Shown here: positions 1 to 41,874 of the stretch, one piece after another
How positions within the stretch are numbered: the stretch's first letter is position 1
Layout: each line of letters starts with the position of its first letter
Origin: a plasmid
Reading direction: 5' to 3' (one strand)
Sequence record: NZ_CP083837.1
DNA: 41,874 nucleotides
Translations under genes and position numbers: made by a program
The notes under the pieces: generated by a model
What the model was told of the DNA's origin: nothing
The model's database searches: none
The model's input: only the letters and a program-made list of their open reading frames with translations

Positions 1-148
1 TATTACAAAAGACAGATCAAATGATCGTGATGGGATCTTTTCACAGATGACTTAACTAAAATTTTAAGCTGTAGTTGGTTTTTCTTTAAAATGGAGTTCG
101 TGATAAAATAAATCGATCTTATTCAATGAGTTACAAGTGCTTTTGAAA

Positions 149-1309
149 TTATCCTAATTTGATACCAATCTTCATCTTTTGTTCGTTCTGGAGCATCGCT
201 TGTTTGATTTGGATGAACTGTTTCATCTGGAGCTGCTGCTTCTGAAGCATTGCAGCACTGTTAAGCACCAGTTCTTTACTTGATGAAGGGGTTCTATCGA
301 TACCTTTAACACCAAGATTATCAAGCTTCCACTCGTTACGATGGACTGTCTTCCAGCCATGTTGAACACCATGTTTATCAAGTGCAGGTATTTTTACTTC
401 CTTTTGACCGAGTTTTTTAAGCTTAACAAGATCGCCCTTCTTAACATTTTCTCGTGATGTAAGATCGCCAAAATCAGCCCCCCAGTATGTCTTTTCAACC
501 CCCTTGTTAAGGGTCTTCAGTTTCAAGAAATGCTGCTTCGGCTTCGTTTTATCATGCTGGTAATGGTCATAACCAACATCCACAACCTCATAAACGCCCT
601 TCTGTCGCTTAGGAGCGGTACTGTGAGCATCCCTGATAGACTGATTAAGTCCTTGCTGCTGCCTGTGTGTTGCCTTAACGTCATAACCTTTAAGTTTTAG
701 CTCTTCGCAAAAACCAGTTCTAATCTCCCTTAAATCCTTCTTTCTTATATCGGTACGCTTTCCATCTTCATCACGGATACGGAAAACAACATGAACATGA
801 GGATGGTCTTTTTTATCGTTATGATACCCAAGAACAAAGCGATGGTTTGGATACTTCTTGTGCATCGTTTTTCTGACTGACTCAAGCAAGTCTTCTGGTT
901 TCACTTTTGCAGAGACAGGCGGTGAGAACACGATATTTTGTGTCACCTTTTTATTTTCTTTACCCTTATCGTTCATTACATTTTGAGGGTCGTTTGCACG
1001 ATCTACCATGTGCTCTTTTGCTTCCTGTATCTCGTCACCTTTCCATACCTGGCCGCTTTCACTCATCACGGGCAATTCTGATTCCCGGCTCATATAGTCA
1101 ATACTGTTTCTTATCCCTTGTCGGGTGATTGCACCGCCTGATATTTTTACAACCACTTCCTTACTGGCACCCTTTCGGTTGATACGTTCCTGTACGTTAC
1201 GCTGATAGTTCTTACCACCATTTTTCACTTTATGGGCAAAAGCAGATTTGCGGCCAGCTTCAGAGGATTTACGTTTGAACCGGTATTCTTTATCAACGGA
1301 AACGCCCAT
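149..1309 (-). CDS. taxC: Conjugative relaxase, MOBP family (TaxC-like), 386 aa
   Basis: Histidine-triad motif HNDKKDHPHVHVVF typical of MobA/VirD2-type relaxases. Sits 2 bp downstream of the taxA-like gene and next to the oriT-like repeat. Same strand as the T4SS genes. Confidence 0.75.
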   Translation of the reverse strand: MGVSVDKEYRFKRKSSEAGRKSAFAHKVKNGGKNYQRNVQERINRKGASKEVVVKISGGAITRQGIRNSIDYMSRESELPVMSESGQVWKGDEIQEAKEHMVDRANDPQNVMNDKGKENKKVTQNIVFSPPVSAKVKPEDLLESVRKTMHKKYPNHRFVLGYHNDKKDHPHVHVVFRIRDEDGKRTDIRKKDLREIRTGFCEELKLKGYDVKATHRQQQGLNQSIRDAHSTAPKRQKGVYEVVDVGYDHYQHDKTKPKQHFLKLKTLNKGVEKTYWGADFGDLTSRENVKKGDLVKLKKLGQKEVKIPALDKHGVQHGWKTVHRNEWKLDNLGVKGIDRTPSSSKELVLNSAAMLQKQQLQMKQFIQIKQAMLQNEQKMKIGIKLG

Positions 1310-1311
1310 TA

Positions 1312-1860
1312 TTACACCTCCACCTTATTAGATACAGTTCGACCTTTGCATAACATTATGTAGTTTTCAAACTCACTTTTAAGATTAATGATTTCTGTTT
1401 CAAGCTTTTCTGCATCCTGATAGAACCCATCTTTATCAAGAACTCTTGCCTGATCATTAAGGATGATGTAGTGAAAATTCCGGCCTACTTTATCGATAGC
1501 ATTGCGACACCGATTCATCATAAGAAGTTCTTGATCAAAGAAATCCAGTTCATTATCTAAGGTGGTCTGAATACGGTAGCGGCACTCTCTGGACAAAGTC
1601 CATCCATGACGCTTTGCGGCTTTTTCTATTTTATTCCGCTGTTTCATTGTTAAATACATTGTAGTTTTGATAAAATCATTAGTATCTGGCATAAAGTTAT
1701 CATTATCATCTTCTGTTACTTTGCTTTTAAGTAAAGCACTGGCAAGCAATTTCATGCCTTTAGCAACAGTTAAACCAGGCTCATCTGGATAAATAACCTT
1801 CAGACATTCAAGTAGATTATCATGCTGTTTTTCTTCTAGTCTGAAATTAATTTGCTTCAT
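1312..1860 (-). CDS. taxA: Relaxosome accessory protein (TaxA-like), 182 aa. Start taken at MKQINF; the ORF-track start at 1899 adds 13 IR-encoded residues.
   Basis: Immediately upstream of, and coupled to, the relaxase gene. GGAGGA Shine-Dalgarno and ATG lie inside the inverted repeat. An N-terminal INFRLEE segment is reminiscent of MobC/RHH relaxosome proteins. Confidence 0.55.
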   Translation of the reverse strand: MKQINFRLEEKQHDNLLECLKVIYPDEPGLTVAKGMKLLASALLKSKVTEDDNDNFMPDTNDFIKTTMYLTMKQRNKIEKAAKRHGWTLSRECRYRIQTTLDNELDFFDQELLMMNRCRNAIDKVGRNFHYIILNDQARVLDKDGFYQDAEKLETEIINLKSEFENYIMLCKGRTVSNKVEV

Positions 1861-1947
1861 AAATCCTCCAACAAGAACCGACTGTAGGTCACCGGGCAAA
1901 CGAGTAAAATGCTAGCATTTTGCGGCGTTTGCCCTATCCTGCATCGC
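1855..1947. repeat. Copy A of a 93-bp perfect inverted repeat (partner 7711-7803), an oriT-like element. It contains a ~41-bp imperfect palindrome centred on GCTAGC (1893-1933), followed by TATCCTG|C at 1935-1942 on the plus strand.
   Basis: The reverse complement of 1855-1947 is identical to 7711-7803 (checked base by base). YATCCTG|Y matches the MOBP (RP4-type) nic consensus. The hairpin lying 5' of the nic is classic oriT architecture. R6K is known to carry two inverted oriT copies flanking its replication region. Confidence 0.8.
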
Positions 1948-2134
1948 TTTGATCTAGCACTAGTCTTGAATTGTGCTTCAGCGTCGAGGAAAAAGCAAAA
2001 CTGAAGGGCTGTCATGGCTGAAGGTTTCGCTTGTCTACGACCGGAAACATCTCAATGGCTGTGAGCTATGTGGGATAAGGTTCGCTACGCGAACGGTCTG
2101 GCAGGGGGCGCAAGCGCTGTCTTGCAGAGTATAT

Positions 2135-2161
2135 AAAAAAGCACCTCCCGCAAACGGGAGG
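2135..2161 (-). terminator. Rho-independent terminator at the end of the minus-strand leading-region operon
   Basis: Stem CCTCCCG, loop caaa, stem CGGGAGG (2144-2161). On the minus strand it is followed by a U-run (A-run 2135-2140 on plus). Confidence 0.5.
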
Positions 2162-2187
2162 GCTTCGGCGATTCATGACGTGTGAAA

Positions 2188-2445
2188 CTATTCAGGGTCT
2201 GGTGTGTCGCCTACCATGCCCTGACGGGCATCACACAACCAGCGGCGTAAGTTGCTCATTCTTTCCCTGTTTGCGTGGCTTGGTCTTTTCCCTCTGTTTC
2301 CGGTTAAAACTCTCCAAACCCTCAGCCCTTCTTTATTCGTCCAGTGAATGACTATTTCACCTTTACTGTTGAATGCAAGGGAAAAACGAACCGCACCTTC
2401 TTTTTGTTGATCACTGATAAAAGTTAAAAACTCCTGCTTTGTCAT
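2188..2445 (-). CDS. Hypothetical protein, 85 aa, basic C-terminus
   Basis: ORF with a GGAGG Shine-Dalgarno 7 nt upstream. Translationally adjacent to an upstream 49-aa ORF. No motif recognised. Confidence 0.5.
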   Translation of the reverse strand: MTKQEFLTFISDQQKEGAVRFSLAFNSKGEIVIHWTNKEGLRVWRVLTGNRGKRPSHANRERMSNLRRWLCDARQGMVGDTPDPE

Positions 2446-2460
2446 AAAACCTCCAATGTT

Positions 2461-2610
2461 TCATTTACCAGTGAATCTATGCGCTCGTCTTTCCAGCGCT
2501 TTTTTGAGCTGATCCATGAACTCAGGGAATGCAGAGAACGGCATGATGGGAAAGACAGGGCGAGCGCCCTTTTCAACAGCCTGTATTGCTGATAGCATAC
2601 GTTCCGACAT
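2461..2610 (-). CDS. Small hypothetical protein, 49 aa (MSERMLSAIQAVEKGARPVFPIMPFSAFPEFMDQLKKALERRAHRFTGK). Not in the ORF track.
   Basis: ATG with an AGGAA Shine-Dalgarno 7 nt upstream. Its stop lies 15 nt before the SD/start of the 85-aa gene, a two-gene cassette layout. Confidence 0.35.
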   Translation of the reverse strand: MSERMLSAIQAVEKGARPVFPIMPFSAFPEFMDQLKKALERRAHRFTGK

Positions 2611-2687
2611 TAGATATTCCTCGCGTGGGAATGAGTGTCACGGTATCAGGTTGCTCCAACAACCTGATACCACCTTCTTTTAAAACA

Positions 2688-3029
2688 TCAGTTTTTATTC
2701 AAAAGATTAATCACCTCTCTTTTAGCTTCATTCTGCTCCTTCGTTGTGAAGGCAAAATTGAACCATGATTCAATCTCTCTTAAAACGCCTTCTTTTGACA
2801 GGCCACATTCGTTGAACCAGAATGTTACGTTCTTTTTAAGTGAGTTAATCGCGCTAAGTTCGTTGTTATCTACTTCGCGAACAGACAAAGTAATGTAACC
2901 ACGACCCCGGTTTTTTTCTTCGAATGTATGAATGGCAAGAAAAAGTGTTTCTGACTGGATGAAGGATATGCAGTTTATGGTTTCTTTTTTAACGTTTACT
3001 GATTTAAAATCGATGGCATAAGTTTTCAT
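2688..3029 (-). CDS. Hypothetical protein, 113 aa. First gene downstream of promoter/operator copy 1.
   Basis: ORF begins immediately after the conserved 5' UTR (GGGAG Shine-Dalgarno) of the repeated promoter module. No recognisable domain. Confidence 0.5.
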   Translation of the reverse strand: MKTYAIDFKSVNVKKETINCISFIQSETLFLAIHTFEEKNRGRGYITLSVREVDNNELSAINSLKKNVTFWFNECGLSKEGVLREIESWFNFAFTTKEQNEAKREVINLLNKN

Positions 3030-3125
3030 TTTTACTCCCGCCCGTTTGGGCTACTGGATTAAGGCAAGGAATCATTCCTAACCAACAAATTCAGTATACC
3101 ATCATATGATGGTAATGCAATTATT
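3030..3125 (-). promoter_or_regulatory. Promoter/operator/5'UTR cassette, copy 1 (paralogue at 4738-4833). On the minus strand: TTGCAT (-35), the 18-bp perfect palindrome TACCATCATATGATGGTA (3097-3114) across the spacer, TATACT (-10), a UTR hairpin AGGAATCATTCCT, GGGAG Shine-Dalgarno.
   Basis: About 90% identity to the second copy across ~96 bp, ending exactly at the start codons of two different genes. Sigma70-like hexamers with a palindrome in the spacer suggest a repressor-controlled promoter. Confidence 0.55.
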
Positions 3126-3365
3126 TTAATCCCTTTCTTTTAGAATTTCTCCACGCTTTACAAGTTGGTAAACAGGATGTTCATCAGCCAGGAGTAAAAG
3201 CATTTCATAAGTACCGGCTGCTAAACCGCGTGAAGTTTTTCCGGTAGTTTCTTTAGCCTGCCATGCTGACAAAGTGAAGCCAAAACGATCTGCGGCTTCC
3301 TGCTGTGTAAATCCAGCTTTAATGCGAGCGTTTTTCACCTCTTCCGGCGTTGGTTTATCAATCAT
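3126..3365 (-). CDS. HTH (XRE/MqsA-like) DNA-binding protein, 79 aa. Candidate repressor or antitoxin.
   Basis: Helix-turn-helix segment GFTQQEAADRFGFTLSAWQAKE and a C-terminal MLLLLADEHP motif resembling XRE-family antitoxin HTH domains. Its start overlaps the stop of the upstream 93-aa gene by 8 nt (ATGATTGA). Confidence 0.55.
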   Translation of the reverse strand: MIDKPTPEEVKNARIKAGFTQQEAADRFGFTLSAWQAKETTGKTSRGLAAGTYEMLLLLADEHPVYQLVKRGEILKERD

Positions 3366-3639
3366 ATTTTTTCACCTTCAACAATGTATCGACACAAAAT
3401 TGCAATAATATTGGGTCTTCAATTTCATTCTTTACCCTATCAAATTCATCTTTGAAAAAAGACTGCTGATAAACAATCTTTTTTGTTGTTTTCTTTTCAG
3501 ATTCTTTTGCTCTAACCTTCATCAGTTTTTCCAGCTCGATGAAGATGCGTCCTGAATCTTCAGAAACAACAATTCTGTATGTAACATTACCTTTGTTTTT
3601 TCTGTCACTCAGTATTTCATCCATTATAATTACCTTCAT
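3358..3639 (-). CDS. Hypothetical acidic protein, 93 aa. Translationally coupled to the HTH gene.
   Basis: ORF overlapping its neighbours (ATGA overlap upstream, 8-nt overlap downstream). Confidence 0.5.
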   Translation of the reverse strand: MKVIIMDEILSDRKNKGNVTYRIVVSEDSGRIFIELEKLMKVRAKESEKKTTKKIVYQQSFFKDEFDRVKNEIEDPILLQFCVDTLLKVKKYD

Positions 3640-4178
3640 AGTTGTTTAATTAAGCCGGATAACTTTACGAGCTGATCTATGTCCAATCCCCGAATCAGGA
3701 CTTCATAACCATCACCACGCTCTGTCACATGCCCATTCAAACCATTTACAGCTTTAAACCCTGTTAACGTTCCGTGCCAGTTTTCAAGCTTAACAAGTTG
3801 TGACAACATGCCTTTCAGTATTTGCCTTTCTTCCCGCTCTTTCTGTAGTTTCTTCTCATACTCTCGCGAAGTTTCATCATCCTGTAATGCATTTATAAGT
3901 ATTTTCTTTTCAATATCTGCGGCTATCTCTACGGGGTTACGCTGTGGTGATACAGTGCATGTATGACATGGACTACGCCAGTTACGGCTATCCACGCTGC
4001 CTATGATAGCTAACCTTCCTTTGTCCATTCGAATGTGTACAGAATAATTTTTAAATCGTGGCGACGTTAGTTTTATACGATATTGACAATCATCCAGCAG
4101 GTTTACGCGCCAGCCGTTCCCCAGGATACGGCAGACGATTTCAAAAACAGGCCGATAGAGCAAGAAAAATGATTTCAT
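3636..4178 (-). CDS. Hypothetical protein, 180 aa, coiled-coil rich (EREERQ segment)
   Basis: ORF in an operon with the J-domain gene. No recognised motif. Confidence 0.5.
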   Translation of the reverse strand: MKSFFLLYRPVFEIVCRILGNGWRVNLLDDCQYRIKLTSPRFKNYSVHIRMDKGRLAIIGSVDSRNWRSPCHTCTVSPQRNPVEIAADIEKKILINALQDDETSREYEKKLQKEREERQILKGMLSQLVKLENWHGTLTGFKAVNGLNGHVTERGDGYEVLIRGLDIDQLVKLSGLIKQL

Positions 4179-4221
4179 AAACTCACCTTTAAAGTGTTGG
4201 GGGCTTTCGCCCCCGTTTTAA

Positions 4222-4737
4222 CTATGCTCTGTTTTCTACTTTCTGCCTGCCAGCTGCTTTACGCTTCCCGGCAGTGCCGTACATCTCGCGGATTTCATCA
4301 ATACTGTGTTCTTTTCGGTTCCAGCGGCTCTTATGTTCTTCAGGACGGTAAAACCACTGTTTTTTCTTCGCTGCCCATTTGCAACCTATTTCTTTCAACG
4401 TGTCTTTATGTTCGCGAGTTTCCCCACTAATCCAGATCCAGTTGCCTATAACTTCATAAACTAAACCTGATAACCCGGTGAGTACGTTCAACACGCTTTC
4501 CATATCGTCACCGTAGTTATAGTGTGCGTTTTCATCGGTGCTCTGAAACGAATTAATTTTATCGATGTTTGCCATCAGAAAATCAAAAGCAGCGTTTACA
4601 GCTTTCATCAGTTCAGCGCCTAACGGATTACGGTCTGGATGATATTTTAAAGCCGCTTTTTTATATGCAGCCTTGATATCCTTTTCAGTCAATTCACCAG
4701 ATAAACCAAAGACGTTTAATGCTTCCTGAATGTTCAT
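4222..4737 (-). CDS. J-domain (DnaJ-like) protein, 171 aa
   Basis: N-terminal J-domain with the HPD tripeptide (AYKKAALKYHPDRNPLGAE). First gene after promoter/operator copy 2. Confidence 0.75.
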   Translation of the reverse strand: MNIQEALNVFGLSGELTEKDIKAAYKKAALKYHPDRNPLGAELMKAVNAAFDFLMANIDKINSFQSTDENAHYNYGDDMESVLNVLTGLSGLVYEVIGNWIWISGETREHKDTLKEIGCKWAAKKKQWFYRPEEHKSRWNRKEHSIDEIREMYGTAGKRKAAGRQKVENRA

Positions 4738-4833
4738 GCTTTTCTCCCGCCCGTTTGGGCTGCTGGATTAAGGCAGGGAGCCATTCCCAACCAACAAATT
4801 CAGTATACCATCATATGATGGTAATGCAATTGT
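4738..4833 (-). promoter_or_regulatory. Promoter/operator/5'UTR cassette, copy 2, with the same 18-bp palindrome TACCATCATATGATGGTA at 4806-4823
   Basis: Near-identical to 3030-3125. Ends at the start codon of the J-domain gene. Confidence 0.55.
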
Positions 4834-5455
4834 TTTTGATTGCTTTGTAGTGTAAAGACACTATAAAGACAGCGAATGCTTTACGCTGTTGAACCGTGTT
4901 TCAAAGAGGCGCGAACTGTGTCACATTTTGCATACTCGTTACATCGCGCCGGGGACGTTCGCCAGTATTGGCGAACCAACAAGCCTGGATATGAGCAATA
5001 ACCTCCTCTCCCCTGCTAAGCCAATTTCTGACTATCAGACGGCGTTTAGCCTGTCGCAGTTAGCGCGTGAGCTGGCGAACGGTACGCCGGGGCAGTGTGA
5101 AGCACTGGCGCGGGGCGCTGTATCTGCGCGTTATGAGGTGCGTTAGCAGCGCATTACGTGGCGAGTAGCTGAAACCAATTGATGCCTGACGAACTCTGAC
5201 AGCAAAAAAACAATCAGGCCGCCAGCTGCTGGGCGACAATAGCCAGCAAAAAGTAACTGGCCATCATTGCCGGTCGTAAAATTTTGCTGGCATCCCATGT
5301 AAGCGGAGTTCACTCCTGGTCAATTTCCAGCTTGTTACGTTAAACGAGCTGTATGCTGTTCTAAGCGGGTTTACCCCGTTCTGCTGAACCCTCGTCGGGG
5401 TAAACTCACTTAAAACGCCTCTGAGGGCTTCTGAGTGCGTTTTAGTGCTGGATCT

Positions 5456-5490
5456 AAAAAGGATCACTCCACGATCCTTTCCCGTTTTTT
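5456..5490 (+). terminator. Rho-independent terminator (AAAAAGGATC, loop actccac, GATCCTTT, then cccg and a T6 run)
   Basis: Perfect 8-bp stem followed by a T-run. Closes a GC-rich hairpin-rich block (5360-5490). Confidence 0.5.
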
Positions 5491-5823
5491 ACGCATAACT
5501 TAAAAATCATCTTACTTTTAAGTTATCTTTGCTCAATGTATCTCTTTGATTTAACAGTTTAAAACATCTCTTTTTTTTGAGTTAAAATTCTTCTCACCTT
5601 TTCTCAGACCTAGGTGATCGAGAGACGGCACCGCTCGCCGCAGTCTTTGGCTGAGGCGTACCGCAGGAGCATAGCGACGAGGAACGAACAGCCAAAGCGA
5701 GGAAGCGGAATATCTGCTGCTCTGACAGAGAGCACGTACACTCAATGGCTAAAATATGAACACCTTATGTTTTGCTCCAACTTCCGAAGGTTAGAAGGAT
5801 CTATCCTCTGGGTTTATGCTGAG

Positions 5824-5832
5824 TTATCCACA
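5824..5832 (+). promoter_or_regulatory. DnaA box, perfect consensus TTATCCACA, about 100 bp from the iteron array
   Basis: Exact 9-mer match. AT-rich region at 5470-5600 nearby. R6K gamma ori uses DnaA boxes. Confidence 0.5.
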
Positions 5833-5931
5833 GGTACTGTGCATTAAAAGCCTTATATATATTTTCTTTTCTTAAAAATCTTAAAGAATTAGAGGTTTTT
5901 AATTATCTGATATATATAGGAAAAATAAGCT

Positions 5932-6063
5932 AAACATGATGGTGGATGCGACGAAACATGATGATAAATGCGATTAAACATGATGGGAAATGCGACGAGG
6001 CATGATGAAAAATGCGTTTTACCATGATGGAAAATGCGACGAAACATGATGGAAAATGCGACG
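5932..6063. repeat. Origin iterons: six contiguous 22-bp direct repeats, consensus AAACATGATGGAAAATGCGACG (gamma-ori-like origin of the pir replicon)
   Basis: Six tandem 22-mers counted directly, with no spacers. They lie immediately upstream of a pi-protein (Rep_3) gene, as in R6K gamma ori (seven 22-bp iterons). Confidence 0.85.
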
Positions 6064-6187
6064 CTATTAACAGCTTGATTTAAAAGCTTCATATCTGAAG
6101 ATCTTTGTATGTGAAGTCATCAAGGCGTGCGTTTTATGAGCACATTGGCTGGAGCCTGTCTGGTTTAGCTGAGTCGCTAAGCGGACA

Positions 6188-6241
6188 AACATGATGATAA
6201 ATGCGAATAAACATGATGGAAAAAATAACTTCATCATGTTA
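6188..6241. promoter_or_regulatory. pir promoter operator: two more iterons (6188-6209 and 6210-6231). The second forms an inverted pair of half-iterons (AACATGATG, 13 nt, CATCATGTT).
   Basis: Iteron-like 22-mers directly upstream of the pir start. The inverted half-iteron arrangement is typical of autorepression sites for Rep dimers. Confidence 0.6.
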
Positions 6242-6269
6242 ATGTGGCTACTCTTTAGTGAGAGGTTTT

Positions 6270-7172
6270 ATGAGAATAAAAGTTATGAAAAATGTAACTG
6301 AAAAAACGAAGATTCGTCACAGGAACGAAATAAATAAAACTCTGGCTCAACTTCCATTGGCAGCCAAAAGGGTTCTGTGTCTGGCCTTGGTTTATGTTGA
6401 TCCAAAAAAAGAAATGAGAATGGGGCAGACCTTTAAAATTCGGGCTGATATGTACGCAAAGATAGCCGGAATACATCCTTCTGTTGCTTATAAGCAAGTC
6501 AAGGAAGGTGCTGAATTGTTAAATGTCAGTAAACTTTCCCTTACGGGGAATGATATGAAGGAATTAGCAAAGGAACTTGGTCTTCCAAATTCAAAAAACA
6601 TCGACCGCCTTGACTTATCGATTACTGATTATTGTGCATATAACCAAAATGAGGGATTTGTAATTCTAAGATTTGGATACACTATCACGCCTTATATATC
6701 AAGATTAATTGGGGCGGAAAATAAATTCACAACACAACTAATTGCGTCCTCATTAAAATTGAGAGGGGAGTATTCGTGGTCATTGTATCAGTTAATTAGG
6801 AAGAATTACTCAACGTTTAAAGGGAAAAATTCATTTAGCCTATCTCTGGAAGAGTTGAAGGATGAACTTATTGCTTACAATATTGATGATAATGGAGATA
6901 TTATATATAAGTATCCAGAGTACCCTATATTCAAGCGAGAGGTAATAAATAAGGCCATCAAAGAAATAAAAGAAAAAACTGAGGTGACTTTCCTGTCTTG
7001 CGTTGTCGATGAAAAAGAAGGAAGGAAAGTTAGTAAGTTACGATTTGAATACGCTATAGATGAAGATAAATTTGCCGAATCAGGCTCTGATTTTCCTATA
7101 GAGTTATTTGACGATGATGATTCTGCTTTTCTTGAGGAGTTTGATAGAAAAGTACCACCCAAAAAGAAATGA
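6270..7172 (+). CDS. pir: Replication initiator pi protein (Rep_3 family), ~300 aa
   Basis: Strong similarity along its whole length to R6K pi, from recall of the R6K sequence (MRIKVMKNV...KTKIRHRNE...LAQLPL...FTTQL...SLYQLIRK...ELIAYN...YKYP.FPIFKR.V.NKAI.EIK.KTE...EKEGRK.SKL.FE). Preceded by iterons. Confidence 0.9.
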   Translation: MRIKVMKNVTEKTKIRHRNEINKTLAQLPLAAKRVLCLALVYVDPKKEMRMGQTFKIRADMYAKIAGIHPSVAYKQVKEGAELLNVSKLSLTGNDMKELAKELGLPNSKNIDRLDLSITDYCAYNQNEGFVILRFGYTITPYISRLIGAENKFTTQLIASSLKLRGEYSWSLYQLIRKNYSTFKGKNSFSLSLEELKDELIAYNIDDNGDIIYKYPEYPIFKREVINKAIKEIKEKTEVTFLSCVVDEKEGRKVSKLRFEYAIDEDKFAESGSDFPIELFDDDDSAFLEEFDRKVPPKKK

Positions 7173-7180
7173 GGTGAGTT

Positions 7181-7624
7181 ATGGCTAAAATCTATGATTT
7201 CCCGCTGGGCGCAGAGCGAGACAAACTAAGGCATGAAATTGACAGGGAACGTAAAAAGCAACGTAGAGTAAAAACGGGCAATCCGTTTATCCGACACGTT
7301 AAATGGTTCTGTTTTTATCTTCGCCTTGTCACAGCTGGCGCACTGCATGTAGTTTCTGTTATTACCCTGGCTGTATTGGGGGCTTTCAGTAAGGCTATTT
7401 TCTGGATTGGCGGGATGGTTTGTGTCGTCACATGGTTTCACCTTGAGCGCCAGTTCTGGACGCCACATAATTTCACGATCCCTGTTATCGTAAGCCTGTG
7501 GGGATTGAGTTTGTTTGCCACTCCCCTAATGGAGATGATAAACAAAAAAATGCCGTGGTATCGTCTCCTGGTTCCTGATGCGAAAGAAGCAAGCACGGAG
7601 ACACCTGATGATGAGTCGCGGTGA
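7181..7624 (+). CDS. bis: Small membrane protein downstream of pir (Bis-like position), 147 aa
   Basis: Coupled 9 nt after the pir stop. Two predicted TM helices. bis follows pir in R6K-type replicons; identity inferred from position only. Confidence 0.4.
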   Translation: MAKIYDFPLGAERDKLRHEIDRERKKQRRVKTGNPFIRHVKWFCFYLRLVTAGALHVVSVITLAVLGAFSKAIFWIGGMVCVVTWFHLERQFWTPHNFTIPVIVSLWGLSLFATPLMEMINKKMPWYRLLVPDAKEASTETPDDESR

Positions 7625-7710
7625 ACCAGTCGCAAGCTGCCTGCTTGCACTGTGCATGTTTGCCTTATACCATCGGTTTAGCATAGTGCGCGATGTGAGT
7701 TCTTTTCAAT

Positions 7711-7803
7711 GCGATGCAGGATAGGGCAAACGCCGCAAAATGCTAGCATTTTACTCGTTTGCCCGGTGACCTACAGTCGGTTCTTGTTGGAGGATTTATG
7801 AAG
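7711..7803. repeat. Copy B of the 93-bp inverted repeat (oriT-like). Nic motif TATCCTG|C on the minus strand (7716/7717).
   Basis: Exact reverse-complement of 1855-1947. Supplies the SD, ATG and first two codons (MK) of the gene at 7798. Confidence 0.8.
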
Positions 7804-8154
7804 TTTGATGTAAAAGAGTTTATTGATGATAAATACGCAAAAGCTATTAATATTTTAAAGGAAAACCTCAAAGAAAACTATCATGTTTTTTATGGGATCA
7901 GATTGAGTGAAATTCTTTTTCCTGCCAGTGAGTATGGCTCTGATGCTTTCTTTAAAGAATTTGAATCAATTAACAGTGTAATACTACCATTAGTAATCTT
8001 TGATTTAACACAACGCAAGCCAATGATGATTATCAGCTTCGATAAGATATCTGATGCCAGTTTGTTGGCAGGGACGGGTATTGTGGTTCTTGAATGTATG
8101 GCTCTGTCCGATCTTCTGACAAATGATAATATTGCTATTTTATATAAAATCTAA
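7798..8154 (+). CDS. Hypothetical protein, 118 aa, whose promoter-proximal region, SD and start codon are provided by IR copy B. AT-rich.
   Basis: ORF 7759-8154 in the track; start assigned to the ATG (7798-7800) that corresponds to the taxA start in copy A. No known domain recognised. A weak PD-(D/E)xK-like pattern is not convincing. Confidence 0.55.
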   Translation: MKFDVKEFIDDKYAKAINILKENLKENYHVFYGIRLSEILFPASEYGSDAFFKEFESINSVILPLVIFDLTQRKPMMIISFDKISDASLLAGTGIVVLECMALSDLLTNDNIAILYKI

Positions 8155-9128
8155 AAATCTTCTCTCAGTTTATACTTTCTGCTAGGGTCACCAAGTGTTA
8201 TCGAGTTTAGTTCATGTGAGTAATGGTGTGTATGGTAATGCGCTGGATTTTTCAGATAATCGGGGAATGATATTATTTTCCCGCAACTAATTGCAGAATA
8301 GAACCAGTTACGGAAAGTTTTGTCATTTGTTTTTAGTGCATGTTTTGGAATAAAAACTAATTTAATACTGGAAACGTAATTGACAGGATTAAGTATAGTA
8401 TATCTGTTTTCTACAAACTCTTTTAAAGCATCTATAAATTCATATTCTGATGTATAAATTTCTGTCTTATTACTAGGGCGTTTTATCTGGAATATGAATG
8501 AATAGTAGTTCTGGTCAAGTATTTCAACGGTGTTTGAATTTATGCTCAGTTGTTCAATAACCGCTTCTCGTTTATACTCTAATTTGTCTCTGACAGATTG
8601 ATATACAACCATTGCTGCATGATGTGAACCACCACTGTTTGAAGCTACATAGCGGTCAAGCCAGGAGTAATATGTAACATTGATAGAATCGCGAGGGTTG
8701 AAACCTTCATGCTCAATGTGCCATATATTATCCTCCCAGTCTGAAATGTTTTCAGCTTTCAGGTTTTTGGCGGGATACATCCCCTCCCCCCATGAGTAAA
8801 GGTTTTTGAACCAACTACCATTTATTACCTTGTTCCATCCACAACCGAAACTTTTCGAGGCAGTCAGAGACTGTAATTTGTTAAAATCGAAATCCAGAGA
8901 GTGTTTTTTATCTGTAGTTATTATGTTACTCAGAATCTCAGCCAGATCCCTGTCAATATATCTCAGTGAGTATTCGCTAAATATATTTTCAAGCTGCAAT
9001 ATGGTGTCTGCATCCGCTGTAGGTTCAACTAACTTAATATCAGCAAGATTTTTAAACGTTGCAGCGGTCAGCTTATGGTGATCTGTCAACCTGTAGAGTT
9101 GACAGATTAATTCGGTTAAATATCTCAT
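8151..9128 (-). CDS. Hypothetical protein, 325 aa, low-GC
   Basis: Long ORF convergent with the 118-aa gene. AT-rich codon usage distinct from its neighbours. No recognisable motif. Confidence 0.6.
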   Translation of the reverse strand: MRYLTELICQLYRLTDHHKLTAATFKNLADIKLVEPTADADTILQLENIFSEYSLRYIDRDLAEILSNIITTDKKHSLDFDFNKLQSLTASKSFGCGWNKVINGSWFKNLYSWGEGMYPAKNLKAENISDWEDNIWHIEHEGFNPRDSINVTYYSWLDRYVASNSGGSHHAAMVVYQSVRDKLEYKREAVIEQLSINSNTVEILDQNYYSFIFQIKRPSNKTEIYTSEYEFIDALKEFVENRYTILNPVNYVSSIKLVFIPKHALKTNDKTFRNWFYSAISCGKIISFPDYLKNPAHYHTHHYSHELNSITLGDPSRKYKLREDF

Positions 9129-9152
9129 AGATTATCATCCATGCTTCTATGG

Positions 9153-9434
9153 TTAGAATTTTGCTGATTCCAGTAACCAGTGGTTTTTCTGGTTTTCGTC
9201 CAGATTATCAAATGCGGCCAGCGCTGCCTTTAGAACGGTTGTCCTGCTCTGTCCTGTTCTGATCGCCTCAGCCTCTAGGATATCGTCAAAGGCTTCAGAA
9301 AGCCGGAAATTAACCAGCTTCGCTTTACCTGGTGTTGGCTTCCTTGTGGCTCCAGAGATAAAGCGTGCTGTTTCTGCGTTTGTTGCCTGTTCTTCTGTCG
9401 CCGGAACGGTTGGCGTTTTCAATTTTAAAACCAT
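9153..9434 (-). CDS. parG: Ribbon-helix-helix centromere-binding protein (ParG-like), 93 aa
   Basis: RHH signature KLVNFRLSEAFDDILEAEAIRTGQSRTTVLKAAL. Encoded directly after the ParA gene. Flexible N-terminal tail. Confidence 0.6.
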   Translation of the reverse strand: MVLKLKTPTVPATEEQATNAETARFISGATRKPTPGKAKLVNFRLSEAFDDILEAEAIRTGQSRTTVLKAALAAFDNLDENQKNHWLLESAKF

Positions 9435-9530
9435 ACAAAATCCTCATTAAAGACACTATCTAAGTGTAAATACTATAGTGTCTTTATGTTGTCTTTACAA
9501 TGTAAATTTCTATGTATTCGATTGAAATAT
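9435..9530. promoter_or_regulatory. Repeat cluster between parA and the parG-like gene: 9-bp inverted repeat AGACACTAT/ATAGTGTCT, TGTCTTTA(T/C) direct repeats, palindrome TTTACAATGTAAA
   Basis: Motifs seen directly. Same motif family as the block upstream of parA. Confidence 0.5.
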
Positions 9531-10193
9531 TTAGATTATCCCTATTTCCTGGGCGACTAATTCTATCTGTGCTTTTGCTGTTGTCAGACTGGAGGCGCGG
9601 CTTACATCATGTACCCCTGCCCCTTCATTGCAGGCGCTTTCAAACACATCCAATTCTGACATGCGGTTTTTTAGTGGCTGTATCCAGACGTCGTCTGAGC
9701 GTAATAATTTATCCAGCTCAATAGCGGCTTTTCTGTGGCGTGGCTTGCTTGGGTTTATTCTGGTAAGTAATACCCAGGGTTGCAGGGCTGCGTTTGATTT
9801 CTGAGCCATGCGGACTTTCTCGGTTACGCTCGTCAGTGTTTCACTTTCAAAGTCAGATGACGCTTTAACCAGAGTTATCATGATATCTGACACAGTCAGT
9901 GCGCTACGGAACTCAAGGCTGTCATGTCCGGGGCAGTCAACGATCAGAACATCGCACAGCTTGCTCAGGCGGTTAATCTCTTTGCTTACATTACCGTATG
10001 CCTCGTAGACTGGTACTGTTGGGAGGCTATTCTCCCTGCGTTTTTCATTCCAGCTGATAAGGTCATTGTTCTTATCGGTTTTAAGGATGATTACCGATTT
10101 TTCTCTGTTTGCCAGCATAGATGCTGTGTTAGCTGAGTAGGTGCTTTTCCCTACCCCGCCCTTATCTGAAACCACCAGTAAAATTTTTCCCAT
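9531..10193 (-). CDS. parA: Partition ATPase, ParA/ParF family, 220 aa
   Basis: Deviant Walker A KGGVGKST. Followed by an RHH protein gene. Centromere-like repeats upstream. Confidence 0.85.
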   Translation of the reverse strand: MGKILLVVSDKGGVGKSTYSANTASMLANREKSVIILKTDKNNDLISWNEKRRENSLPTVPVYEAYGNVSKEINRLSKLCDVLIVDCPGHDSLEFRSALTVSDIMITLVKASSDFESETLTSVTEKVRMAQKSNAALQPWVLLTRINPSKPRHRKAAIELDKLLRSDDVWIQPLKNRMSELDVFESACNEGAGVHDVSRASSLTTAKAQIELVAQEIGII

Positions 10194-10199
10194 TTCCGC

Positions 10200-10420
10200 A
10201 TCCTCGTATTTACGATGTAAAGCTTTTCATGTCTTTACGGTGTCTTTAACTTATAAAGATATAGGCGTCTTTATAGTGTCTTTATACTCTTTATGTTTTA
10301 CGATGTAAATAGAGTATAAAGATAAGTGTGTCTTTATGTGTGCTTTACATGGTAAAGCTCATTATGGCTTTACGTTTGATTTACACCGTCTTTCTGATGT
10401 AACTGTAGGTGACGTGGTCA
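10200..10420. promoter_or_regulatory. Centromere/operator-like repeat array: multiple (G)TGTCTTTA(T/C/A) direct repeats plus palindromes TTTACGATGTAAA (two copies) and CTTTACATGGTAAAG
   Basis: Repeats read directly from the sequence upstream of the parA start. Confidence 0.55.
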
Positions 10421-10488
10421 CATAATGAATCATTTCTTTGGTTCTGTTTGAGTATGCCTTTAAAATACCATGCGAAACAGGTACTATA

Positions 10489-10526
10489 GGGGTTTGAGGG
10501 CCAATGGAACGAAAACGTACGCTAAG
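10489..10526. repeat. Tn3-family 38-bp terminal inverted repeat (left end). The tnpA stop lies within it.
   Basis: GGGG...ACGAAAAC...CGCTAAG pattern characteristic of Tn3-family IRs. Confidence 0.75.
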
Positions 10527-13500
10527 AAGTTAATTCATTGTTTAAATTGAAATTTAGTTCTCTCAGTTCCCCCTTCAAAATATCCTCCGGTAGCGTAAAC
10601 GTATAATGCCCCAGCATATTGATATGCCCGTGCATCAGTGGGGACAACCGGGCGATATCTTCAACCCCGATTTCTTCTCCATTACTGCGTATCCAGCTCA
10701 GGGCTTCCTGCATATAAAGTGTGTTCCACAGTACCACTGCGTTAGTGACCAGGCCCAGTGCCCCCAGCTGATCTTCCTGACCTTCACGATAGCGCTTTCT
10801 GATCTCACCGCGCTGCCCGTAGCAGATCGCCCTCGCCACAGCATGGCGGCCTTCCCCCCGGTTTAGCTGCGTCAGGATCCGCCGACGATAATCCTCATCA
10901 TCAATATAATTAAGAAGGTACAGCGTCTTGTTGACGCGCCCCACTTCCATGATCGCCTGTGCCAGCCCTGATGGGCGCGAGCTTTTCAGCAAAGAGCGAA
11001 TGAGTTCTGAAGCATGAATGGTGCCCAGTTTCAGCGAACCGGCGGTTCGCATCATCTCATCCCACTGATCCTCGGCTTTCGACAGATCGGCACAACCACG
11101 TGCCAGTTCGTCCAGTGCACCGTAATTTGCCGATTTATCCACTCGCCAGAATACCGCTTCACCGGCATCGGCAAGCCGGGGGGAAAACTGGTATCCCAGC
11201 AGCCAGAAGAGGCCAAAAATAATGTCGCTGGTACCGGCTGTGTCTGTCATGATCTCAACCGGATTCAGCCCTGTCTGCTGCTCCAGAAGGCCTTCCAGCA
11301 CAAAAATGGAATCTCGTAATGTGCCGGGGACAACGATGCCGTGGAATCCAGAGTACTGATCAGAGACGAAGTTGTACCAGGTGATGCCACGTCCGGAACC
11401 AAAATATTTTCTGTTAGGTCCTGAATTGACGGTTTTCACCGGCGTGACAAAGCGCATGCCATCAGCTGAAGCCACTTCGCCACCACCCCAGCGGCCAGCA
11501 AGCTCCAGTGTGGACTGAAAATCAACCAGGCGGGCATTGGCGCTGACCAGCGTTTCTGCCCGGAGGTAATTCTGTTTTACCCAGCTAAGCCGGTGGCGCG
11601 TCAGCGCCGGTATATTGTGCTTTATCAGCGGTTCCAGCCCGATATTGCAGGCCTCTGCCATCAGGACCGCGCACAGGCTGATGTGCAGATCCTGTGCCCG
11701 GGCCCCGGATTCACTGACATGCGTAAACTCACGTGTAAATCCCGTTCTGGCATCTATTTCAAGCAACAGTTCCGTCAAATCTACTGGCGGGAGTAGCAGC
11801 CTTACCCGACTGTTGAGACGATGCAACGATGTTGGCTCCTCCAGTTTCTCCAGGCTGCTGATAGTCAGGGAAGGATGTTTACCGTCATGGCAAATATGAA
11901 CCTCCGCATTTCCTTCAAAGCGGGATGCGACGGTTTTCCAGGTTTCATCTAGCTGGACCGCCAACTGTTGCACGCCTTTATGTCCATCAGTGGGATGTCC
12001 CAGCGCCCGGCAAACGGGGACCCGCTGAGCCTGCCATTCTTCCCCCTGCAACAGCTTCTCGCGGGGATTTCCCCAGCGATCGCTGTTTTCGAGCCAGATG
12101 TCCCTTCGACGTAGTGCATCCTGAAGGCGCTCCAGCAGACAAAGCGAGTAACCGGCACGCTGTATCCGGCCCTCCGCATCGTATACCAGGCGTTTCCAGG
12201 GGCCGGTAATAATATGTTCAGGCGCATTGTCCAGGATGCGCTTTTTCGAGCCGTTCAGTTCGGTCAGATAATGAATGGCGGACAACGTATGTTCTCCGGC
12301 TGGCGCTGCCTGGAAATGCAGGTCGCGCAATACCGCCGGAAGAAAGCGCTTTACCCGCCCGTACTGCTCCACCATTTCGTCATGGAAATTGTTGTTCTGA
12401 GGCCGGGCCAGCTCATTTACCTTGCTGACGGATTCTGCCAGCCTGCTTTTCGGTATGCTGTTGAATATGGTCTCCCTCAGTTCAGCATCGTCAGCCTGTT
12501 CATCCAGCAACAATGAACATGCCCGCGCCAATATTAGCGCAGCACGATCAAGATCTTTAAGCGTCCTGAGCCGTTTTTTCTGCCCCGTTTTCTTCGCCGC
12601 ACGAGTGATATCCAGTATCAGCATATCGAGCACATCAACGGCCTCATCCAGCGCCGCAGTCTCCTGCGCTTTAACGAATGCTGTGAGTACGGCCAGTTTT
12701 CTCTGCTGTGGCATTCGCGCGATATATTTTACCGACGCCATGCCTGCGTAACGGGCCAAATTACGCAGTTGTATAGCAGGCAGACCGGTAAAATTCAGTC
12801 GGGAAAATTCCAGGTTTCGCAGCCGGATATACCGCTCCAGCGCTTCGGTAAATGCCGGGCCGCTGACGGTGACCGGTCCCTTTTTCAGTTGCTCCAGCGG
12901 TGAAGTACGCTGCCCCTCAGGAATGTCCAGAAGCTCCGTCACGCGGGCGGTCTGCCAGCTGTCCGGCAACGCGGCCAGTTTCTTCCACAGCCGCTGATTT
13001 GCCCGTTCGCGTATTTCACTGACGAGACGTACAAGTGTGGTTGCTCCGGGCAGCAGGACCTTATTCTGAAGCAGCCACGCGGTGGCAAAATCAAACATAA
13101 GGCCGGGTCGCTCATTACTGAGCCATGCGCGGGTGTACAGCAGGCGCTTCAGGCGGAAAGACCAGGGGAAATCACCAAATTCATGGTAACCGTAATATTC
13201 CTTAATCAGCGCAGTATGCTCTCTGAGGGTGGTAACCCGTTCTGCGTAGCGGGTAAGGACTTCCGGACGGCGAATATTAAGCTGCACCGCGACAAATTGC
13301 TGAACACCTGGCAGAACCCGGGTTAAGTCTGTCAGAAAGGTGCCCAGAAAACGGGCGGTGGTGAGCTGAAGCGCAATTCCCAGCCGGTTATGCCTTCCCC
13401 GCCGCTGGTTAATGAAGGCAAGATCCCGCTCATCAAGATGAAAATAGCGCGCCAGCTGCACGTCATTGGGTTCTGCAACATAGCGACCATAATTCAGTTC

Positions 13501-13530
13501 CTGCTCAGTGGTCAGAAAATCGACGGGCAT
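10522..13530 (-). CDS. tnpA: Tn3-family transposase TnpA, 1002 aa
   Basis: 1002-aa ORF starting MPVDFLTTEQ, colinear with Tn3 TnpA but clearly diverged (roughly 60-70% by eye). Divergent from tnpR across a res-sized gap. Confidence 0.9.
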   Translation of the reverse strand: MPVDFLTTEQELNYGRYVAEPNDVQLARYFHLDERDLAFINQRRGRHNRLGIALQLTTARFLGTFLTDLTRVLPGVQQFVAVQLNIRRPEVLTRYAERVTTLREHTALIKEYYGYHEFGDFPWSFRLKRLLYTRAWLSNERPGLMFDFATAWLLQNKVLLPGATTLVRLVSEIRERANQRLWKKLAALPDSWQTARVTELLDIPEGQRTSPLEQLKKGPVTVSGPAFTEALERYIRLRNLEFSRLNFTGLPAIQLRNLARYAGMASVKYIARMPQQRKLAVLTAFVKAQETAALDEAVDVLDMLILDITRAAKKTGQKKRLRTLKDLDRAALILARACSLLLDEQADDAELRETIFNSIPKSRLAESVSKVNELARPQNNNFHDEMVEQYGRVKRFLPAVLRDLHFQAAPAGEHTLSAIHYLTELNGSKKRILDNAPEHIITGPWKRLVYDAEGRIQRAGYSLCLLERLQDALRRRDIWLENSDRWGNPREKLLQGEEWQAQRVPVCRALGHPTDGHKGVQQLAVQLDETWKTVASRFEGNAEVHICHDGKHPSLTISSLEKLEEPTSLHRLNSRVRLLLPPVDLTELLLEIDARTGFTREFTHVSESGARAQDLHISLCAVLMAEACNIGLEPLIKHNIPALTRHRLSWVKQNYLRAETLVSANARLVDFQSTLELAGRWGGGEVASADGMRFVTPVKTVNSGPNRKYFGSGRGITWYNFVSDQYSGFHGIVVPGTLRDSIFVLEGLLEQQTGLNPVEIMTDTAGTSDIIFGLFWLLGYQFSPRLADAGEAVFWRVDKSANYGALDELARGCADLSKAEDQWDEMMRTAGSLKLGTIHASELIRSLLKSSRPSGLAQAIMEVGRVNKTLYLLNYIDDEDYRRRILTQLNRGEGRHAVARAICYGQRGEIRKRYREGQEDQLGALGLVTNAVVLWNTLYMQEALSWIRSNGEEIGVEDIARLSPLMHGHINMLGHYTFTLPEDILKGELRELNFNLNNELTS

Positions 13531-14250
<720 letters not shown>

Positions 14251-14268
14251 TACGCCTATTTTTATAGG

Positions 14269-15350
14269 TGTCTGGACTCGTGGGATCATGTACCCATGCG
14301 TAGCTGGCCGCTCTTCAAGGCCAGACACGTTTTGCGTACACTGTTCCAATCCGACTCTTCACTGGCAACTCGATGACCCAGGCACTGCACAGCCAAGCCC
14401 GTACTACCCACCTGATCCGTGAGGAAATCAGGAACTCGACGCTCCCGCAGGCCGAACTGGCCAGGATGTACAACGTCACCCGCCAAACCATCCGAAAGTG
14501 GCAAAACCGCGAGTCTCCTGAAGACAAGTCGCATGCGCCGAACAAGATGTACACGACGCTCACGCCCGAGCAGGAGCTCATCGTGGTGGAGCTGCGCAAG
14601 ACGTTGCTGCTGCCCACGGACGACCTGCTGGCGGTCACGCGCGAGTTCATCAATCCAGCCGTCTCGCGTGCCGGCCTGGGACGTTGCCTGCGCCGCCACG
14701 GTGTCTCGGATCTACGTAACCTGGTCGAGCAGGAAGGCACTGCGCCCGCCACGAAAAAGACCTTCAAGGACTACGAGCCGGGCTTTGTGCACATCGACAT
14801 CAAGTACCTGCCGCAGATGCCCGACGAGACGGCAAGGCGCTATCTCTTCGTTGCCATCGACCGTGCTACGCGCTGGGTCTTCATCGAGCTCTATGCCGAC
14901 CAGACCGATGGCAGCAGTGGCGACTTCCTCAACAAAGTCCAGCAAGCCTGTCCCGTCAAGATCGTCAAGCTTCTGACCGACAACGGCAGCCAGTTCACCG
15001 ACCGCTTCACGGCTGGCGGCAAGAAGAAGGAACCCAGCGGCACACACGTGTTCGACCGCCTGTGCAAGCAGCTCGGCATCGAGCACCGGCTCATCCCGCC
15101 TCGTCATCCGCAGACCAACGGCATGGTGGAGCGCTTCAACGGTCGTATCAGCGACATCGTCAACCAGACCCGTTTTGGTTCAGCTGCCGAACTGGAATCG
15201 ACGCTGCGCAATTACGTCAAGATCTACAACCACAGCATTCCGCAACGCGCGCTCCAACACAAAACACCCGTTCAGGCGCTCAAGGAATGGCATGAAAAAC
15301 GCCCTGAATTGTTCAGGAAACGCGTGTATAACCAGCCGGGTCTTGACATA
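14269..15350 (+). mobile_element. ISKpn27 (IS481 family) inserted between tnpR and the bla upstream region of the Tn3 backbone. Ends TGTCTGGACTCG...CGGGTCTTGACA. TATAGG present on both flanks (probable 6-bp target-site duplication).
   Basis: Flanks are Tn3/pBR322 sequence (...CGCCTATTTTTATAGG | TTAATGTCATGATAATAATGG...), which is contiguous in Tn3. Imperfect terminal IRs. A DDE transposase lies inside. Confidence 0.75.
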
Positions 15351-15353
15351 TAG
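14373..15353 (+). CDS. IS481-family DDE transposase (ISKpn27), 326 aa
   Basis: Integrase-core motifs (D...D...E region, HRLIPPRHPQTNGMVERFN). Position and sequence match the ISKpn27/ISKpn8 transposase known upstream of blaKPC in NTE-KPC structures. Confidence 0.8.
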   Translation: MTQALHSQARTTHLIREEIRNSTLPQAELARMYNVTRQTIRKWQNRESPEDKSHAPNKMYTTLTPEQELIVVELRKTLLLPTDDLLAVTREFINPAVSRAGLGRCLRRHGVSDLRNLVEQEGTAPATKKTFKDYEPGFVHIDIKYLPQMPDETARRYLFVAIDRATRWVFIELYADQTDGSSGDFLNKVQQACPVKIVKLLTDNGSQFTDRFTAGGKKKEPSGTHVFDRLCKQLGIEHRLIPPRHPQTNGMVERFNGRISDIVNQTRFGSAAELESTLRNYVKIYNHSIPQRALQHKTPVQALKEWHEKRPELFRKRVYNQPGLDI

Positions 15354-15358
15354 GTTAA

Positions 15359-16078
<720 letters not shown>

Positions 16079-16172
16079 CTGTCAGACCAAGTTTACTCAT
16101 ATATACTTTAGATTGATTTAAAACTTCATTTTTAATTTAACTAGCTCCACCTTCAAACAAGGAATATCGTTG

Positions 16173-17054
16173 ATGTCACTGTATCGCCGTCTAGTTCTGC
16201 TGTCTTGTCTCTCATGGCCGCTGGCTGGCTTTTCTGCCACCGCGCTGACCAACCTCGTCGCGGAACCATTCGCTAAACTCGAACAGGACTTTGGCGGCTC
16301 CATCGGTGTGTACGCGATGGATACCGGCTCAGGCGCAACTGTAAGTTACCGCGCTGAGGAGCGCTTCCCACTGTGCAGCTCATTCAAGGGCTTTCTTGCT
16401 GCCGCTGTGCTGGCTCGCAGCCAGCAGCAGGCCGGCTTGCTGGACACACCCATCCGTTACGGCAAAAATGCGCTGGTTCCGTGGTCACCCATCTCGGAAA
16501 AATATCTGACAACAGGCATGACGGTGGCGGAGCTGTCCGCGGCCGCCGTGCAATACAGTGATAACGCCGCCGCCAATTTGTTGCTGAAGGAGTTGGGCGG
16601 CCCGGCCGGGCTGACGGCCTTCATGCGCTCTATCGGCGATACCACGTTCCGTCTGGACCGCTGGGAGCTGGAGCTGAACTCCGCCATCCCAGGCGATGCG
16701 CGCGATACCTCATCGCCGCGCGCCGTGACGGAAAGCTTACAAAAACTGACACTGGGCTCTGCACTGGCTGCGCCGCAGCGGCAGCAGTTTGTTGATTGGC
16801 TAAAGGGAAACACGACCGGCAACCACCGCATCCGCGCGGCGGTGCCGGCAGACTGGGCAGTCGGAGACAAAACCGGAACCTGCGGAGTGTATGGCACGGC
16901 AAATGACTATGCCGTCGTCTGGCCCACTGGGCGCGCACCTATTGTGTTGGCCGTCTACACCCGGGCGCCTAACAAGGATGACAAGCACAGCGAGGCCGTC
17001 ATCGCCGCTGCGGCTAGACTCGCGCTCGAGGGATTGGGCGTCAACGGGCAGTAA
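16173..17054 (+). CDS. blaKPC-2: Class A carbapenemase KPC, KPC-2-like, 293 aa
   Basis: [33 protein letters not shown]...[27 protein letters not shown]272 (not the Y of KPC-3), D179 and V240 intact. Preceded by AAGGAA Shine-Dalgarno. Only ~33 bp of native upstream sequence remains after the pBR322-type junction at 16139/16140. Confidence 0.9.
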
Positions 17055-17303
17055 GGCTCTGAAAATCATCTATTGGCCCACCACCGCCGCCCTTGCGGGC
17101 GGCATGGATTACCAACCACTGTCACATTTAGGCTAGGAGTCTGCGCGGCAGAGCCGTGTGACCGGTTTTCTGTAGAGCACTGACGATGGCGGCGGCGCTC
17201 TCTGCAATTGGCAAGGCGTCGGCGCCAAGGATACCAATCTTGCGGCGCGCGGCGTGTTATGACGACTGGGGTGCATTTGAGCCGCCCCATTTAACCTTCG
17301 CCC

Positions 17304-18362
17304 TCACAGATACGCCATTCGCCTCAGATTTAGCGCCATGCAGACGAGCTTCCACTCGGCTTGCACCTTGTCCAGGCCCCTCATGCTGAACTGACGCAAT
17401 CCCATCACCGCCTTGATCCAACCATTCGGAGCCTCCACGATCGACTTGCGCCGGCGGTAAGCTGCATCGCCTTGCTCCGTTTTCAATTTCGCCGCAATCG
17501 CCGCCGTATGCGGATGGGTCTTGGCATTGACCTTGGCATCTTCACGTCCCTCGCGGCCGAGGGCAACGATGACATCGCCGTGGTGATCGGCGACCTTTGC
17601 CAGAACAGCCTCACTACGGAATCCCGCATCCGCCAGCGTCTGGGCCGGCATTTCTCCGGTGTTGGCCTGAACTGCTGCCAGCATGCCCAGCAGCGCCTGA
17701 CTGTCCGCGGCGCAGTTGGTCAACTCCGCCGCCACGATGATCTGGTGCTCGGCATCGACCGCTGTGTACCCGTTGTAGCTCTGCTCGGAGCCACCACCGG
17801 CGTGTTTCATGATCCGGCTGTCCGGATCGGTGAAGCTTTCCTGATCACGGTCATCCGGCACACCAAACTCGCGTTTGTACGAGCCACCGCCCTTGTCCGA
17901 GCCATCCGGATGGCGAGGCCGGCGGCCATCGTCTTCGCTGCGCCCCCGGGCCTGGTCCGCTTCACGCTGGCGCGCTTCCAGGCGCGCCTTTGCCGCCTGG
18001 ATCGCCTCCAGGCGCTTCTCGCGGCGAGAAATCTCGGCAGGAATGTCCAGCTCCGGCTCGTTACGCTCCTGGTCGTCGGTAGCCTTGGCGCGATCAAGCA
18101 GCGCCTTGATCTCGCAATGCAATTCGTCCTCGGCCGGCTTCATGCGCTTATAGCTCATCGCCTTGTGGTCGCCATGTTTGGCGGCTTCGTATTCAGGTTC
18201 TTTAGAGAGATCCTTTAGATCGCCGTTCCTCACTACTGCCGGGAAGTCTCCCCAGGGAGCACGTTCGGCCTTATGTTCGGTCATGGTTTCAATCCCGGTC
18301 AGCGTCCCATATAGCCCCGAAACCTGCCAGGTGGGCCAAGATAGACCAGGCACCATAAGCAA
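17304..18362 (-). pseudogene. delta-ISKpn6: 5'-truncated IS1182-family transposase (C-terminal ~352 of ~439 aa), opposite in orientation to blaKPC
   Basis: DDE-domain C-terminal region in the position and orientation of ISKpn6 downstream of blaKPC. The reading frame runs open into the korC-like gene. Too short for an intact IS before klcA. Confidence 0.7.
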
Positions 18363-18600
18363 TAGGGCTAGGGTTGGTTTTGCTCACCCAACGCCTGAAG
18401 GTTCGGGTTCCCTTTCCGCTGCCTCTCTCACCAGGCAAACCAACGAGATCAGCGACATCAACGCCACTGAGAGGCTTACTAAGCCCTTTTCGTTGCCTAA
18501 TCAGCTCCAACACCTCTTTGATTTCATCGGCGGTTGGAGCCTGCCAATCTTCAGCGAACGGCCTAAGCGTTTCAGGTCTAATCATGCGATAAATCCTCAA
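18289..18600 (-). CDS. korC: KorC-like small DNA-binding regulator, 103 aa
   Basis: Own GAGGA Shine-Dalgarno 9 nt upstream. Matches the conserved delta-ISKpn6-korC-klcA arrangement of non-Tn4401 KPC elements. HTH-like segment. Identity rests on context plus weak similarity. Confidence 0.45.
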   Translation of the reverse strand: MRIYRMIRPETLRPFAEDWQAPTADEIKEVLELIRQRKGLSKPLSGVDVADLVGLPGERGSGKGTRTFRRWVSKTNPSPIAYGAWSILAHLAGFGAIWDADRD

Positions 18601-18602
18601 AT

Positions 18603-18630
18603 AGCCCCGGTCAATGCCGGGGCTTTTTTA
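18603..18630 (+). terminator. Rho-independent terminator (GCCCCGG, loop tcaat, CCGGGGC, then T6 run)
   Basis: Perfect 7-bp GC stem followed by a T-run on the plus strand. Lies between korC-like and klcA. Confidence 0.5.
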
Positions 18631-18913
18631 TCAATGGGTAACGGTCGCGGCGGCCTCCCGATACGCCTTCAGTTCAATCAAGAGCAAGCCAAGCTCCCGC
18701 ATCTTCATGCGCGGCATATGAACGGGGCGGCGGGCCGTCAGAGCGTCGCCAATGTGTTTTGCAAGTGATACAATATCCGTATTCATCGCGTTTATCCTCA
18801 AATTGACCGGTGAAAGCCCCTGTGATTGGTTGCAGCCATACCAGGGGCACCATTTCTTTTTCTACCTATGCACCTCCTTTAAGAGCCCCGGCCATCACCG
18901 GGGCTTTCTGTTG

Positions 18914-19324
18914 CTAGTCTATTGCGGCCAAGATGGCCTCTTTTTCGTCATGCTCACAAGCCCAATCCCGCAAGCTGTGATACAGCCTTGAAAACCGCTC
19001 CTGGTCAGCGCCTTCTGTGTGAAATGACAGATGGCTATAGAGGTAGAGGCAAGCGGTAATCCCGGCAGCATCGGCGCTCATTTGGCCACTAAAGTAGTTC
19101 ATGGCCTCGATGTTCAGCATTTCATCACGACGCCCAGGAGCCATATAAAAGCCGCCGTTCGACAGCTCCCACATAAGCCAATAAGCCCCGCGATACTCGC
19201 GGCAGAGCCCTTTCATTTGCTGGTAAAGCATCGACTCGAAAACCACATAGAAACGGCCTACATAGGGGTCAGTTTGGATATAGAGAATTATTGTACGGTA
19301 AGCCTGTTTTTTGAACAGACTTAC
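18914..19324 (-). pseudogene. klcA: KlcA/ArdB-family antirestriction gene, apparently 5'-truncated. ORF from GTG at 19246 gives 110 aa. Homology continues upstream without a start codon, to a stop at 19325.
   Basis: YWLMWELSNGGFYMAP...SADAAGI...AID matches the RK2 KlcA core. The upstream in-frame DPYVGRFYV aligns with KlcA PTYFGPR but lacks the N-terminal ~20 residues. Confidence 0.6.
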
Positions 19325-19482
19325 CTATAGCAATAGGGTGTACTCCCGCGCTATACGGCATTTTCAGAGGTTTGACCTTAATCGGATAACCTAAATGCGA
19401 TACTGCAAGAGCGACAACTTAAAAGCGATAGCCACTGACGCAAAATCAACCCCTTACGAACCAAGATTGGTTAAATAATGCG

Positions 19483-19520
19483 CTTAACGTACAAAAATTT
19501 CCGATCTCCAAACTGACCCC
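19483..19520. repeat. Tn3-family 38-bp terminal inverted repeat (right end; Tn21/Tn1721-like inner half TCGGAAA...GTACGTTAAG), inward-facing toward klcA
   Basis: The reverse complement reads GGGGTCAGTTTGGAGATCGGAAATTTTTGTACGTTAAG, the GGGG...ACGTTAAG hallmark. Confidence 0.6.
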
Positions 19521-19634
19521 TAAAAGGTTAGGTGGGGGGGGTTATGCGCATCAGATGAATGTTGTAACTAAACGATGTTTTTATTAAAGGCCGGAGGTGG
19601 TTAGCCCCCAGCCTTAGTTACGTTTCCGTATTCA

Positions 19635-19730
19635 TCAATCGATGAACTGGCGGATCAGTTCCAGAATAGCAATCAGCGCGTTTGCCAGCGCCGCTACCGC
19701 TCTAAGAACGATGATTAACAGATTAATCAT
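19635..19730 (-). CDS. Candidate 31-aa hydrophobic peptide (MINLLIIVLRAVAALANALIAILELIRQFID) with a GGAGA Shine-Dalgarno. Possible type I toxin-like small protein.
   Basis: Hand-translated. Single predicted TM helix. SD 5 nt upstream of the ATG. Lies in a ~750-bp non-coding stretch. Confidence 0.25.
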   Translation of the reverse strand: MINLLIIVLRAVAALANALIAILELIRQFID

Positions 19731-19806
19731 CCGGTTCTCCAGATAAGCTGGAGGAAATCACCGTTGCTTACTCATACACTGCCTGTCACAACGGTTCTCT
19801 CGCATT

Positions 19807-19844
19807 GTTAGATGTAGAGTGACTTCCTCCTGCCAGAGCACCAA
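19807..19844 (+). repeat. Direct repeat unit 1 (GTTAGATGTAGAGTGACTTCC...GCCAGAGCACCAA), ~38 bp. Partner at 20048-20084.
   Basis: 21/21 plus 13/13 identical blocks. Copies are 241 bp apart. Confidence 0.7.
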
Positions 19845-19984
19845 ACACAGCACCACCTGTTTGTTCAGCCAGGACTTTTGAAACTATTCATACCCGCCGG
19901 AACGGGGAAGGGCAGGGAGGCCACTTACAGAGCTAACCCCGCAATTATACCGATCTGCTGGCGAAACTCATGCTGTAATTCAGT

Positions 19985-20007
19985 CAGTTGACAACTTGTG
20001 TCAACTG
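19985..20007. promoter_or_regulatory. Perfect 9-bp-arm palindrome CAGTTGACA-acttg-TGTCAACTG (contains TTGACA on both strands), followed by TGTGTCAA repeats
   Basis: Seen directly. Operator-like dyad between the two 38-bp repeats. Confidence 0.45.
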
Positions 20008-20047
20008 CCACTGGACAGCCTGTGTCAAGTGCCATAATATTATGGGT

Positions 20048-20084
20048 GTTAGATGTAGAGTGACTTCCCCGGCCAGAGCACCAA
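20048..20084 (+). repeat. Direct repeat unit 2, lying ~20 bp upstream of a bidirectional terminator
   Basis: See unit 1. Confidence 0.7.
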
Positions 20085-20100
20085 CTCCGAACCGGAAAAC

Positions 20101-20133
20101 AAAAAAGCCCGATCTCACCAGTCGGGCTTTTTT
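20101..20133. terminator. Bidirectional rho-independent terminator (A6, GCCCGA, loop, TCGGGC, T6)
   Basis: 6-bp GC stem flanked by an A-run and a T-run. About 130 bp downstream of the RHH gene on the minus strand. Confidence 0.6.
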
Positions 20134-20266
20134 GCGTCTGAAACAGCGTGCGCTACGTGAAATCTGAGTTCGAGTGAAGGGAGGTTAATCCCGATTTTTT
20201 AAACTGAAGCGTCGCCATCCCCCGTGAAAGAAAGCCCCCAACTACGCCCTGACAAAACTGATGATA

Positions 20267-20527
20267 TTAACTTTTGCCGTTGTCGGCCAGCTCGAACATA
20301 GTATTCAGGCTGGAACGGAATTGATTCACCGATGATACTAGCTCCTGACTCCGCGCTTTTTCTTGCGCTAGTGAGCGCCTGAGCTGCGTTATCTCGTCTC
20401 TGTTACGCTGAAGCTCAAGGATGGCTGTCATAAAGGCTTTACTGGCTGACGCCATTCCGGTAACCTCCTGCGCCTTTCTGATAACCTGATCTTCATCGTC
20501 ATTTGTTCTGATGGTGTAATGCCCCAT
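20267..20527 (-). CDS. Ribbon-helix-helix-like DNA-binding protein with C-terminal coiled coil, 86 aa
   Basis: N-terminal beta-strand/helix pattern HYTIRTNDDEDQVIRKAQE...ASKAFMTAILELQRN typical of the Arc/MetJ/CopG fold. Confidence 0.5.
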   Translation of the reverse strand: MGHYTIRTNDDEDQVIRKAQEVTGMASASKAFMTAILELQRNRDEITQLRRSLAQEKARSQELVSSVNQFRSSLNTMFELADNGKS

Positions 20528-20637
20528 AGAAAACCTCTTTTGCTGTCATTTTTATCACGCCGGCACGAATCCGGAAGAAAGATTTGCTGGCAAAAAATCG
20601 ATGGCCAACTGCTGCGGTCGTAGAATTTTGCTGGCAC

Positions 20638-21486
20638 TTAGCTTTCTCTGAAAGCTTGTTCACAATCTCCGCAATGGATATTCAGCCCGGCCTTACCCCA
20701 CACAGCAGCACCGCACCCCGGACACTGATATTTTGCCTTGTTCCGTTTAGGCTTGTCCTCAAACGCCGCAACAAAGGACGTATTGCTCCCGGCTATAACT
20801 TCTGAATCTGCGTTCCCGTTCTGTGGCGTCACTGACGGTAACAGAGCCATTGACAGCACCGCTTCAATATCAATGCCGGAGCCTGCATTCTGATGCGCCT
20901 GAGCCAGCGTTTCCCGCCATTGTTCGATAACGGCGGTCATGTCTTTCTGTTGTTCAACCTGAACGGGGAAGCGGTCAAACCAGCTCAACGCAAATTGCCC
21001 CTGAAACAGTTCCAGTGTGACAAGCTGGAAGCGACCGCCGGGGATCGGATAGTCGTTAATTTTCTGGCCGACTTTCGCGCCACCAGGTCTCCCGGTGGAA
21101 GAGGGCATTAGTCCGATGCTTTCCATTTTGGCCGCCCACTGCGCATTGTGGTACGTCTTGCGGGAAGGGTTACCAAAGTGAAATTGCCACATATGACACT
21201 GTTCATGAACCAGAGTCTGCATAACTTCAATAAGCGGATATGCCGGAAAATACTCAGGATTCAGGGCAATCTCATCAATCATTTTGCCGCTGCCATCAGC
21301 AGCAACAAAACGTCTGAAGCTGAAATAGCCCATCGTGTTTTTACCGCGCTGGAAGGTGATCAGGCAGTCGGGAAGTTCGCCGTTAAACAGCCTCTGATTG
21401 TAGAAATCAAACGCCTGCTGTAGCTCGTTGTAAGCGCGTTCTGTGGCTCTGGTCATTATCAGGACTCCTGAAAGACTACCCAGCAT
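20638..21486 (-). CDS. mpr: SprT-like zinc metallopeptidase with C-terminal zinc ribbon (Mpr-like), ~272-282 aa
   Basis: HEQCH (HExxH) motif in an SprT-like core. C-terminal CPGC...CGDC zinc ribbon. An mpr gene is known at this backbone position in IncX-type plasmids. The start may be the internal MTRATERAY (21456). Confidence 0.7.
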   Translation of the reverse strand: MLGSLSGVLIMTRATERAYNELQQAFDFYNQRLFNGELPDCLITFQRGKNTMGYFSFRRFVAADGSGKMIDEIALNPEYFPAYPLIEVMQTLVHEQCHMWQFHFGNPSRKTYHNAQWAAKMESIGLMPSSTGRPGGAKVGQKINDYPIPGGRFQLVTLELFQGQFALSWFDRFPVQVEQQKDMTAVIEQWRETLAQAHQNAGSGIDIEAVLSMALLPSVTPQNGNADSEVIAGSNTSFVAAFEDKPKRNKAKYQCPGCGAAVWGKAGLNIHCGDCEQAFRES

Positions 21487-21692
21487 TTAGCGCCGTCATA
21501 GTCATTCCCGCCCTCGGCAATAAACATATTACCTTCGGCATCGACGGCAATTGCTCCTGGGCGTTCATGCTGTGGATCGCGGAGAACGTTTTTCCAGCCA
21601 TACGCCTCGCCATCCCATATAAGCACAACACCGGAATCAGCATGTTCCTGATTCCGCTGACGCCATACCTTTGCTATTCCGACATGATCCAT
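21459..21692 (-). CDS. Hypothetical protein, ~77 aa (start MDHVGIAKVW; the longer ORF begins at 21755)
   Basis: ORF with a GGGTGAG Shine-Dalgarno-like sequence. A 22-bp palindrome lies just upstream. Confidence 0.45.
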   Translation of the reverse strand: MDHVGIAKVWRQRNQEHADSGVVLIWDGEAYGWKNVLRDPQHERPGAIAVDAEGNMFIAEGGNDYDGAKCWVVFQES

Positions 21693-21704
21693 ATGCTCAC
21701 CCTT

Positions 21705-21726
21705 ATCTGTATTGTACGATACAGAT
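21705..21726. promoter_or_regulatory. 22-bp near-perfect palindrome ATCTGTAT-tgtacg-ATACAGAT directly upstream of the SD of the 77-aa gene
   Basis: Perfect 8-bp arms. Operator-like position. Confidence 0.45.
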
Positions 21727-21761
21727 AAAATATAGTAGCCCGAAACCGAATGCAATCATTT

Positions 21762-21858
21762 TTTGCTGGCATTTTTGGTCGCCGACTGGCATCGAGAAAG
21801 GAATTATGCTGGCATTATTGCGCGGCCGCATCAGCTGCAGAAGGTATCTTTGCTGGCA
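21762..21858. promoter_or_regulatory. Phased array of four (T)TGCTGGCA motifs (21762, 21784 variant GACTGGCA, 21805, 21849), spaced 22, 21 and 44 bp
   Basis: Motif copies read directly. Helical-turn-multiple spacing suggests a binding-site array. The same motif recurs at 5283, 20584 and 20627. Confidence 0.5.
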
Positions 21859-21903
21859 GGATTAAGGAAGCCTCCGGTACAGAGGCTTGAGGGGGGAAAC
21901 GAC

Positions 21904-22173
21904 TCAACGCTTTTTCGCCCACGTTTTTTCATCATCGGTGAGCTGTTCTTTATGCAAGTAATCTCCGGGAACTGGAGGCGGCGTTACCAGCTTAGGATGC
22001 CCTGTATCGATATCGCGAACAGTCACCAGTCCGACAATATCCCCATTTTCTTTTAGCGCCCATGCAGCAAGCTGGTATACGGTCGATTCGCCATGCTCAC
22101 CGGGGACATTATCATGCCTGAAATACCAGTCTGTTGCCGGGATGATTTGTTTGTAGGGTGATAAGTCACTCAC
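21904..22173 (-). CDS. Hypothetical protein, 89 aa
   Basis: ORF, no recognised domain. Confidence 0.45.
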   Translation of the reverse strand: MSDLSPYKQIIPATDWYFRHDNVPGEHGESTVYQLAAWALKENGDIVGLVTVRDIDTGHPKLVTPPPVPGDYLHKEQLTDDEKTWAKKR

Positions 22174-22221
22174 GTTTTAATCTCCTTAAAACCCTCCGCA
22201 CAACCTGGAGGGCTTATAAAG

Positions 22222-22677
22222 TTACTGTTTATCGTCAGCAGAACCAGACGGCTCTTTCTTGATAAGAAAATCGTCCAGAGAACGGCCAGCCTTTAACGCT
22301 TCATCAATCGGTTTTGGCGAACGTCCACGGCCAGACCAGAATTTAACTTCGCCATTTTCTTCAAACTGATACTTTGGCGGTGCTTTCGGCAATTTACTCT
22401 TACGTGCATTTGGCGCATCGTCGGTCAGACCAAGCAACTCTTCAGGAGAAAAACCTTCCCCAGCGATGAGCTGAAGCAATTCCTGACGTTTTTTCTCACG
22501 TTCCTGACGTTCTGCGGCTTCACGTTCAGCATCTTCTCGCCGCTCTTCGATAACAGCGTTCAACTTTTCCTGCATTTCCAGCAGTTGCTCAAAGCTCGTT
22601 TCACGCGCAAAGACACGGACAGAACGAATATTCGTCAGAAGTCTTCGGGCTGCATCAAACGTTTCATTATCGCTCAT
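22222..22677 (-). CDS. hns: Plasmid-encoded H-NS-like nucleoid protein, 151 aa
   Basis: C-terminal DNA-binding motif KFWSGRGRSPKPIDEALKAGRSLDDFLI (H-NS TWTGQGRTP...SLDDFLI). N-terminal coiled coil. Confidence 0.85.
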   Translation of the reverse strand: MSDNETFDAARRLLTNIRSVRVFARETSFEQLLEMQEKLNAVIEERREDAEREAAERQEREKKRQELLQLIAGEGFSPEELLGLTDDAPNARKSKLPKAPPKYQFEENGEVKFWSGRGRSPKPIDEALKAGRSLDDFLIKKEPSGSADDKQ

Positions 22678-22695
22678 AGTTCCTCTCTTTATGGG

Positions 22696-22905
22696 TTATC
22701 TGACGTGTTGCCAGACTGATGCGGGGATTTTATCAAACAGTTTATTCATGATTATCTCAGCCAATCGGTGATCAGCAGCAGAATAAAATGTTACCAGCTC
22801 TCCAGCGGTAAGGCTGCGTTCATTTTTTTCTATAACTTTCTCTAAGGTTTCCCGGTGTTGGCACTTTCTTAACTGGAAAAGCCAGTCTTGTCTGGTTTTC
22901 ACCAT
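22696..22905 (-). CDS. hha: Hha/YmoA-family H-NS co-regulator, 69 aa
   Basis: [17 protein letters not shown]...[26 protein letters not shown] closely parallels E. coli Hha. Confidence 0.85.
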
Positions 22906-25226
22906 TATTTTTTCCTGAACTCAAAACCAAGTTTGCCTGTAGATTTATCCTGCAAGGTAACTACAGCGTCAAATTTTTTCCCGGCTTTGCTGGTAAACCC
23001 TTTAATCTCGCTGGTTTTACCTTTTTTTATCACCGTTTCAACCTGATTTTGTGTCAGTTTCTTGCCGGAAAACTCAGACCAGATTTTAAACTCACACCCC
23101 GTACAGAAAAAGCCTTTTGGCCTGATTAAAATCTCTTTGTTACAGGAAGGGCAGGGGACACCAAGACGGGCGCTTGCCCCCTCAGAAGCCTGTTTCTCTG
23201 TAACAGGTTCTCCATCTTTATCCGGGAATGATGTTTTACACTCAGGATAACATGAGCACCCCCAGAAAAAGCCATTCTGCCCCTTACGTTTGCGCAGAAA
23301 ACCTTTGCTACAGACAGGGCAGGGCGTGGCATTAGACGAAATGTTAATCCCGTTTTTATCCAGATCGTCGATTAAACCGCGAATATAATCGTCGTTGTCT
23401 CTGATAAAATCCTCAACGGTCAGTTCGCCGGATTTGATTTGCGCCTGTTTTTTAGCCCATATTGCCGATATGTTGGGTTTAATCACTTCAGGCGGAAGAG
23501 CAGCGCAGAACTCCTGCCCCTGTTTTGTTGTTTTCCATACCAACTCAGAGTAGCCCTTTTCTTTCTCTATCGAGATAAGCCCGGTATTGGCAGCCAGTTT
23601 TTCAAGGATACCCGCACGGGTAGCTTCTGTGCCGATACTGCCCCGGTCACTGCTCCCCTCGTCTTTGGCTTCAAGCGCTTTTCTCAGAGCCGGATCATCG
23701 ATAAATTTTGCCGCACTGGTCATCGCGGCCAGTAACGTTGACTCCGTAAAATAGCGGGGTGGAGTTGTCTTTTTCTTGTCCACGTCAGCCGACTCACACA
23801 GGCCGCTGTCATTAAATTTCAGAGTCGATAAATCAAAACCGCCCGTTCCGGCATCTTCGGCATCGTCCTCTTCATCATTGTCTTTACCCAGCGCTTCCCA
23901 GCCCTTTTGTATCAGAACGCTTTGTGTGGCCGTGAAGGTATCACCTTTAATATCGAAGTGAATTTTTGTTTTGTCACGGATGGCATCCGGGTAAAACAGA
24001 CCAATGAAATAGACGGCCACCAGGTTATAGACGTTCCGCTCTTTCTCACTGAGCTGAATACCGGCTCCGCTTTTCGTCGTCGGAATAATGGCATGGTGTG
24101 CCTCGATCTTACTGGCGTTAAAGGCTTTATGCTTTTGTTCCTTCTCCATATCTGCGGTTGCCGACGCCAGTTCCGGCATTGTGGCCGCGATAGCGACTGC
24201 AATATCCCCGGCCTGATAAAAATGCTCATCTGAAAGATAGCGGTTGTCAGAGCGGGGATAGGTCAGCAGCTTGTGTGTTTCATACAGCCCCTGCATCACA
24301 TCCAGCGTTTCCTTAGCCGTATAACCGTATCGTTTTGCACAAAGTTGCTGAAGCGTGGACAAGTTCAAGGGCAGCGGCGGTTTGGTATTTTCCGGTTTAG
24401 TTGTCGCGATCGTCACGAAAGCGTCCTTACCCGCTACCCGTTCGGCAATATGCGCGGCCTGTGCTTCTGAAATCAGGCGTTTTTTATCGTCGATCTGATC
24501 GCCGTCCGTTGTCTGATATTTCGCCTTAATATGATTCCCGTTCATCTTCAGACTGGCGAAAACATCGTAGTAAAAGCTTTCAGTGTGATTCTGGTTTGCC
24601 AGCGTGCGCATGTTCACCAGTCCGAGAACCGCACTCTGTACACGACCAACGTTCAGAACACCGTCATATCCCTTCTCACGGCCTTTGAGCGTACAGCCTC
24701 GCGTCATATTATAACCAAAGTCCTGATCGCACAGAGAACGTGCCAAAGCGCTATCTGTCATGCCGCGAAATTTTTCGTTAGGCTGCATGTTTGCCAGCGA
24801 TTTTTGCACTGGCGCAAGGTTGAGATCGGCAACCAGCAGCCGCTGGACGGGCTTCTTGTTTCCGGCATAACCTAAAATCTCATCAACCAGTAAACACCCT
24901 TCATCGTCGGGGTCGCCAGCATGAACAATGCTATCGGCTTTTTCTATCAGCGACAGAATAATGCGGGTCTGTGCTTCAGATTCAGGTTTTAGTTTGTACG
25001 TGGGTGGATAAACGGCTTTAATCGGTAAATCGCTGAATCGCCAGTTAGCATATTTTTCGTCATAATCCTGCGGGTCATAAAGCTCAAGCATATGACCATA
25101 ACACCAGGTAACAGCATCAGCGCCGTGTTCAAAATAACCGTTTTTCTTCTCCGTATTAGGGTTGCCACCTAATCCTTCGAAAATCGCTTTTGCTAATGAT
25201 GGTTTTTCAGCAATAAAAAGTCTCAT
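22905..25226 (-). CDS. topB: DNA topoisomerase III (TopB), ~773 aa
   Basis: [16 protein letters not shown]-terminus (Toprim). C-terminal Cys-rich zinc ribbons. 780-aa class typical of plasmid TopB next to hns in IncX backbones. Confidence 0.85.
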
Positions 25227-25227
25227 A

Positions 25228-25885
25228 TTAATGGCTCCTGTCAATACAATCTTTTTGTACTAAGGACTGAATTTCGCCCGCTGCCGCAACAATAATTTCT
25301 TGTGCATTATCTTTGTCAAAGGCGTTAACTATTATTGATAGCTGGTCACTGACATCCCTTGCTAATGAAAAAGTATCTTCATTGTCATCATCCTCCCAGA
25401 CATATCGGTTTTTCAATAATGACTCCACGCTGCCTGTTTTACTCGTTGTTGTGCAGGTGAAAGAACCATCTTCTAATCGCCGGGTTTCTATTTCATACTC
25501 AAACACTGGCTTAAAGTTTTCCAGAGTGTTAGAAGTAAATGCAACAGCAATAACTCGCTTCCCTCTGGCGCTCATGATTTTTAAAAAAATCATACAGAAA
25601 TGAATCATTTATGTTCTGTGGAAATTCTACACTATCGAGAATGACAGTGGATTCCTTCGCATCCAGAATATGATCCAAGTAAATATCTTCATTAGTACGG
25701 CAAAGGAAATGCAAGTCTGGATAACATGTTGCACCGCACATTTTTGAAAAGTGAAAGTAACGCGAATCGGGGATAGTTGCTTCTTCGAGTAGTTTACTTT
25801 TTCCTGTCCCCGTCCTCCCATGAACCAGAACATGCCCTTGCGATTTTTTCAGGGCGTCTTGTGCTGTTTTCTTATCATGTTCCAT
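25228..25885 (-). pseudogene. P-loop NTPase gene split into two overlapping frames (25529-25885 with Walker A GRTGTGKS, and 25228-25608). The frame change sits at a T7A5 homopolymer (25575-25590).
   Basis: The two ORFs overlap by 80 nt and together would give a ~220-aa ATPase. The shift point is TTTTTTTAAAAA, so a frameshift, sequencing indel or slippage is possible. Confidence 0.5.
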
Positions 25886-25887
25886 TT

Positions 25888-26544
25888 TTAATCCTCCAGC
25901 TGAAGTGCGCCAGTAGCAAAGGCAGCTTCAACAATTGCGGAAAGTTGATGCGTTGGCATATAATCTTTGTAATTAATCCATACTCGTTTAATTTTCCCAT
26001 CAACTTCTACGGCACGCTGTCTCCTTTCATTGCAATCACTATCCAGCCATACACCATTGAATAAAGGAGAACTGTTATTCTTAAAATAGACTTTTTTATC
26101 TTCATCAGACATGCAGTTGAGCATATGCGCGAGATAACGAGATACAAGCGCGAAACTTCTTACCGTATGGTTCTTATCGTCAGGTTCAACGTTTTTATTA
26201 TCGAACTCTATAATGCCGCCTTTGTGGATTCTGAATTCCCCAAATGTCATAACATGCGCACGTTCTGGTTTTGTCGGGAATGTCCATGTAGCGTAAAAAG
26301 AGTATACCCCGCGCTCTTTTTCTATCCACGCCTCCGCAACGAAGCAAGCCTCGCTACCATCCAGACAAGCTGAATAGCGCGGAGGTACACAAAACGAATC
26401 ACTGTCGTGAGAAACAGGCTGCGTGTATTTTCCAAGAATGAAGGTGTCACCGACTTTCATATCCCTGATTGAACGCTGAAACCAGAGCGGCATACGGCAG
26501 TAACGCATAAAATCATAAACCGTCTTTATTGAACTCACTTTCAT
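25888..26544 (-). CDS. Hypothetical protein, 218 aa
   Basis: ORF, AT-rich, no recognised domain. Confidence 0.5.
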   Translation of the reverse strand: MKVSSIKTVYDFMRYCRMPLWFQRSIRDMKVGDTFILGKYTQPVSHDSDSFCVPPRYSACLDGSEACFVAEAWIEKERGVYSFYATWTFPTKPERAHVMTFGEFRIHKGGIIEFDNKNVEPDDKNHTVRSFALVSRYLAHMLNCMSDEDKKVYFKNNSSPLFNGVWLDSDCNERRQRAVEVDGKIKRVWINYKDYMPTHQLSAIVEAAFATGALQLED

Positions 26545-26555
26545 TATTGGCTCCT

Positions 26556-27329
26556 TTACCAGCCATACGGATAAGCAGGAAACGTCAGCCAGCTTTCAAG
26601 CAGGTATTCGGTTTCTTTGTTCCAGTAAAAATAAAAACCCCTGGGATTGAAGAAAACGGAATAACCGTCAATCTCACCAATTTGTTCTGCTTTATTGAAC
26701 AAAGGATTGACATAAAAATCATCTTCGAAAGAATCAGTGAGATTAGACGCTACGAAATCCTTACGAGATAGTTTTGTTATTTTGTCACGCTCATCATCAA
26801 AGTTAATGCGTTCCATTGTATGGGGATTGATGCCAAAACCTACCGTTCCGCCAGTGAATGCTCTGTGTTCAAAATTACCCCATGTAAGTTCATCTAATGA
26901 ATCGACATGTTTTTGTGTGATTTCCAGAAAGGATTGTTTAACTGGTTCCTTATCATCATAGTTAGCTTTCTCCGGGAAACTGATAAGAAACTCAGCCGTT
27001 TCACCCTTATCATGATTGAATAAAGGGTTTAACTCCTCCTCATTTTCAAATTCTTTCTTAAATGCTTCAATATCACGCACGAAACATGACATATAGTAAT
27101 ATCTGTCTGTCTGGAACAACCCTTGTAAATCTTCACCATGAAGCAAAGCAAACTGGCAAATACGATCATACAAATCCATTGCCTTTTGATAATCATCGTT
27201 AGGGACGATTAACTTTACCTCAGCCGCGCTTTCTGTCATGCCTGGTGTAACATAAACATCTGCACTTACAAGCAAGTTACCAACACATAAACGGTTATTG
27301 AAACGTTCTTTATCGGATTCAGTCATCAT
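26556..27329 (-). CDS. Hypothetical acidic protein, 257 aa
   Basis: ORF, AT-rich, no recognised domain. Confidence 0.5.
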   Translation of the reverse strand: MMTESDKERFNNRLCVGNLLVSADVYVTPGMTESAAEVKLIVPNDDYQKAMDLYDRICQFALLHGEDLQGLFQTDRYYYMSCFVRDIEAFKKEFENEEELNPLFNHDKGETAEFLISFPEKANYDDKEPVKQSFLEITQKHVDSLDELTWGNFEHRAFTGGTVGFGINPHTMERINFDDERDKITKLSRKDFVASNLTDSFEDDFYVNPLFNKAEQIGEIDGYSVFFNPRGFYFYWNKETEYLLESWLTFPAYPYGW

Positions 27330-27343
27330 CGTTTCATTCCTCT

Positions 27344-27814
27344 TTATTTACTATGCCGCCATTCCCACGGCGGCACTGGTTGACTGTCAGCCCACAGGCC
27401 GCGCTTTTGTTCCTGTGCTGCCCTTTGCAGAGCCGGTAATGAATTATCGCTGTTGTACTTGTCGTAAACCCATGCTGCACCAGATTGCACCATAAAGCGG
27501 TTGGCCTCTGTGCCGTTCGCCGTGAACACACGCCCGATAATGCGCCCGTAGCGATCTGTCTGCGTATACGTCACCGTGACGGGCAGCGCTGCAACCAGGC
27601 CTTTAAGCTGATTGGTTGACCAGCGCCCGAAAGCCTGTTTCTTTTCCGGTGCATCGATGTTTGCCAGGCGAATCCTGACGGGCTTTTTATCCTGCAATAC
27701 TTCGATGGTGTCACCATCGAGCACACGGATAACTTTTCCCTGAATTTCTGCTGCACACAACGTAGCTGGAAGCACGACTACAAAAAGAGAAAAAGCATAA
27801 AGAAAACACTTCAT
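27344..27814 (-). CDS. nuc: Secreted staphylococcal-nuclease-fold (thermonuclease/SNase-like) endonuclease, ~156 aa with signal peptide
   Basis: Signal peptide MKCFLYAFSLFVVVLPATLCAA. SNase core DGDTIEV...VRIRLANIDAPE. Similar to periplasmic Nuc proteins of conjugative plasmids. Confidence 0.75.
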   Translation of the reverse strand: MKCFLYAFSLFVVVLPATLCAAEIQGKVIRVLDGDTIEVLQDKKPVRIRLANIDAPEKKQAFGRWSTNQLKGLVAALPVTVTYTQTDRYGRIIGRVFTANGTEANRFMVQSGAAWVYDKYNSDNSLPALQRAAQEQKRGLWADSQPVPPWEWRHSK

Positions 27815-28146
27815 CGTTTCTTTTCCTCCCACATGATAGTTCCTATCTTAAACAGTGAGAAAATCACGATGATTGAAACACCAACAACTACCAACATAGG
27901 AATAATCAAGCTATACAAATTAATTGTATAATTAAAAAAACGCTCAAAGTAATAGTATTCAGATTCAGATGTACTTCCCCATAAGATAACGGCGATACGA
28001 TAAAACCCATAAACCAATACAGGGAACCAAGCCATAAAAAAGAGTAGCCGAGTAAACACTGAGGCAACCTTTTTAGAGTATCCTATGAAAATAAACAGAA
28101 TATCACTGACTCTTCCTGCTGCTGATCCCATAATAATCCTCACCAT
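27811..28146 (-). CDS. Small integral membrane protein, 111 aa
   Basis: Three hydrophobic helices. Overlaps the nuc start. Confidence 0.45.
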   Translation of the reverse strand: MVRIIMGSAAGRVSDILFIFIGYSKKVASVFTRLLFFMAWFPVLVYGFYRIAVILWGSTSESEYYYFERFFNYTINLYSLIIPMLVVVGVSIIVIFSLFKIGTIMWEEKKR

Positions 28147-28151
28147 AATCT

Positions 28152-28379
28152 TTAATCCTCTTTATCCTGTTTCTCAACGTCACATTCATCCAGAAAAATT
28201 TTATCATTGCAATTAACCAGAGAGATGTAAGCGGTACAGTTTTCGATAATCGCATTCACTGTCTCATTACCTGTATTTTTCAAATCACTTAGATTCTGAG
28301 TAACCGTTACTGTTTGAATATTATGACGTGACATTTTTAAAATCATTTTATCCATAACTAACGTCCTTCGGTTGTTCAA
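28152..28379 (-). CDS. Hypothetical protein, 75 aa
   Basis: ORF only. Confidence 0.35.
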   Translation of the reverse strand: MNNRRTLVMDKMILKMSRHNIQTVTVTQNLSDLKNTGNETVNAIIENCTAYISLVNCNDKIFLDECDVEKQDKED

Positions 28380-28423
28380 CCCCGCAAACCTCAGATTAAA
28401 ATCTGAAATTTTCGGGGTTATCG

Positions 28424-28765
28424 TTATTCCTGGAATGAGCGACCATAGCGCTGAATAATCATTTCCAGATTGTCTTTATTGATTACAGCGCCGTCACAGG
28501 TATTTAAGATACTTTGCCTAAGCCTTGCTGTGGCTTCAGGATTATAGTAGGGGGTAAAAACCCGGACATTGAAAAAGCGCTGATTAACTGTCTGACAGGC
28601 TGGCTGTGTATCCCCCTGTAATTTTCCGGCCATGCAGGTTAACAATTCACATGGATCACCCGTCTGGTTTAACCCGTCAGTGTGGTTATGCTTTTTGGCT
28701 AAAGCAGGCGTTGTCAACACAGCAAGAACGAGCGGAACTATAAGCACATTGCGAACATTCATAAT
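28424..28765 (-). CDS. Secreted Cys-containing small protein, ~113 aa (start MNVRNVLIVPLVLAVLTTPALA)
   Basis: Signal peptide. Six Cys in the mature part. Confidence 0.45.
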   Translation of the reverse strand: MMNVRNVLIVPLVLAVLTTPALAKKHNHTDGLNQTGDPCELLTCMAGKLQGDTQPACQTVNQRFFNVRVFTPYYNPEATARLRQSILNTCDGAVINKDNLEMIIQRYGRSFQE

Positions 28766-28766
28766 G

Positions 28767-29162
28767 TCATCCTTTCTGAAGATAGATATTGATGGATTTA
28801 ACACCAAATTCATCACGCTTATATCGGTACTGGATTAATCCATATGCACCGTTAGACCTAAGCCAGTTTTTTGCAGTAAAGAAGTCTTCACCCCGGCTAC
28901 TTTCAATAATAATTGAGTCTGAATGAGCAACAGCATAGAAAACCGCATCATCGTAAAGACGGTTCTCAGGAGTAAAGTTTTTTATAACCTTTACCCAGGA
29001 TGAATTAACACGGTCAGATTTAATTACCGTAAAAGTAGGTTGCCAGTCCATTAACTGTGAATTCATTGTTTCCGGGTTTTTCTTCCAGTCAACCTGTGGG
29101 GGTTCAGGAGGTGATGAACAGGCAGAAAGAAAGACAAAACCAGCCAGCACTATTCTTTTCAT
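28767..29162 (-). CDS. Lipoprotein, 131 aa (lipobox LSAC), coupled to the taxB end
   Basis: Signal peptide with lipobox. Start overlaps the taxB stop (ATGA). Confidence 0.5.
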   Translation of the reverse strand: MKRIVLAGFVFLSACSSPPEPPQVDWKKNPETMNSQLMDWQPTFTVIKSDRVNSSWVKVIKNFTPENRLYDDAVFYAVAHSDSIIIESSRGEDFFTAKNWLRSNGAYGLIQYRYKRDEFGVKSINIYLQKG

Positions 29163-31000
29163 AATAAAACCTCAGATTCAAGCTCACCTACGGAAAGCAT
29201 TTTTTCTTTTGAAGGGTATTTAAGCCCCTTAACACCAAAGATATTTTTTGTCTTGTTAAGACTGGACGTTAAAGCAGCCAGCTTCGGACTTACCAGCATA
29301 AGCCTGTCCATAAAATACGAATCAAGGTAGTAAAGGGCTTTTTTGGCTTTAACAGGGTTCTCACCCTTCAGGATGATAAACTCCTCTGAAAACTCCAGCG
29401 TTCCCAGCTCCTGTGGAAGTACCAGAGCGCGTTGAGCGTCACTTTCGGAATTGCTTTTTGATGTCGAACGACCGCTCGTTTTACTGGAACCAGTAGACTT
29501 AGCGGTTGTATAACCAAGCTTCTCTGAAATCTTTTTAGCATCATCCTCTTCACTGACAGCATAGATAATCCGGCAAGGGTGCGCACTCATCAGAGTCTTA
29601 GCTCCCTCTATACCGTAGATTTCATTAAGCTGGCTGATATTCTGATAAATCGTCAAAAGCTTGAGTTTAAAGCCTGCAATGTACCCCGAACCTTTTTTAA
29701 TAATCGGCATATAACCAATTGAAGGGAACTCATCTAGAAACATTAAACAGTCATGCTTAAGCGTTGGGTCAAAATCCGGGTTTTCCCTCAATGTGACTTC
29801 AACGACAAAGTTAAAGAACAGGTTCAGGAAGTCATAGGCAAGGGACATATCCTCCGCATTCACGCCAACATAAATAGAGATATCTTCCCGGCGCAGCTGG
29901 CGAAGGTCAAAATCATTACCGTCAGTACATTTTCTGACGGTAGGGAGGTAAAACAGACTCATTTTTTTACGGAATGAACCATCGATACTTGAACGCTGTT
30001 CGTCTTCAGTTTCGTGGTACTCACGGATTTTCGTCAATGCATCCCGTAAGTGAAACAATGCCGTTTCATCTAATCCCGCTATCCCCTCAAAGTCTTCACG
30101 GTTAGCCAGTACGTTTTCCCGATCAATATTGCTGTAAAGGTCAACAACAGAACCGATTGAGAAAATGGGTTTAAGATTGAATTCGTTAAGCCAGTCAGGA
30201 GCGTAATTGATAAAAAAGTGAAGCAGTTTTGCAAGGCCAGTCCAGTATTGCCCGGCAAGGTTGTTAAAGTGGGCTTCGGCTCCCGTCATACCATAAGACG
30301 GGAACAGAATTTCTATCAGCTTCAGTAAGTCTTTAGCGCCACTCTCAGCTTTTAAATCAATATAGAAAAGCGGGTTAAACTTATGCGTTTTACTGTTAAA
30401 GGGGTCTAACAAAAAAACTTTATTCTGGAGAATCACCTCGCGAACTTTACTGGTGATTTTCCACAGTTCCTGTTTTGGGTCTAAAGCAATAAGAGAGTGC
30501 TTTCTTACCAGAAGATTAGGAATTCCTATTGCAGCACCTTTACCCGCGCGTGTACCTGCACCCAGCGAAACAAAATCAGGAGCCGTATACCAGAGATATT
30601 TTCCCTTGTAAGCGCCGACAAGTATATCGTCGTCATTCTCTTTCTCCCATTTTAGCAGCTTTGATTTTTTTAAATCATCATCGCTGGCAAATTTCGCATC
30701 ACCATAGAGAGAAAAATCTTTTTTATTCAATTGCCAGATAATAAAAACGGGAACGATAACTGAGGCAGCTAAACCAGAAAGAAGAGCGGGCATTGCCGTA
30801 ATTCTGATATCTGACCGTATATTACTTTCTGTCATGAGTCGCCAGAGTAACATAGAGTCGAAGTTCTTCCATATGAACAGTGGCGTTTTACCATTAAAAA
30901 AGTAGACAGCAACAGAACCTGCATAATACGTAAAAAGACACATAACAAAACCGATAAAGAGCCACTGCCCTTTATCAGGGAGTTTAAGAGACATGATCAC
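29159..31000 (-). CDS. taxB: Type IV coupling protein (VirD4/TraG family), 613 aa
   Basis: N-terminal TM helices, Walker A GAGTRAGKG, VirD4 size and position after virB11. Confidence 0.85.
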   Translation of the reverse strand: MIMSLKLPDKGQWLFIGFVMCLFTYYAGSVAVYFFNGKTPLFIWKNFDSMLLWRLMTESNIRSDIRITAMPALLSGLAASVIVPVFIIWQLNKKDFSLYGDAKFASDDDLKKSKLLKWEKENDDDILVGAYKGKYLWYTAPDFVSLGAGTRAGKGAAIGIPNLLVRKHSLIALDPKQELWKITSKVREVILQNKVFLLDPFNSKTHKFNPLFYIDLKAESGAKDLLKLIEILFPSYGMTGAEAHFNNLAGQYWTGLAKLLHFFINYAPDWLNEFNLKPIFSIGSVVDLYSNIDRENVLANREDFEGIAGLDETALFHLRDALTKIREYHETEDEQRSSIDGSFRKKMSLFYLPTVRKCTDGNDFDLRQLRREDISIYVGVNAEDMSLAYDFLNLFFNFVVEVTLRENPDFDPTLKHDCLMFLDEFPSIGYMPIIKKGSGYIAGFKLKLLTIYQNISQLNEIYGIEGAKTLMSAHPCRIIYAVSEEDDAKKISEKLGYTTAKSTGSSKTSGRSTSKSNSESDAQRALVLPQELGTLEFSEEFIILKGENPVKAKKALYYLDSYFMDRLMLVSPKLAALTSSLNKTKNIFGVKGLKYPSKEKMLSVGELESEVLL

Positions 31001-32040
31001 TCCTTCAGCTTTTCAAAGTATTCCTGAAAGTGAATATCGCGATAGTAAATACCCGATGCAAAGCGTAGATCTTCGTCATCAATGTACTTAATACTCATGA
31101 TTACATCGACGTTGCTCAAAACCCTTCGCAGTATAATGTTATAGGGCAGATTCTGGCATTCCGGGTTCATATAACACCGCTGAACAAGGCCAAGCACAGC
31201 ATCTTCAGGCGTGCTTTCATGTACCGTGGTTATGTTTCCTGCGTGGCCGGAACTTGAACCTTTAAGAAAATCCCAGGCTTCCGCGCCACGAACTTCTGTC
31301 ATCAGTATCCTGTCTGGATTCATACGAAAACCAGAACGTAGTAGAGAGGCCGAGTTAACAACGATACTTTCACCCTCTGACGGGTAATACAGCTTCACAT
31401 GGTTTTTATGAAAACGGAATTTTGCCTCATCAGTATCTTCTATTGAAACACATCGCAGATGATGAGGGATGTATTGCAGACAGGCATTTGCAAACGTGGT
31501 TTTCCCGGCTCCGGTTCCGGCACAGAACACCATCGTTTTACCTTTAACCAGACATTCAGGAATAAACCGTTCAAAACGATTATCTTTAAACATTAAAGAT
31601 AATTCGTCCTCTTTATTCCTGAAATCAGCGCCCTGATTTAGCTTCGAGTAGAAACCCTGTTTAACGAATGTTTCATGGTCAATAAAAACACTGGACGGCT
31701 TACGAATTGTGATTGATACCGTTTCACGTTCCGTTGCCGGGGGGATGACAATCTGTACGCGCTCCCCAAGGGGGAGCGTGGCAGAGCGCAATGGATATTC
31801 TGGCGTAACAGAACCCCCATCATGATAATCAGAAATTGCCCCAGCAAATGACATACAGTCACCAAAAGTCATATTCGTTTGGTGTTGCTGCCATTTACCC
31901 CTGACTTTAACAAACAGTTCACCGGGACGATTTACGGCAATCTCGGTTAAACCCTCCACACTATTTAGCCACTGATGAAAATAATCATTCACGATATCGT
32001 AAACAATATGGCGATTTTCAGTATTAATATCACCCTGCAT
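30997..32040 (-). CDS. pilX11: VirB11-family T4SS ATPase, 347 aa
   Basis: Walker A CAGTGAGKTT. Hexameric secretion ATPase size. Confidence 0.85.
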   Translation of the reverse strand: MQGDINTENRHIVYDIVNDYFHQWLNSVEGLTEIAVNRPGELFVKVRGKWQQHQTNMTFGDCMSFAGAISDYHDGGSVTPEYPLRSATLPLGERVQIVIPPATERETVSITIRKPSSVFIDHETFVKQGFYSKLNQGADFRNKEDELSLMFKDNRFERFIPECLVKGKTMVFCAGTGAGKTTFANACLQYIPHHLRCVSIEDTDEAKFRFHKNHVKLYYPSEGESIVVNSASLLRSGFRMNPDRILMTEVRGAEAWDFLKGSSSGHAGNITTVHESTPEDAVLGLVQRCYMNPECQNLPYNIILRRVLSNVDVIMSIKYIDDEDLRFASGIYYRDIHFQEYFEKLKE

Positions 32041-32051
32041 TACCTGACCTC

Positions 32052-33263
32052 TTATCGCATTTTCAGTTTATAGATACCTGAGAAATCCAGATCCTGACCG
32101 ACAATCAGAGTAATAATCTCCCCCTGATTTTTATAAAGCGTTGGTGGAATATTCACACTGTTAGAAAAGGCTTCACGGGCGATATCAGCAAAAGCCTGTC
32201 GGCTGTTTGCGGTATAGTCCGTCTGGTTATCCTTATTGTTTTTAGCGGCTCCACTCGCCCACTGAGCCACATCGGGGATCATGCCAACCATCATAGCCCC
32301 GGAAAAACGCTCCCAAAAATGCGTATCAATCCAGCCTGACGCTCCGGCCTCACCTAATGGCCCAGCCGCCTGTGTATCAATCAGCGGAATATCGATAAAC
32401 GGTGCAGTGCGTGTTCTCAGTTTGGTCGCCATAAGGAATACAGCGCCCTGACCGTGCTGAAGGGAACCGGCTTTATAAATCACATGGGCGGCAGTTCCTT
32501 TTTCGATGAGTTTTACATTACCGTTGGCACTGTAAATGTCAGAATTAACCGTGCAGACCAGTTTTCCTGCGAGATCAGAGATAAACTTTCTGTCCAGTGA
32601 ACAGGGTATGCCCGTATTTTCTGGAATAAATAGATTGGGATCATAGGGAACCCTGGTAATTTTCGACAGCGATACGGGCGCTCCGGCATTAACAGGCTCG
32701 ACCTCCTGTGTCGTGCTGGTATTACCTCCACCTTTGGTTTCACTGGCTGTTTGTGTTGAGGCGCTGCCGGAACCTCCCGATGCCGCAGAGCTACTGCCAC
32801 CATAAGACACATCAAGCGCACGGCTGAAGTTATGCTGTACGCTTTCTGGCGCTGCTTCAGCTTTCCCGCTGTTGTTATCCCCTTTTTTCTCTTCCTGCCC
32901 GCCCTGCGTCTTTTGGTCAGAATTAAAAGGGTCAACGTCATCGCTTAACCCGGTCTGACGCTTCACCGACCCCGTAGCCACATCACTACTGGCTGGTTTT
33001 TCGTCATTACTGGACATTGAACGGATGATGGAAGGGACATAATAGACGGATACCCCAGCAGCCAGCAGAACAAAGGCGGCCACAATGATGATTAGCCCCT
33101 TACGTGATTTTTTAAGCTTCTCGATGCCCAGGCTGTTAGCTGGCCGTCCTGAATCCTCCTCTTTATCTGTTTTGTCGGCCTGCTCAAGCTCTTTCTGTCG
33201 CCGTTCGCGCAGTTCCCGCTCAATTTCAACGGCGGTGAGAGTTTTATTTTCCTGTTCGCTCAC
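32052..33263 (-). CDS. pilX10: VirB10-like T4SS protein, 403 aa
   Basis: N-terminal TM helix, Pro/Gly/Ser-rich linker, conserved C-terminal VirB10 barrel region. Confidence 0.8.
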   Translation of the reverse strand: MSEQENKTLTAVEIERELRERRQKELEQADKTDKEEDSGRPANSLGIEKLKKSRKGLIIIVAAFVLLAAGVSVYYVPSIIRSMSSNDEKPASSDVATGSVKRQTGLSDDVDPFNSDQKTQGGQEEKKGDNNSGKAEAAPESVQHNFSRALDVSYGGSSSAASGGSGSASTQTASETKGGGNTSTTQEVEPVNAGAPVSLSKITRVPYDPNLFIPENTGIPCSLDRKFISDLAGKLVCTVNSDIYSANGNVKLIEKGTAAHVIYKAGSLQHGQGAVFLMATKLRTRTAPFIDIPLIDTQAAGPLGEAGASGWIDTHFWERFSGAMMVGMIPDVAQWASGAAKNNKDNQTDYTANSRQAFADIAREAFSNSVNIPPTLYKNQGEIITLIVGQDLDFSGIYKLKMR

Positions 33264-34189
33264 TGGATCACCTCTTTTTCAACTTTCGGAGATACGGTGT
33301 CTCCTGCCGGAAGCCGGACTTTGCCAAAGCCCCGATTTTCAACCCCGACAACCTGATTTCCGATACGCAACACAAAACGCTGGTCTACAGGCACACCCAC
33401 AACGGTAAAACTGCTGCTTTTCTTCACTACCGGATTAGTCAGGGTTTCCTGATCGCCGCTCATGACAAAAATACTCGGGATTTTCTTCAGTGGGCTGAAT
33501 CCAAACCAGGTATAACGGCCATCGTCATATGCATAATCCGGGCTGATATCCTGGCTACCTTCAGCAACTCGCTTCCAGTACTGCCAGTTGCGCGGAGATT
33601 TGGCATTTTCAAGCGCGTTGTTGATGGTTTTTTCTTCCTGTCGCTTGTTGTAAGCCTCAATCCTTTTTTTCTCGATCTCGGCCTGCTCTTTACGCCTTTC
33701 CTGCGGGTACTGGTAATTCACAACAAAAGCAATTTTATCCGGCTGGCGAAACGTCCGGGCGTTCAGCTCCATGCTGTAATTGCGTTTTGTGGTACGGACA
33801 AACAGGTTTGTTCGCCAGCGTTCCAGATCGGTTTCAGGGTCAAGAGCCACGTTAACGACTTCAGATGACTGCTTTCCGTTCTCGTCCGTGTTGTTGTTCT
33901 GCACCGTCTGTTTAACTGGCTTCACTTCGACATAAACAAGATTATCTTCTTTATTCACCGACCATCCCTGGGGGAAGCCTGTTCTGGCACTGATAACAGT
34001 TTCGTCGTCATCAAATACCAGTGTGGTTGTATAGCCGACTGCACTGTTAATAACAGTCGTATTTTGAGGGTTATAACTGACAATCTGGTTTCGTGGATCG
34101 AAGCGGCTTCCCGATGGCTGTACTGCCGCATTACAAATGTGCGCAGCCATCAGAAGCGCAATTACTAACGCTCCTTTTCTTATTTTCAT
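33260..34189 (-). CDS. pilX9: VirB9-like T4SS outer-membrane core protein, 309 aa
   Basis: Signal peptide. Position between virB8 and virB10. Confidence 0.8.
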   Translation of the reverse strand: MKIRKGALVIALLMAAHICNAAVQPSGSRFDPRNQIVSYNPQNTTVINSAVGYTTTLVFDDDETVISARTGFPQGWSVNKEDNLVYVEVKPVKQTVQNNNTDENGKQSSEVVNVALDPETDLERWRTNLFVRTTKRNYSMELNARTFRQPDKIAFVVNYQYPQERRKEQAEIEKKRIEAYNKRQEEKTINNALENAKSPRNWQYWKRVAEGSQDISPDYAYDDGRYTWFGFSPLKKIPSIFVMSGDQETLTNPVVKKSSSFTVVGVPVDQRFVLRIGNQVVGVENRGFGKVRLPAGDTVSPKVEKEVIQ

Positions 34190-34193
34190 ATTT

Positions 34194-34922
34194 TCACCCT
34201 TTAACTTCTTTATCGCGAACGTAGCTGGTTACAACGAATTTGAGCGGATTATTATTACGTTCACCCGATGCCATTTCGACCTGTGGCTCAATCCGGTAAG
34301 TTAGCCGGATATTCCAGTATTCATCATTATTTTGGCCTGTCGCCACATCCCTGACGGTTAGTTTAAAGCGAACATATGCCCCCATATCCTTATCATCAGG
34401 ACGGGATGACGGGCTGATAATGACAGACGGCTTATCTTGCACGGTAGCCGTTCTTTCAGCTTTTCTGTAAATGACTTTAGGTGAATTACTGCTATTGATT
34501 AGAGCATTATATTCAGTTGCCACATTTTCAGCGCTATAGAGCAATACATAATCATAGTCATGCTGAAGACTAAAATAGTTATAACCTTCGCGACGTTTAA
34601 CGTACTGAGTGATAAAGTATTTTGCCAGCGCTTCATTTTCAGAGAGATTTTCTTTTTTAACAGAAGTCAGTCTTTCAGCAACGCCAGTGACACCATTAAT
34701 AAGATAAGCCTCGACAACCGTACTCTTTAACGGAAGCGCACCATTCAGGGCAAGCAGCGACAACACACCAACGGCCATCCCAGCAATACCACCAAATTTA
34801 TATATGCGGTTCATTTTCTCCTGTAACACTACATTTTTCTCTTCAAATGTGGTTGAAGAGTCCGTTACTTCTTTTTTCTTATTAAAACCGGGCAGTTTTA
34901 ATTGTGGAATTTTAAACCCCAT
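34194..34922 (-). CDS. pilX8: VirB8-like T4SS protein, 242 aa
   Basis: Bitopic topology (one TM after ~40 aa). Position in the operon. Confidence 0.75.
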   Translation of the reverse strand: MGFKIPQLKLPGFNKKKEVTDSSTTFEEKNVVLQEKMNRIYKFGGIAGMAVGVLSLLALNGALPLKSTVVEAYLINGVTGVAERLTSVKKENLSENEALAKYFITQYVKRREGYNYFSLQHDYDYVLLYSAENVATEYNALINSSNSPKVIYRKAERTATVQDKPSVIISPSSRPDDKDMGAYVRFKLTVRDVATGQNNDEYWNIRLTYRIEPQVEMASGERNNNPLKFVVTSYVRDKEVKG

Positions 34923-35040
34923 TGCGCATTACCTCTGCTGAATTAACAGGTTCGCTTTTCCCGGAAACCGGAGGTTGTTTATGTGACGCCTGACAACCAA
35001 ACAGACAAAGTGTCACGAAAAACGTGATAATTAGTTTCAT
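34912..35040 (-). CDS. pilX7: VirB7-like lipoprotein, 42 aa (MKLIITFFVTLCLFGCQASHKQPPVSGKSEPVNSAEVMRNGV). Not in the ORF track.
   Basis: Hand-translated. Lipobox LFGC. Overlaps the virB8 start. Expected position between virB6 and virB8. Confidence 0.6.
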   Translation of the reverse strand: MKLIITFFVTLCLFGCQASHKQPPVSGKSEPVNSAEVMRNGV

Positions 35041-35161
35041 AGTAAAACCTGAGATTAAAGATGAGTGAGAAAGTAGAGTGGGATTAACTGGTAAAAAAAG
35101 ACATTATCAAACAGGCAGTAATAAAAAAGATGAAAATAACCATATATAATAAATTATTCAC

Positions 35162-36217
35162 CTACCCTCCATATTTCTTCTTAGCCATTTCGATTGCGGC
35201 ACTACGCAGTTTTTTTGCACCAATATTTAACCCCTGCCCGGTCAGATTACCCAGCTTACCGGACATTCCCGGAGACTGACCAAGCCCCCCTTTCTGACGA
35301 CTAATGCCCTTCCATGCGCCAATACCTGCGTTTCTCCCCATGCCAAGAGCACCACGCGCCATGCGGGAAGCACCAAATACGCCAGCACCTATCCCCATAG
35401 CAGCAGCCCCCTGCAATGCCCCCTCAACGCCAACACCTGCGAGCTGTGAAGCATAGGTTTTGGCCTGCCAGATAATCCAGGCCATGAATGCACCCGCAAC
35501 CCCGGCTTGAGCACCGGTCGAGATGAGATTTAGTTCGTCTGCATTTGCTATAGATATGGTCAAGATGCCATTAAGGAAAGTCATTCCCGCTTTAATAGCC
35601 AAACCGCAAAACAGAAATATAAAACATGAGCTAAATATTAACTGTAGCCAGCTATTAAACATTTGCCTTAAAAAACCAAAAGAAAGGCAAACAATAAACA
35701 ATGGCGCAGTAATAGTTAGCATTTTAAGTGTAACTTCAGCAGCAAGATAAACTATAGATGTTAATAGCAGCGCTAATATACCGCCAGCATATGTTAATAT
35801 CGCCGCAATAGCGCCGTCTGTTTTAACATACGTGGAAGTATCTTTTGACATAAGATATGCTGCAACTTGCTGAACTTTTTCCCAAAGTTCATCAACCCAT
35901 TTCCAAGGGTCACCTCCTGCAAATGTTTCCTTTAGTCCATCTATAGCCTGATTAGCGCTATCTAGCCAACCGCCCATATTCCTGACAAAAACAAGGATCA
36001 GCCAAAAACGAAATAAATTCCAGATAAAATCCTGAACATGAGATTTCTGTTTCCCTACAATTACTGTATAGGCATACCACAATATATAAATAGAAATACC
36101 ATACTTACCCAATTGATACGCTATTGAAGAAAAGTTATCTAACTGACCAGTCAAAGACTGGTCGAGAACTTTAACAATAACGTCATGGGCGGCTTGGAAA
36201 AACCTAGAAGTTGCCAT
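35162..36217 (-). CDS. pilX6: VirB6-like polytopic inner-membrane T4SS protein, 351 aa
   Basis: Multiple TM helices. Position in the operon. Confidence 0.8.
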   Translation of the reverse strand: MATSRFFQAAHDVIVKVLDQSLTGQLDNFSSIAYQLGKYGISIYILWYAYTVIVGKQKSHVQDFIWNLFRFWLILVFVRNMGGWLDSANQAIDGLKETFAGGDPWKWVDELWEKVQQVAAYLMSKDTSTYVKTDGAIAAILTYAGGILALLLTSIVYLAAEVTLKMLTITAPLFIVCLSFGFLRQMFNSWLQLIFSSCFIFLFCGLAIKAGMTFLNGILTISIANADELNLISTGAQAGVAGAFMAWIIWQAKTYASQLAGVGVEGALQGAAAMGIGAGVFGASRMARGALGMGRNAGIGAWKGISRQKGGLGQSPGMSGKLGNLTGQGLNIGAKKLRSAAIEMAKKKYGG

Positions 36218-36228
36218 AATGGCTCCTT

Positions 36229-36486
36229 TTAACTTCCCTCTTTACCCAAAACATCTTTGAATGCGTCTTTAATATCAATGTGCTTAGGATGCAATTGCTT
36301 ATATCTAAACAAACCTTCTTTAGCATTTTTACAATTGTCACTATCACTACCAGACTTTTTGCATTCAGCTACTTTTTTAGTTGCTTCGTCTACGTGAGAC
36401 TGCCACCAGTCTACAGACTTTACCTCTTCACACCCGGCAAGAAAGAATGTAAGCCCTAACGCTGCAACTACTCCATATTTTTTCAA
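36229..36486 (-). CDS. eex: Entry-exclusion lipoprotein (Eex-like), 85 aa, lipobox LAGC
   Basis: Small lipoprotein between the virB5 and virB6 homologues, as in pKM101/IncX T4SS loci. Confidence 0.6.
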   Translation of the reverse strand: MKKYGVVAALGLTFFLAGCEEVKSVDWWQSHVDEATKKVAECKKSGSDSDNCKNAKEGLFRYKQLHPKHIDIKDAFKDVLGKEGS

Positions 36487-36495
36487 AGTTCCTCC

Positions 36496-37245
36496 TCAGT
36501 TCATTTCATAGCTCTGCTGATCAAACGCTGACTTATAATCAACAATTGGTGTATCCGCATTGACTGCATCCAACTGTTTCTTTTGGAATGCAGCCTCCGA
36601 CATCTTCATCTTGTATTCTGCAAGATCGCGCTGCTTATCGCGATACATTTCATACTGAAATTTGAGCTTCTCGAACTTCAGGTTCTCCAGAGAGACAGCA
36701 TTAGTCGCGTCCTGTGTAGCTTTAGTGTCCTTCGCGTTTTTAACCTGATCGATAAGGTCTTTCATCGACTGGTTGTCGCTACGCAGCTTTTCTTCAAGCT
36801 GATTACCGTACTCAACCCCTGCCAACTGGGACAGGAATGTCGCCTCACATCCCCGAACCTGGTTACCTGTGTACCCCAGCCCTTTACAGGTATCCGTTAC
36901 CTTGTAGTCGGAAAGCAGCGATTTAGCCTGCGCAGAGAGCACAGCATCAGGGTTTTTAATGTAGTCATCGATAAATGCATTACCCTGGTCGTAAATCTGT
37001 GTTAGTTCCTTACTGACAGACTGTGCGTCCTGAACCAGCCCCTGAACGTCACGGATACCTGTTTTCGTTAACAGCTCGTCCTTATAGGCCGTAAGCTCGT
37101 TCTCCCACTGTTTGGCCTCTTTTACCCACTGCGCCGCCGTATCTAACGCTGACTTTGCATCATGCACAATCACCCCGCTACCTATAGCAAAGGCGCTTGC
37201 CGAGCAACAGATGAGCGTTGCGGCCAGAAATTGTTTTTTCATCAT
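36496..37245 (-). CDS. pilX5: VirB5-like minor pilus protein, ~250 aa (start MMKKQFLAATLICCSASAFA)
   Basis: Signal peptide, coiled-coil rich, position after virB4. Confidence 0.7.
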   Translation of the reverse strand: MMKKQFLAATLICCSASAFAIGSGVIVHDAKSALDTAAQWVKEAKQWENELTAYKDELLTKTGIRDVQGLVQDAQSVSKELTQIYDQGNAFIDDYIKNPDAVLSAQAKSLLSDYKVTDTCKGLGYTGNQVRGCEATFLSQLAGVEYGNQLEEKLRSDNQSMKDLIDQVKNAKDTKATQDATNAVSLENLKFEKLKFQYEMYRDKQRDLAEYKMKMSEAAFQKKQLDAVNADTPIVDYKSAFDQQSYEMN

Positions 37246-37252
37246 ATTCACC

Positions 37253-40012
37253 TTAATTAATTCCACGATTGGCACGTTCAAGATAGATATCAATCCAGTC
37301 TTCCGGTTTCATCCCTTCTTTCCAGATTTCATCGAACAGCTCCAGCTGCTCCGTAGAAGCACTTAAAATCGGGAGATAATAAGCGGCTTTACCCAGATCT
37401 AACTTTGCAAAGGCTGCAAAGTCATCGCGTTCGCCCTGCCGCTGTGGGTTTTTGACCACCATGAACTGACGCGAAAGCGGGTCAATAGCTTTAATTTTGT
37501 CAAAATAAAGCTCTTTTACCTGTAGGCCGTCGACATATTCCCCACGCTTGGCTTTAGGATTTGCAAGATAGATATGTGTGGCACACTGTTCACGAACAGC
37601 AGCTGCTATCGGCGTTTTAATCAGCTCATCCGGCGACTGCGTAGCGACAACGAGCACCATATCCAGCTTACGTCCAGTCTTGAGTTTGTTATAAACGAAA
37701 TCCCTGAAAGCATCGTTGTTCAGCCACTGCCAGAACTCATCCATATAAATAATGAGTCGTCGGCCGTCGGCCAGCATTGTTACGCGATAAATCAGATAAA
37801 ACGAAGCTACCGGGGCAACAACTTTATCATCCAGAAATTCCGTACCATCAACACCAAAAACATCCAGATTGGATACGTCAAAAGTATCTGTGCGATTATC
37901 AATGACCCAGCCGTATTCACCTCCCTGTTTCCACGCTTTAAGACGAGCCTTGATACCATGACGCTTAGTTTCTGCATCATCTGGTTCAAGAATAAGCGGA
38001 ATAAGTTTACTGACAGGGAATGAACGATCTTCCCTTGCCATTAAACGCTCAACTGCATCTGAAATCAGGCCGTTCTGGTAATCATCCAGGGTATTGTTAT
38101 TAAGCGTACAAATCAGTCTTATCAAATCCTTCATAAAAGCGATGTTACGCTTGGTTGGCTTCAGAGCCGCTGGATTCCACCCGGTCGGTGCGCCACCCTT
38201 AACCCGGTAATATTCACCTCCCATAGCGCGAATGCCGACTTCACCCGCCCTGTCTTTATCAAAAAAAACAGTGGTCAGTTTCCTGACCTTTCGGTTAGAC
38301 GGAAAGGACTCCGGCGCACCGTACTGTTGTACGGCGTATGCTTTCGTCATTAAAAGGACAGTTTTACCTACGTTTGATGTCCCAAGAATTTCCGTATGTC
38401 CCAGCGTTGGGTTTTTACCAAAGAAATTCTGGTTTTCCGTGGTCATATGGTAGTTGAGGTGATAAATATCATTACCAGAACCGCGCAAGGTAATTAATCT
38501 GTCACCCCAGGTATTCCCTTTTTCTTTCCCTGTAAAGAAGTTATGGAAGCTTTCCATTTCAGCAAAATTAAGACTGCTAAGGGTACACAAGCGAGGGCGC
38601 AAGTTATAATTACCCGGTAACTGAGCAAAATACGCAGCCCCAAGACTCAGGGTCGAATATGTGATAATAAGCCCAAGGTCTTCAAGGGTTGTGGTCACTA
38701 TATTGGTGTCTTTAACCAGACGTTCCGGCGTGTCAGCAAAAACAATCAGCGTCTGGTGACTCTTACCAAAAGAGTTGTAACCACTGGAAACCATATCCAG
38801 ACCAACATGCAAATCAGCCAGCAATGATTTAGCCGCATCATCAGTCATCTCAAGCTTATCAATCTGATCGTCCAGCGCCTTGATGGAGGCTTGCTTATCC
38901 ATCGTAGTGAAAGACGATGTAAAGACATATTCAACAGGGAGATACATCAGCGCATCAAAAATTCCGGCGTCCGTCTCCTGAAAGTAATCCTTTATTTCAA
39001 TGCACCGGAAATATCTGGCGTGATCAGAAGCTGTAATTTGCCCTGCATCGTTACCGAAAAACAAGTCTTTACCGCCAAGATAAGTATAAAAAGGACTATT
39101 AGTTACTCTTACCTTTTGAAACTTCCCGGATAGCAGATACTGAAAAAGGGAAAGTTGGTCAGAAAATACCTTGCTATTTTCTTCAAACAAACCAAGACGG
39201 CGAGAGTGGAACCTGGACAGATAAGTATCAAGTCTGCCACAAATTTCGTTCATGTCGTTAATGGGTTCATCAAAAATATTTTTATTCCGCTTATTCCTTG
39301 AAAGAAAATGTGAAACTTTATCTTCAGCATTGAAAGGCTTATAACAGACTGTCAGATAAAGTTTGTTTTCAAAATATTCAGGCTCAGAAAGAGAACGGTA
39401 ATAATCATTCATAACCCGGTTAACAAATGGGATTTTACTGTTAAATGAAGACTGAACCTCTTTCTTTACACGAACACGGTGTGTGTAGAACGTCACAGGC
39501 TTACCCTCAAAGCTTCGAATAAGCGTGTTGAGTTGGTCTGTCAGTAACGTCAGATCCTCCTCATCAACACATTCAAAGTAAGCGCCGTCAATATGCCAGG
39601 TAGCCAGCAAATCACGGCTTTTTGTGACGATTAGATTATCTGTGATATGAGAAGAGTACGGTATCAGCTCCTCAATAGAAGACTGGTCTTTCAGCTTCAT
39701 AAAATTGTCCACTCTGGAAATATCAACTTCATCATACTGGCTCCCCGCATAATGGACGGCACTGAAGCGTTTGTTTGACAAGGGATGACCTTTGATTACA
39801 GTTCGTAGATAAAGCAGGTCAAAGAAACGCTCATCGATCTGTGTTACTCGCTTGATGGCATACCACCCTGGCAATATGAGTGCATACATTGCATCATGAA
39901 TCCATACACCAAGTAATACAGAAATAAGGCACATTCCAAGGAAGGGGTAGAGCGGAACGCCCAACCCCCGGATTAAAGCGGGGCGTGTCAGCCCTTTAAA
40001 AAGAGTACTCAT
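37253..40012 (-). CDS. pilX3-4: VirB3-VirB4 fusion T4SS ATPase, 919 aa
   Basis: N-terminal VirB3-like TM segment fused to a VirB4 ATPase. Fusion typical of IncX pilX3-4. Confidence 0.85.
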   Translation of the reverse strand: MSTLFKGLTRPALIRGLGVPLYPFLGMCLISVLLGVWIHDAMYALILPGWYAIKRVTQIDERFFDLLYLRTVIKGHPLSNKRFSAVHYAGSQYDEVDISRVDNFMKLKDQSSIEELIPYSSHITDNLIVTKSRDLLATWHIDGAYFECVDEEDLTLLTDQLNTLIRSFEGKPVTFYTHRVRVKKEVQSSFNSKIPFVNRVMNDYYRSLSEPEYFENKLYLTVCYKPFNAEDKVSHFLSRNKRNKNIFDEPINDMNEICGRLDTYLSRFHSRRLGLFEENSKVFSDQLSLFQYLLSGKFQKVRVTNSPFYTYLGGKDLFFGNDAGQITASDHARYFRCIEIKDYFQETDAGIFDALMYLPVEYVFTSSFTTMDKQASIKALDDQIDKLEMTDDAAKSLLADLHVGLDMVSSGYNSFGKSHQTLIVFADTPERLVKDTNIVTTTLEDLGLIITYSTLSLGAAYFAQLPGNYNLRPRLCTLSSLNFAEMESFHNFFTGKEKGNTWGDRLITLRGSGNDIYHLNYHMTTENQNFFGKNPTLGHTEILGTSNVGKTVLLMTKAYAVQQYGAPESFPSNRKVRKLTTVFFDKDRAGEVGIRAMGGEYYRVKGGAPTGWNPAALKPTKRNIAFMKDLIRLICTLNNNTLDDYQNGLISDAVERLMAREDRSFPVSKLIPLILEPDDAETKRHGIKARLKAWKQGGEYGWVIDNRTDTFDVSNLDVFGVDGTEFLDDKVVAPVASFYLIYRVTMLADGRRLIIYMDEFWQWLNNDAFRDFVYNKLKTGRKLDMVLVVATQSPDELIKTPIAAAVREQCATHIYLANPKAKRGEYVDGLQVKELYFDKIKAIDPLSRQFMVVKNPQRQGERDDFAAFAKLDLGKAAYYLPILSASTEQLELFDEIWKEGMKPEDWIDIYLERANRGIN

Positions 40013-40033
40013 ATTTACGCCCCTGAGATTAAC

Positions 40034-40342
40034 TTATGACAACCAGTCCGGTACGTAAGGAGCAATGATAAAGATAATCATCCCGATAATCAGAGGATAA
40101 ATCCATGTCATATGTTGACGTGCAAACAGCGCAATATATGCAATACCTAAGCAAATAATGGTGATTGCTGGTTTTCTCAAGTCAGTAAGGAAATCAATGA
40201 TCTTTTGTAAAAAACCGGTAGTCTTTGTAGATACATCATCAGCAAAAGCTGGTTCCGCAACACAAAGCATTAAGGCAGCCATAAAGACAGTGAGTGTTAA
40301 GTAACGTTTATTCAGTTTCAACATCGTTTGTTTCCTTTTCAT
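40034..40342 (-). CDS. pilX2: VirB2-like pilin precursor, ~100 aa (start uncertain; the ORF extends to 40366)
   Basis: Long leader, two hydrophobic segments, position between virB1 and virB3-4. Confidence 0.7.
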   Translation of the reverse strand: MKRKQTMLKLNKRYLTLTVFMAALMLCVAEPAFADDVSTKTTGFLQKIIDFLTDLRKPAITIICLGIAYIALFARQHMTWIYPLIIGMIIFIIAPYVPDWLS

Positions 40343-40952
40343 CTGATACGGTGCCACGCATGGCATATTTTGGATAAACAGTAGTTTCTTTTCGCGTAAT
40401 GTCCTGTGTTGCAGTCTCCTTTCCTATTTCATCCTTAACCGATGGAACAGCCCATACCTTTTTGTTGTCTGGACGGCTATAACCAATACGCTGCGTATAG
40501 CTCGTATTATTAAAATTTGATTCAGATTTTTGCCCCGTCACAAAATTTCCAGAGTAATAACAACTAAGAGCGTTTTTTAAACTCCCTCCCCTTTGATAGC
40601 AATCAAGCATGATTTTTTCGAATACGGTAAGGTTTGTACACTGCGAGAAAAGTTTTTCTGCATTGACGCCATATTTAGAAAAATTAGTGCTTGTTATTTG
40701 CATAAGACCCGTTGAATAACGGTGATTTCTAGCTTCAATTTTTTTTATTATGCTTAGTGCATCCTCCTTAGAACTTGGGAAATAAGAAATTACGCCACTA
40801 TCACCGGGCTTACGCTCACCTTTCGGTATAATCTCGGCTATAGCATAAGGATTAAAGCCAGATTCAACCCTTGCAACTTCATGAGCAGTATCAGGATGAA
40901 CGCTGGCGGCGCATTGCATAGCAAGCGCGATAAAAGCTGAGGTAGATAACAT
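40308..40952 (-). CDS. pilX1: VirB1-like lytic transglycosylase, 214 aa
   Basis: SLT-domain N-terminus with catalytic Glu (VARVESGFNPYA). Signal peptide. Confidence 0.8.
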   Translation of the reverse strand: MLSTSAFIALAMQCAASVHPDTAHEVARVESGFNPYAIAEIIPKGERKPGDSGVISYFPSSKEDALSIIKKIEARNHRYSTGLMQITSTNFSKYGVNAEKLFSQCTNLTVFEKIMLDCYQRGGSLKNALSCYYSGNFVTGQKSESNFNNTSYTQRIGYSRPDNKKVWAVPSVKDEIGKETATQDITRKETTVYPKYAMRGTVSDEKETNDVETE

Positions 40953-40997
40953 TGATTACTCCCGGCCAGAACAGCACAGAACAGATCGGCAGAACGA

Positions 40998-41225
40998 TTA
41001 CTCTTCGGAGTCGATATCGGCACCGTTTATGAGTTCATCTATTGCCTTTTGTGAACATGTTTTAATGAGATACTGCACAAAACCAGAGTCAGAAATACGC
41101 CTTCCCCGGCGGTAGCTAATCTCAACAGCGATTCGCTCAACTTCATCACGAACGTCAGAAGGGAGATAGAGGGTATTACGTTGAGGCTTGCGCTTGCTTG
41201 AAGTCTTTTTTCTGGTAACAGTCAT
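40998..41225 (-). CDS. Small RHH (CopG/Arc-like) DNA-binding protein, 75 aa
   Basis: Basic N-terminal tail, then a beta-strand/helix pattern NTLYLPSDVRDEVERIAVE. Confidence 0.45.
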   Translation of the reverse strand: MTVTRKKTSSKRKPQRNTLYLPSDVRDEVERIAVEISYRRGRRISDSGFVQYLIKTCSQKAIDELINGADIDSEE

Positions 41226-41667
41226 TTTTCTTCCGTTTCATTTTGTGGGTTAAGCTTTTTTCTGTGATGTAGTTGAGCATGGCTATACTTCTCTTCCTTG
41301 GATCATCCATCAGCATTATTTCCACCAAACGGGGGGCGTTAGTATGGCTAAGTTGATTCCGTTCTCCTTGTTGTACGTTAAATATTTCCTCATCAGGTAC
41401 AGGTAACGGCTCTCCACCAAAAGCAATAAACCGCTGAACATAAGGTAATGCGGTGATAGTAGATGAGTGAATTTTTTCAAAATCGGCCTGGATGAAAAGA
41501 TACCCTGGGAAAAGTGGTAACAGCCTTTCTCTGAACGAGATTTGTTTATCCGGGCGGCGATACTTTTCTGAAATCATAGGGCAGTAGTAAGAAAAGTTAT
41601 GCTGTTCAAGATGGGAGAAAACAGCAGCAAACCTCGTCGTAGTAAATTGCAAAACGTACCATTTCAT
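41176..41667 (-). CDS. actX: NusG/RfaH-family transcription antiterminator (ActX-like activator of the pilX operon), 163 aa
   Basis: NGN-domain signature KWYVLQ...LFPGYLF parallels RfaH (WYLLYCK...LFPNYLF). First gene of the T4SS operon, as in IncX plasmids. Confidence 0.7.
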   Translation of the reverse strand: MKWYVLQFTTTRFAAVFSHLEQHNFSYYCPMISEKYRRPDKQISFRERLLPLFPGYLFIQADFEKIHSSTITALPYVQRFIAFGGEPLPVPDEEIFNVQQGERNQLSHTNAPRLVEIMLMDDPRKRSIAMLNYITEKSLTHKMKRKKNDCYQKKDFKQAQAST

Positions 41668-41874
41668 AGATTTTTCCTTTCATGCGCTCTCTCGACTCGG
41701 ATGACCCCGAAGTGGATAAGAAAAAGAAAAAGGACAAATTTTAATCTCGAAGTGACTTTATCAGCTACTTGTGCTGCTTTCAATTCGTTAAGTAGATCTT
41801 TCGATCGCCATAACTTCATATCGCACTTTGTTTATGCTGCAAAAATAACAATATTAAGATGATTTATCTTTATA

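Follow-up and report, generated by a model that had tools for sequence, protein, structure and literature searches.

What does an apparent gap of 750 bp do on a KPC-carrying IncX5 plasmid? The window analysed here, a stretch of 41,874 nucleotides of plasmid DNA (NZ_CP083837.1), contains such a gap at positions 19521-20266, and the initial annotation had guessed that it held a small RNA/peptide locus, possibly a type I toxin-antitoxin system or an antisense-regulated module. Matches to the DqlB protein profile and to the Rfam AgrB model bear out this guess, and we are highly confident that positions 19575-20134 hold a complete type I toxin-antitoxin module, dqlB/agrB, which belongs to the DinQ family and resides on a conjugative plasmid with an IncX5-type backbone. 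This kind of module is already known, already annotated and validated by experiment in homologues, and nothing is changed for type I systems. The practical value lies in annotation; the sRNA, its target, the promoters and the switch elements are mapped here in window coordinates.

Sequence comparison indicated that the IncX5 backbone is shared with another IncX5 plasmid from position 19265 onward, and that the junction with the KPC resistance unit falls directly after a klcA-like antirestriction ORF. The locus had been described as lying immediately outside the resistance unit; the border is not where it had been drawn, since the junction is found approximately 250 bp to the left of 19521. The conserved part has its left edge at about 19575, and the module bounds are approximately 19575-20134. 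By megablast, 3887 plasmid records contain the region; the top matches are IncX5 plasmids with 100% identity, which come from many Enterobacterales. In the identical IncX5 plasmids examined, RefSeq labels the toxin dqlB (WP_000609145.1). An sRNA feature was absent from all records examined; plasmid tables omit RNA genes.

The toxin gene is the following feature:

19635-19730, minus strand: dqlB coding sequence, 31 amino acids plus stop; NCBIfam NF041473; RefSeq WP_000609145.1 in identical plasmids

The minus-strand peptide ORF reported in the initial annotation was found at these coordinates, together with its Shine-Dalgarno (SD) sequence, a GGAG at 19737-19740 located 6 nt 5' of the ATG. The peptide, MINLLIIVLRAVAALANALIAILELIRQFID, is predicted to form a hydrophobic single helix (GRAVY 1.79). 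It matched the NCBIfam model NF041473, "DinQ-like type I toxin DqlB", over its entire length (residues 1-31 of 31) with 71.7 bits against a cutoff of 35 (E = 3e-20), and did not reach the cutoff of the DinQ equivalog NF041472 (23 bits vs 30). No peptide match beyond DqlB and DinQ was detected in NCBIfam at E <= 0.1, and the resemblance to TisB, Ldr and ShoB proposed earlier has to give way to membership of the DinQ/DqlB family. Pfam contained no family for the peptide or for the neighbouring 86-aa ORF. Presence among related plasmids and conservation of the peptide ORF had been suggested as checks, and both came out in favour of a genuine gene. Besides its occurrence in the 3887 records, the ORF of two IncX3 loci (L006 and L015) differs from that of the window by 6-7 nt, all of the changes being synonymous, so that the peptide is identical. 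Variable sites in the dqlB ORF are distributed 13/4/21 over the three codon positions. As judged from these mostly synonymous substitutions, the ORF is under purifying selection.

The antitoxin gene and its target correspond to a pair of repeats:

20048-20134, plus strand: AgrB-like antitoxin sRNA of about 87 nt (Rfam RF02891), made up of repeat 2 as the antisense 5' segment, a hairpin in the interior and the terminator
19806-19844, minus strand: repeat 1, located in the 5'UTR of dqlB and targeted by AgrB, a direct repeat of the agrB 5' part that holds switch element 2

When the whole window was scanned against Rfam, AgrB was the sole match at the gathering score. The match to RF02891 extends over 20049-20134 on the plus strand and covers model positions 1-84 of 84 (42.5 bits, gathering score 40). 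Together with the E value of the NCBIfam match, this places the support for the module far above chance. The AgrB score exceeds its gathering score by a narrow margin. At the gathering score, IstR, Rdl, OhsC and Sok were not detected in the window; the same library detects Sok in three other loci (L005, L008 and L012). Weak Rfam matches to STnc370, OrzO-P (24.6 bits against a gathering score of 60) and the Thr and Trp leaders were rejected, as they cover only the terminator hairpin. The AgrB-like RNA is predicted to fold with -28 kcal/mol (z = -3.1). Its gene lies on the strand opposite to dqlB, adjacent to it and without overlap, an arrangement that is the same in 8 other dqlB loci with an adjoining AgrB-family sRNA; two such sRNAs, agrA and agrB, are found beside E. 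coli dinQ.

The paired direct repeats of about 38 bp were found at 19806-19844 and 20047-20084 with a start-to-start spacing of 241, as the initial annotation had described. They share 22 perfect nt, followed by a 1-nt indel and one mismatch, and then 13 perfect nt. The idea of two sRNA genes did not survive; one repeat is the 5' part of the sRNA and the other is its mRNA target. Because the two genes are transcribed divergently, a direct repeat in the DNA makes both RNAs complementary. The 5' end of the AgrB-like RNA and the minus-strand RNA of 19805-19845 were predicted to form a 37-bp duplex of -70 kcal/mol, compared with -31.5 kcal/mol on average and -44.2 kcal/mol at best in shuffled controls. 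Across 11 loci, cognate target/sRNA pairs match at 31.2 of 36 positions, non-cognate pairs at 24.6 of 36, and the cognate pairing is the best match in 9 of the 11; the window, with 34/36, is tied for the best. The antisense "specificity" segment varies between plasmid lineages and stays matched within each of these loci. Repeat 1 is located 76 nt upstream of the ATG, and the agrB target position lies 67-78 nt upstream in all 11 loci.

Could repeat 1 instead be a second, agrA-like sRNA gene on the plus strand? E. coli does carry two tandem agr genes, both of which are matched by Rfam (L002). Repeat 1, in contrast, gave no AgrB model match even at E < 10, has neither a plus-strand terminator nor a -10 box, contains switch element 2 and sits at the conserved target site; in IncX3 loci, too, agrA was not found (PMC12317039). 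The missing model match, the missing terminator and the conserved target position led us to reject this candidate, which has almost no chance of being correct, and repeat 1 is treated below as the mRNA target.

Promoters and terminators were predicted for both genes:

19944-19971, minus strand: dqlB promoter, with a conserved -10 TATAAT (19949 to 19944) and a weak -35 ATGAGT (19971 to 19966)
20012-20040, plus strand: agrB-like promoter TGGACA-17-TAATAT, found by promoter scan, ending 7-8 nt 5' of the Rfam match
19587-19615, minus strand: dqlB terminator hairpin with an 11-bp stem, 3' of the invariant 3'UTR box CGGAAACGTAACTAAGG
20100-20134, both strands: bidirectional intrinsic terminator A6-GCCCGA...TCGGGC-T6, with perfect 13-nt arms at 20100-20112 and 20122-20134

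The sigma-70 promoters and intrinsic terminators of both genes are predictions at the consensus level. Conservation of the dqlB -10 and of the start box GTTAGCTCT was seen across 10 loci and also among 7 close relatives. Based on the position of the -10 and on a 5'UTR of 207 nt, a length comparable to that of dinQ, transcription of dqlB probably starts near 19937. The dqlB -35, ATGAGT, is a poor one. On the plus strand, an agrB -10 of the form TAnnAT is conserved in 10 loci. In the window this -10 lies within TAATATTA (20035-20042), a motif that the initial annotation had listed and that is itself contained in a perfect palindrome, CCATAATATTATGG (20032-20045). The reiterated motif TGTGTCAA is also present, in two copies, but the count by itself is not unusual, since 42 of 100 shuffled sequences reach it.

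The dqlB terminator folds with -23.2 kcal/mol (z = -3.5). Its stem is kept by compensatory changes and the box CGGAAACGTAACTAAGG is invariant in 9 loci, E. coli dinQ included. The U-tract of this terminator is weak. The strong bidirectional terminator reported after repeat 2 was confirmed, with perfect arms and similar predicted folds on both strands (-23.2 and -22.5 kcal/mol, z = -5.2 and -4.2). On its far side, a minus-strand backbone operon converges towards it (TopB, Hha, H-NS, ArdR, a SprT-like protein and the 86-aa ORF, which ends at 20267). The terminator is predicted to end both the AgrB-like RNA on the plus strand and the convergent backbone operon on the minus strand, and it probably insulates dqlB from read-through of that operon.

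The 5'UTR of dqlB contains the elements listed below:

19922 to 19911, minus strand: element 1, GGCCUCCCUGCC, close to where the primary transcript starts, pairs with element 2
inside repeat 1, minus strand: element 2, GCAGGAGGAAGUCAC, pairs alternatively with element 1 or element 3
19761 to 19747, minus strand: element 3, GUGAUUUCCUCCAGC, whose 3' end CUCCAG pairs with element 4
19742 to 19737, minus strand: element 4, CUGGAG, which holds the SD GGAG
19710-19731, minus strand: start-codon hairpin GAUGAUUAA-UCUG-UUAAUCAUC, from the minimum-free-energy fold; columns 231-250 of the 13-locus consensus
19840-19869, minus strand: conserved 5'UTR stem-loop, SL2 of the dinQ/dql family; RNAalifold columns 86-116

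The dql family, plasmid members included, was defined by Kristiansen et al. (PMC5066626), who described four elements in the dinQ 5'UTR. In the inert primary dinQ transcript, elements 1 and 2 are paired and the SD is shut in a hairpin made by elements 3 and 4; in the transcript processed at +44, element 2 is paired with element 3 and the SD is open. Binding of AgrB to the element-2 region of dinQ closes the SD again and leads to cleavage by RNase III (PMC5066626). In the window, element 1 matches the position of U16-C28 of dinQ, and the 3' end of element 3 forms with element 4 an SD-sequestering hairpin, CUCCAG-CUUAU-CUGGAG, which corresponds to the dinQ hairpin 3:4 (PMC5066626).

The fold and covariation analysis recommended in the initial annotation was carried out with RNAalifold on 13 loci (12 dqlB loci and K-12 dinQ). 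The consensus comprised 46 pairs, 17 of which showed compensatory double changes, including those of the SD hairpin (columns 207-223; 4-5 both-sided compensatory changes per pair) and SL2 (up to 6 per pair). RNAfold predicted that the full-length RNA adopts the 1:2 pairing with a closed SD hairpin, the SD being unpaired with a probability of 0.003, and that a 9-bp hairpin forms over the AUG. RNA truncated at +45 folded with the 2:3 pairing. Both alternative duplexes were more stable within a locus than between loci (-18.8 vs -14.4 kcal/mol for 2:3 and -19.8 vs -15.1 kcal/mol for 1:2), and cognate 1:2 duplexes reached -17 to -29 kcal/mol in 12 of 13 loci. Collectively, these models support the presence of a dinQ-type four-element switch in the UTR, with mutually exclusive pairings 1:2 plus 3:4 versus 2:3. 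Folding of the 5'-truncated RNAs predicted no open SD (probability unpaired <= 0.02). Since folding alone leaves the SD closed after truncation, the activation step rests on the dinQ experiments.

We also considered that the locus may be an inactive relic, with a toxin that is no longer expressed or no longer toxic. The weak -35 of dqlB would fit, and decay of such modules does occur, as one locus (L012) lost its promoter region by deletion between the repeats. In the window every element is intact, from the ORF with its SD and the four elements of the UTR to the -10 box and the terminator of each gene; the peptide has remained the same as in IncX3 plasmids despite the 6-7 synonymous differences, and the cognate complementarity ranks with the best of the 11 loci. 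These features make a relic very unlikely.

Our proposed mechanism builds on what this analysis establishes, namely both family assignments, the complementarity of the two RNAs, the co-varying structures, the consensus-level promoters and terminators and purifying selection on the ORF. Homologues supply the rest by analogy: where the transcripts end, how they are processed at the 5' end and cut by RNase III, how long each of them lives, and that the module is toxic and addictive. The minus-strand promoter would produce an mRNA of about 360 nt with the 207-nt 5'UTR, coding for DqlB, a membrane peptide of 31 aa. In the primary transcript, elements 1 and 2 would be paired, the 3:4 hairpin would bury the SD and a second hairpin would bury the AUG; the mRNA would therefore be stable yet untranslated. 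By analogy with dinQ, loss of the first 40 nt or so would free element 2 for pairing with element 3, opening the SD. From the plus strand, the AgrB-like sRNA of about 87 nt would be made, its 5' 38 nt being complementary to the element-2 region in repeat 1. Pairing of the sRNA with this target would re-close the SD hairpin and create a substrate for RNase III, so that cells retaining the plasmid would produce no toxin. A segregant that has lost the plasmid could not replenish the sRNA, and the longer-lived toxin mRNA would be processed and translated. DqlB would then kill the segregant from the inner membrane, resulting in post-segregational killing. Under this mechanism, the apparent gap would be an addiction module that helps to retain the carbapenemase plasmid in the population, and curing, by a CRISPR-based method for instance, would kill the cured cells unless AgrB is supplied.

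The control of dqlB appears to differ from that of its chromosomal relative. The promoter of E. coli K-12 dinQ has a LexA box, TACTGTATGATTATCCAGTT, over its -10, unlike the dqlB promoter of the window. No CTG-N10-CAG was found at the latter, and the single copy of this motif, matching 11 of 20 consensus positions, lies inside a stem-loop of the 5'UTR. A published "SOS box" of a plasmid dqlB (PMC12211044) is identical to positions 19855-19874 of the window, which correspond to +64..+83 in the co-varying SL2. As the site falls within a transcribed, co-varying stem, we regard this "SOS box" as a by-product of RNA structure, and LexA/SOS control as in dinQ was discarded as an explanation for the dqlB promoter.

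The same observations bear on the role of the system. A real dqlB/agrB pair may serve mainly in something other than post-segregational killing, such as membrane depolarisation or persistence induced by stress, phage exclusion, or competition between different agrB specificities. Chromosomal dinQ is described as a stress (SOS) gene affecting membrane potential and recombination (PMC3567139). The antisense "specificity" segment has diversified among plasmid lineages, and the extra AgrB-like genes of some plasmids resemble the dqlB targets of other plasmids, which would be sensible in plasmid-plasmid competition. Against such a role, the LexA box is absent from the promoter, the only CTG-N10-CAG being in the structured 5'UTR, and addiction and stabilisation have been shown directly for two plasmid homologues (PMC12365149, PMC12317039). 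A different main role is therefore unlikely in our judgement, and post-segregational killing is retained as the preferred function.

The first of these homologues is the dqlB/agrB locus of pOXA-48 (IncL), reported in 2025 as a type I toxin-antitoxin system and addiction module with a toxic peptide that is rescued by agrB (PMC12365149). Its agrB tolerates no transposon insertions in Tn-seq, and agrB alone rescues the killing that follows destruction of pOXA-48; the same study found dqlB in 53% of IncX plasmids (PMC12365149). Family and architecture are the same as in the window. The peptides (L011 for pOXA-48) are identical at 23 of 31 positions, and the complementarity between 5'UTR and agrB is 35 nt in pOXA-48 (published, PMC12365149) versus about 38 nt in the window. 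Unlike that of the window, the agrB of pOXA-48 is not detected by Rfam at E < 0.01, its promoter has no dyads (see below), and the locus is found in a different neighbourhood, repA-trbC.

The second homologue, the locus of pOXA-484 (IncX3), was also reported in 2025; its toxicity was shown, agrB neutralises it, and a test plasmid carrying the locus is stabilised (PMC12317039). The identity of the IncX3 peptide with DqlB of the window (WP_000609145.1) applies to L006 and L015, the allele tested in pOXA-484 being a separate comparison. Similarly to the window, the IncX3 loci have a divergent AgrB-like sRNA and a single agr gene, and are located beside a SprT-like/H-NS/TopB backbone block. They differ from it in the spacer between the promoters and in the antisense "specificity" segment (for example, GTCAGTTGTAGAGAGT in L006 instead of GTTAGATGTAGAGTGAC).

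The dinQ-agrAB locus of E. coli K-12 (PMC3567139, PMC5066626) is homologous to the window in its 5'UTR, SD hairpin, start-codon hairpin, 3'UTR box and terminator. The two share the four-element switch, their AgrB RNAs belong to the same Rfam family, and DinQ and DqlB have a common C-terminal core, ALIAxLELIR. DinQ is made of 27 residues and DqlB of 31, and E. coli has two agr genes (L002) where the window has one AgrB match.

Other type I systems resemble the module in logic, with no sequence or model similarity. In tisB/istR-1, zorO/orzO and shoB/ohsC, a small hydrophobic toxin is encoded by an mRNA with a long structured 5'UTR that needs processing, and an sRNA from the opposite strand pairs in trans with this 5'UTR via a short repeated segment.

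One part of the locus is left unexplained by the module, the tandem dyads between the divergent promoters:

19985-20007 and 20009-20031, no strand assigned: two tandem dyad-symmetric sites in 24-nt units; the agrB -35 forms the left arm of dyad 2

The initial annotation had recorded a perfect dyad with 9-bp arms and a 5-nt centre. It was found at 19985-20007 as CAGTTGACA-N5-TGTCAACTG (dyad 1), and is accompanied by a second copy with 8 of 9 arm positions matching (dyad 2). Its inclusion as a piece of the small-RNA locus did not hold, since the dyads are not a constituent of the conserved module and are absent from other dqlB/agrB loci. Neither the IncI1, IncL and other loci nor the agrA/agrB promoters of E. 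coli have them, so they do not belong to a family core; two loci, L014 and L015, carry both dyads as the window does. A search of the window and of a complete IncX5 plasmid returned no further copies, and sites of a plasmid-wide regulator were discounted with only these two present. The minus-strand TTGACA hexamers of the dyads were rejected by eye as a -35 for dqlB, being located 49 and 73 bp from the -10.

In seven relatives borne by IncX1, IncX3, IncX5 and IncF plasmids, the dyad-2 arms ACTnGACA/TGTCnAGT are invariant except for one symmetry-related position, and 4 of the 5 bases of the centre vary among these same relatives, a small and closely related sample. The left arm of dyad 2 is constrained anyway as the agrB -35. 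Conserved arms around a variable centre would fit a protein-binding site, and the dyads could be putative operators for a dimeric DNA-binding protein, encoded by the host or by the plasmid; we consider this doubtful. If the dyads were operators, the bound protein could adjust how strongly the antitoxin sRNA, and perhaps also the divergent toxin gene, is transcribed, and release of the toxin would be conditional, not purely a result of plasmid loss.

Structure prediction around the start codon of dqlB, the 31-aa type I toxin gene, identified a perfect 9-bp hairpin:

19710-19731, minus strand, GAUGAUUAA-UCUG-UUAAUCAUC, enclosing the start codon

This hairpin was kept in all 13 loci compared, E. 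coli K-12 dinQ among them. It is predicted to act as a second translational lock of dqlB, beside the hairpin at the Shine-Dalgarno sequence. The sequence at 19855-19874 of the window, ACCTGTTTGTTCAGCCAGGA, exactly matches a candidate LexA box that was published for a plasmid-borne dqlB (PMC12211044). It probably does not serve as an SOS operator, because it is located inside the dqlB mRNA (+64 to +83), within a stem-loop showing compensatory changes.

Two dyad-symmetric sites of 23 bp each were found in tandem at 24-bp spacing between the dqlB and agrB promoters (window 19985-20031), the second overlapping the -35 element of agrB, the antisense sRNA gene. Their arms were conserved in IncX-type relatives and their centre was variable; no further copies were present on the plasmid.

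In some other plasmids, AgrB-like genes were present in two or three copies whose 5' antisense segments differed:

L005 (NZ_CP122866.1), 1877-1964, 2123-2210 and 2496-2583, three AgrB-like genes
L004, 1931-2019 and 3116-3203, two AgrB-like genes

Only the first of the three genes in L005 matched the dqlB of the same plasmid; the remaining ones were similar to target sequences found in L008-type and L010-type loci. Upstream of one of these extra genes lay what is left of a dqlB promoter box. The extra genes may be orphan antitoxins that shield a plasmid's host from addiction modules carried by its competitors. At locus L012 (NZ_CP050048.1, 1619-1780), an AgrB-like gene was found 73 nt upstream of the dqlB ATG, at the exact site expected for the 5'UTR target. 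This arrangement appears to be the product of a deletion in which the target repeat recombined with the agrB repeat. Such an event would have taken out both the promoter of dqlB and the promoter region of agrB, and the locus would be dead.

The module is flanked by two ORFs:

18914-19246, klcA-like antirestriction ORF
20267-20527, minus strand, 86-aa ORF convergent with the AgrB terminator

Homology with the IncX5 backbone of pABWA45_4 begins at window position 19265, which places the junction with the KPC resistance unit directly after the klcA-like ORF, about 250 bp to the left of the start of the 19521-20266 stretch. A run of eight G residues was present at 19534-19541, about 35 bp past the end of the dqlB module. 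The 86-aa ORF had no family match in Pfam or NCBIfam and corresponds to a hypothetical protein (WP_040080119.1) in the IncX5 plasmid annotation.
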